Source: Thermoproteota archaeon (GTDB taxonomy: Archaea > Korarchaeota > JAOZGF01 > JAOZFZ01). From it: a stretch of DNA of 31,027 nucleotides. The position numbers and the translations under genes were made by a program. The DNA lies in contig JAOZFT010000003.1 in NCBI GenBank assembly GCA_027492035.1, positions 1 to 31,027 on the forward strand. The letters are read 5' to 3'. Of the stretch, positions 1 through 31,027 are shown in pieces (within the stretch, counting starts at the first letter, position 1; each line of letters opens with the position of its first letter). A model generated the notes under the pieces. That model saw only the letters and a program-made list of their open reading frames with translations, made no database searches and was not told the origin of the DNA.

Positions 1-31
1 CTTTGAGAATCTTTGAGAAGGTGCAAAACCC

Positions 32-1735
32 ATGTTTCCTATATGGTTTGTCGTTTTAGGAATCATCGTATATGCAATAGCTTACTTTGTTTACGCAAAA
101 TGGTTTGACAGAAACGTTTGGGAACCAGACCCAAAAAAAGCTACACCAGCCCATGTTTACATGGATGGAATACAATACTTTCCAGTCAGTAAATACGTAC
201 TGTATGGTTTCCAGTTCAAGGGGATAGCAGGTCTAGGCCCAATATTTGGGCCGTTCATAGCTTTATTCTATGGATGGGTGCCGGCACTAATCTGGATATT
301 AATTGGGAACTTTTTCATAGGTTGGATTCATGACTATTCTTCCCTTTTCCTCTCCGTCAGAAACGAAGGAAAAACGATGGGGCCTTTAACCTATGAAATT
401 ATAAGTCCAAGGGCAAGGAAAGTGCTTATGGGTTTCCTTCTGTTCTACTTAATACTAATAACAGCAGTCTTCGTCCTGCTTTGTTCATTATTCTTTAATT
501 TGTACAGGGCGTCAGTTCCAGCTATGATCTTCCTAATAATAGGTGGTGTAATAAGTGGTATACTTCTCTACAAAGTAAAAACAGGTGTCGGGGTTTCAAC
601 GCTTGTAGGTTTAATAATCACAGCCATAGGAGTGGCAGTAGGCGTTTACACAGGTCCAAGCATAACTTTCGGAGACCTTAACTTCTATATGCTTTTCACG
701 TGCATAATCCTGTTCATAGGAACAGTTGTGCCTCTAATCTACTTCACTCAACCGGTTATTTATGTTGCATCTTACCCAGCAATCTTTGGAATAGTACTTA
801 TAATACTTGGCGCCTTAATTTCGCCTGTTACGGGAGTTGCAATACAGCAACCAGCTTGGTTAGGTCCATTGGGAACTTCAGGCCAATTTTGGGGAACTCC
901 AGGGCCTATATGGCCTATTCTAATGGTCTCAATCGCATGTGGAGCAATTTCTGGCTGGCATAGCTTAGTGAGTACTTCAGGGTCCTCTACACAGTTAGAT
1001 GTTGAAACAGATGCTTTGCCTGTAGGAGCTGGGTCCATGATAACAGAAGGCTTACTTGCACTTGCTTCATTAGCGGCTTTCATGGTTGTTTCAGGTGAAG
1101 CAGTGAAAATGACTAAGTGGGATGCATTAATAAAGGGGGCGGTAGCTCTTGTTTCACCTTACACTGGTGGTGCAGCAGCACAAACTTGGCTTAGTGCATT
1201 TTATGCAATGTGGCTTGAACTATACGCTTTAACAATTGAGTTACTGGTTCTAAGGTTCTTCTGGCTTGCAATGTCTGATGTTCTAAGCCCAGTTCCTGCG
1301 TTAAAAACAGCGATAGGAAACAAGTATGTAGCAACCATAATAGCTTTAGTTGTAGGCTGGGCTTTTGCCTACTCAGGTGCCTGGGTTAACCTCTGGTTAC
1401 TTTTCGGTGGTTCAAACCAGTTACTGGCAGGGTTAGCTTTGACACTAATCACTGTCTATTTGGCAAAGGTTAAGAAACCAACAATTTTCACTTTAATACC
1501 TGCGTTGTTCATGGTAATCACATGCGAGGTTGCGTTGCTATACGAGGGAGGTAAATTCCTTTACGTTGTCTCTATGGGTAAATTTATTGCTAAGGGAGCT
1601 TTAACCAAGAATCCTGCAGCAGCAACAGCACTAAACGTTATATTCGGCATAGTAGGCCTTGTGTTATTTATTCTAGGATTAATAGTTGCATACGATGGAT
1701 TCAAAGCATTAAGAAGAGCAAAAAAAGGTGAGTAA
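32..1735 (+). CDS. cstA: Carbon starvation protein A (CstA) family peptide/pyruvate transporter
   Basis: 567 aa, highly hydrophobic multi-TM protein. It has the N-terminal TPAH..DG..Y.P motif, IAGLGPIFGP, G.IHDY.SL..SVRN.G and the CstA signature IACGAISGWHSL. An SD-like GAAGGTG lies upstream of the ATG. Confidence 0.92.
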   Translation: MFPIWFVVLGIIVYAIAYFVYAKWFDRNVWEPDPKKATPAHVYMDGIQYFPVSKYVLYGFQFKGIAGLGPIFGPFIALFYGWVPALIWILIGNFFIGWIHDYSSLFLSVRNEGKTMGPLTYEIISPRARKVLMGFLLFYLILITAVFVLLCSLFFNLYRASVPAMIFLIIGGVISGILLYKVKTGVGVSTLVGLIITAIGVAVGVYTGPSITFGDLNFYMLFTCIILFIGTVVPLIYFTQPVIYVASYPAIFGIVLIILGALISPVTGVAIQQPAWLGPLGTSGQFWGTPGPIWPILMVSIACGAISGWHSLVSTSGSSTQLDVETDALPVGAGSMITEGLLALASLAAFMVVSGEAVKMTKWDALIKGAVALVSPYTGGAAAQTWLSAFYAMWLELYALTIELLVLRFFWLAMSDVLSPVPALKTAIGNKYVATIIALVVGWAFAYSGAWVNLWLLFGGSNQLLAGLALTLITVYLAKVKKPTIFTLIPALFMVITCEVALLYEGGKFLYVVSMGKFIAKGALTKNPAAATALNVIFGIVGLVLFILGLIVAYDGFKALRRAKKGE

Positions 1736-1763
1736 CCCTTTTTCCCTCCTTTCTTTTTCTTTT
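1736..1763 (+). terminator. Probable archaeal T-rich intrinsic terminator after cstA
   Basis: Pure pyrimidine/oligo-T tract (ccctttttccctcctttctttttctttt) immediately after the TAA stop. Confidence 0.5.
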
Positions 1764-1914
1764 AGAAAAAGACCACACTTTTCCTTAGACTCATTTACTC
1801 GTTACGGGAATTTATTTACCTTATTTATCTCTTAAAAGGGATTTTATTTTTTTTTAATTTTTTAGCTTTAAAAAGAAAAAGGAACATTTATAAAGCTGTA
1901 AAAGTAGGAAACTA

Positions 1915-1946
1915 TGAAAAATTTTTATAAAACAAAACATATAAAT
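1915..1946 (+). promoter_or_regulatory. Putative BRE/TATA promoter of the FadF-like-etfB-etfA operon
   Basis: Purine run gaaaaa followed by TTTTATAAAA at about 1923-1932, with a second TATAAATA at about 1940-1947, 25-50 bp upstream of ATG 1972. Confidence 0.4.
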
Positions 1947-1971
1947 ACATTTTTTTTTGGAGGGAGAACAA

Positions 1972-3921
1972 ATGCTGCCTTCCCGTCCATACTTTACTTT
2001 TATGCCTTCTTGGGCGGTCTCAGTTTTTTATCTCAGCGTTGTAGCAGCATTAATTTTTTTCTTTGCTAAAATGTTTTTTGAAGTCCGCAGGTATGGTTTT
2101 AAGATTTCTAAACTCAAAAATATAAATGTAAAAATTAAAAATTTACTCGAGACGGAGAAACTTTTATTGACAGACATTTATGGGGGGGTAGCTCATACTT
2201 TCGTAGCCATAGGTTTGTTTATTTTGTTCTTGGGAACAATTTGTGTCTTTATAGAATATGATATCCTATTGAAATTTTTTAATACTCGTTTTCTCACCGG
2301 GGTAGTTTATCTTTCCTATGAAGTTGTGATGGATGTTGCAGGTTTAATTTTCTTCCTGGGTGTTTTGGCAGCAATTGTAAGGAGAGCCTTTGTTAAACCA
2401 TCAAGACTAATTAACAGGAAAGAAGACGCTGTGATACTGTTTATACTTCTTTATGGAGGCTTAAGCGGTTTTATAATGGAGGGTATCCGGCTTGCAATTA
2501 AACCTGTCCCTTGGGGCTCAGCGTCATTTGTGGGTTACATCCTATCCCAGATGTTTGTCCTTACTGGCCTAACATACAATTTAGGATGTGGGATTTACCC
2601 TTTCCTTTGGTTAAGCCATGGTTTAACCTTGAGTGTTGCAGTAGTTGCTTTTGCTTTCACTAAACTTAAACATTTTCCTCTGTATTTCCTTGGAGTGCAG
2701 AATCCTTTGGAGAAATGGGTTACCCCTTTCAATTTGCCTTTAGTTCTTGAATCTAAAAAAATAGAAGTCCCTTTAGGGGTAAACAAGCCTTCAACCCTTT
2801 CTTGGGACCAAAAAATTAATGCTGAGGCATGTGTAAACTGTGGACGTTGCGAAGAAGCATGTCCAGCTTACAGGGCAGGAAAGATTCTGTCCCCAAGAAA
2901 CATTGTCCAAAAAATATCTTTCACACTTAAAAAATCTTTAAACAAGGAATTAATTTCTTCAATAATTAATGAAGATGAAATATGGTCCTGCACCACTGAC
3001 GGTGCTTGCGTGAAAGCATGTCCAGCACTTATCAACCCTTTAGATTACATAGTGGGGTTAAGAAGATATCAGGCAATGAACCTGGGAAAAGTTCCTGGTT
3101 CAGCTTTATTCAACATTTTAGTGAGAGATAACCCTTATGGGTTACCTAGGTCGGAAAGAATAGGTTGGAGAAAAAACTTGGACATCAAGGTGTTGAAAGA
3201 GGGGGAAGAAACAGATGTTCTTTACTGGGTTGGTTGTGCAGCCTCTTACGATGCACGTTTACAGAAAGTGGCTCAAACAGTTGTTAAAATACTAAGAAAA
3301 GCCGGGGTAGATTTTGCAGTGTTAAAGGATGAGGGTTGCTGCGGTGAATTAGCTAGGAGACTTGGAGATGAATACTTGTTTCAGGAAATAATGTTTAGGA
3401 ACATTGAAAAATTAAAGAAGTACAAGTTTAGAATCCTCCTTACTACATGTCCCCATGGCTACAACATATTCAAAAACGATTACTCCGAGTTTAATGGAAA
3501 ATTCAAAGTTTATTCGCACATCGAATTCATAAACAAACTTTTGGAAGAGGGGAAGCTGGAAATAAAAGCTAACCTTAGCAAAAAAGTGACTTATCATGAC
3601 CCCTGTTACCTGAAACTATATAACAACCTCACTCAAGAACCCAGAAAAATTTTGATGAAAGCAGCTGGGTTGAAATTTGTTGAAACAAAGAAATTTTACT
3701 GTTGTGGAGGTGGTGGAGGAGGGAACTGGTTTGAGTCTAAAGGTGAACAGAGACCTAATATTTTAAGGTTCAGAGACACTTTAGAAGTTAATCCTGACTT
3801 AATAGCTGTAGCTTGCCCTTACTGTTTAAGCATGTTTGAAGACGCAGCCAAAACTGAAGGATACGAAGAAAAAGTAGAGGTAAAAGACATAGCAGAAATA
3901 ATTTCTGAACTTCTAGAATAA
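1972..3921 (+). CDS. Membrane-bound Fe-S oxidoreductase, FadF/EMO-like (NarI-like TM domain, 2x[4Fe-4S], two CCG domains; HdrD/GlpC-related)
   Basis: N-terminal TM helices carry candidate heme-b histidines (GVAHTF, WLSHG, KLKHF). Also present are CVNCGRCEEACP and CTTDGACVKACP, the CCG-domain motifs YWVGC, EGCCGE, TTCPHGY, TYHDPCYL, CCGGGGG and VACPYC. ATG 1972 after GGAGGGAG is preferred over TTG 1957. Confidence 0.88.
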   Translation: MLPSRPYFTFMPSWAVSVFYLSVVAALIFFFAKMFFEVRRYGFKISKLKNINVKIKNLLETEKLLLTDIYGGVAHTFVAIGLFILFLGTICVFIEYDILLKFFNTRFLTGVVYLSYEVVMDVAGLIFFLGVLAAIVRRAFVKPSRLINRKEDAVILFILLYGGLSGFIMEGIRLAIKPVPWGSASFVGYILSQMFVLTGLTYNLGCGIYPFLWLSHGLTLSVAVVAFAFTKLKHFPLYFLGVQNPLEKWVTPFNLPLVLESKKIEVPLGVNKPSTLSWDQKINAEACVNCGRCEEACPAYRAGKILSPRNIVQKISFTLKKSLNKELISSIINEDEIWSCTTDGACVKACPALINPLDYIVGLRRYQAMNLGKVPGSALFNILVRDNPYGLPRSERIGWRKNLDIKVLKEGEETDVLYWVGCAASYDARLQKVAQTVVKILRKAGVDFAVLKDEGCCGELARRLGDEYLFQEIMFRNIEKLKKYKFRILLTTCPHGYNIFKNDYSEFNGKFKVYSHIEFINKLLEEGKLEIKANLSKKVTYHDPCYLKLYNNLTQEPRKILMKAAGLKFVETKKFYCCGGGGGGNWFESKGEQRPNILRFRDTLEVNPDLIAVACPYCLSMFEDAAKTEGYEEKVEVKDIAEIISELLE

Positions 3922-3946
3922 GTTTTAGGGGGGTGTCTATCTATTT

Positions 3947-4750
3947 ATGCTTAAAATAATTGTTGGCATAAAATGGGTTCCGGACACTGCTGATGTTAAG
4001 TTCGACCCAGTTAAGGGGACGATTATTAGGGAAGGAGTTGAAAGCATAATAAATCCTCCGGACTTGAACGCGATAGAGCTTGCTTTAGCTTTAAAGGAGA
4101 AGTACGGGGGAGAAGTTTACGTTATTTCCATGTCTCCTCCATCCGCTATTAAAGGGTTGAAAATGGCTGTAGCCATGGGTGTAGACAAGGCGTTTCTTGT
4201 TTCAGATCGTAAATTTGCAGCTGCAGATACATTAGCTACATCCTATACCCTATCATGTGCAATAAAGAAAATAGGGAGTTATGACTTAGTAATTTTCGGA
4301 GAAGAAACAATAGACAGTGCAACTGGACATATAGGGCCTGAAGTAGGTGAAATGCTGGGCATACCTCATTTATCCTACGTTACAGAGGTTCAGGAAGTGG
4401 ATCTTCAACAAAGAACTATTAAAATGGTTAGAGAGGTTGAAGATGGAGTTGAATTCTTTCAGGCAAACCTTCCGGTAGTTATTTCAGTCGGTGTTGGGAT
4501 AAACACTCCAAGGTACCCTATCCCATTGAGGAGGTTGCTAACAGAACTTGAGACAAATAAATATATTGAAACATGGGCTCTCAATGATATAGGGGCTGAT
4601 CCTGAAAAAGTGGGGTTTAAGGGGTCTCCTACTCGGGTTGTGAAGGTGATAGCTGCGCCTATGCCTGCGAGAAGACTGGAGATAAGGGAAGCTTCAGGAG
4701 AAACAGTTAAACTCTTCATTAAAAGACTTAAAGAAGCTGAAATCATTTAA
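3947..4750 (+). CDS. etfB: Electron transfer flavoprotein beta subunit (EtfB/FixA)
   Basis: IIVGIKWVPDT, INPPDLNAIELAL, SMSP, MGVDKAFLVSDRKFAAADTLATS, LPVVISV, INTPRYP and GSPTRV are typical EtfB motifs. Confidence 0.95.
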   Translation: MLKIIVGIKWVPDTADVKFDPVKGTIIREGVESIINPPDLNAIELALALKEKYGGEVYVISMSPPSAIKGLKMAVAMGVDKAFLVSDRKFAAADTLATSYTLSCAIKKIGSYDLVIFGEETIDSATGHIGPEVGEMLGIPHLSYVTEVQEVDLQQRTIKMVREVEDGVEFFQANLPVVISVGVGINTPRYPIPLRRLLTELETNKYIETWALNDIGADPEKVGFKGSPTRVVKVIAAPMPARRLEIREASGETVKLFIKRLKEAEII

Positions 4751-4771
4751 AATCAAGGGGGAGGACTTGGA

Positions 4772-5773
4772 ATGAGTAAGGAAAAATTTGAAGGGGTTTA
4801 TGTGTATATTGAACAAAGGAAAGGGGTTATCCAGGAAGCCTCTTTACAATTGTTGGGGGAAGCAAGGAAGCTTGCTGAAAAATTGAAAACAGAGGTTTCA
4901 GCCTTCCTAATAGGGTACCAATTAAAGAAATTGGTTAAGGAACCTATTTATTATGGGGCTGACAAAGTAATTTATGTTGATAACAAAGAATGTGCAAATT
5001 ATAACCCCGAAATCTACAAAACAGTTCTTGTTCAACTTGTAATGAAGTATAAACCAGAAATTTTTCTGATTGCAGGTACGAAGTACGGGAGAGAATTGGC
5101 TCCAAGCATAGCAGCTGACTTAGAAACCGGTATAACCGCGGACTGTACAGCTTTTGACATCGATGAAAAAGGGAATCTTCTACAAATAAGGCCTCCTTTC
5201 GGAGGAAGGGTTCATGCATACATAATAACTCCTGAAAAAAGGCCTCAAATGGCCACAGCTAGACCGAATGTTTTTCCTTTACCTGAAAGGAATGTTTCAC
5301 GAAAAGGAGAAATAATTAAGGAAGAAACAGAAGTCTCTAAACCTTCTATGGCGTTAATTAAATTTGAAAAGGGAAGTGAAGCTGAAATCCCTATAGAGAA
5401 AGCTGAAGTTCTGATTTCTTTTGGAAGAGGTTTCAACCTAGAAGATGCTCATCTTTTGGAGGAGCTTTGTGATTTCTTTCTTAAAAGTTCAATTTCTTGT
5501 TCAAGACCCATTGTAGACGCTGGTTTAATGCCTAGGTCAAGGCAAGTGGGGCAAACAGGGAAAACTGTAAGACCTAAACTTTATTTAGCTATAGGTATCT
5601 CAGGTGCGATTCAACACTTGGCTGGAATGAAAGATTCAAAGTTTATTGCTGCAATAAACAAGGATCCTAACGCTGAAATTTTTAAATTCTGCGACTTCGG
5701 GATAATTGGGGACTATAAAGAAGTTATTCCTTTACTTATTGAAGAATTGAAGAAGAAACAAGCTCCCTCCTAA
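4772..5773 (+). CDS. etfA: Electron transfer flavoprotein alpha subunit (EtfA/FixB)
   Basis: GRELAP, GITADCT, RPPFGG, PQMATARP, and the FAD-binding C-terminus SRPIVDAG...QVGQTGKTVRPKLYLAIGISGAIQHLAGM...AINKDPNAEIF. Confidence 0.96.
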   Translation: MSKEKFEGVYVYIEQRKGVIQEASLQLLGEARKLAEKLKTEVSAFLIGYQLKKLVKEPIYYGADKVIYVDNKECANYNPEIYKTVLVQLVMKYKPEIFLIAGTKYGRELAPSIAADLETGITADCTAFDIDEKGNLLQIRPPFGGRVHAYIITPEKRPQMATARPNVFPLPERNVSRKGEIIKEETEVSKPSMALIKFEKGSEAEIPIEKAEVLISFGRGFNLEDAHLLEELCDFFLKSSISCSRPIVDAGLMPRSRQVGQTGKTVRPKLYLAIGISGAIQHLAGMKDSKFIAAINKDPNAEIFKFCDFGIIGDYKEVIPLLIEELKKKQAPS

Positions 5774-6034
5774 ACTTTTCCTTCATAAAAATCCAGAGAA
5801 AACCCTAGAACATGTTTTAAAGCTTAATTTCTTTTCCCCTTACTTCTCTGGGACTTGTGCTCAAGTTTTCCTTATTGATAAGCTGCCAAACCCTTTCTCC
5901 TAAAAAGGAATTTTATTGGTTTCTTTCTGCCTTCAAAAAATTTAAAAAGAAGCCTTAGAAAGTAATTTCTTCCTTACCTTTCTACACCCCCTAACCTCTT
6001 TAACTAATTTACTAGGTAAGGTGCGGGATAAGTC

Positions 6035-7270
6035 TTGTTACCTGTTTACTTGGAAGCTGCAGCTTTAATTTTTAGCTTTATTCTAATTTTAGTTCTCATA
6101 AGGTTAAAAGTTGATTTAGGGGCAAGTTTACTTTTAAGTTCATTATTGCTTCTTCTTATTTACTCTTTCACTCCCTTCAATGCATTGCTTGTTTTTTGGC
6201 GTGGAGCAACAAACCTTTACACGTTAAAAATAATAGAAATAGTTGTTTTAGCCATAGCTTTAAGTGGTTTCATGGAGAAAAACGGTTACTTATCTAAACT
6301 GACAAAATCCTCTATCCTTATGCTCCACGACCCAAGATATGTTTTCTTGATTGTTCCGGCATTAATTGGTTTACTTCCGATGCCTGCTGGTGCCCTTGTT
6401 TCAGCCATAATGATAAATGATTTTGCTAACAAAATTGGTTTAAGCGGGGAAATAAAGACACTTGTTAATTACTGGTTTAGGCATATTTGGGAGTACTCAT
6501 GGCCTTTGTATCAAGGCATACTTTTAGAGTCAGCAATTCTTGATGTAGCTCTTCAAAAACTTGTTTATAGCCAAATACATTTAACTTTTCTCGCTATCTT
6601 GCTTGGTTTCGTTTTCTGTTTCAGGAAAGTAAAAGCTAAAATAAATACGGGGTCAAATAAGAGTTTTAAAGAAGGGTTTATTGGTATCTTGAAATCTCTT
6701 TGGCCTATTTTACTTGTAATAGTGGTTAGTTTAGTGGCTGGAGTGGATGTTTCATTAACCTTACCTGCAGCCCTAATTTTAACTTTCCTTGCTTCTAAAC
6801 TGTCTAAAGAGGAAGTAAAGTATTCTTTCAAGAAAGCCTTATCTCCAAGTTTAATTTTGACAGTTGTGGGGGTTATGATTTTCAAGGAAACACTAGAGGA
6901 AACAGGTGCAATTGAGTCACTGTATAAAGCTTCTTTGCTCTATAATTTGCCTTCATTGGCTTTAATAATTTCTATTCCTTTCTTAGTGGGTTTAGTTACT
7001 GGTGTGACAGTGGCTTTTGTAGGAATCTCTTACCCCGTCCTACTTCCATTCCTGAAACTTAGCGGCTCAGTGAGTTACAGCTTAGCTTCGCTTGTTTTTG
7101 CATCTGGGATGGCTGGAGTTCTTCTTTCTCCTCTACACCTCTGCCTTGTTTTTTCTGCGAAATACTTCAAAGCTGAAATGTCTAAAGTTTATAGGCTGCT
7201 TTATGCACCTGCCGCCCTTATATTAATTGTCCAAACTTTAATTACTTTCCTCAATTCCTTCTTTTCATAA
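6035..7270 (+). CDS. DUF401 family integral membrane protein (putative IT-superfamily transporter)
   Basis: 411 aa multi-TM protein with the motifs PALIGLLPMPAGALVSA, NYWFRHIWEYSWPLY and GVLLSPLHLCL, which I recognise as characteristic of DUF401. TTG start after GGTGCGGG. Confidence 0.85.
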   Translation: MLPVYLEAAALIFSFILILVLIRLKVDLGASLLLSSLLLLLIYSFTPFNALLVFWRGATNLYTLKIIEIVVLAIALSGFMEKNGYLSKLTKSSILMLHDPRYVFLIVPALIGLLPMPAGALVSAIMINDFANKIGLSGEIKTLVNYWFRHIWEYSWPLYQGILLESAILDVALQKLVYSQIHLTFLAILLGFVFCFRKVKAKINTGSNKSFKEGFIGILKSLWPILLVIVVSLVAGVDVSLTLPAALILTFLASKLSKEEVKYSFKKALSPSLILTVVGVMIFKETLEETGAIESLYKASLLYNLPSLALIISIPFLVGLVTGVTVAFVGISYPVLLPFLKLSGSVSYSLASLVFASGMAGVLLSPLHLCLVFSAKYFKAEMSKVYRLLYAPAALILIVQTLITFLNSFFS

Positions 7271-7298
7271 CTTTTTAACAAAGAAAGTTTTAGATGAC

Positions 7299-8090
7299 TT
7301 ATTTTTCTTTTTTGGTTATGTTCACGAATTCAACTGCTTTTTTGAATTCTCTTGTTCCTCCTCCCTCCTCTATAACTCTAATTAATAAATCAGGGTTCTT
7401 AGTTATTATTCCGCTCATCATCGAAACTCCTCTTTTGAAGAATGGAGCAGGATACATGCTTGCCGTAGGCCCTACCAAAGCTATGAATTTAGCGTTTCTT
7501 GTAAGTTCCAAAATTCTCCCTATTGTTTTGTTCATAACTGTCACCCCTGTCACTATAACTATTTTTGAATTAGGCAGATATTGTTCACAAGCAAAGTCAG
7601 GTAAAGCATCTTTTCTTCTGGTTACGTCTCTTTCAAACAAATACAGTTTTTTTGTTTTCTTTTTAAGGAAGGGAATGAAAGGATCTATTTTACCGATCAT
7701 GGCTACTTCTTCATCTTCCCTTATTTCTAAAAAATCCAATAAATTCCCTTCCTTAAACTCAAACTCTTCTTTACTTCTTTCCAAAGCTATTTGGGAAACA
7801 GCATTGATTGCTGCAATTCCCACTGCTGCTTCACCCATGTCCCAAGACTTAGCCATTTCCATCAACGCAAAAATGTTTTGGTTGCTTAAAGAACCCGCTT
7901 TCTTAACTACTCCGCAATCTTCAATTAATATTTCATTTAATGGAGTTGCACAAACCCCTACATGACCTGTTGAAAGCTTAACCCCGGTGTAACCTAAACC
8001 AATAACCACCCTCTCAGGTGTTATTTCCTCTATTTCAGACACTTTCCTTTTAAGAACTGAAATTTCCTCCGTCAAAATCTCAAGAGACAA
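7299..8090 (-). CDS. DUF364/DUF4213 Rossmann-like domain protein (putative heavy-metal chelation)
   Basis: VVIGLGYTGVKLSTGHVG, AVGIAAINA, VAMIG, ITGVTVMNKTI-like and LVGPTAS motifs. The start is probably TTG 8090 behind GAGGTG rather than 8147. Confidence 0.85.
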   Translation of the reverse strand: MSLEILTEEISVLKRKVSEIEEITPERVVIGLGYTGVKLSTGHVGVCATPLNEILIEDCGVVKKAGSLSNQNIFALMEMAKSWDMGEAAVGIAAINAVSQIALERSKEEFEFKEGNLLDFLEIREDEEVAMIGKIDPFIPFLKKKTKKLYLFERDVTRRKDALPDFACEQYLPNSKIVIVTGVTVMNKTIGRILELTRNAKFIALVGPTASMYPAPFFKRGVSMMSGIITKNPDLLIRVIEEGGGTREFKKAVEFVNITKKEK

Positions 8091-8767
8091 TGAAAAACAC
8101 CTCAATTTCTCCTTATCCGCCTTTTCAAAGGAAGAATAAAGCTTCAAGTAAAACAGAAGACATTAACAATTCACTGTTTTAAAGGAATAAAAACATAGTA
8201 TTTTAAAGTTCAAGGTTCCTTTTTCTAAAGAAGAAAATCTTTGGAAAAAAGAAGTCTTCATAAGAAAGGGAAGTTACTCCTTTGCTGAACTTCTTTGCTG
8301 ATTGTTTTACCTCATTTTTATGTTTTCTATGCTTCAAAAATTCTGGTAATTGCACCGTTAGCTTTTTTAGGCATTTCTTTGGGTAAAGAACGCTACCCAA
8401 TAGATTCTGCAAGAAGAATTAGTTAAATGTGGAGCTGGAAGGAACACTGTTATCAAGTGAACTAATTACGGGCCGCATCTTTATGTAGGGAACAAAGAAG
8501 TTCTGGTGGTGTGCAACCTTTACAGATGACAAAATTTCTAACGTTGTTCAAGTGTAGAAGCGAAGTTGAACCTTTAAATAGTTTTTCAATAAATTATAAA
8601 CCTTGTATGGGCATGGTTAAAAAATTCCAGCGGCCTCTGTCCCTTACCTTTTTTCCTTAAAGCAAAATTTTTTAGAAAGGATTTTAGGCACTGCTTTTGC
8701 ATACTTGAATGAAATAATGCCTTTCATCAGTGGACATTTACCCTCAAAATTTCTTTTTTACTTTTCT

Positions 8768-9064
8768 TTACTTCACCTTTACGTGGTAAATCATCCCCAA
8801 AATTAAGCTAAGCAACATAACTGTAAGAACAATTAATGAAGTTAAGGCGTTACTTAACTCTTTATTCCTTGTGAAGGCTGAAAAAGCGGCGGCAACCCTC
8901 GTTAATGGTGTTAAAATCAATGTCATTGTTGCTATCGATAACACTTCCATATATCTTCCTTTTCCTTCAGTTGCCGCGTAAATTCCAAACCCTATGGAGA
9001 ACAGAGAGAAACTAATGATCATTCCAGCAGTTAAAGTAATATAAACAGCTTTATTTACATCCAT
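8768..9064 (-). CDS. DUF1634 family small membrane protein
   Basis: 98 aa with three hydrophobic helices and the LILTPLTRV motif. It sits directly downstream of a TauE/SafE gene, the usual pairing. Confidence 0.75.
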   Translation of the reverse strand: MDVNKAVYITLTAGMIISFSLFSIGFGIYAATEGKGRYMEVLSIATMTLILTPLTRVAAAFSAFTRNKELSNALTSLIVLTVMLLSLILGMIYHVKVK

Positions 9065-9070
9065 ATTCCT

Positions 9071-9958
9071 TTACACTCCAACTAACCTTAAACCTAGTGC
9101 TGCATAAACTCCCTTAGCAATCATTAAGTAGGAAAAGTAGAGCAGCAACAACCCAAAGGCTAACTTGAGTTTTCTAACTCTTATTTTATTCATGGCGAGA
9201 GTTCCAGTTATTGCTCCTAATGTGATGCCCAAAACAACAGGTGTTACAGTTACTAAGTCAACTAAGCCTGAAAAAAAGTAGAGTAAGGCTGCAGTAGAAG
9301 CTGTAACTCCTATCATAAACTTACTGGTTGCAACTGCAACTTTTATTGGGACATTCATTATTTGGTTCATAAACGGGACCTTCAAGACCCCTCCTCCAAT
9401 TCCAAGCAAAGCTGAAACCACTCCAGCGAAATATGAAGCAGAAAAACCCAAAAAACTTCTGTTAACCCCATATTTAACTGTTTTCTTTTCAGCTTCATCG
9501 TAATATCCACCGGCTAAACTTAACTTCTTAGAAATAAAATCCTCCTTAGCAATCATAAACTTATCTTCCCTTATTTTCTCGCTTTCAACTTTACTTGTTT
9601 TTATTTGTAAAATGGACATGGAGAAAAGCAGTGCGGCTAAAAGGAAAAAAAGAACAAACGAAGGAGTTATCAAGGTTAAGAAAGCACCTGTCAAAGCCCC
9701 AAGAGTAGTTGCAACTTCTAAAAAAATTGAAAGCCTTACGTTAGTTATGCCCTGTTCCACGTATCTGGAGCCTCCAGCAGTGCTTGTGGCTACAACCCCC
9801 ACTATACTGACTGCAACAGCTTCTTTTATAGGTAAGTGAAAGAAAACAGTTAAAACCGGGACGATTACGATTCCTCCTCCAAGCCCGAAAAGTGCACCGA
9901 TGAAACCAGCTGATGCAGCAAAAGCTAAAAGAGTGAACATAAACACTAAATTAACCAT
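9071..9958 (-). CDS. Sulfite exporter TauE/SafE (TSUP) family membrane protein
   Basis: Duplicated motifs AGFIGALFGLGGGIVIVP and AGVVSALLGIGGGVLKVP, plus AVATSKFMIGVTA and about 8 TM helices. Confidence 0.92.
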   Translation of the reverse strand: MVNLVFMFTLLAFAASAGFIGALFGLGGGIVIVPVLTVFFHLPIKEAVAVSIVGVVATSTAGGSRYVEQGITNVRLSIFLEVATTLGALTGAFLTLITPSFVLFFLLAALLFSMSILQIKTSKVESEKIREDKFMIAKEDFISKKLSLAGGYYDEAEKKTVKYGVNRSFLGFSASYFAGVVSALLGIGGGVLKVPFMNQIMNVPIKVAVATSKFMIGVTASTAALLYFFSGLVDLVTVTPVVLGITLGAITGTLAMNKIRVRKLKLAFGLLLLYFSYLMIAKGVYAALGLRLVGV

Positions 9959-10072
9959 GACATACTCCTTCCTTTTATTTTTTTGGTTTAAGCAGCTGAT
10001 TAATGATTTGCTTTTTCATTTCTTCTTGTATTTTATAGTTTACAGGTTTCTACCTTAATATGAACCCATCTT

Positions 10073-10369
10073 TTAAATCGTTTCTTTCCAAAACACTTCT
10101 CTCTTATCCTTTTCCGGTAGTTTTATTTCCCCATATTTAGTTTCATACTTTTTTATGTTTTCCTGTAAAGCTAAAAGGAAACGTTTAGCATGTATAGGAG
10201 TTAAAGTCACAATTGCTTTAACTTTAGCAGTGTTTACGCGGGGAATAACATGCATAAAGGTGAAATTAAATTCCTGATCATTGTGAGTTATCTCAGCTAA
10301 ATCGCTAAAGACAGGAATCAAATTCTGAGGTATGTCAACCCTTAACTTTACACCTTTCCTATTATTCAA
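10073..10369 (-). CDS. DUF3467 family protein
   Basis: The pattern FSDLAEITH..EF.FTF...LTPIHAKRFLLALQENIKKYE.KYGEI matches DUF3467. TTG start after GAGGTAGGA. Confidence 0.82.
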   Translation of the reverse strand: MNNRKGVKLRVDIPQNLIPVFSDLAEITHNDQEFNFTFMHVIPRVNTAKVKAIVTLTPIHAKRFLLALQENIKKYETKYGEIKLPEKDKREVFWKETI

Positions 10370-10383
10370 CGTATCCTACCTCT

Positions 10384-10992
10384 TTATTTTTCAAACTTGT
10401 AAGCATTCACTATTTCATCTATAATCCCGTTTAAAACTTGTTTATACCCGTGAATTCTCTTACTTAAAATCACCGCCAAAAACCATCTGTCTTTCCACCA
10501 GGCATATCCGGCAAGCCTGTTTTCAACAGGTATAGACTCATTCTCCGGTGTTTCAAAATAAATTGCGCCGCTGCCATTTTTCTCTACTACTTCATTAGGA
10601 TATTTAAGGACGTTTTGGATATAAAGAACGAAACTTGAGCCAAATGTTGAAACATCATCTTTATTGCTTAATTTCCCTGCGTAAAAGTTAACCCATTTTC
10701 TCTTATCTTGGCTGTAAAAACCTAAGTAAACCCTTAACTCGTTCACGCCAGGCTTTAAATTTATTTGAGGCCCACCTGTAAAACCAGGTAAAAACCTACT
10801 TTCTACAAAATAAACGTTCACATTCTGCCAATTAATTTTCACCTTCAACTCAGTAATGTCCCAGTCATTTGGGGGCACATCCTTAATTTCTACTTTCTCT
10901 TTTACACACCCGGGCAGGAGCAAACTAAATGACAATATTAAGCCCAAAAAAAGTAGGGGTGCCTTTTCCTTCTTTAACGCCACAACTCCCAC
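10384..10992 (-). CDS. Hypothetical exported protein, probable archaeal lipoprotein
   Basis: Basic N-terminus, hydrophobic stretch and lipobox-like LLLPGC, followed by a soluble domain I cannot assign. Confidence 0.6.
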   Translation of the reverse strand: MGVVALKKEKAPLLFLGLILSFSLLLPGCVKEKVEIKDVPPNDWDITELKVKINWQNVNVYFVESRFLPGFTGGPQINLKPGVNELRVYLGFYSQDKRKWVNFYAGKLSNKDDVSTFGSSFVLYIQNVLKYPNEVVEKNGSGAIYFETPENESIPVENRLAGYAWWKDRWFLAVILSKRIHGYKQVLNGIIDEIVNAYKFEK

Positions 10993-11231
10993 CTATCGAG
11001 AATCTTTTCCTGAGTGTTAAAATCCTTCATCCCTCTTAATAAGTATCCCTTAACTTTACCTAGGAATCAGCTTTTTCCACAATTTATTTCAGTTTTTCCC
11101 AAATAAATTTGGAACAAGAAAAACTCTTTTAAACAATTTAAACAAATATGTTTTTCAATGTTTCTAATTTACTTGTTCAACGATTAAAAATTTCTTTAAA
11201 TACTTTTTACTCCCTAAAGGAGTTGATTTCA

Positions 11232-12095
11232 ATGAGAAACGAAAAAATAATAAAGAGCTTGATTGAATTAATAAGGAAAGCTGAGACTCAACTTCCTTCA
11301 GATGTGAAAAACGCTATAAGAGACGCTTTCGAAAAAGAAACTTCAGAAACAGCTAAAACTCAGCTTAAAGCAATTCTAACCAATATCGAACTGGCAGAAA
11401 AACACTTAATCCCAATGTGTCAAGACACAGGAACCCCCACCTTTTTCATAAGAGCAGGAGTTAATTCCCCCTTCTTAAGGAATTTACCGAATGCTTTAAC
11501 AGAAGCTGTTAAGAAAGCAACGCAAGAAGTTCCTTTAAGACCTAATACAGTAAACCCTTTTACAGGAGTAAATCCAAGGAACAACATAGGTGAAGGGGTC
11601 CCAATTATTCACTGGGAACTGGTTGGAGGCAGTGAAATACAAGTCATAGCTCTTCCTAAGGGTGGAGGAAGCGAAAACATGTCCTTTTTGGCTATGCTTC
11701 CACCAGGTGTGGGCGTCAAAGGAGTAAAGAAATTCATTTTAGAGTGCGTAATAAAGTCTAACGGGAAACCTTGCCCACCAGTAATAGTGGGTGTAGGAAT
11801 AGGTGGAGGAGCAGATATGGCCATGGAACTAGCGAAAAAAGCAATTTTAAGACCTGTAGGTGAAAGGAACAAAAACAAAAGAGTAGCAGAACTTGAGCTG
11901 GAGCTCTTGAAAGTAATAAACCAGACAGGGATAGGTCCCATGGGGTTAGGGGGAGAAACAACAGCTTTAGATGTCCATGTTGAGTGGGCATATAGGCATC
12001 CTGCAAGCCTACCTGTAGGGGTTTTAATGCAATGTTGGGCTGCAAGAAAAGCTGAAATGACTATATACCCAAATGGGGAAATTAAAATAAAATGA
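11232..12095 (+). CDS. Class I fumarate hydratase / L-tartrate dehydratase, alpha (Fe-S) subunit
   Basis: PMCQDTG, PLRPN, PKGGGSEN, PCPPVIVGVGIGG, GIGPMGLGG and HPASLPVG..QCWA. ATG 11232 after AAGGAG is preferred over 11148. Confidence 0.93.
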   Translation: MRNEKIIKSLIELIRKAETQLPSDVKNAIRDAFEKETSETAKTQLKAILTNIELAEKHLIPMCQDTGTPTFFIRAGVNSPFLRNLPNALTEAVKKATQEVPLRPNTVNPFTGVNPRNNIGEGVPIIHWELVGGSEIQVIALPKGGGSENMSFLAMLPPGVGVKGVKKFILECVIKSNGKPCPPVIVGVGIGGGADMAMELAKKAILRPVGERNKNKRVAELELELLKVINQTGIGPMGLGGETTALDVHVEWAYRHPASLPVGVLMQCWAARKAEMTIYPNGEIKIK

Positions 12096-12104
12096 GGTGA
12101 AAAA

Positions 12105-12707
12105 ATGACTGTTTACCATTTAAAAACTCCTGTAAAGGAAGAAGAAGTTAGGAAACTGAAAATAAGGGATATTTTATATATTTCAGGCAAAATGTTCACG
12201 GCAAGAGACGAAGGACATAAAAAAATGCTGGAAATGAAAGAAAGGGGGAAGGAGCTGCCTTTCAATCCTTCTGAAATGGTGATGTTTCACTGTGGACCAT
12301 TAATCCGAAAGAAATCAAGTGATGAATGGGAAGTTGTTGCTGCAGGCCCCACAACAAGCATTAGAATGGAAGTGTTTGAAGATGAGTTCATAAAAGAATT
12401 TAAGACAAGAGTAATTGTTGGTAAGGGAGGAATGGGTGAAAGAACAGCTAAGGCGATGCAGAAATTCGGTGCTGTTTACGCTGCTTATACAGGTGGTGCT
12501 GCAGTGTTGGCTGCAAAAGCAATTAAAAAAGTAGAAAATGTTTTCTGGCTGGATGAGCTAGGAATGCCTGAAGCAGCTTGGATCTTAAATGTTGAAAACT
12601 TCGGTCCGTTAGTTGTAACCATAGATTGCCACGGAGGCAATTTAACAGAAGAAATAATTGCTAATGTAGAGTCTAGGAAGGATAAGTTGCTTGCAATGCT
12701 GAAGTAA
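12105..12707 (+). CDS. Class I fumarate hydratase / L-tartrate dehydratase, beta subunit
   Basis: TARDEGH, FHCGP, AAGPTTSIRM, IVGKGGM, LGMPEA and FGPLVVTIDCHGGN. The SD GAGGTGA overlaps the alpha-subunit stop. Confidence 0.93.
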   Translation: MTVYHLKTPVKEEEVRKLKIRDILYISGKMFTARDEGHKKMLEMKERGKELPFNPSEMVMFHCGPLIRKKSSDEWEVVAAGPTTSIRMEVFEDEFIKEFKTRVIVGKGGMGERTAKAMQKFGAVYAAYTGGAAVLAAKAIKKVENVFWLDELGMPEAAWILNVENFGPLVVTIDCHGGNLTEEIIANVESRKDKLLAMLK

Positions 12708-12911
12708 ACCTTCCCCACTTTTTTATTTTGCAGAAGAAGGTATTTCAAAGTTCCTGATTTTTATACCTCTAGAGTCTTTCAAGAAAGTTACCTCTCCTTT
12801 TTTTAAAAGCTTCCCCTTCCTTCCCACCTTCTTCTATAGCTAAAATTTTTGAAGAAGAAATAAGTTTAGAATAAATATAAAGTTTTATTTCACTCCCTTA
12901 GGTGTTATTGT

Positions 12912-15251
12912 GTGGAGAAAAAAAGGTTTTGGTTTCTTGATGTAACAAGGGAAATTTCAAAGGGGAAAAGTGAAATATGGGTTTGGGGTTTAACAGATGA
13001 CAAAAAAAGAATTCTTTTGATAAATAAAGACTTTAGACAAGTTTTTTTCTTAGCTTTTCAAAGTAAAGAAAGGGGGAAAGTGGAGAGTTTCCTTGATAAG
13101 TTAAGTAGTGAAGGATTGGTTATCTCTTACTCCTTTAAGGAAAAAAACCTTTTCGGGAAACCTTTACAAGGTATGGAGATAGAATGCACAGCCTTTTCGT
13201 TCAACGAAGCCGTTAAAAAAATGAGTAGGGAATTCCCAGCTTGCAAAATTTTTTTTGACGACATAAACTTCACACGGCAATACCTGCTTTTCAAAGATTT
13301 ATCTCCCTCTTCATGGTATGAAACTGAAGTAGAAAGGGGGGATATAAGCGATTGGGGAGAAACTTATTTCTTTAAGGAACTGAAGAAAAGGGAACCGGGT
13401 AAAATTCCAGATTTGCGAATTCTTTCCGCTGACTTTATTTACACAAGCTCTAAAGGTGAACCTAACCCTGAAAGAGATCCTGTAGCAATTATTTCTGTTG
13501 CCACCAGTAATGGGAGCAAGGAACAATTTATTTTGCGAGAAAATGAAAAGGAGCTTCTCCATAACTTTGTTTCTTTTGTGAAGAAGTACGACCCCGACAT
13601 AATTGTTACTTTCAAGGGGAATAGTGAACACTTCTTTTACTTAGTGGAGCGTTCAAGAAGACATGGTTTAGATTTAGGTTTGGGAAGAATGAATGAGCCC
13701 CCTCATCCTGGAATTTTTGGCCATGTTTCAATTTCAGGTAGGCTCCATTTCGACTTGAAAGACTACATAAACGAAATCCCTTCTATCCAACTCAAAACCT
13801 TGAAAGAAATGGCTGATTTCTTCGGTCTAACCTGTGAAAAACACATTGATGATTTTATGTTTCCAATTTACTGGCAAGAAGGAGATTTTAAGAGGGAAGA
13901 ACTGAGAAAATATTCCATATGGAGAGCTGAAACAATTCTTAAAGTGTTTAATTTAATTATGAACCAAGTTTTTACTTTATCCCAAATAACAGGATTGCCT
14001 GCTGATCAAGTTTTTGCGGCTTCGCCAGGGTTTAGGTTAGAAAATTATTTGATGCGGGAGGCTTTAAAAAGGAATGAATTAATACCTAAATCTGCAGAAA
14101 AATTTGCAAAACGTTACATTGGAGGAAAAGTTATTTCCCCTAAGCCAGGTTTACACTCAAAAATAGCAGTTATAGATTTTAAGTCAATGTATCCAAGTTT
14201 AATGATTAAATACAACATCTCTCCTGATACAATAATAAAAATTGGAGAGGCTGAAGAGGATTCCCTCAAAATTGAAGAGGCAAAAATAGCTATTCTTCAA
14301 AAAAAGAAAGGGTTTTTCACTCAAATACTTGAAAAACTTATAGAGGAAAGGGATTTAACCAAAAAGAGGTTGAAAGAAATAAGTCGGGAGTCTGTGGAGT
14401 ACTCCCTCCTGGATGTGAAACAGAAAAACCTGAAAATACTTGCTAATGCAATGTACGGTTACATGGGATGGACAGGTGCAAGATGGTTTGTTAGAGAAGG
14501 AGCTGAAGCTGTAGCTTTTCTGGGAAGAAAAACAATAACTGAATCAATTAACAAAGCTGAAGAATTAGGGCTGGAAGTTATTTATGCAGATACTGACAGC
14601 TTATTTGTAAAATATAATGAAGAAAAGGTTAACAAGTTAATGAATTGGGTTAGGGAAGAGTTAGGCTTAGAAATTAAAATAGACAAAATTTATGAAAAAG
14701 TGGTTTTTACAGAAGCGAAAAAGAAATACGCAGGAATAACTAGTAAAGGGGAACTGGATATAGTAGGTTTAGAAGTGGTCAGAAGTGACTGGTGCAACTA
14801 TGCAAGAGAAACCCAGAAAAAGGTGTTAGAAAAATTATTAATCGATACACCTATGACAGAAATATTTGACTTAATTAAAGAAAGAGTTAACCAGTTACAG
14901 CAGGGTAAATTTAAACTAGAGGATTTAATTATTTGGGAACAAATAACGCGTTCCTTGGATGAATATAAGGCAAATGCGCCACACATACAAGTAGCTAAAA
15001 ATTTGGTTGAGAAAGGGTGGGAAGTAAAGAAAGGAGATTTTGTAGGTTACGTAATTTGTAAGGGGGAGGGGAAACTGTTTCTAAGATCCAAACATTACAC
15101 TGAAGTGAAAAAAGAAGAAGTAGATGTTGAGTACTACATTAAAAAACAAGTAATTCCCGTCTGTACCCGAGTTCTTAGGGCATTAGGAGTTTCAGAAAAA
15201 CAACTTGAACAACTTATTTCAGTTAAAAAAGGACTAGAAGCGTTTTTCTAA
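12912..15251 (+). CDS. polB: Family B DNA polymerase, PolB3-like, with apparently degenerate 3'-5' exonuclease
   Basis: Motif A DFKSMYPSLMIKYNISPDT, motif B KILANAMYGYMG, motif C YADTDS, KKKYAG, GLEVVRSDW, YYIKKQVIP and a C-terminal PIP-like KKGLEAFF. GTG start after AGGTG. Confidence 0.95.
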   Translation: MEKKRFWFLDVTREISKGKSEIWVWGLTDDKKRILLINKDFRQVFFLAFQSKERGKVESFLDKLSSEGLVISYSFKEKNLFGKPLQGMEIECTAFSFNEAVKKMSREFPACKIFFDDINFTRQYLLFKDLSPSSWYETEVERGDISDWGETYFFKELKKREPGKIPDLRILSADFIYTSSKGEPNPERDPVAIISVATSNGSKEQFILRENEKELLHNFVSFVKKYDPDIIVTFKGNSEHFFYLVERSRRHGLDLGLGRMNEPPHPGIFGHVSISGRLHFDLKDYINEIPSIQLKTLKEMADFFGLTCEKHIDDFMFPIYWQEGDFKREELRKYSIWRAETILKVFNLIMNQVFTLSQITGLPADQVFAASPGFRLENYLMREALKRNELIPKSAEKFAKRYIGGKVISPKPGLHSKIAVIDFKSMYPSLMIKYNISPDTIIKIGEAEEDSLKIEEAKIAILQKKKGFFTQILEKLIEERDLTKKRLKEISRESVEYSLLDVKQKNLKILANAMYGYMGWTGARWFVREGAEAVAFLGRKTITESINKAEELGLEVIYADTDSLFVKYNEEKVNKLMNWVREELGLEIKIDKIYEKVVFTEAKKKYAGITSKGELDIVGLEVVRSDWCNYARETQKKVLEKLLIDTPMTEIFDLIKERVNQLQQGKFKLEDLIIWEQITRSLDEYKANAPHIQVAKNLVEKGWEVKKGDFVGYVICKGEGKLFLRSKHYTEVKKEEVDVEYYIKKQVIPVCTRVLRALGVSEKQLEQLISVKKGLEAFF

Positions 15252-15470
15252 TTCCTTCAAGCCGAAATTTCAGATACGCAACTGAAAGAGACGTCAGTAG
15301 TATAGAACATTTATGTTGAAGAAAAAAAGGGAAAGAAATAAATTTTAAGGTGGAAGTATTTCTTTCATTTTTAGGTTCTCTAAAAAGAGTACGTTACGTG
15401 TGTAGCGAGTAATTTTAAATTTGGGGCAAGTTTTTAAACGAGAAAGAAGATTTTTCGAGTTGGGGAAGAA

Positions 15471-17366
15471 GTGGGTAGTGGGAACAGTTCCGAACACTTG
15501 AAAAACTTTAAAGAAAATTTTCTTTCCTTAGCAATAAACGAGAGACTAAGGTGGAACGTAACAAAATTTTTCCTATTCTCTATCACTTCTTACTTCCTTT
15601 TTCAACTTTACCCCTTTTATCCAAGCCGTTACATTTTCCTTGTTTTTAACCCCGTCCTTTTCCTTGTAGCTTTTTTAGGTTTAACATCCCTTAAGTTCCC
15701 GAAAAAAACACTTGCTACTATGCTTATTCTCTTCCTTTTCCCCTCTATTTACCAAACACCTTCCCTAATCCTTATACATCTTTCTTTAGTTGCCTTTTTT
15801 ATTTTTATTTTAGCGTGGGAATTTGTGGATTGGTTAACAGTTGCATTAATTATTTTATCATTTGTTACAGCATTGAACAGCACTATTTGTTTTTTTTCGC
15901 CTGTACCTATTCTATTCTTGGGTCTCAAAAACCGTAGAGAAGGTATGATTGCTGGTTTAACTGCTTCTTTCTTCATTTCTGTTTATGTCCTATGTAACGG
16001 ATTTAAAGGAGGCTTTGTTTATATTCCTTCAAGCCTGTATATTTCAAAAATCACTTTTAAAACCCCGCCAATCCCTTTCAGAAAATATGCTCCACTCTAC
16101 TTTTTTAACACCTTAAGTGAAGCCTTCAAATTTGATAGTTTAATAACTTTCGGTAAAGCTTTGGCTGTTTTCATAGATGAGCCACAGTTACTGCTTCAAG
16201 TAGTTACTTGGGGGTTTGTTGGGTTTACGGAACTAGAACTTCTACGGAAAATGAAGGAAATCTTAAAATGGAAAGAAAAATTCTACCTAACTACTCCAGC
16301 TTCCCTACTAAGCTCAATTCTAATCCTTGCCTACTACATTCTTTATTCAAACAACGGCAACTTATACTACTTAACCCTCTTCCTTGCTTCAACTCTTTTC
16401 ATGTCGCACCTTTATGGTTACATGAAAGTAAAGAGTGAAACTACTAAATTAAAGTATTTAATGAAGGAGGGAAGGGAAGAACTGCAATTTTTAACAACTC
16501 AGCTGAAAAAGGAAAAAACCTTTTTTCAAAGATACCTTCTAGAACTAAACAATTTAAAAAAAGGCTTCGAAGACGCCTTAAAACTTTGTAGACAATGGGA
16601 GTTTGAAGAAGCTAGGCAAAAAATTAAAGAAACAAACAAAGAAGTCAAAAAACTCAGCAAAGAAATAACAAAAACAATTTCTGAAACTGAAGAAGTTAAG
16701 GAGACATTTGAAAACTTAGAGGTGCAATTAAATGAAGTTAAGGCGTTACTTGCTGAAAAAGAGCTGAAAATTAAATTAAACAGCTACCTGAAGGAAACCC
16801 AGAGCTTGGAAAATAAATTAAATGAATTAATAAGGGCATTTAAAACAGAGGGGTTAACTCCTAAGTTAAAAATGGGAATTAAATCCCTAAAAACAGAAAT
16901 TACAGAATTAAGGCATGGAATAAAAGAATTTTTGGGTTTAAGAAGTACAGTGTTAATAGACGGTTCAAATGTTGCGCTATATGGCACATCGGAAGGTGAA
17001 CCTGCAAAACTTGAAAACATAAAGTTGTTACTGAAAGAAGTGCATAGAAACGGTTTTGAACCTATAACCATTGTCGATGCAAGTTTAAGGTATAGAATAA
17101 ACAAAAGAGAAGAATTTCAATCTATGTTAAACAGCGGTGAAATACTTCAGGCACCTGCTAAAAGAGCAGCTGACGAATTTATCCTAGATTATGCTGACCG
17201 TGAAAATTTACCTGTGATAAGTAACGACACTTATAAAGAATATAGAGAAAAGTATCCTTGGGTGAATGAGCCAACAAGAAAAATAACTTTTATGATTATA
17301 GGGGAAACAGTTATTTTCAACCCCTCCCTTCAAACCTTGAAAAAGAGAAGAATTTTGACACAATAA
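15471..17366 (+). CDS. Multi-pass membrane protein with coiled coil and C-terminal Zc3h12a/NYN (PIN-fold) ribonuclease domain
   Basis: Residues ~30-320 are hydrophobic helices and ~325-490 are E/K/L-rich coiled coil. The C-terminus has VLIDGSNVA...IVDASLR...ADEFILDYA...VISNDTYKEY...YPW, as in Zc3h12a-like RNases. Confidence 0.8.
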   Translation: MGSGNSSEHLKNFKENFLSLAINERLRWNVTKFFLFSITSYFLFQLYPFYPSRYIFLVFNPVLFLVAFLGLTSLKFPKKTLATMLILFLFPSIYQTPSLILIHLSLVAFFIFILAWEFVDWLTVALIILSFVTALNSTICFFSPVPILFLGLKNRREGMIAGLTASFFISVYVLCNGFKGGFVYIPSSLYISKITFKTPPIPFRKYAPLYFFNTLSEAFKFDSLITFGKALAVFIDEPQLLLQVVTWGFVGFTELELLRKMKEILKWKEKFYLTTPASLLSSILILAYYILYSNNGNLYYLTLFLASTLFMSHLYGYMKVKSETTKLKYLMKEGREELQFLTTQLKKEKTFFQRYLLELNNLKKGFEDALKLCRQWEFEEARQKIKETNKEVKKLSKEITKTISETEEVKETFENLEVQLNEVKALLAEKELKIKLNSYLKETQSLENKLNELIRAFKTEGLTPKLKMGIKSLKTEITELRHGIKEFLGLRSTVLIDGSNVALYGTSEGEPAKLENIKLLLKEVHRNGFEPITIVDASLRYRINKREEFQSMLNSGEILQAPAKRAADEFILDYADRENLPVISNDTYKEYREKYPWVNEPTRKITFMIIGETVIFNPSLQTLKKRRILTQ

Positions 17367-17407
17367 CAACTTTTTTTGAATGTTTTGAATAGGAAAAGTG
17401 GACGAAA

Positions 17408-17806
17408 ATGAAATATAGGTTAATGGATATTTTAGCTTGCCCCATTTGCAAAACATTTCCTCTAAAATTGATCGTTTTTAAAGAATCAACTCATGAAAAA
17501 GAAATGAAGGGGGCTAAGTCGAAAATCTGTTGTGAAGAGTACTGTAGCTTAAACAATGGCTATGTTTCCAAAGTACCACTTGAAAAATTAATTTGTAGTG
17601 AATGTTTAAAGAAAGAAATAGTGGAAGGAATAATAATTTGTCCGGAATGTTTAAGATGGTTCCCGATTCAGGATGGGATCCCAAGCATGTTGCCTGACGG
17701 TTTAAGGGAGAAAGAAAAAGAAGTTTCTATTCTATGGAAATATAAAGAGGCAATACCTGAAGAAGTGCTTAAAAACGGAAAACCTTTCAATTTGATGAAC
17801 TTTTAA
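17408..17806 (+). CDS. trm112: Trm112 family methyltransferase activator (long form with Cys-rich insert)
   Basis: MKYRLMDILACPICK...EIVEGIIICPECLRWFPIQDGIPSMLPD is the Trm112 zinc-knuckle signature, with an extra CxxYC/CxxC insert. Confidence 0.9.
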   Translation: MKYRLMDILACPICKTFPLKLIVFKESTHEKEMKGAKSKICCEEYCSLNNGYVSKVPLEKLICSECLKKEIVEGIIICPECLRWFPIQDGIPSMLPDGLREKEKEVSILWKYKEAIPEEVLKNGKPFNLMNF

Positions 17807-17880
17807 TGAACTGGATTTTTACTTAATTTCTCCCTATCCTTTTAATTAAAAATGAAAAGGGGTAGAGTAAAGTTGTTTAT

Positions 17881-18363
17881 TTAAATTAACTTCTTTGCAG
17901 CTTCCTTTATGGCTTCAACTATTTTTATGTATCCTGTACACCTGCACAAGTTCCCTTCAATTGCTTCCTCTATTTCTTCTTGTGTAGGGTTCTTTTTTCT
18001 ATCAAGTAAATACTTCGCTGAAAGAATCATTCCTGGGGTGCAGAATCCACACTGAACAGCTCCCTTCTCTGCAAATGTTTCTTTTAATGCTTCAAACACA
18101 GGATCTCCTTTTAATCCTTCAACAGTTACAATGGTGGCGCCATCCACTTTAGGTGCCAAAACTAAACATGAATTTACAGGTTTACCGTTTAGAAGCACTG
18201 TACAGGCTCCACAGTCTCCTCTTAAACATCCCTCTTTCGGACTTCTAACTCTTAATTTTTTCCTAAGCAAATCTAATAAAGTCCAGTTTGGTTGAACATT
18301 CTTCACCACTTTTTCACCGTTTAATGTGAAACTAATGATTATTTCTTGTGTGTTCACTTGCAT
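17881..18363 (-). CDS. Xanthine dehydrogenase family small (2x[2Fe-2S]) subunit, CoxS-like
   Basis: KEGCLRGDCGACTVLLNG...SCL, QCGFCTPG and GNLCRCTGY. Confidence 0.95.
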   Translation of the reverse strand: MQVNTQEIIISFTLNGEKVVKNVQPNWTLLDLLRKKLRVRSPKEGCLRGDCGACTVLLNGKPVNSCLVLAPKVDGATIVTVEGLKGDPVFEALKETFAEKGAVQCGFCTPGMILSAKYLLDRKKNPTQEEIEEAIEGNLCRCTGYIKIVEAIKEAAKKLI

Positions 18364-19226
18364 TCCACCTCCCCCTTTAATGCCTTATTTATTGCTCTTT
18401 TAACAAAAACTTTCGACATTTCAGTCCTGTACTCCTTTGTTCCCCTAACATCCGTTATCGGTTTCACCTCTTTCTTCACAATCTCTGTGCCTTCATCAAT
18501 TTTTTTCTCTGTTACTTCTTTTCCTCTTAGGTAACTCTCTGTTTCTTTGGCTCTTATGGGTATTGGTGCAACAGCACCTAAAGCTATCCTTATGTCTTCA
18601 AATTCGGTATCTGCTTTTAAAAGAACTGCTGTACAAACTATAGACAGAGTATGAGCTTCTCTTCTGCCTAATTTAAGAAAAACACCTTTCATTTTTCCGA
18701 CTTCGGAAGGAATGTGAATCTCTCTAAGTATTTCGTTTCTTTTGAGTATTGTCTTGCCTGGGCCAAGGAAGAAATCCTTCACTGGAATCCTCCTCTCCCC
18801 TTTACTTCCCTGTATTAACAGTTCAGCTTCAAGAACAAGTAAAGGCGGTGCAGTGTCAGCTGCTGGTGAAGCGTTACACAGGTTTCCACCTATGGTTCCT
18901 AAGTTTCTTATTTGAGGCGACCCTAAATTCTTTACTGCTTGGACGAGAACGTTTGTTTTTTCATTTAAAATTTTTGAGTTCAGTATATCTGAATGAGTGG
19001 TAGCTGCCCCTATTTTTATATATCCCCCTTCTTCCCTTACAAAATTTAATTCATCAATAAAACTTATGTCAACCATTTTCTGCGGTGTATATTTCCCATC
19101 CCGAATTAAAGGTATTAAATCTGTTCCTCCAGCTATCACTTTTGCTTCTTTAAATTCATCCAGTAAAGAAATTGCTTCCTCAATTGTTTCAGGTTTATAA
19201 TAAGTAAATGGAGGTATTAGTTTCAT
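18354..19226 (-). CDS. Xanthine dehydrogenase family medium (FAD-binding) subunit, CoxM-like
   Basis: IAGGTDLIP, QIRNLGTIGGNLCNASPAAD and PITDVRGTKEYR. ATG 19226 overlaps the large-subunit stop (ATGA). Confidence 0.95.
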   Translation of the reverse strand: MKLIPPFTYYKPETIEEAISLLDEFKEAKVIAGGTDLIPLIRDGKYTPQKMVDISFIDELNFVREEGGYIKIGAATTHSDILNSKILNEKTNVLVQAVKNLGSPQIRNLGTIGGNLCNASPAADTAPPLLVLEAELLIQGSKGERRIPVKDFFLGPGKTILKRNEILREIHIPSEVGKMKGVFLKLGRREAHTLSIVCTAVLLKADTEFEDIRIALGAVAPIPIRAKETESYLRGKEVTEKKIDEGTEIVKKEVKPITDVRGTKEYRTEMSKVFVKRAINKALKGEVECK

Positions 19227-21586
19227 TTCTTTCCCTCTTTCAATTTGAAACAAACCTTTTCTTTCGTTAAAGGGAGATTTCTCACCCTAACTCCTGTGGC
19301 ATGAGCTACTGCATTTGCTATGGCTGGCGCTGTAGGAATTAAAGCGGCTTCCGCTACACCTTTGGCCCCGAAAGCTGTTGAACTGTAAGGTTTTTCAATA
19401 ATCACTACTTTTACTTTTCTAGGTACATCTTTAACTGTTGGAATTATGTAATCAGTGTAGTTTGGGTTAATTATTTTTCCGTCATTAAAGGCAACTTCTT
19501 CTGAAATAGCGTACCCTATTCCTTGAGCTAATGCTCCCTGCATTTGTCCTTCAATTAATCCTGGGTCAATTGCTTTTCCCACATCTGCTCCTGTGTATGC
19601 CTCTAAAACTTTAACCTCCCCTGTTTCTTTATCTACTTCAACTTCAACGATGTTAGCTATGTAAGTATATACGCAGTAAGCTACACCTAAACCTGTTTCA
19701 GGGTCGAAGTATCTTCTCGGGACAAAGTAGAAACCGTAATAAGCGGGTTGATATCCTCTCTGGTAGGTTTCTTTTGCCAACTCTGAAAATTCTATTTTAT
19801 TTGAAGGATCTAGGGCACAGAAAGCTTTTCCGTTCTCCAGCTTCACATTTTTTTCGTCGCAATTAAGAAGTTCACTTGCTAACTTTATGAGTGTCCTTCT
19901 TAGTTTTAAAGCAGCGTCTGCAGCTGCGGTTCCTCCAGTCATTAAACCCCTTGATCCATGTGTTGGGCGCGCATTTGGGGAAGCTGAAGTGTCAGGTTCC
20001 TCTATATGAACCCATTCCAAAGGAATGTCCAATATTTCAGCAACTATTTTTGCATGGCCTATTAAGGATCCTTGGCCGAGTCTTGTAATAGTTGAACGGT
20101 AAGTTATTGTTCCGTCTTCATTAAGTAGAACAGCTGCAGCCGACCAATCAGGAACTCCTCTGCTTGTGCTTATTCCATGGTAAGCGCAAGCTACACCAAT
20201 TCCTCTTACCTTGCTTCCTTTCCTATATTTTTTTAACTCCTCCCTCTTCTTTTTCCAGTTCGCGGCTTCAGCTACTTTTTTAAGTGTCTCTTCCATACCT
20301 ACAGACTCTTCCAGTAATTGATTGCAAACAGTTCTTGTTCCTTCTTTAAGTACGTTCCTCAGTCTAAACTCAACAGGATCTATTCCCAGTTTCTCAGCTA
20401 ATTCATCCATTTGTTGCTCAGCTGCAAAATGTATTTGCGGATCCCCAAAACCTCTGAATGAACCTGAAAAAACCTTGTTTGTGTAAACTGATTTTCCGTC
20501 AACTTTAGCGTTAGGTACAACGTAAGGGCCTGCAGAATGAACTGTTGCCCTCCACAAAACAAAGGGGCTTCTATTTGCATATGCACCTGTTTCGTAAATA
20601 ATTTCAATTTCAACAGCTGTTAATTTCCCATCTTTTGTGGCGCCAGATTTATACCTTATAATTGCTGGGTGTCTCTTGTTGCTTGCAACAAATGTTTCCT
20701 CCTTATCCAATATTATAGCTACAGGTTTTTTGGTTATGATTGCAGCTAAAGCAGCTTTTGATGCAACCATTGGCCCCATGTCATCTTTTCCACCAAAGGC
20801 ACCTCCAGCAGGGGCGCCTATCACTTTGATTTTGCTTTGAGAGTAACCTGTAACTCGAGAGACAAATTCCCTTACAAGGAAGGGGGATTGAGTGCATAAC
20901 ACAACCCTTATTCCATCTCCTTCCGGATAAGCTATTGCAGCTTCAGGTTCAAGGTAGGCGTGTTCCTGTCTTTGGGTATAATAAATGTTTTCCACAACTA
21001 CATCTGCCTCTTTGAATCCTTTCTCCACATCTCCCTTCCTAATTATGGTTGTTAAAGCTACATTGCCCTTTTCATGTACTTTCGGTGCTTCTGGCTTTAA
21101 AGCTTCTAATGGGTCAAACACTGCAGGTAATGGGTCGTATTCCACTTTGACGGCTTCAACTCCTTTTTCAGCAGCGTATTCGTTTTCAGCAACCACTATT
21201 GCTATAGGTTCCCCTATATACCTTACTTTCTTGTCAGCAAGTAACGGTTGGTCAGGTATGGCGTACCCTATCTGGTTTTCACCAGGCACATCCTTAGCTG
21301 TTATGACTGCAAGTACACCCTTAATTTGTAATGCTTCATCCACAATTACTCTTTTGATTAAAGCGTGAGGGTACTTGCTCCTCACTATTTTACCGAAACA
21401 AACATCTTCAGTTAACCTGTCAGCTGTAAACTTTGTTAAACCCATTATTTTACTAAAAGCATCAGGTCTCTCTATTTCCCTCCCTACTAACTTGTATTCT
21501 CCCTCTTCTTTGCCCAATTCTCTTTTAAAGAAGAACGGTCCCCTCTCTGCAGTTACCTCCCTTGTTTCAGTCAATTCGATATTCAC
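19223..21586 (-). CDS. Xanthine dehydrogenase / aldehyde oxidoreductase family molybdopterin-binding large subunit
   Basis: RSKYPHA, QEHAYLEPE, GGAFGGK, SFRGFGDPQ, GQG, THGSRG, EGQMQGALAQGIG and GAKGVAE. The start may be TTG 21574. Confidence 0.95.
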   Translation of the reverse strand: MNIELTETREVTAERGPFFFKRELGKEEGEYKLVGREIERPDAFSKIMGLTKFTADRLTEDVCFGKIVRSKYPHALIKRVIVDEALQIKGVLAVITAKDVPGENQIGYAIPDQPLLADKKVRYIGEPIAIVVAENEYAAEKGVEAVKVEYDPLPAVFDPLEALKPEAPKVHEKGNVALTTIIRKGDVEKGFKEADVVVENIYYTQRQEHAYLEPEAAIAYPEGDGIRVVLCTQSPFLVREFVSRVTGYSQSKIKVIGAPAGGAFGGKDDMGPMVASKAALAAIITKKPVAIILDKEETFVASNKRHPAIIRYKSGATKDGKLTAVEIEIIYETGAYANRSPFVLWRATVHSAGPYVVPNAKVDGKSVYTNKVFSGSFRGFGDPQIHFAAEQQMDELAEKLGIDPVEFRLRNVLKEGTRTVCNQLLEESVGMEETLKKVAEAANWKKKREELKKYRKGSKVRGIGVACAYHGISTSRGVPDWSAAAVLLNEDGTITYRSTITRLGQGSLIGHAKIVAEILDIPLEWVHIEEPDTSASPNARPTHGSRGLMTGGTAAADAALKLRRTLIKLASELLNCDEKNVKLENGKAFCALDPSNKIEFSELAKETYQRGYQPAYYGFYFVPRRYFDPETGLGVAYCVYTYIANIVEVEVDKETGEVKVLEAYTGADVGKAIDPGLIEGQMQGALAQGIGYAISEEVAFNDGKIINPNYTDYIIPTVKDVPRKVKVVIIEKPYSSTAFGAKGVAEAALIPTAPAIANAVAHATGVRVRNLPLTKEKVCFKLKEGKK

Positions 21587-21708
21587 CTTCCTCTAAGACC
21601 TTTAAAAATTATGAACCTTTCTGGTTCTATGTACAGTCTGAAAAATTCTAAATTTTTTAAAGGGTTCTTTTCCTGTCCAGCATTTAAATTTTTCCAAAGT
21701 TCCCCTCT

Positions 21709-22197
21709 TTAAATCTTTAAATGGAAGGAGACATCTTGTTTCTTGACATCAATCACTATAGATGTGTCTATGTTTCTTACACCCAATGTAGGACCTAATT
21801 TATCTGTTAAAAACTCTTTTAATGCATTCATATCTTTAACAAACACATCCATTAAAACATCATGTTTCCCGGTGGCTAAAGCCACAAAGTATGCTTCGTC
21901 AAGTCTTTTCAATAGATAAGTGACTTTATTGAATTTAGACGGGTCTACGTCAAGCCCTATCTTAGCATGGACTTTAAAACCCAGTTTTTGAGGGTTTAAA
22001 GCAACTGTAAACCTGTCAATAACCTTTGCATCCACCATTTTCTTTATTCTTCTTCTTACAGTTCCCTCAGAAACCCTTAATTTTTCAGCTATTTTAATGT
22101 TTGACTCCCTAGAATTATTCATTAAGCACCTAAGAATTTCTAAATCTAATTGGTCAAGTTCAGGTTCTCTTATTTCTCTTTCACGTTCTTCCATCAA
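21709..22197 (-). CDS. Lrp/AsnC family transcriptional regulator
   Basis: HTH region LDQLDLEILRCLMNNSRES...IAEKLRVSEGTVRRRIKKM...VIDRF plus a C-terminal RAM domain (TGKHDVL). Confidence 0.93.
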   Translation of the reverse strand: MMEEREREIREPELDQLDLEILRCLMNNSRESNIKIAEKLRVSEGTVRRRIKKMVDAKVIDRFTVALNPQKLGFKVHAKIGLDVDPSKFNKVTYLLKRLDEAYFVALATGKHDVLMDVFVKDMNALKEFLTDKLGPTLGVRNIDTSIVIDVKKQDVSFHLKI

Positions 22198-22425
22198 TTC
22201 TTCACCTTTAACTCTTTTTTTCGCAAAGAAAAATTTATATTTGGTTGAAATTAGTAATGTATTCCCTATTTTTTAAAAAAAATTTTGCAAGAAGGTCCTT
22301 GTAAAGGTGGATTTTGCAATGTTTTTCAGCTGCTTCCTTGAAAAGGTTCTAACAAAGATTTTTCATGCAACAAATAAAGAATTCATGTTTTTAAATAGGT
22401 TTGCAAGGCAGGACTGTGAAAAGCT

Positions 22426-23853
22426 TCAAGTAATCTTAATTATTTCATCTATTTGAACTTTGTGGTCGCTGTTTCTGTCATACCAATGTATAATTAACTC
22501 TTTAATGATTAAAGGATGGGTTTTTACAAATATTAAACTGGATTTTGTACCATATCTGTAACTTCCCATTACTAAAAGAAACCTGTCTACTAGATAAACT
22601 ACACCGTAATCTCTTGTTTCCCAAGTGCTCCTATAGGTCTGGCCTTTAAAGGTTACTTTATCCTTCTCAAACTTTATACCTGCAACTTCACATTTGTCTT
22701 CGGCGTAAGGGTTTGCGAAAGGCCCCCCTAAAAGCAGAACACATCCCTTGCTTGGTAAAACCGTTAAGATTTCTTTTTCAGGAAATAATGAACTAGCTAT
22801 TTGTTTATCTATGTCAGTAACTGCTACTATGACGTAGTTTCTTGACAAGAAATCACTTATTGTCTTAGGATATTCAACTGTTATTTGAAAAGTTGCAGTG
22901 GCTGTAATGTTTTCGGAGCAGTTAACTTTAACTTCTACATTGTATGTCCCTTCCTCAATTGATTCCGGGACTGTGAAGTTCAGGTTGAAACCTTTCTTTT
23001 CTCCCCCCTTTAAATCTCCTAAGGAAGAAGAATAAAGTGTTTCATTGTTCATAAACAGATTCAACGTAATGGATGAAGCATTGGTTTCACCTGAGTTATT
23101 AATCACTCCCTCAACTTTAACTGTTTCACCTGGAATAACTTTTTCAGTGAAAGAATTCACATCTAAACTTAAAGCCGGTTTCTTCTCAGCAACATATACC
23201 ACACAACTGTTTTCTACGTAATCCCCTGCAAGAGACCACCCCTTCAAAGTAAAGGTTATAATTCCTGCTGGAGGCTTAACAACTCCAACTAACTCATAAA
23301 GAATTCCCCCTTGAACATTGCCTTGATACAGTGTAAAAGTGCCGTTATGTACTTCAATTAACTGCACAGTAGCATTATTACTTGCCCCGTAATATATTAC
23401 TAATGAATCTCCAGTGAAATATTTTGAGTTGCATCCTTTATCCACCCATAGATCAACTCTGAAAGAAGTTATGTGTACATAGTAATTGCTTCCATAACCC
23501 ACTACTCTGCCTATGTTTTGCAAAGGCCCTGCCTTTTTCCAGTAGTATCCGTAAACCTCTAATTTGTCTCCTAACTTAACCCCCAAAGAGTTAGGTCCAA
23601 AACAAACCTCTACAGTATTAACGTTACTTAATAAACCTTGAGGGTCACTTAATACCTTATCAACATGTACTTTACAGTAATAGCTTCCGTAACAAACAAC
23701 TGCACCGTATTTTTCGTTTTCAAGTGCTGTTGCAGCAAATTTAACAGGGCCGCTGTTGGCAAGTGAGGGAGAATGAGGCAGATTAGTTGTTGAAGAAAAA
23801 GGGGGTATTGAAAAAAGGAAGATGAAGGTAAACAGGAGAACTTGTTTCTTCAT
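22426..23853 (-). CDS. Secreted modular cell-surface protein (DUF4384-like and CARDB-like Ig folds, S-layer-like C-terminal domain)
   Basis: Signal peptide MKKQVLLFTFIFLFSI; VDLWVDKG...Y..GD.L.IYY; CARDB-like PGETVKVEGVINNSGETNA...GTYNVEV; C-terminal LLGGPFANP and MGSYRYGT motifs resembling archaeal S-layer-type domains. Confidence 0.6.
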   Translation of the reverse strand: MKKQVLLFTFIFLFSIPPFSSTTNLPHSPSLANSGPVKFAATALENEKYGAVVCYGSYYCKVHVDKVLSDPQGLLSNVNTVEVCFGPNSLGVKLGDKLEVYGYYWKKAGPLQNIGRVVGYGSNYYVHITSFRVDLWVDKGCNSKYFTGDSLVIYYGASNNATVQLIEVHNGTFTLYQGNVQGGILYELVGVVKPPAGIITFTLKGWSLAGDYVENSCVVYVAEKKPALSLDVNSFTEKVIPGETVKVEGVINNSGETNASSITLNLFMNNETLYSSSLGDLKGGEKKGFNLNFTVPESIEEGTYNVEVKVNCSENITATATFQITVEYPKTISDFLSRNYVIVAVTDIDKQIASSLFPEKEILTVLPSKGCVLLLGGPFANPYAEDKCEVAGIKFEKDKVTFKGQTYRSTWETRDYGVVYLVDRFLLVMGSYRYGTKSSLIFVKTHPLIIKELIIHWYDRNSDHKVQIDEIIKIT

Positions 23854-24116
23854 CTTTAGGTTTCCACCTGCAGTCTGCTTCTCTCAAAAATAAAATACTG
23901 AAATTTATTTTTAAATATAGACCCTCATTTCCTTAAAGTTTAACATTGCCCCCTTTACCTTATTACATGTTTGAAGAAGTCTTTCTGAATTTTTCAAATT
24001 TTTACAGTCAGTTTACTACATTTACCTTCCTGTAAAGGATGATTTTTTCAAGTATCTTGTTAAAATGTTCTCTTTTGAATTAATTCCTGGATAGGGTTTA
24101 AGAGGGGGTTAAACTT

Positions 24117-25280
24117 TTGCAGGAGAAAGGTTTGACTGAAACTGAAATAATGGAAATAATTTCTGGAAAAGTGAAAAGTGACTTCACCTACGATTCAGGG
24201 CGGATTTTAAGCTCTATGTGCAGCAAACCAGATCGCTTAAGCATGAAAATTTATTCCATGTTTCTTGAAAAGAACTTAGGCGACCCCTTTCTCTTTCCTT
24301 CCTGCAAATTTTTTGAAGAAGAAGTAGTTAACATGTTAGGTGAGTTACTTTCAAATAAGAAGGCTGCAGGCTTCATTGTTTCGGGAGGAACTGAAGCTAA
24401 CATACTTTCTATGTGGGTCGCTGTTAAAAACTCTTCAGTTAAAAAACCTGAGGTTTTAGCACCTGAAACTGTCCATTTCTCTTTCGATAAGGCCTCAAGT
24501 CTTTTAGGGTTCCGCCTTATAAAAATAGGTTTAAATGATGAATTTCAAGTAAATGTTAACGAGATGAAGAAAAGGTTGACAAGTAACACAGTAGCTATTG
24601 TAGGAGTTGCAGGGTCTTCAGGGTTAGGTGTAGTCGATTCAATACCTGAGCTGAATGAATTAGCTGAAGAAAACCACCTTTATCTCCATGTTGATGCAGC
24701 TTTCGGGGGTTTAATAATTCCTTTTCTGAAAGAGGAGGGGGTTGAAGTACCGGACTTCGACTTTAAACTTTCCTCTGTCTCCTCAATCACGGTTGACCCG
24801 CATAAAGCAGGGTTCACTCCTATTCCTTCAGGTTGCATCCTTTTTAAAAACAAAGAGTTAATTGAAGATTTCGGTTTTGAAGTTAAGTATGGAATAGGGG
24901 AGACTTATAAACAAAAAACGTTGCTAGGTACAAGACCATGTGCAGCGACAATAGCTACATGGGCTGCTTTGAAACACTTGGGAAAGAACGGGTTCCGGGA
25001 AAGGGTGAAGTATTGTTTGAAATTAACGAATTATTTTGTTTCCAAAATAAAGAATTTTGACAGGGTTAAGCTAGTTGTAGCTCCCCAGCTTAACATTGTA
25101 GGTTTCAAAACTGTGGGCTTAGGTGAATCTTTAGTTGTTAAGAAGTTAAGGGAGAAAGGGTGGGGTTTAACTCTTTATAAAGATTTCATAAGAATTATTT
25201 TGCTTCCTCACATCTCATTTCAAAACCTGGAAGAGTTTCTTCATGATTTAAAAAATATTTTAAGAGGATTAAGAAAGTAA
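24117..25280 (+). CDS. mfnA: L-tyrosine/L-aspartate decarboxylase (PLP-dependent), methanofuran biosynthesis
   Basis: GRILSSMCS, NLGDP.LFP, SGGTEANI, HFSFDKA, LHVDAAFGG, the PLP-lysine motif TVDPHKAG and GTRP. It is adjacent to mfnB. Confidence 0.93.
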   Translation: MQEKGLTETEIMEIISGKVKSDFTYDSGRILSSMCSKPDRLSMKIYSMFLEKNLGDPFLFPSCKFFEEEVVNMLGELLSNKKAAGFIVSGGTEANILSMWVAVKNSSVKKPEVLAPETVHFSFDKASSLLGFRLIKIGLNDEFQVNVNEMKKRLTSNTVAIVGVAGSSGLGVVDSIPELNELAEENHLYLHVDAAFGGLIIPFLKEEGVEVPDFDFKLSSVSSITVDPHKAGFTPIPSGCILFKNKELIEDFGFEVKYGIGETYKQKTLLGTRPCAATIATWAALKHLGKNGFRERVKYCLKLTNYFVSKIKNFDRVKLVVAPQLNIVGFKTVGLGESLVVKKLREKGWGLTLYKDFIRIILLPHISFQNLEEFLHDLKNILRGLRK

Positions 25281-25324
25281 TTTCTTTAAGTGATTCCTTT
25301 CCAGGGAAGGTGGGAAATGAGGGA

Positions 25325-26032
25325 ATGAAGGTTTTAGTAAGTGTGAAAGATAAAGAGGAAGCTGTTGAAGCTTTAAATGGGGGAGCGCATATTATAGACT
25401 TAAAAAACCCAAGTGAAGGTTCATTAGGCCCCTGTTTCCCTTGGGTAGTGGAAGAAGTCATTGAAGCCGTTTCCGGGGAAAGGGAAATAAGTTTAGCGAT
25501 CGGGGACTTCACTTACTTACCTGGCACAGCCTCTCTAGCTGCTTTCGGGGCTTCTCACTTAAACATAAATTATGTTAAGGTGGGGCTTAAAACTAAATCT
25601 TTTGAGGAGGCTATTGACTTATTAAGTAAAGTTGTTAAAACCATCAAGAGTTATAACGGAAAAATAAAAATTGTGGCTGTAGGTTACGCTGACTATTCAA
25701 GAGTAGATGTTGTTCCTGTAGATAAAGTACCTGAAGTAGCAAGTGAAGCAGGAGCTCATGTTGCAATGATAGATACAGCCATAAAAGACGGGAAAAGTTT
25801 ATTCCATTTCTTGTCGAAAAAAGAAGTAAATAATTTCTTGGTTAATGCACGGAGGAAAAAATTGATGACAGCCTTGGCAGGCTCCTTAAAATTTAAGGAT
25901 TTGGCTTTAATTAAAAAACTGAAACCTGATGTGGTAGGTTTCAGGGGTTTAGCCTGTGAAAAGGGAGACCGTGTAAACGGTAGAGTTAAGCAAGAAAGAG
26001 TTAACGAAATAATTAATCTTTTACATGAATAG
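25325..26032 (+). CDS. mfnB: (5-formylfuran-3-yl)methyl phosphate synthase (4-HFC-P synthase)
   Basis: LVSV...EEA.EA..GGA.IIDLKNPSEGSLG, PGTASLAA.GA, YVKVGL, GYADY, MIDTAIKDGKSLF, ALAGSL and PDVVGFRG. ATG 25325 is preferred over GTG 25310. Confidence 0.93.
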   Translation: MKVLVSVKDKEEAVEALNGGAHIIDLKNPSEGSLGPCFPWVVEEVIEAVSGEREISLAIGDFTYLPGTASLAAFGASHLNINYVKVGLKTKSFEEAIDLLSKVVKTIKSYNGKIKIVAVGYADYSRVDVVPVDKVPEVASEAGAHVAMIDTAIKDGKSLFHFLSKKEVNNFLVNARRKKLMTALAGSLKFKDLALIKKLKPDVVGFRGLACEKGDRVNGRVKQERVNEIINLLHE

Positions 26033-26067
26033 TAAATTCCTTACCTTGTTTTACATTTTTTCCTTCC

Positions 26068-27159
26068 TTAAATACTCCATCTCCTCTTAACTTCCTCTCC
26101 ACTTATTATCTCTTCCTTAACGGCTGTCAACAAAGCTAAACCTGAAACAGGAGCAGTAATAAAGGCTGCCTCCTTCAACTTTTCAGGTAAAGTAATTATT
26201 TTTTGGAAGCCAGCTTTTTTAGCAGCCTCTCCTGCTAAAAAACTCCTTCCCAAGCCTGTAGTCACAATTGATATTGGGTTTTTGGAATTTTTCACTTGTG
26301 CAAATCTTGACGAAACTTGTTTCAACCCTTCAACTATTTGATTAATTTGTTCCATGTAAATATAACTACAGATGCTGATTATCTCCCCCTCATTCAACAT
26401 CCCTAAATCGGCACAAATCACTCTCGCCACTCTAGCCATAGCCTCCTTCCTTGTTTTCCCTCTTCCATCAGCTGTTTCTGTGGAGTAACTTTCTTGGCTA
26501 ATGTGGCCAAGCAATAAATGGACATCTCCCGAAAGAGCGAAAACTTCAGAGGAAACTCTTGAAAAGAAACCTTTCACAGGTACTTTTTTCGTTATAGTGG
26601 CTATGTTTGTCCTGAGAGAACCTGTATACACTAATTCGCCACATATAAGCTTTTCTAAATCAGTTTTTCCTTTTGCAACGATTTTTCCGTTAAAAACAGG
26701 AATAATGCTGGTAGTTGTGCTTCCTACGTCTATTACTATACAGTTTTTGTACCAGTTTGCAACAAGCCATCCTGTAGCCACCCAATTCGCTGATGCCACC
26801 TCTAAATGACCTTTTTTAGCTGTTTCAGGTGTAACTAGTTCCCCTTTAACATTTAAGACAGAGATTGGGAACTTTGGAAAAACCTTCTCCACACACTCAA
26901 TTACGTGGTTAACCCCTTCCCTTTTAGTGAAGTAGGCATCTGAAAGTTCAGCTGTCATTGTTAAACCTACTGCTTCAAATTTTTCAGACCCTAATTTTTC
27001 GGTAACATCCTTGATTGCTCTTTGAAGAGACTCCTTACCTCTTCTCCAAATTGGGAAGTAAAGTTTAGCTGTTTTCAAACCAATTATTCTATTTTTCTTT
27101 ACTTCTAAAGCTGCAGCCTTAATGTTTGCGCCTCCAACATCTAAAGCCAAAACTTTCAT
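26068..27159 (-). CDS. mfnF: Hydantoinase/oxoprolinase-like methanofuran biosynthesis protein MfnF (Orf9-like)
   Basis: ALDVGGANIK, YFPIW, TMTAELSDAY..KREGV, ASANW, IDVGSTTTSIIP, GELVYTG.LRTN, TADGRGK and RVARVICAD. ATG 27159 is preferred over GTG 27174. Confidence 0.88.
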   Translation of the reverse strand: MKVLALDVGGANIKAAALEVKKNRIIGLKTAKLYFPIWRRGKESLQRAIKDVTEKLGSEKFEAVGLTMTAELSDAYFTKREGVNHVIECVEKVFPKFPISVLNVKGELVTPETAKKGHLEVASANWVATGWLVANWYKNCIVIDVGSTTTSIIPVFNGKIVAKGKTDLEKLICGELVYTGSLRTNIATITKKVPVKGFFSRVSSEVFALSGDVHLLLGHISQESYSTETADGRGKTRKEAMARVARVICADLGMLNEGEIISICSYIYMEQINQIVEGLKQVSSRFAQVKNSKNPISIVTTGLGRSFLAGEAAKKAGFQKIITLPEKLKEAAFITAPVSGLALLTAVKEEIISGEEVKRRWSI

Positions 27160-27163
27160 TCTT

Positions 27164-28384
27164 TCAGCCACCAAGAAAGGTTTCTATTTTCTTTTTAACC
27201 CGTAATAAATTGTTTCTAGCTTCTCTCCTTCCTTCACCGTAACCTGTAATTAAAACATAGTTACTTTTCTCTCCCTCAAATAAAGGCATCGGAGGGACTT
27301 CCACCCCCTCTAATCTACTTTTCAATATCTCATTTGAAAAATTGTATGGTACCTTAAGCTTAAGGAAGTAGGTGAAACCATGTGTCTCAATTTTCATCGG
27401 CAATTTCTTTTTTAGGACAGCATCCATGATTAAACGGGGAGTATTTGCGTCTAAAACCTTGCTTACACCCACATAAGAAGTTGTTAGTCTAGGATTTATT
27501 TCCACAATGAATGAAGCATCTTTTGTTAAAACTAAATCAACACCTACGTATCCCCTTAATCCCTTAAAGAGTTTAATTGTTTTCGAAACATTTTCTAAAG
27601 CCTCTTTTTGTGAATTCACATGTAAAGGGGTTAAGCCTCCCTTGTAAATTGAAGAACTATTAGGCCCCCCTAAATTTAGAAACTGATAGTTAAGGGTTAG
27701 AGGAATAATTTTTGAACCGTTAGAAATTAAACTAACACTTGCATTTATTCCCTTAATGAATTCTTGGACAACTACCCCCTTCTTATAAATTTCCTCCTTT
27801 TTAAGCTTCTTTAAAGCAAGCTTTATTTGAGATTTACTTTTTACGACTTGGATTCCAGAACAACCAACCCCTTCCACAGGTTTAAGAACAAGGGGTAAAT
27901 TGAATTCCTTCAAAACTTTCATTGCTTCAAGAGTGTCAGATGGGTTCTTAATGAATTCAGTGAATGGAGTATTTACCTTCCCTCTTCTAATTTTCCTGTA
28001 AAAATTCATTTTGTTCCTTACATTTTTTATAGCTTCAACTGAACAGTTTAAGGAAAGACAATTATCTGTAAGTAAAGACACTTTCTCCTCAAGTACGCCT
28101 GAACTTTCAGGGGCAATAATGTATGAAGCATAGAAATCATGTGTTTCAACAAGTTCTTTAAGTGAGAGACCCTGCGAAGAGACAACTTCTACATTCCCAA
28201 CTTCTTTTAAAACTTTAAATTTTATAAGGGAAGGGGAGAGAACAGTTGTAACTTGATAACCTGCTTTGACGAAGTCTTTCAGCAAAGTTTTTAACATGGC
28301 TAAACCTTCACATAAAATGCTTGAGGTAACTGTTTTGTTAATTGAGGCGTAAGCTGAAGCAAACTCGAAAACAAAAACTTTCAT
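27164..28384 (-). CDS. mfnD: ATP-grasp tyramine--L-glutamate ligase MfnD-like
   Basis: MKVFVFEFAS...ILCEGLAML, IIAPE.G.L, LKPVEGVGC, QEFIKGINASVS, YKGG.TP, GLRGYVGVD and EINPRLTTSYVG, within an mfn cluster. Confidence 0.85.
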   Translation of the reverse strand: MKVFVFEFASAYASINKTVTSSILCEGLAMLKTLLKDFVKAGYQVTTVLSPSLIKFKVLKEVGNVEVVSSQGLSLKELVETHDFYASYIIAPESSGVLEEKVSLLTDNCLSLNCSVEAIKNVRNKMNFYRKIRRGKVNTPFTEFIKNPSDTLEAMKVLKEFNLPLVLKPVEGVGCSGIQVVKSKSQIKLALKKLKKEEIYKKGVVVQEFIKGINASVSLISNGSKIIPLTLNYQFLNLGGPNSSSIYKGGLTPLHVNSQKEALENVSKTIKLFKGLRGYVGVDLVLTKDASFIVEINPRLTTSYVGVSKVLDANTPRLIMDAVLKKKLPMKIETHGFTYFLKLKVPYNFSNEILKSRLEGVEVPPMPLFEGEKSNYVLITGYGEGRREARNNLLRVKKKIETFLGG

Positions 28385-28421
28385 CTTACCAAGTTGCCTC
28401 CTATGAAAGGGTGTTTTTTAA

Positions 28422-29201
28422 ATGGAAATTATCCCTGTAATAGATATTTTAAATGGAGTAGTTGTCCACGCAAAAAAGGGGGAAAGAGAGAAATATAAAC
28501 CTTTAAAAAGCGTTATTTGTGGGAACAACAACCCCTTGACTGTTGCACAAGCTTTCCAAGAAATTTTCAGGTTTAGGAAACTCTATATTGCAGATTTAGA
28601 CGCTATCATAAAGGGAGAAATCAATTATAAAACCTACAAAAAAATAGTTTCCGAAACCTCTTTCCAAACAATTATGGTTGATGCTGGAGTTAATAAGGTG
28701 GAGAAAGCAAATAAACTATTGGAAACAGGTGTTTCTAAAGTAATAATTGGAACTGAAACTTTGAAAAATATAAAGGATCTAGAAAAAATTTTAGGAGTAA
28801 TTGGAAAAGAAAGGGTAATTTTAAGCATTGATTTAATGAGGAATAAAGTGGTTTCAGGTTGCAAAGCTTGGAAAGAGAAGAACCCTTTAGAAATTTCTTA
28901 CCAGATTGAAGAGTTAGGTGTTGAAAAAGTAATACTTCTAGAGCTCTCAAAGGTTGGAAGTGAAGAAGGGGTACCCTACCAACCCATAAAGGAATTTGTT
29001 GAAAACACAAGTTTTAAAGTGTTAACGGGAGGGGGAGTAAGGGATCTTGAAGACCTAAAGAAACTGGAGGAAATAGGTGTTGAAGGAGTTTTAATAGCTA
29101 CAGCAATTCATAAAGGAACGTTAAAGCCTGCTGACTTCCTTAAACTGAAAACTTTCCAAGTCAAAAAAATGAACAGTGAAAGAGAACTTCCTCACCTTTA
29201 A
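28422..29201 (+). CDS. HisA/HisF-like TIM-barrel protein of the MFR/H4MPT-linked type (Orf17-like)
   Basis: IIPVIDILNGVVVHAKKGEREKYKP, LYIADLDAI, DAG, IIGTETL, LS.VGS..G, GGGVRD.EDL and ATAIHKG. The VVHA..GER..Y.P and YIADLDAI motifs mark the C1-linked HisA paralog rather than true HisA. Confidence 0.82.
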   Translation: MEIIPVIDILNGVVVHAKKGEREKYKPLKSVICGNNNPLTVAQAFQEIFRFRKLYIADLDAIIKGEINYKTYKKIVSETSFQTIMVDAGVNKVEKANKLLETGVSKVIIGTETLKNIKDLEKILGVIGKERVILSIDLMRNKVVSGCKAWKEKNPLEISYQIEELGVEKVILLELSKVGSEEGVPYQPIKEFVENTSFKVLTGGGVRDLEDLKKLEEIGVEGVLIATAIHKGTLKPADFLKLKTFQVKKMNSERELPHL

Positions 29202-29267
29202 AAAGACAAATTAGCAGTTTTATTAAAACTATTTTAAACTTTCTTTCTTAAAAAAAGGTGGGGGATC

Positions 29268-31027
29268 ATGGAAGATCTAGGATATCTGAGGCGTAAACTT
29301 AGTAAGAGAAGTTTTCGGAAGATTGCCCAAATTAATAACCGAACTCTGCATGATTTTGTAGCAGAATATGTCAAGCTTTGTAACCCAAACAAAATCTATG
29401 TTTGCTCCGACTCAGAAGAAGATGAGAAATATGTAAGAAGGAGAGCTATTGAAAATGGGGAAGAAAAACCTTTAACTACACCTGGCCACACTGTGCATTT
29501 CGACAACTATTACGACCAAGCGAGAGATAAAATGAACACAAAAATTTTGGTTCCTGAAGGGGTTAAATTGCCCTTTATTAACACGTTAGAAAGAAGGAAA
29601 GGACTGGAAGAAATAAAGGAACTTATGAGGGACATCATGAAGGATAAAGAACTTTTTATTTGTTTCTTTACACTTGGGCCTCAAGACTCTCCCTTCACAA
29701 TCCCTGCTGTTCAATTGACAGATTCAGCTTACGTTGCCCATAACGACTTTCTTCTTTACAGGAAAGGATATGAGGAATTTAAAAAACTTGGAGAGGAAGC
29801 TGATTTTTTAAAGTTTATCCATTCAGCAGGGGAACTAGATGAAAGGAAAACAAGCAAAAACCTTAGCAAAAGAAGAATCTACATAGATTTAGAAAATAGA
29901 ATAGCCTACTCGATAAATACCCAATATGGCGGAAACACCATTGGTTTAAAGAAGTTAGCTTTCAGATTAACAATTAATAAGGCTGTTCAGGAAATCTGGC
30001 TTTCAGAACACATGTTTCTTATGGGAGTTAACGGAAGAAATGGTAGAGTGAGTTATTTCGCTGGAGCTTACCCCTCAATGTGCGGCAAGACATCAACTTG
30101 TATGTTACCCCATGAAAGATTGGTAGGTGACGATTTATCATTTATAAAAGATGTAAATGGGGAAGCTCGTGCAGTAAATGTAGAATATGGCGTTTTTGGC
30201 ATAATTGAAGGGGTAAATAAGAAAGATGACCCAATAATTTGGGAAGTATTGCATTCACCAGGTGAAATAATTTTTTCAAATCTCCTCGTCAAAAACGGGA
30301 AACCTTACTGGAACAACATGGGTGAAGAAATCCCGGAGGAAGGGGAGAATCATTCAGGTAAATGGTGGAAAGGCAAAAAGGATAAGGAAGGAAAAGAAAT
30401 TCCTCCCTCACATAAAAACGCTAGATTCGCTACAAGACTTAAAATGTTTAAAAACCTTGACAAAGAAGCCTTAGATGCAAAGAAAGGTGTGAAATTGAAT
30501 GGGATAATATTCGGTGGAAGGGATAGTGACACATGGGTTCCGGTTTGTGAATCCTTTAACTGGATCCATGGGGTTATCACTAAAGGGGCGTCTTTGGAGT
30601 CAGAAACAACAGCAGCTACACTTGGAAAGGAAGGAGTTAGACAATTTAACCCCATGGCTATCCTAGACTTCCTGTCTGTTTCTATAGGGAAATACATTGA
30701 AAACTACCTTAAATTCGGTGAAAAATTGCCGAAGCCACCGAAAATTTTCGCTGTAAATTACTTTTTAAAAGATGAAAACGGTAAATTTCTGAATGAAAAA
30801 CTTGATAAGTCCGTATGGCTTAAATGGATGGAACTTAGAGTCCATAACGAAGTTGACACTGTAAAAACCCCAATAGGTTACCTTCCTAAATATGAAGACT
30901 TGAAATCCTTGTTTAAAGAAGTGTTGAATAAAAACTACTCAACTGATGCATATGTTAAACAATTCACGATCAGAGTTCCTGAACTTTTAGCAAAAAATAA
31001 AAGAATAAAGGAGATTTACGGCAAACT
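29268..31027 (+). CDS. pckG: Phosphoenolpyruvate carboxykinase (GTP), truncated by the window end
   Basis: Translated by hand from ATG 29268 (SD AAGGTGGGGG): MEDLGYLRRK...LCNP.KIYVC...HTVHFDNYYDQARDK...QLTDSAYV...NTQYGGNTIGLKK...WLSEHM...GAYPSMCGKTS...VGDD...HKNARF...IIFGGRD...FNPMA. It is absent from the ORF track because no stop lies within the window. Confidence 0.95.
   Translation, partial: MEDLGYLRRKLSKRSFRKIAQINNRTLHDFVAEYVKLCNPNKIYVCSDSEEDEKYVRRRAIENGEEKPLTTPGHTVHFDNYYDQARDKMNTKILVPEGVKLPFINTLERRKGLEEIKELMRDIMKDKELFICFFTLGPQDSPFTIPAVQLTDSAYVAHNDFLLYRKGYEEFKKLGEEADFLKFIHSAGELDERKTSKNLSKRRIYIDLENRIAYSINTQYGGNTIGLKKLAFRLTINKAVQEIWLSEHMFLMGVNGRNGRVSYFAGAYPSMCGKTSTCMLPHERLVGDDLSFIKDVNGEARAVNVEYGVFGIIEGVNKKDDPIIWEVLHSPGEIIFSNLLVKNGKPYWNNMGEEIPEEGENHSGKWWKGKKDKEGKEIPPSHKNARFATRLKMFKNLDKEALDAKKGVKLNGIIFGGRDSDTWVPVCESFNWIHGVITKGASLESETTAATLGKEGVRQFNPMAILDFLSVSIGKYIENYLKFGEKLPKPPKIFAVNYFLKDENGKFLNEKLDKSVWLKWMELRVHNEVDTVKTPIGYLPKYEDLKSLFKEVLNKNYSTDAYVKQFTIRVPELLAKNKRIKEIYGK

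What the first reader, a model, noticed from the sequence alone, without database searches (positions are those of the whole stretch)
12912..15251. PolB3-like polymerase with intact polymerase site but all three proofreading motifs degenerate
Seen in sequence: polymerase motifs A (DFKSMYPS, ~14175), B (KILANAMYG, ~14433) and C (YADTDS, ~14583) keep their catalytic residues. ExoI reads SADFIY (~13425-13442) instead of AFDIE, so the Glu is gone. ExoII reads TFKGNSEHFFYL (~13608-13643) instead of GYN...FD.PYL, so the Asn and Asp are gone. ExoIII reads KYSIWRA (~13908-13928) instead of Y...D, so the Asp is gone. Established knowledge: these carboxylates bind the two exonuclease metals. Archaeal PolB2 enzymes usually also have altered polymerase motifs and a truncated N-terminus, whereas this protein is full-length and B3-like. 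Inference: a proofreading-deficient, possibly repair, translesion or mutator paralog that may still load on PCNA through the KKGLEAFF tail.
Basis: partly seen in the sequence, partly recalled or inferred. Interest (0 to 1): 0.72.

Follow-up and report, generated by a model that had tools for sequence, protein, structure and literature searches.

The report
Proofreading-dead PolB3 DNA polymerase, clade-wide
This gene encodes an archaeal family-B (PolB3-type) DNA polymerase whose copying site is intact but whose built-in proofreading site has lost its catalytic residues, and the same loss is shared by a large branch of PolB3 enzymes in many uncultured archaeal lineages, so it is an old, maintained trait rather than a peculiarity of this genome.

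Summary
ORF 12912-15251 (+, 779 aa) is a full-length family-B polymerase. Its best solved relative is Pyrobaculum calidifontis PolB3 (5mdn, E 1.6e-160). Polymerase motifs A, B and C are intact. ExoI keeps Asp174 but has Ile176 for Glu. ExoII has Lys235 and His240 for Asn and Asp. ExoIII keeps Tyr334 but has Arg338 for Asp.

The loss is not unique. In a tree built from polymerase-domain columns only, the protein sits in one supported clade of exonuclease-dead PolB3 (37 of 37 rows, FastTree 98; 32 rows, SH-aLRT 96). That clade holds proteins labelled Geothermarchaeota, Aigarchaeota, Nitrososphaeria, Bathyarchaeia, Brockarchaeota, Methanomethylicia and Methanodesulfokora. Its sister is the exonuclease-intact Thermoprotei PolB3.

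Of 77 named genome loci scored, 67 keep 0-1 of the four carboxylates. The other 10, all with Thermoprotei-type labels, keep all four.

The genome also has an intact PolB1, PolD (DP1 and DP2), PolY and one PCNA. The C-terminal tail docks on PCNA in a model (0.62 against 0.01 for the best control).

Most likely it is a clamp-tethered accessory polymerase without proofreading. This scan has reported the same clade on other DNA. I found no description of it in print.

The parts
12872..12881 (+). A/T-rich TATA-like box (TAAATATAAA) about 35 nt upstream of the GTG start. A GGTG lies at 12901-12904.
   Evidence: Read directly from the sequence. Not tested, so only a candidate promoter or ribosome-binding site. 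The 204-nt gap after the fumarase beta gene suggests the gene has its own promoter.
12912..15251 (+). polB3 gene: 779-aa family-B DNA polymerase (P0001), GTG start, stop included.
   Evidence: Pfam DNA_pol_B 5.2e-72 and DNA_pol_B_exo1 8.8e-19. 5mdn_A E 1.6e-160 over residues 5-767. AF2 model pLDDT 93.3, pTM 0.90. Foldseek 5mdn_A E 6.2e-68, TMq 0.82.
12912..13301 (+). N-terminal domain (about residues 1-130). The FxPYFY motif of relatives reads FRQVFF here.
   Evidence: Alignment A1 segments. Well folded in the model.
13302..13946 (+). 3'-5' exonuclease-fold domain (about residues 131-345), catalytically degenerate.
   Evidence: Pfam exo1 match at residues 112-288. The 10-residue pLDDT block means over this range are 89-98, except one block at 77. 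Within-clade identity of this domain relative to the polymerase domain is 0.73, between the two exonuclease-intact groups at 0.82 and 0.71.
13425..13442 (+). ExoI remnant SADFIY: Asp174 kept, Glu replaced by Ile176.
13608..13643 (+). ExoII remnant TFKGNSEHFFYL: Asn replaced by Lys235, Asp replaced by His240.
13908..13928 (+). ExoIII remnant KYSIWRA: Tyr334 kept, Asp replaced by Arg338. YSxWRA is conserved in the nearest relatives.
14175..14198 (+). Polymerase motif A DFKSMYPS (Asp422).
   Evidence: D422 is invariant in alignments A1 and A2.
14433..14459 (+). Polymerase motif B KILANAMYG (Lys508, Asn512, Tyr515).
   Evidence: Invariant columns.
14583..14600 (+). Polymerase motif C YADTDS (Asp560, Asp562).
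   Evidence: Invariant columns.
15225..15248 (+). C-terminal PIP-like tail KKGLEAFF (residues 772-779), disordered in the monomer model.
   Evidence: pLDDT below 50 for 772-779. The G[LM]E[AS]FF ending is conserved in the nearest relatives, and the genome's own PolB1 ends KTLESFFN. In the complex model, residues 773-776, 778 and 779 contact PCNA.

Best explanation
The gene is this lineage's orthologue of archaeal PolB3. It is an active family-B DNA polymerase that keeps the exonuclease domain as a folded scaffold but cannot proofread, because three of the four metal-binding carboxylates are replaced (Glu to Ile176, Asp to His240, Asp to Arg338).

The inactivation is ancient. It maps to the stem of one PolB3 sub-clade spread over the non-Thermoprotei lineages of Thermoproteota, and it has been maintained under purifying selection on the rest of the protein.

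The enzyme is most likely loaded on the single PCNA through its C-terminal PIP-like tail. It would then work as an accessory polymerase without proofreading: repair gap filling, mismatch or lesion extension, or short-patch lagging-strand synthesis. Bulk, proofread replication would be done by PolD (whose DP1 carries an exonuclease) and/or the exonuclease-intact PolB1 in the same genome.

Shown: identity, motif states, clade-wide distribution, fold, and co-resident polymerases. Inferred: loss of exonuclease activity, PCNA loading, and the cellular role.
For: Identity:
- Pfam domains.
- 5mdn_A E 1.6e-160 against PolB1 1s5j E 1.6e-40.
- The Kazlauskas 2020 figure legend names 5mdn as PolB3 of P. 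calidifontis (passages read).
- Foldseek TMq 0.82-0.85 to 5mdn and Thermococcales PolB.

Motif states.

Clade-wide trait:
- Of the 298 pooled homologues, 141 keep all four carboxylates, 147 keep 0-1, 9 keep two and 1 keeps three. 290 of 298 keep the three polymerase Asp residues.
- In a tree from polymerase-domain columns only, the exonuclease-dead proteins form one clade. FastTree: 37 of 37 rows, support 98. IQ-TREE LG+C20 PMSF: 32 rows, SH-aLRT 96. The sister group is the exonuclease-intact Desulfurococcus, Thermogladius and Thermofilaceae PolB3.
- The whole 135-row tree needs only 4 intact/dead changes. ExoI Glu needs 5 and ExoIII Asp needs 6. ExoI Asp and ExoII Asp need 10 and 12. This suggests the first two were lost early and the rest drifted afterwards.
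- Of 80 named genome loci, 77 were scored. Ten keep all four carboxylates, all with Thermoprotei-type labels. The other 67 keep 0-1.

Orthology by synteny: a convergent Toprim (DnaG-type) gene lies downstream in 8 of 8 exonuclease-intact and 11 of 11 Bathyarchaeia-labelled exonuclease-dead loci scanned. Makarova 2014 describes this arrangement for crenarchaeal polB3 (passages read).

Maintained gene:
- The frame is open and the model is confident (pLDDT 93.3).
- The exonuclease-to-polymerase identity ratio of 0.73 lies within the range of the exonuclease-intact groups, 0.82 and 0.71.

Division of labour:
- The genome has an intact PolB1 (ALDIEV, FNGDNFDLPYL, YCLRDSE; 1s5j E 1.2e-218). It also has PolD DP2, DP1, PolY and one PCNA.
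- PolD DP2 was found in 17 of 20 genomes carrying an exonuclease-dead PolB3 and in 0 of 10 carrying an exonuclease-intact one.

PCNA:
- The tail is conserved.
- The complex model supports binding: score 0.62, best of 3 controls 0.01. That mark was reached by 116 of 157 solved complexes and 2 of 215 mismatched pairs. The runs agree in at least 90% of contacts, and partner pLDDT is at least 58.
- PolB-PCNA complexes have been solved (3a2f is listed), so this pass may only reflect likeness to them.
Against: - No biochemical data exist for any member of the clade, so loss of exonuclease activity is inferred from residue identity alone.
- Asp174 remains, and a non-conserved Glu239 sits next to His240. 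I could not inspect model coordinates to rule out a rebuilt metal site.
- YSxWRA and NxxH are strongly conserved in the nearest relatives. The pocket is therefore under some constraint that a purely structural role does not explain.
- The PolD correlation is in effect one evolutionary contrast (Thermoprotei against the rest). Three exonuclease-dead carriers gave no PolD hit (G041, G045, G049; MAG completeness unknown).
- Euryarchaeota have PolD together with an exonuclease-intact PolB3 (recalled).
- The locus gives no functional hint. Its neighbours are fumarase subunits and a membrane NYN-RNase protein. It lacks both the DnaG and the DHH neighbours seen in relatives.
- PolB2 co-occurs with the exonuclease-dead PolB3 in related genomes G001 and G022, so PolB3 is not simply a substitute for the PolB2 extender.
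Confidence: 0.6

Rival explanations
1. It is still a core replicative polymerase, for example on the lagging strand or in Okazaki-fragment completion. Its errors would be removed in trans by the exonucleases of PolD-DP1 or PolB1, or by mismatch surveillance. Loss of its own exonuclease could favour strand displacement.
For: - It is the only PolB3 in the genome.
- It is conserved across a very large clade, with a polymerase domain as conserved as in exonuclease-intact PolB3 (mean within-group identity 0.475 against 0.476 and 0.447).
- The PCNA tail is kept.
- Relatives keep the convergent dnaG neighbour.
- Makarova 2014 discusses PolB3 as a lagging-strand enzyme (passages read).
Against: - Titles and abstracts listed state that PolB1 is sufficient for replication in Sulfolobus (PMC7785828) and treat PolB2 and PolB3 as putative repair polymerases (PMC8100216).
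- Kazlauskas 2020, section 15, notes that T. kodakarensis PolB3 matters for repair and not replication.
- A replicase without proofreading would be unusual.
Confidence: 0.2
2. Proofreading is supplied in trans by a dedicated partner nuclease, a roughly 395-aa DHH (RecJ-like) protein encoded directly downstream of the exonuclease-dead PolB3 in related lineages.
For: - A DHH-family gene lies immediately downstream in L040, L042, L044, L058, L079 and L112. That is 6 of the 7 loci labelled Geothermarchaeota, Brockarchaeota, Nitrososphaer*, Thaumarchaeota or Thermoproteota that had a downstream ORF scanned.
- G000 has a homologue at C12:71822-72919, 38-39% identical.
- Earlier scan note e1-969437 raised the same link.
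Against: - In this genome the two genes lie on different contigs.
- The far larger Bathyarchaeia branch has DnaG, not DHH, as its neighbour.
- The polarity and substrate of this DHH protein are unknown.
Confidence: 0.07
3. The exonuclease site is remodelled rather than dead. Asp174, His240 and other residues would form an alternative catalytic or 3'-end-binding centre.
For: D174, H240, W337 and R338 are conserved across the nearest relatives, as seen in the motif columns for P0003-P0010. The domain is confidently folded.
Against: - Two-metal DEDD chemistry needs the lost carboxylates (established knowledge, recalled).
- The replacement residues differ between sub-branches: DIKHYR here, SIGDFN in Bathyarchaeia, HIGLYC in Methanomethylicia. 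That pattern fits drift better than a new shared active site.
Confidence: 0.06
4. The gene is a decaying or non-functional copy.
For: Loss of catalytic residues in one domain.
Against: - The ORF is an open 779-aa frame.
- 290 of the 298 pooled homologues keep the polymerase Asp triad.
- 59 columns are invariant across the 29 clade members aligned.
- The model is confident.
Confidence: 0.02

Closest known systems
Crenarchaeal (Thermoprotei) PolB3, e.g. Pyrobaculum calidifontis polymerase (PDB 5mdn), and the Desulfurococcus, Thermofilaceae and Aeropyrum-type PolB3
   Same: Same domain order and length. It is the best sequence match (E 1.6e-160) and the best fold match. It is the sister group in both trees. 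Polymerase motifs A, B and C are the same, and both end in an L-x-x-F-F/L-type C-terminal tail.
   Different: Those enzymes keep DxE, NxxxFD and YxxxD (DENDYD). This protein has D-I, K-H and Y-R. The N-terminal FxPYFY motif is also changed, to FRQVFF. The convergent dnaG neighbour is absent here.
Archaeal PolB2 (Sulfolobales Dpo2) with its iRadA and PPB2 partners
   Same: A family-B polymerase with an inactivated exonuclease site. PolB2 is described as a translesion extender (PMC8764526 title and abstract; PMC11791011 passages).
   Different: PolB2 is shorter (684-696 aa in L036 and L037) and sits beside an inactivated RadA gene. It usually lacks the first Asp of motif C. It branches far from the window protein. 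The window gene has an intact YADTDS and no iRadA neighbour. No PolB2 was found in this assembly by tblastn. G001 (the same family as the window's genome) and G022 carry both proteins.
Eukaryotic Pol alpha and Pol zeta catalytic subunits
   Same: Family-B polymerases with an intact polymerase site and an inactivated but retained exonuclease domain (Kazlauskas 2020 introduction). They work beside proofreading replicases.
   Different: This protein has no C-terminal metal-binding domain and no known B-subunit partner, and it ends in a PIP-like tail. The loss arose independently, inside the archaeal PolB3 group.
Thermococcales PolB (Pfu, KOD, Tgo, 9 degrees N) and their engineered exonuclease-minus variants
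   Same: Same fold (TMq up to 0.85). Laboratory exonuclease-minus mutants that change the same carboxylates are active polymerases (recalled).
   Different: 28-30% identity, and a different PolB3 sub-branch. Here the loss is natural and lineage-wide, not engineered.

Membership tests
Family B DNA polymerase, archaeal PolB3 group | Full N-terminal, exonuclease-fold and polymerase (palm, fingers, thumb) architecture | tested here: met
   Pfam PF03104 and PF00136. AF2 pLDDT 93.3. Full-length Foldseek matches to 5mdn and Thermococcales PolB.
Family B DNA polymerase, archaeal PolB3 group | Closer to PolB3 references than to PolB1 or PolB2, and placed inside the PolB3 clade | tested here: met
   5mdn 1.6e-160 against 1s5j 1.6e-40. 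Trees rooted on the genome's own PolB1. PolB2 sequences branch elsewhere.
Family B DNA polymerase, archaeal PolB3 group | Polymerase motifs A (DxxSLYPS-type), B (KxxxNxxYG) and C (YxDTDS) with catalytic Asp residues | tested here: met
   DFKSMYPS, KILANAMYG and YADTDS. D422, D560 and D562 are invariant in A1 and A2.
Family B DNA polymerase, archaeal PolB3 group | Active DEDD-type 3'-5' exonuclease motifs ExoI, ExoII and ExoIII, typical of characterised PolB3 | tested here: not met
   Only Asp174 of the four carboxylates remains. This does not exclude membership by descent, but the protein is not a canonical proofreading PolB3.
Family B DNA polymerase, archaeal PolB3 group | Convergent dnaG neighbour, reported for crenarchaeal polB3 | tested here: not met
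   The window's neighbours are fumarase subunits and a membrane NYN-RNase protein. DnaG lies on contig C9. The neighbour is present in 19 of 19 Thermoprotei-type and Bathyarchaeia-labelled loci scanned.
Archaeal PolB2 (Dpo2-type) | iRadA and PPB2 operon partners, reduced exonuclease domain, and usually a single Asp in motif C | tested here: not met
   No RadA-like neighbour. Motif C is intact. The protein is 24-29% identical to PolB2 of G001 and G022. It is placed separately.
DEDD 3'-5' exonuclease (catalytically active) | Four acidic metal ligands plus Tyr or His | tested here: not met
   D-I / K-H / Y-R. Activity itself cannot be tested with these tools.
PCNA-interacting proteins (PIP-box clients) | C-terminal hydrophobic and aromatic motif that docks into the PCNA interdomain pocket | tested here: met
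   The tail is KKGLEAFF. L775, F778 and F779 contact PCNA residues 40-47, 124-128, 226-227 and 243-245 in the model. Score 0.62, best of 3 controls 0.01. That mark was reached by 116 of 157 solved complexes and 2 of 215 mismatched pairs. Runs agree in at least 90% of contacts, and partner pLDDT is at least 58. This is a textbook pair, so the pass shows likeness and not proven binding. The canonical Gln is replaced by Lys.
Eukaryote-type exonuclease-inactive B polymerases (Pol alpha, Pol zeta) | C-terminal Cys-rich metal-binding domain that binds a B-subunit | tested here: not met
   The protein ends 8 residues after the thumb with the PIP-like tail, and no Cys-rich C-terminal domain is present. 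The resemblance is functional only.

The most novel reading that the evidence does not exclude
Proofreading was switched off once in PolB3, at the base of the PolD-bearing Thermoproteota lineages (Bathyarchaeia, Aigarchaeota/Nitrososphaeria, Geothermarchaeota, Brockarchaeota, Methanomethylicia and some Korarchaeia). This would have created an archaeal division of labour like that of Pol alpha or Pol zeta: a clamp-bound family-B polymerase without proofreading working beside proofreading replicases. In the window's sub-branch, the former active-site pocket (D174, H240, W337, R338, all conserved) may have been repurposed as a non-catalytic binding site for a 3' end or a mismatch. The N-terminal deaminated-base pocket may also have been lost, giving an enzyme tuned to extend damaged or mismatched termini.
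Probability: 0.18. Interest if true: 0.7.

Novelty: new variant of a known kind. Interest (0 to 1): 0.48.

Why it matters
The review passages I read discuss archaeal PolB3 as a replication or repair polymerase and report catalytic-site inactivation only for PolB2.

Here a whole PolB3 branch has an intact polymerase site and a dead exonuclease site. It covers very abundant uncultured archaea, including Bathyarchaeia and thermophilic Nitrososphaeria and Aigarchaeota.

If biochemistry confirms this, three things follow:
- Models of who replicates and who repairs DNA in these lineages change.
- It gives a natural archaeal parallel to the exonuclease-inactive eukaryotic Pol alpha and Pol zeta.
- It provides natural thermostable exonuclease-minus family-B enzymes.

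For this particular window the gene is one more member of that branch, from a sparsely sampled order.

Tried and rejected
- **PolB2 identity: rejected.** Motif C is intact and there is no iRadA neighbour. tblastn with PolB2 and iRadA from G001 and G022 finds only the PolB3 and PolB1 genes and a RadA-like locus in G000. The two PolB2 rows that aligned (G001, G022) join each other on long branches near the root, not the exonuclease-dead clade. That placement is unreliable because the tool warned that two long branches meet.
- **Exonuclease-dead PolB3 as a replacement for PolB2: rejected.** G001 and G022 carry both.
- **Recent or private mutation, or assembly error: rejected** by the clade-wide pattern.
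- **Foreign origin by composition:** nothing unusual. GC is 0.34-0.36 across the gene against 0.33-0.41 across the window.
- **Expression data:** none was listed, and no RNA holder was listed for window 12600-15500.
- **Literature on an exonuclease-dead PolB3 branch:** searches. Passages or sections were read in PMC4104785, PMC7544198 (including section 15), PMC12680538, bioRxiv 10.1101/235028, PMC3984812, PMC2669801 and PMC11791011. None mentions it. Figures and supplements, such as the motif logos and tables of Kazlauskas 2020, were not seen and could show it. Subscription journals were not searched.
- **Coordinate-level check of the exonuclease pocket:** not possible, because the tools return no coordinates.
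- **Domain-wise decay test:** the exonuclease domain did not evolve disproportionately fast, so the idea of a freely decaying domain was dropped.
Full report
**1. What is there**

The window has an open frame at 12912-15251 on the + strand: 779 aa with a GTG start.
- Pfam finds DNA_pol_B (E 5.2e-72, residues 364-757) and the family-B exonuclease domain (PF03104, E 8.8e-19, residues 112-288).
- Against all PDB sequences the best hit is 5mdn_A (E 1.6e-160, residues 5-767 against 2-771). Thermococcales PolB enzymes follow at about 1e-98 to 1e-90. The Sulfolobus-type PolB1 structure 1s5j scores only 1.6e-40.
- A Kazlauskas 2020 figure legend names 5mdn as PolB3 of Pyrobaculum calidifontis.
- An AlphaFold2 model built on a 50-sequence alignment is confident (pLDDT 93.3, pTM 0.90). 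Only residues 772-779 fall below 50.
- Foldseek matches the model over its full length to 5mdn (E 6.2e-68, TMq 0.82) and to KOD, 9 degrees N and Tgo polymerases (TMq up to 0.85).

**2. The observation**

The residue-level alignment to 5mdn and a 120-sequence alignment give the following assignments.

| Motif | Canonical residue | This protein |
|---|---|---|
| ExoI | Asp | Asp174, kept |
| ExoI | Glu | Ile176 |
| ExoII | Asn | Lys235 |
| ExoII | Asp | His240 |
| ExoIII | Tyr | Tyr334, kept |
| ExoIII | Asp | Arg338 |

Polymerase motifs A (D422), B (K508, N512, Y515) and C (D560, D562) are intact, and these columns are invariant in two alignments. That these carboxylates bind the two exonuclease metals is established knowledge, which I recalled.

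**3. It is a clade trait, not a private oddity**

I pooled 298 homologues from three searches and anchored them on one profile.
- The distribution is bimodal. 141 keep all four carboxylates, 147 keep none or one, 9 keep two and 1 keeps three.
- 290 of the 298 keep the three polymerase aspartates.

To avoid circularity, I built the trees from polymerase-domain columns only (P0001 residues 345-765, 423 columns) and rooted them on the genome's own PolB1.
- In FastTree (135 rows) the window protein lies in a 37-row clade (SH-like support 98). All 37 rows keep at most one carboxylate.
- In IQ-TREE with LG+C20 PMSF (76 rows chosen from the 135) the corresponding 32-row clade has SH-aLRT 96.
- Its sister rows are the exonuclease-intact PolB3 of Desulfurococcus, Thermogladius and Thermofilaceae. 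A Culexmicrobium sequence that has independently lost part of the site also sits there.
- The whole 135-row tree needs only 4 intact/dead changes. The ExoI Glu needs 5 changes and the ExoIII Asp needs 6. The ExoI Asp and ExoII Asp need 10 and 12. This fits an early knockout followed by drift of the leftover ligands. The window's branch keeps the ExoI Asp, while Bathyarchaeia keep the ExoII Asp (pattern SIGDFN).

Source names inside the clade are Geothermarchaeales, Aigarchaeota, Nitrososphaeria/Nitrososphaerota, Bathyarchaeia and Verstraetearchaeota/Methanomethylicota.

A scan of one genome per species returned 80 named loci. 77 could be scored.
- Ten keep all four carboxylates. All have Thermoprotei-type labels: Acidilobaceae x3, Aeropyrum, Caldisphaera, Calypsonella, Desulfurococcaceae, Desulfurococcales, Thermodiscus and one 'Thermoprotei archaeon'.
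- 67 keep 0-1. These comprise 49 Bathyarchaeia/Bathyarchaeota loci, plus loci labelled Geothermarchaeota, Brockarchaeota, Nitrososphaer*, Thaumarchaeota, Methanomethylicia, Methanodesulfokora and 'Thermoprotei archaeon SZUA-1514'.
- A few carry bacterial or Methanocella labels and are probably mis-binned.
- Three loci (L039, L059, L090) had gaps at the scored positions and were dropped from the count.

**4. Orthology and maintenance**

- A convergent Toprim (DnaG-type) gene follows polB3 in 8 of 8 exonuclease-intact loci and in 11 of 11 Bathyarchaeia-labelled exonuclease-dead loci whose neighbours I scanned (57 neighbour proteins from 29 of the 80 loci). Makarova 2014 describes this arrangement for crenarchaeal polB3. 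The exonuclease-dead genes are therefore positional orthologues of PolB3.
- Within the dead clade, mean pairwise identity is 0.27 for the N-terminal domain, 0.35 for the exonuclease domain and 0.48 for the polymerase domain. The exonuclease-to-polymerase ratio of 0.73 lies between those of the two exonuclease-intact groups, 0.82 and 0.71. The exonuclease fold is therefore being kept and is not eroding.
- In the nearest relatives the replaced positions are themselves conserved (D-[FV]-[IV]-Y, N-x-x-H-W, Y-S-x-W-R-A). A purely structural role does not fully explain this.

**5. Genome context**

- The assembly (1.87 Mb, 42 contigs, 93% complete) has two family-B genes. One is this gene. The other is an 838-aa PolB1 on contig C9 with intact ALDIEV, FNGDNFDLPYL and YCLRDSE motifs and 1s5j as its best PDB hit (E 1.2e-218).
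- It also has PolD DP2, DP1, a Y-family polymerase and one PCNA.
- No PolB2 or iRadA was found by tblastn. The same-family genome G001 and genome G022 have both an exonuclease-dead PolB3 and a PolB2-iRadA pair.
- The window gene is thus the sole PolB3 orthologue, not an extra paralogue.
- PolD DP2 was detected in 17 of 20 genomes carrying an exonuclease-dead PolB3 and in 0 of 10 carrying an exonuclease-intact one. This is essentially a single phylogenetic contrast, and the three misses may be incomplete MAGs or real.
- The immediate neighbours here are fumarase alpha and beta subunits upstream and a membrane protein with a NYN RNase domain downstream. Neither DnaG (C9:343317-344459) nor the DHH gene (C12:71822-72919) is linked to it.
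- A TATA-like box and a GGTG precede the start. These are untested.

**6. PCNA tail**

- The protein ends KKGLEAFF. The nearest relatives end G[LM]E[AS]FF, more distant ones end L-x-D-F-F/L, and the genome's own PolB1 ends KTLESFFN.
- A complex prediction of the genome's PCNA with residues 730-779 passed. The score was 0.62, with 0.01 as the best of 3 controls. That mark was reached by 116 of 157 solved complexes and 2 of 215 mismatched pairs. The runs agree in at least 90% of contacts, and partner pLDDT is at least 58.
- The contacts are L775, F778 and F779 against PCNA residues 40-47, 124-128, 226-227 and 243-245.
- PolB-PCNA complexes have been solved (3a2f is listed). The pass therefore shows likeness to a known interface and does not prove binding.

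**7. How it most likely works**

Shown: this is a conserved, well-folded PolB3 orthologue with a complete polymerase site, a gutted exonuclease site and a clamp-binding-type tail. It sits in a genome that has two other polymerases with proofreading modules.

Inferred: it synthesises DNA on PCNA without editing. It would serve in tasks where editing is unnecessary or counter-productive: repair gap filling, extension from mismatched or damaged termini, or short-patch and strand-displacement synthesis during Okazaki maturation. PolD and/or PolB1 would carry out bulk replication.

I put about 0.9 on the identity and inactivation part and about 0.5 on the accessory-role part, or 0.6 overall. The rivals are:
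- a true replicative role with proofreading in trans (0.2);
- a dedicated DHH partner nuclease, suggested by the conserved neighbour in 6 of 7 related loci scanned but unlinked here (0.07);
- a remodelled rather than dead pocket (0.06);
- a dead gene (0.02).

**8. Comparison with what is known**

- It is a member of PolB3 by descent, fold and polymerase motifs, but it fails the proofreading feature of characterised PolB3 enzymes.
- It is not PolB2.
- It works like, but is not a member of, the eukaryotic exonuclease-inactive Pol alpha and Pol zeta, since it has no metal-binding C-terminal domain.
- Seven literature searches, plus passages from seven papers, turned up no description of an exonuclease-dead PolB3 branch (18, 20, 21, 24, 25, 35, 43, 82). 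Figures and supplements were not seen.
- Earlier agents of this scan reported the same branch on other genomes (e1-5159136, e1-907043, e1-2189121). My independent tests agree with them.

**9. Verdict**

It is not a rare paralogue, however, but a lineage-wide orthologue. I class it as a new variant of a known kind at the level of the clade, and this gene is one more member of it. Interest 0.48.

Noticed in passing
window 24117-28384: A cluster resembling methanofuran biosynthesis. It holds a PLP-dependent decarboxylase (24117-25280 +), 4-HFC-P synthase PF04476 (25310-26032 +, E 3.5e-76), a hydantoinase_A-like protein (26068-27174 -) and an ATP-grasp protein (27164-28384 -). This is of interest in a Thermoproteota lineage of unknown physiology.
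   Followed up: no
window 15471-17366 (+): A 631-aa protein directly downstream of polB3. It has a long hydrophobic (multi-pass membrane-like) N-terminal half, a coiled-coil-like middle and a C-terminal Zc3h12a-like NYN RNase domain (PF11977, E 1.1e-17). A membrane-anchored NYN nuclease is unusual.
   Followed up: no
L012:1174-3390 and relatives (L013-L033; proteins P0242, P0270-P0293): A second, separate exonuclease-dead PolB group of about 740 aa. Its pattern is SLGEYK at the six exonuclease positions, motif C is YIDTDG, and the tail is GGLEEWFG. It occurs in 'same phylum' genomes, and source names say Korarchaeum. It branches outside the main PolB3 clades (100 support for the group). Shorter relatives of about 583 aa exist, and one is labelled Nanoarchaeia.
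   Followed up: partly
L037:232-3365 (G001, same family as the window's genome): A PolB2-like gene (696 aa) with an intact YGDTDS motif C, directly downstream of an inactivated RadA-like gene (Walker A degenerate). This matches the DxD-containing TACK PolB2 described in PMC11791011. No counterpart was found in the window's own assembly.
   Followed up: partly
L011 (G002, same order as the window's genome): The only PolB3-like hit in this 71%-complete relative is an exonuclease-intact (DENDYD) protein of the other large PolB3 clade, 33% identical to the window protein. Within one order, two different PolB3 types occur. Possible causes are transfer, differential loss or binning.
   Followed up: no
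window 13026-13061 (residues 39-50) and alignment A1: The N-terminal F-x-P-Y-F-Y motif is kept in exonuclease-intact PolB3 and in most Bathyarchaeia exonuclease-dead PolB3. It is replaced in the window's sub-branch (FRQVFF here, QKQKFY and QVHRFY in relatives). From recall, the Pro-Tyr pair belongs to the uracil/hypoxanthine read-ahead pocket of Thermococcales PolB, so template-uracil sensing may also be lost here.
   Followed up: partly
L040, L042, L044, L058, L079, L112 (downstream of polB3); G000 C12:71822-72919: A DHH-family (RecJ-like) gene of about 395 aa lies immediately downstream of the exonuclease-dead polB3 in loci labelled Geothermarchaeota, Brockarchaeota, Nitrososphaerales, Nitrososphaerota, Thaumarchaeota and Thermoproteota. 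Three of these genomes gave no PolD DP2 hit (G041, G045, G049). In the window's genome the homologue lies on another contig.
   Followed up: partly
G000 contig C9, about 325-345 kb: Replication genes cluster on C9: DP1 (325577-326188), PCNA (339152-339463) followed by a 336-aa ORF whose C-terminal Cys pattern resembles a primase large subunit (my reading, not tested), and DnaG (343317-344459). polB3 lies apart, on C33.
   Followed up: no

Follow-up and report, generated by a model that had tools for sequence, protein, structure and literature searches.

Why should a Regnase-type ribonuclease domain sit at the end of a polytopic membrane protein? The question is raised by one gene on a 31,027-nucleotide contig (JAOZFT010000003.1, positions 1 to 31,027 of the forward strand; hereafter the window) from a Thermoproteota archaeon of the GTDB lineage Korarchaeota (assembly GCA_027492035.1). 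A first-pass annotation of the DNA had proposed TM helices, a linker and a nuclease, in that order, and this layout holds for the gene product, P0001, with ~10 helices in aa 31–321, a linker in aa 337–487 and an NYN domain in aa 492–618 (Table 1). In our reading, to which we assign a probability of about 0.45, slightly short of an even chance, P0001 may be a cytoplasmic endoribonuclease under the control of its membrane module. The analysis below shows the domain identities, the fold, the conservation of the motifs, the sharing of the module and the predicted orientation; that P0001 is catalytically active and is regulated by its module is what we infer, and so are its oligomerisation and its substrates.

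Table 1. Features of P0001 and its immediate flanks (nucleotide positions in the window; aa, residues of P0001)
Feature	Position	Strand	Description
AT-rich upstream region	15410..15469	+	TATA-like runs and purine-rich stretch; read from sequence
Whole ORF, P0001	15471..17366	+	631 aa; membrane module, helical linker, NYN RNase
N-terminal basic amphipathic helix	15486..15560	+	aa 6–30; AF2 helix 6–46; predicted cytoplasmic
Polytopic membrane module	15561..16433	+	aa 31–321, ~10 spans; hydropathy and AF2
PFYP motif	15612..15623	+	aa 48–51; first non-helical loop; family signature
YQ motif	15750..15755	+	aa 94–95; short uncharged loop, helices 3/4
P146...G151...R156 segment	15906..15938	+	conserved; surrounds short helix 144–153
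Strongly basic loop	16239..16283	+	aa 257–271, ...RKMKEILKWKEK...; cytoplasmic marker
Charged helical linker	16479..16931	+	three helices, aa 337–403, 408–458 and 464–487; AF2
LCRQWEFEEA motif	16584..16613	+	aa 372–381, in linker helix 1; P0024 counterpart LCGAWNFDEA
Zc3h12a-type NYN (PIN-like) RNase domain	16944..17363	+	aa 492–618 and short tail to aa 631
IDGSN motif	16956..16970	+	aa 496–500; D497, N500; aligns with VIDGSNVA of ZC3H12C
VDAS motif	17073..17084	+	aa 535–538; D536; aligns with VFVPAW of ZC3H12C
ADEF motif	17169..17180	+	aa 567–570; A567, D568; aligns with DDRF of ZC3H12C
SNDTYKE motif	17220..17240	+	S584, N585, D586 ... E590; aligns with SNDNYRD of ZC3H12C
Seven-T run	17371..17377	+	5 nt past stop codon, 30 nt before trm112 ATG; read from sequence

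The reading frame begins with GTG. Upstream of this codon the frame is open for just 11 codons (642 aa in total), which makes the GTG the earliest possible start. A gap of 219 nt separates the ORF from the stop codon of the preceding PolB gene (15251). It contains two TATA-like runs, taattttaaattt at 15410–15422 and gtttttaaac at 15430–15439, and a purine-rich ggggaaga at 15462–15469 immediately 5′ of the GTG, so that this region possibly provides the gene with a promoter and a ribosome-binding site of its own. The T run beyond the stop codon is a possible archaeal oligo-T terminator.

The C-terminal domain matches PF11977 over aa 492–618 (nt 16944–17324) with an E-value of 1.1e-17 and a score of 64.7 bits, compared to a cut-off of 23; the match spans positions 3–141 of the 154 in the profile, and the genome-level search gave 63.5 bits. 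The domain is modeled by AF2 with a pLDDT of 94–98. Foldseek bears out the proposed PIN/NYN fold, with ZC3H12C (7ndi_A) matched at an E-value of 1.3e-7 and a probability of 1.00 over 146 columns (rmsd of 3.2, TM-score by target ~0.64). Chain 3v33_B follows with an E-value of 7.4e-7, 6sjd_A and 8wzc_A are matched too, and 31 chains fall at E ≤ 1e-3; the proteins represented are ZC3H12C, ZC3H12B, MCPIP1, KHNYN and PRORP. Relative to the solved structures, the domain shows ~20–22% sequence identity. The single NYN sequence gave no match among PDB sequences at E ≤ 0.01, and an NYN profile identified ZC3H12C there with an E-value of 1.1e-12.

The four acidic motifs noted in the first pass (IDGSN, VDAS, ADEF and SND, the last at 584–586) are all present. 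Asp497 and Asn500 are invariant in 72 of 72 aligned rows, and Asp568, Asn585 and Asp586 are at least 90% conserved. The acidic active-site residues of MCPIP1 are given as D141, D225, D226, D244 and D248 in PMC5499597. The motif alignment with the paralogue ZC3H12C would place Asp497, Asp568, Asp586 and Glu590 in four of these five acidic positions, with Ala567 in the fifth; since ADEF aligns to DDRF, P0001 has an alanine where the Asp pair begins. This alanine is the consensus across the prokaryotic clade and no private loss. Conversely, Asp536 has no counterpart in ZC3H12C and is an acid typical of the prokaryotic clade (consensus DAxLRH).

P0001 thus belongs to the same catalytic family as the eukaryotic Zc3h12a-type RNases (Regnase-1/MCPIP1, ZC3H12B/C and KHNYN; PF11977, PRORP group), with which it has in common the fold and the DGSN, D-x-F and SND motifs. 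Beyond the Ala567 and Asp536 differences, Regnase and its relatives (ZC3H12A–D) carry a CCCH zinc finger directly C-terminal to the PIN domain, whereas P0001 ends 13 residues past the domain, with no Cys/His cluster, zinc-finger Pfam match or other RNA-binding domain in that tail. A further difference is the fusion of the NYN domain of P0001 to a helical stalk and a polytopic membrane module.

The membrane module shows ~9 hydrophobic peaks between aa 51 and 291 in Kyte-Doolittle 19-mers. The AF2 model of aa 1–325 (59-row alignment; pLDDT of 76.5, pTM of 0.67) has 12 helices within aa 6–321, of which ~10 are of membrane length. No Pfam or NCBIfam model matches aa 31–321. Likewise, Foldseek found 0 matches for the module model in the PDB at E ≤ 1e-3, and the best ESM Atlas score for aa 1–320, 0.80, is under the usable level. 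VIA-align against 48,161 chains ranked a de novo protein first (Z of 8.2) and also reported the ECF S-component FolT (Z of 8.1, 139 residues, rmsd of 5.5); both lie within the noise range of helical models and were rejected. Neither Foldseek nor VIA-align therefore gave a convincing structural relative that points to a binding pocket.

The module has a family signature. Across 59 module rows, Gly70, Leu81, Tyr94, Pro146, Gly151 and Gly162 are invariant, Gln95 is 98% and Arg156 97% conserved, and Pro48, Tyr50 and Pro51 of the PFYP motif are at least 95% conserved. P0001 has all of the signature residues (PFYP, YQ, P146, G151, R156 and G162). The most conserved of these, PFYP, YQ and P146/G151, are located in loops that are short and uncharged and that face away from the side of the basic loops.

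A three-row profile of the module identified 57 other proteins, mostly archaeal. In these proteins (P0152–P0208, mostly annotated as 'class 3 adenylate cyclase') the module forms the N-terminal domain. It is followed by PF00211 in 47, PF25939 with PF00211 in 3 and PF06745 in 3, and 4 are without an assigned domain; by class, 50 of the 57 are class III nucleotide cyclases, 3 are KaiC-like ATPases and 4 are unassigned. Two genomes of the same phylum have the module fused to AAA+ ATPases, including a double AAA+ of the Cdc48-like type. The relationship is seen in both directions. P0152 (TM module and PF00211) is found by a profile of just P0001 and P0024 with an E-value of 7.9e-8 among 5.8e9 proteins, and by pairwise BLASTP with an E-value of 6e-13; in reverse, when P0001 and P0024 are left out of the profile, aa 30–285 of P0001 score 65.2 bits, compared to maxima of 9.4 for 2000 global and 11.2 for 2000 local shuffles.

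The possibility raised in the first pass, that this TM domain also occurs in fusion with other effectors, is thus borne out by class III cyclases, KaiC-like and AAA+ ATPases and an unknown domain. The module is, as far as sequence comparison goes, a recurrent archaeal module that was previously unnamed. We read it as a swappable domain that serves as input or scaffold, with a cyclase, KaiC-like or AAA+ ATPase domain elsewhere occupying the position of the NYN domain. The modules of the archaeal class III cyclases (P0152–P0200; also locus L008 in a Candidatus Bathyarchaeia MAG) are homologous to that of P0001, with 23–29% identity and the same motifs. Unlike in P0001, their PF00211 output follows directly after the last helix and the long linker is absent. 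No PF00211 cyclase was found in the genome that encodes P0001 (93% complete).

These partners also bear on topology. Cyclase and ATPase domains require cytoplasmic nucleotides, and both come straight after the last module helix. The N-terminal helix region has a family average of 3.21 K/R versus 0.36 D/E (net +2.85), and loop 257–271 a family mean of 2.46 K/R versus 0.04 D/E (net +2.42), P0001 itself having 6 K/R there. The basic loop is followed by two more helices (aa 267–293 and 298–321 in the AF2 model) with an uncharged NNGN loop between them. The basic N-terminus and the basic loop with two spans after it place the C-terminus inside, and the cyclase and ATPase fusions, together with the family-wide charge bias, indicate that the NYN domain is cytoplasmic, as the first pass had expected. 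Both ends of the module are accordingly predicted to be cytoplasmic.

The region between the module and the nuclease had been described as a coiled coil of ~165 aa. A charged helical linker is present, with 36 K/R, 30 D/E and 1 Pro in aa 320–490 and an AF2 pLDDT of ~66–84, but the heptad (3.5-residue) periodicity is confined to its last helix. In helix 464–487 the signal lies above shuffles (3/1000 reach the value), whereas helices 337–403 (909/1000) and 408–458 (312/1000) are no different from them. The Pfam and NCBIfam matches on the linker are all of the SMC/Rad50 type and sub-threshold, those of NCBIfam far under their cut-offs.

P0001 is known from a single assembly, where it forms a singleton 90% cluster (2 contigs, one source). 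Such a protein, in which alanine replaces one member of the Asp pair in the eukaryotic active site, could be an in-frame assembly chimera, a recent functionless fusion or an inactive RNA-binding remnant. We consider this very improbable, given that two independent partial homologues overlap over the junction. P0024 aligns with aa 10–483 of P0001, covering the TM module and the linker, with an E-value of 2e-25 and a different C-terminus; P0115, consisting of 2 TM helices, a helical linker and an NYN domain, covers aa 401–621. Linker homology therefore extends to aa 483 in the former and begins at aa 401 in the latter. The 631 codons contain 0 internal stops, GC is uniform over the gene and its flanks (0.33–0.35), and the NYN residues conserved in the clade are all retained, Ala567 being among the consensus residues. 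The C-terminal domain of P0024 (~115 aa) gave no usable match in the ESM Atlas. A likeness of P0024 to Nad2 in the PDB sequence search (E of 0.002–0.017) falls in a hydrophobic stretch, and we read it as composition.

No other protein combining the TM module with an NYN domain was found in 1.84e9 representatives or 5.8e9 clusters, and a word-based search with P0001 matched only the query itself. Whole P0001 had 1 match in the genomes of 60 relatives, in the NYN part only, and the only further genome from its family (G001, 94% complete) matched neither the whole protein nor the module profile. Of 42 additional genomes in the phylum, 3 match the module profile, 0 of them with NYN. In contig scans, 0 of 587 pattern matches were confirmed for alignment A1 in metagenome contigs, and 1 locus was confirmed out of 588 for the module alignment in genome contigs.

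Archaeal Zc3h12a-like proteins had been taken to be small and soluble; this is true of about two-thirds of the best 148 NYN relatives, but 47 of the 148 have hydrophobic segments, and 21 of these 47 are large ectodomain-TM-NYN proteins. A membrane anchor upstream of NYN is found in 38 of the 148, of which 21 have large ectodomains, with 108 basic residues on the NYN side versus 36. Based on the anchored relatives and the large ectodomains, wiring of a surface or membrane domain to an NYN RNase is a recurring design, and membrane-anchored NYN proteins are not rare. The single-pass archaeal proteins among them (P0021/P0217, P0031, P0032 and P0048) resemble P0001 in having a cytoplasmic NYN domain close behind the anchor, with an NYN identity of 36–44%; P0021/P0217, labelled Promethearchaeota, have a PQQ β-propeller ectodomain. 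They have one TM helix, a large extracellular domain and NYN ~30–50 residues after the helix, whereas P0001 has ~10 TM helices and a stalk of 150 residues and lacks an ectodomain of any size worth noting.

In the literature searched, we found no description of these single-pass proteins, of this module or of any archaeal NYN RNase anchored in the membrane, and no mention of an archaeal membrane-bound RNase of any kind; the per-sequence TM predictions for PIN-like proteins in Supplementary Table S1 of PMC5499597 might include membrane-anchored PF11977 members. A Methanobacteriales/Methanopyrales cluster pairs a 'Zc3h12a-like NYN' gene (0 TM) with a 'Nucleotide cyclase' gene (>1 TM), according to PMC11915815. 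In genome G044, the gene next after NYN is a 413-aa ORF whose TM helices are C-terminal; its identity as a cyclase was not confirmed by Pfam (0 matches at E ≤ 0.1) or by hhalign against the cyclase-containing alignment A3 (probability of 0.3).

PolB (12912–15251) and Trm112 (17408–17806) border the ORF in the same orientation, as had been pointed out in the first pass. The co-orientation stands, but the arrangement is not conserved in G001 and carries no functional weight. There, 465 bp separate the PolB orthologue from the end of a contig, and the Trm112 orthologue is preceded by an unrelated 364-aa gene, which leaves no synteny argument. All genes around the ORF in the window are housekeeping or metabolic genes.

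The patchy distribution of a singleton is what might be expected of a conflict or defence effector, in which the module would sense membrane perturbation or virus entry and trigger non-specific RNA cleavage (abortive-infection-like), or of a toxin-type PIN nuclease. PIN-like nucleases are often toxins and defence effectors, and eukaryotic Zc3h12a enzymes cut viral RNA, according to PMC5499597. We nevertheless regard such a role as quite unlikely for P0001. Neither the genes of the window nor a PADLOC-DB v2 scan revealed a defence context, and the window contains no antitoxin-like small ORF, defence island, integrase or mobile element. The matches in PADLOC-DB v2 (2023, with little archaeal content) are at coiled-coil level and limited to the linker (E of 7e-5 to 8.5e-3), with the SMC-like LmuB at 6.7e-5 and JetC at 6.9e-5, and the NYN and TM parts have no match. 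Moreover, GC content is even over the gene and its flanks, and P0001 is not a PIN of the VapC type, as PF01850 has no match and the operon has no small upstream ORF. Among the five neighbouring ORFs, the single PADLOC match is that of PolB to a homing-endonuclease model, which we read as polymerase sequence within that model.

We return to control by the membrane module, a reading based on the presence of the same module on cyclases and on KaiC-like and AAA+ ATPases elsewhere. The ~10-helix module would hold an intact-looking NYN endoribonuclease in the cytoplasm via a charged three-helix stalk of ~150 residues. The state of the module, set by a ligand, lipid or partner at the conserved outer-face loops or by its oligomeric state, might be relayed along the helical stalk to determine how active the NYN domains are or whether they pair, and these domains would then cut RNA near the membrane in a Mg2+/Mn2+-dependent manner. 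Three observations lend support to the module acting as a sensor: a cyclase, which is a signalling output, is present in 50 of the 57 module relatives; the conserved PFYP, YQ and P146/G151 lie in uncharged loops opposite the basic face; and the wiring of surface or membrane domains to NYN recurs among the NYN relatives. A homodimer prediction for aa 301–631 (two copies, alignment A5), run without controls, gave an ipSAE of 0.00 in both runs, which we count neither for nor against pairing.

The breadth of partners can also be turned the other way. AAA+ ATPases of the Cdc48-like type are typically hexameric and class III cyclases act as dimers; the module therefore dictates no single oligomeric state and may be a plain anchor. 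It would then merely localise a constitutive housekeeping endoribonuclease that degrades or processes RNAs undergoing translation at the membrane, as a functional analogue of RNase Y or membrane-bound RNase E. The occurrence of the module on enzymes as different as unfoldase-type ATPases is as expected for a generic anchor, and the housekeeping neighbourhood, with neither defence nor mobile genes, and the possible promoter-like and terminator-like signals of the ORF fit as well. We find this rather unlikely, since conservation would be expected of an enzyme for housekeeping RNA decay, yet matches were sparse among the relatives' genomes and in the phylum, as described above, and the same-family genome had none. 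An anchor would have no need for loop motifs conserved over cyclase, ATPase and RNase fusions, nor for a conserved 150-residue linker common to P0024.

The arrangement of TM, helical stalk and nuclease does recall RNase Y, which has one N-terminal TM helix, a helical/coiled region and KH and HD domains, and is a conserved, cytoplasm-facing core endoribonuclease. P0001 resembles RNase Y and membrane-associated RNase E in the logic of its layout, without homology: it has ~10 TM helices instead of one, KH and HD have no Pfam match at E ≤ 1, and it is a singleton. Similarly, IRE1 and RNase L couple a membrane or ligand sensor to an oligomerisation-dependent RNase, and their likeness to P0001 is again one of logic, as the nuclease fold differs and kinase, pseudokinase and KEN (Ribonuc_2-5A) have no Pfam match in P0001 at E ≤ 1.

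P0001 might further be a member of a broader, undescribed group of archaeal transmembrane 'receptor-RNases', in which swappable inputs are wired to an NYN nuclease, a proposal that we hold to be rather unlikely. If it were correct, the inputs would include large ectodomains in the Asgard-type proteins and a new 10-helix membrane module here, and prokaryotes would have in this group their own counterpart of IRE1/RNase L signalling, without a kinase. The 10-helix module would then be a genuine sensor that is plugged into either second-messenger synthesis, through a cyclase, or RNA cleavage.

To our knowledge, RNA decay in archaea is poorly mapped, and P0001, as read from its sequence, would be a concrete case of membrane retention of a Regnase-type nuclease. 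In addition, it offers a way into a previously unnamed module that occurs in at least 57 further proteins; these are mostly archaeal, and the majority are adenylate/guanylate cyclases. Should the module be no more than an anchor, archaea would have independently reached RNase Y-like, membrane-localised RNA cleavage. If it senses, one input would control either the synthesis of cyclic nucleotides or the direct cleavage of RNA, tying the two outputs together, and its ligand could be screened for, because the cyclase output is easily read.

The contig is complete at 31,027 bp and belongs to an archaeal genome bin of 1.87 Mb (42 contigs, 93% complete). Upstream of its GTG, the frame of P0001, the protein combining the membrane module with an NYN nuclease domain, stays open for just 11 more codons, and GC is even across the gene (0.33–0.35). 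Hydropathy analysis shows some nine strongly hydrophobic 19-mers (aa 51–291). An AlphaFold2 model of aa 1–325, built from a 59-row alignment (mean pLDDT 76.5, pTM 0.67), contains 12 helices within aa 6–321 and one disordered loop (180–198), in keeping with the many transmembrane helices described in the first-pass annotation. A second model (aa 301–631; 72 rows, pLDDT 82.3) consists of the last membrane helix, three further helices and a C-terminal compact α/β domain (pLDDT 94–98). On sequence reading only, the 219-nt gap 5′ of the gene contains TATA-like AT runs and, ahead of the GTG, a stretch rich in purines, and a seven-T run lies 3′ of the stop.

Coordinates of the P0001 gene, its protein features and other loci
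Feature	Coordinates	Strand	Details
P0001 gene	window 15471–17366	+	GTG start, 631 residues, stop-free
Module signature residues	P0001 aa 48–51, 94–95, 146, 151, 156, 162		PFYP, YQ, P, G, R, G
Linker helices	P0001 aa 337–403, 408–458, 464–487		second model
NYN domain	P0001 aa 492–618		PF11977 (RNase_Zc3h12a), E = 1.1e-17, 64.7 bits (cut-off 23)
NYN motifs	P0001 aa 496–500, 535–538, 567–570, 584–586		IDGSN, VDAS, ADEF, SND
Family B DNA polymerase (PolB)	window 12912–15251	+	779 aa; PF00136, E = 5e-72; PF03104, E = 9e-19
Probable surface protein	window 22426–23853	-	475 aa; CARDB/MG2-like domain, E = 1.4e-7
MfnA-like PLP decarboxylase, MfnB, ATP-grasp gene	window 24117–26032; 27164–28384	+; -	MfnB (4-HFC-P synthase): PF04476, E = 3.5e-76
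Module–AAA+ fusion L005	G035:C2, ORF 1–2319	-	open frame of 900 aa
Module–AAA+ fusion L006	G022:C17, ORF 1429–3360	+	open frame of 883 aa
Three-gene row L009	G044:C1:779294-786000, ORFs 745–1491, 1504–2529, 2495–3736		middle gene: 341 aa, PF11977, E = 4.2e-27

The NYN domain is the only Pfam assignment above threshold in P0001. As a single sequence it had no PDB match; a 25-row profile matched ZC3H12C (E = 1.1e-12), MCPIP1 (2e-11) and PRORP2 (7e-8), as well as ZC3H12B and KHNYN. The model superposes on ZC3H12C (7ndi_A) with an rmsd of 3.2 for 146 columns (Foldseek E = 1.3e-7, probability 1.00) and matches MCPIP1 (3v33_B) at E = 7.4e-7. Foldseek returned 31 chains at E ≤ 1e-3, and every one listed is a nuclease of the Zc3h12a type or a PRORP; the PIN fold proposed earlier is therefore upheld. 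All four motifs read in the first pass were located, and across 72 aligned relatives Asp497 and Asn500 are invariant, while Asp568, Asn585 and Asp586 are at least 90% conserved. The profile alignment pairs DGSN, ADEF and SNDTYKE of P0001 with DGSN, DDRF and SNDNYRD of ZC3H12C. Five acidic positions of MCPIP1 are given in a published account (PMC5499597); carried over through the ZC3H12C motifs, with MCPIP1 numbering deduced from them, four of these five would thus be acidic in P0001 and the fifth an alanine. Alanine is also the consensus there in the prokaryotic NYN clade. Although P0001 shares its Pfam family with Regnase, neither a CCCH finger nor another RNA-binding domain was found in its sequence or by Pfam, and it is no Regnase orthologue.

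The main result concerns the membrane module. A HMMER search with P0001 against 1.84e9 representative proteins gave 1211 matches at E ≤ 1e-3. Among the 149 listed besides the query, 148 cover the NYN part only, so that the search for full-length homologues turned up no second module–NYN protein in that set. The exception, P0024 (601 aa), matches aa 10–483, the membrane region and linker, at 25% identity (pairwise E = 2e-25), and is the only protein to have both in common with P0001. Its C-terminal ~115 residues (about 485–601) differ from those of P0001, had no Pfam, PDB-sequence or Atlas match, and could be an alternative output domain of a new type. A profile of the two proteins, run against 5.8e9 proteins, recovered P0152 (E = 7.9e-8), in which the same membrane region is immediately followed by a class III cyclase domain. 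The resulting three-row profile found 57 proteins besides the query: 47 carry a PF00211 cyclase alone, three PF25939 plus PF00211, three a PF06745 KaiC-like ATPase, and four (two short or partial) no Pfam partner.

As a guard against hydrophobic-composition artefacts, an HMM was built from these 57 proteins only. It scored P0001 at 65.2 bits (aa 30–285) and P0024 at 48.0, compared with maxima of 9.4 and 11.2 bits for the P0001 membrane region after 2000 global and 2000 local (20-residue window) shuffles. Neither Pfam nor NCBIfam has a model for the module, and no convincing structural relative was found. Among the 43 genomes of the phylum that were covered, including that of the window, it occurs in three of the 42 others, all of one genus. 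In the two of these loci that are readable, it is fused to AAA+ ATPases: the longer reading has two AAA domains, the truncated one at least one. Another locus, from a Candidatus Bathyarchaeia MAG, joins the module to a cyclase. The question put in the first pass, whether the module is joined to other effectors, is thereby answered in the affirmative for cyclases, KaiC-like ATPases and AAA+ ATPases. The AAA+ domains of L005 and L006 are of the Cdc48/FtsH type, and each gene adjoins one for a CCG-domain (HdrD-like) protein. A membrane-embedded double-AAA+ protein with the module as anchor appears to be unannotated.

Cyclases and ATPases use cytoplasmic nucleotides, and these partner domains come after the module's last helix. 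The family has two strongly basic regions, the N-terminus (mean 3.21 Lys/Arg versus 0.36 Asp/Glu) and the loop at aa 257–271 (2.46 versus 0.04), and after the latter come exactly two helices with an uncharged loop of four residues between them. The positive-inside rule predicts a cytoplasmic C-terminus and, with it, a cytoplasmic linker and NYN domain, the ends being the same for either span count of aa 121–262. Both lines agree with the cytoplasmic RNase envisaged at first.

The linker was initially described as a charged coiled coil. It is indeed charged (36 Lys/Arg and 30 Asp/Glu per 171 residues) and helical, but a heptad signal exceeds shuffles only in its last helix (reached by 3/1000), not in the two long ones (909/1000 and 312/1000). 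Helix 1 shares the motif LC-x-x-W-x-F-[ED]-E-A with P0024. P0115, with two transmembrane segments, a helical linker and NYN, aligns with aa 401–621 (E = 2e-20). The module–NYN fusion is a singleton; P0001 had no counterpart in the family's one additional genome (94% complete) or in the order's (71% complete). P0001 could thus be an artefact or a dead fusion, which we consider very improbable; P0024 and P0115, independent partial homologues, overlap across aa 401–483, which argues against an assembly chimera.

Membrane attachment recurs among NYN proteins. By a simple hydropathy rule, the best 148 relatives of the 1211 matches (query and P0024 excluded) comprise 101 without a hydrophobic segment, 21 with a large N-terminal region and one transmembrane segment before NYN, 17 with a short N-terminal anchor, six with an N-terminal NYN followed by at least three segments, and three others. 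For 38 with an upstream anchor, the flanking 15 residues hold 108 basic residues on the NYN side versus 36 on the other; this excess is seen in 27 proteins, while the two sides are equal in five and the NYN side is poorer in six. The relatives include a PQQ β-propeller–TM–NYN protein; the other member of its cluster bears the label Promethearchaeota. The six of reverse layout (P0023, P0057, P0087, P0108, P0142 and P0151; 3–9 hydrophobic segments) are, as judged from sequence, a further putative membrane-bound form.

The contig otherwise carries housekeeping and metabolic genes only: CstA, an HdrD-like CCG protein, ETF α and β, fumarase, PolB, Trm112, a three-subunit molybdopterin dehydrogenase, an AsnC regulator, MfnA-like and MfnB-like proteins and PEPCK. 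PADLOC matched P0001 at coiled-coil level in the linker only; a role as defence or toxin effector seems unlikely. The PADLOC "homing endonuclease" match of PolB (aa 512–777, E = 1.6e-79) most likely reflects polymerase sequence in that model, from an intein-bearing PolB, and no defence gene. The other genome of the family (G001) has a 56% identical PolB orthologue plus further paralogues, and does not keep the PolB/Trm112 adjacency. The probable surface protein is the only obviously extracellular product of the contig, with no link to P0001. The grouping of the Mfn genes with an ATP-grasp gene suggests methanofuran synthesis by the organism.

What the analysis establishes is the identity of the domains, their fold, the conservation of the motifs, the sharing of the module and a predicted topology. 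We propose, tentatively and with a probability of roughly 45%, that P0001 is an RNase regulated by its membrane module: the NYN domain would be an active Mg2+/Mn2+-dependent endoribonuclease, held at most about 150 helical residues from the membrane, and the module would set its activity. A sensor role is favored by the cyclase outputs of 50 of the 57 module proteins, by conserved module motifs in loops that lack charge and lie on the other face from the basic ones, by the linker conserved in P0024 and by the repeated joining of surface or membrane domains to NYN nucleases. Against it stand the AAA+ and KaiC-like ATPase fusions, which a passive, generic anchor explains equally well; we judge that alternative rather doubtful.

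RNases tethered to membranes are an established theme (RNase Y, RNase E, IRE1), and the NYN family is already known. What is new is its combination with a polytopic module and the recognition of that module as a shared, unnamed domain; no description of either was found in the accessible portions of the literature. At locus L009, in an unrelated archaeal genome, a soluble NYN protein is encoded in a tight row between a metallophosphoesterase upstream and an overlapping 413-aa ORF with an internal duplication, C-terminal transmembrane helices and no Pfam match. For Methanobacteriales and Methanopyrales, one report (PMC11915815) gives a conserved pair of "Zc3h12a-like NYN" and polytopic "Nucleotide cyclase" genes. 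If the L009 neighbor is such a cyclase-like protein, the NYN nuclease would be linked to a membrane cyclase twice, by neighborhood there and through the module in P0001.
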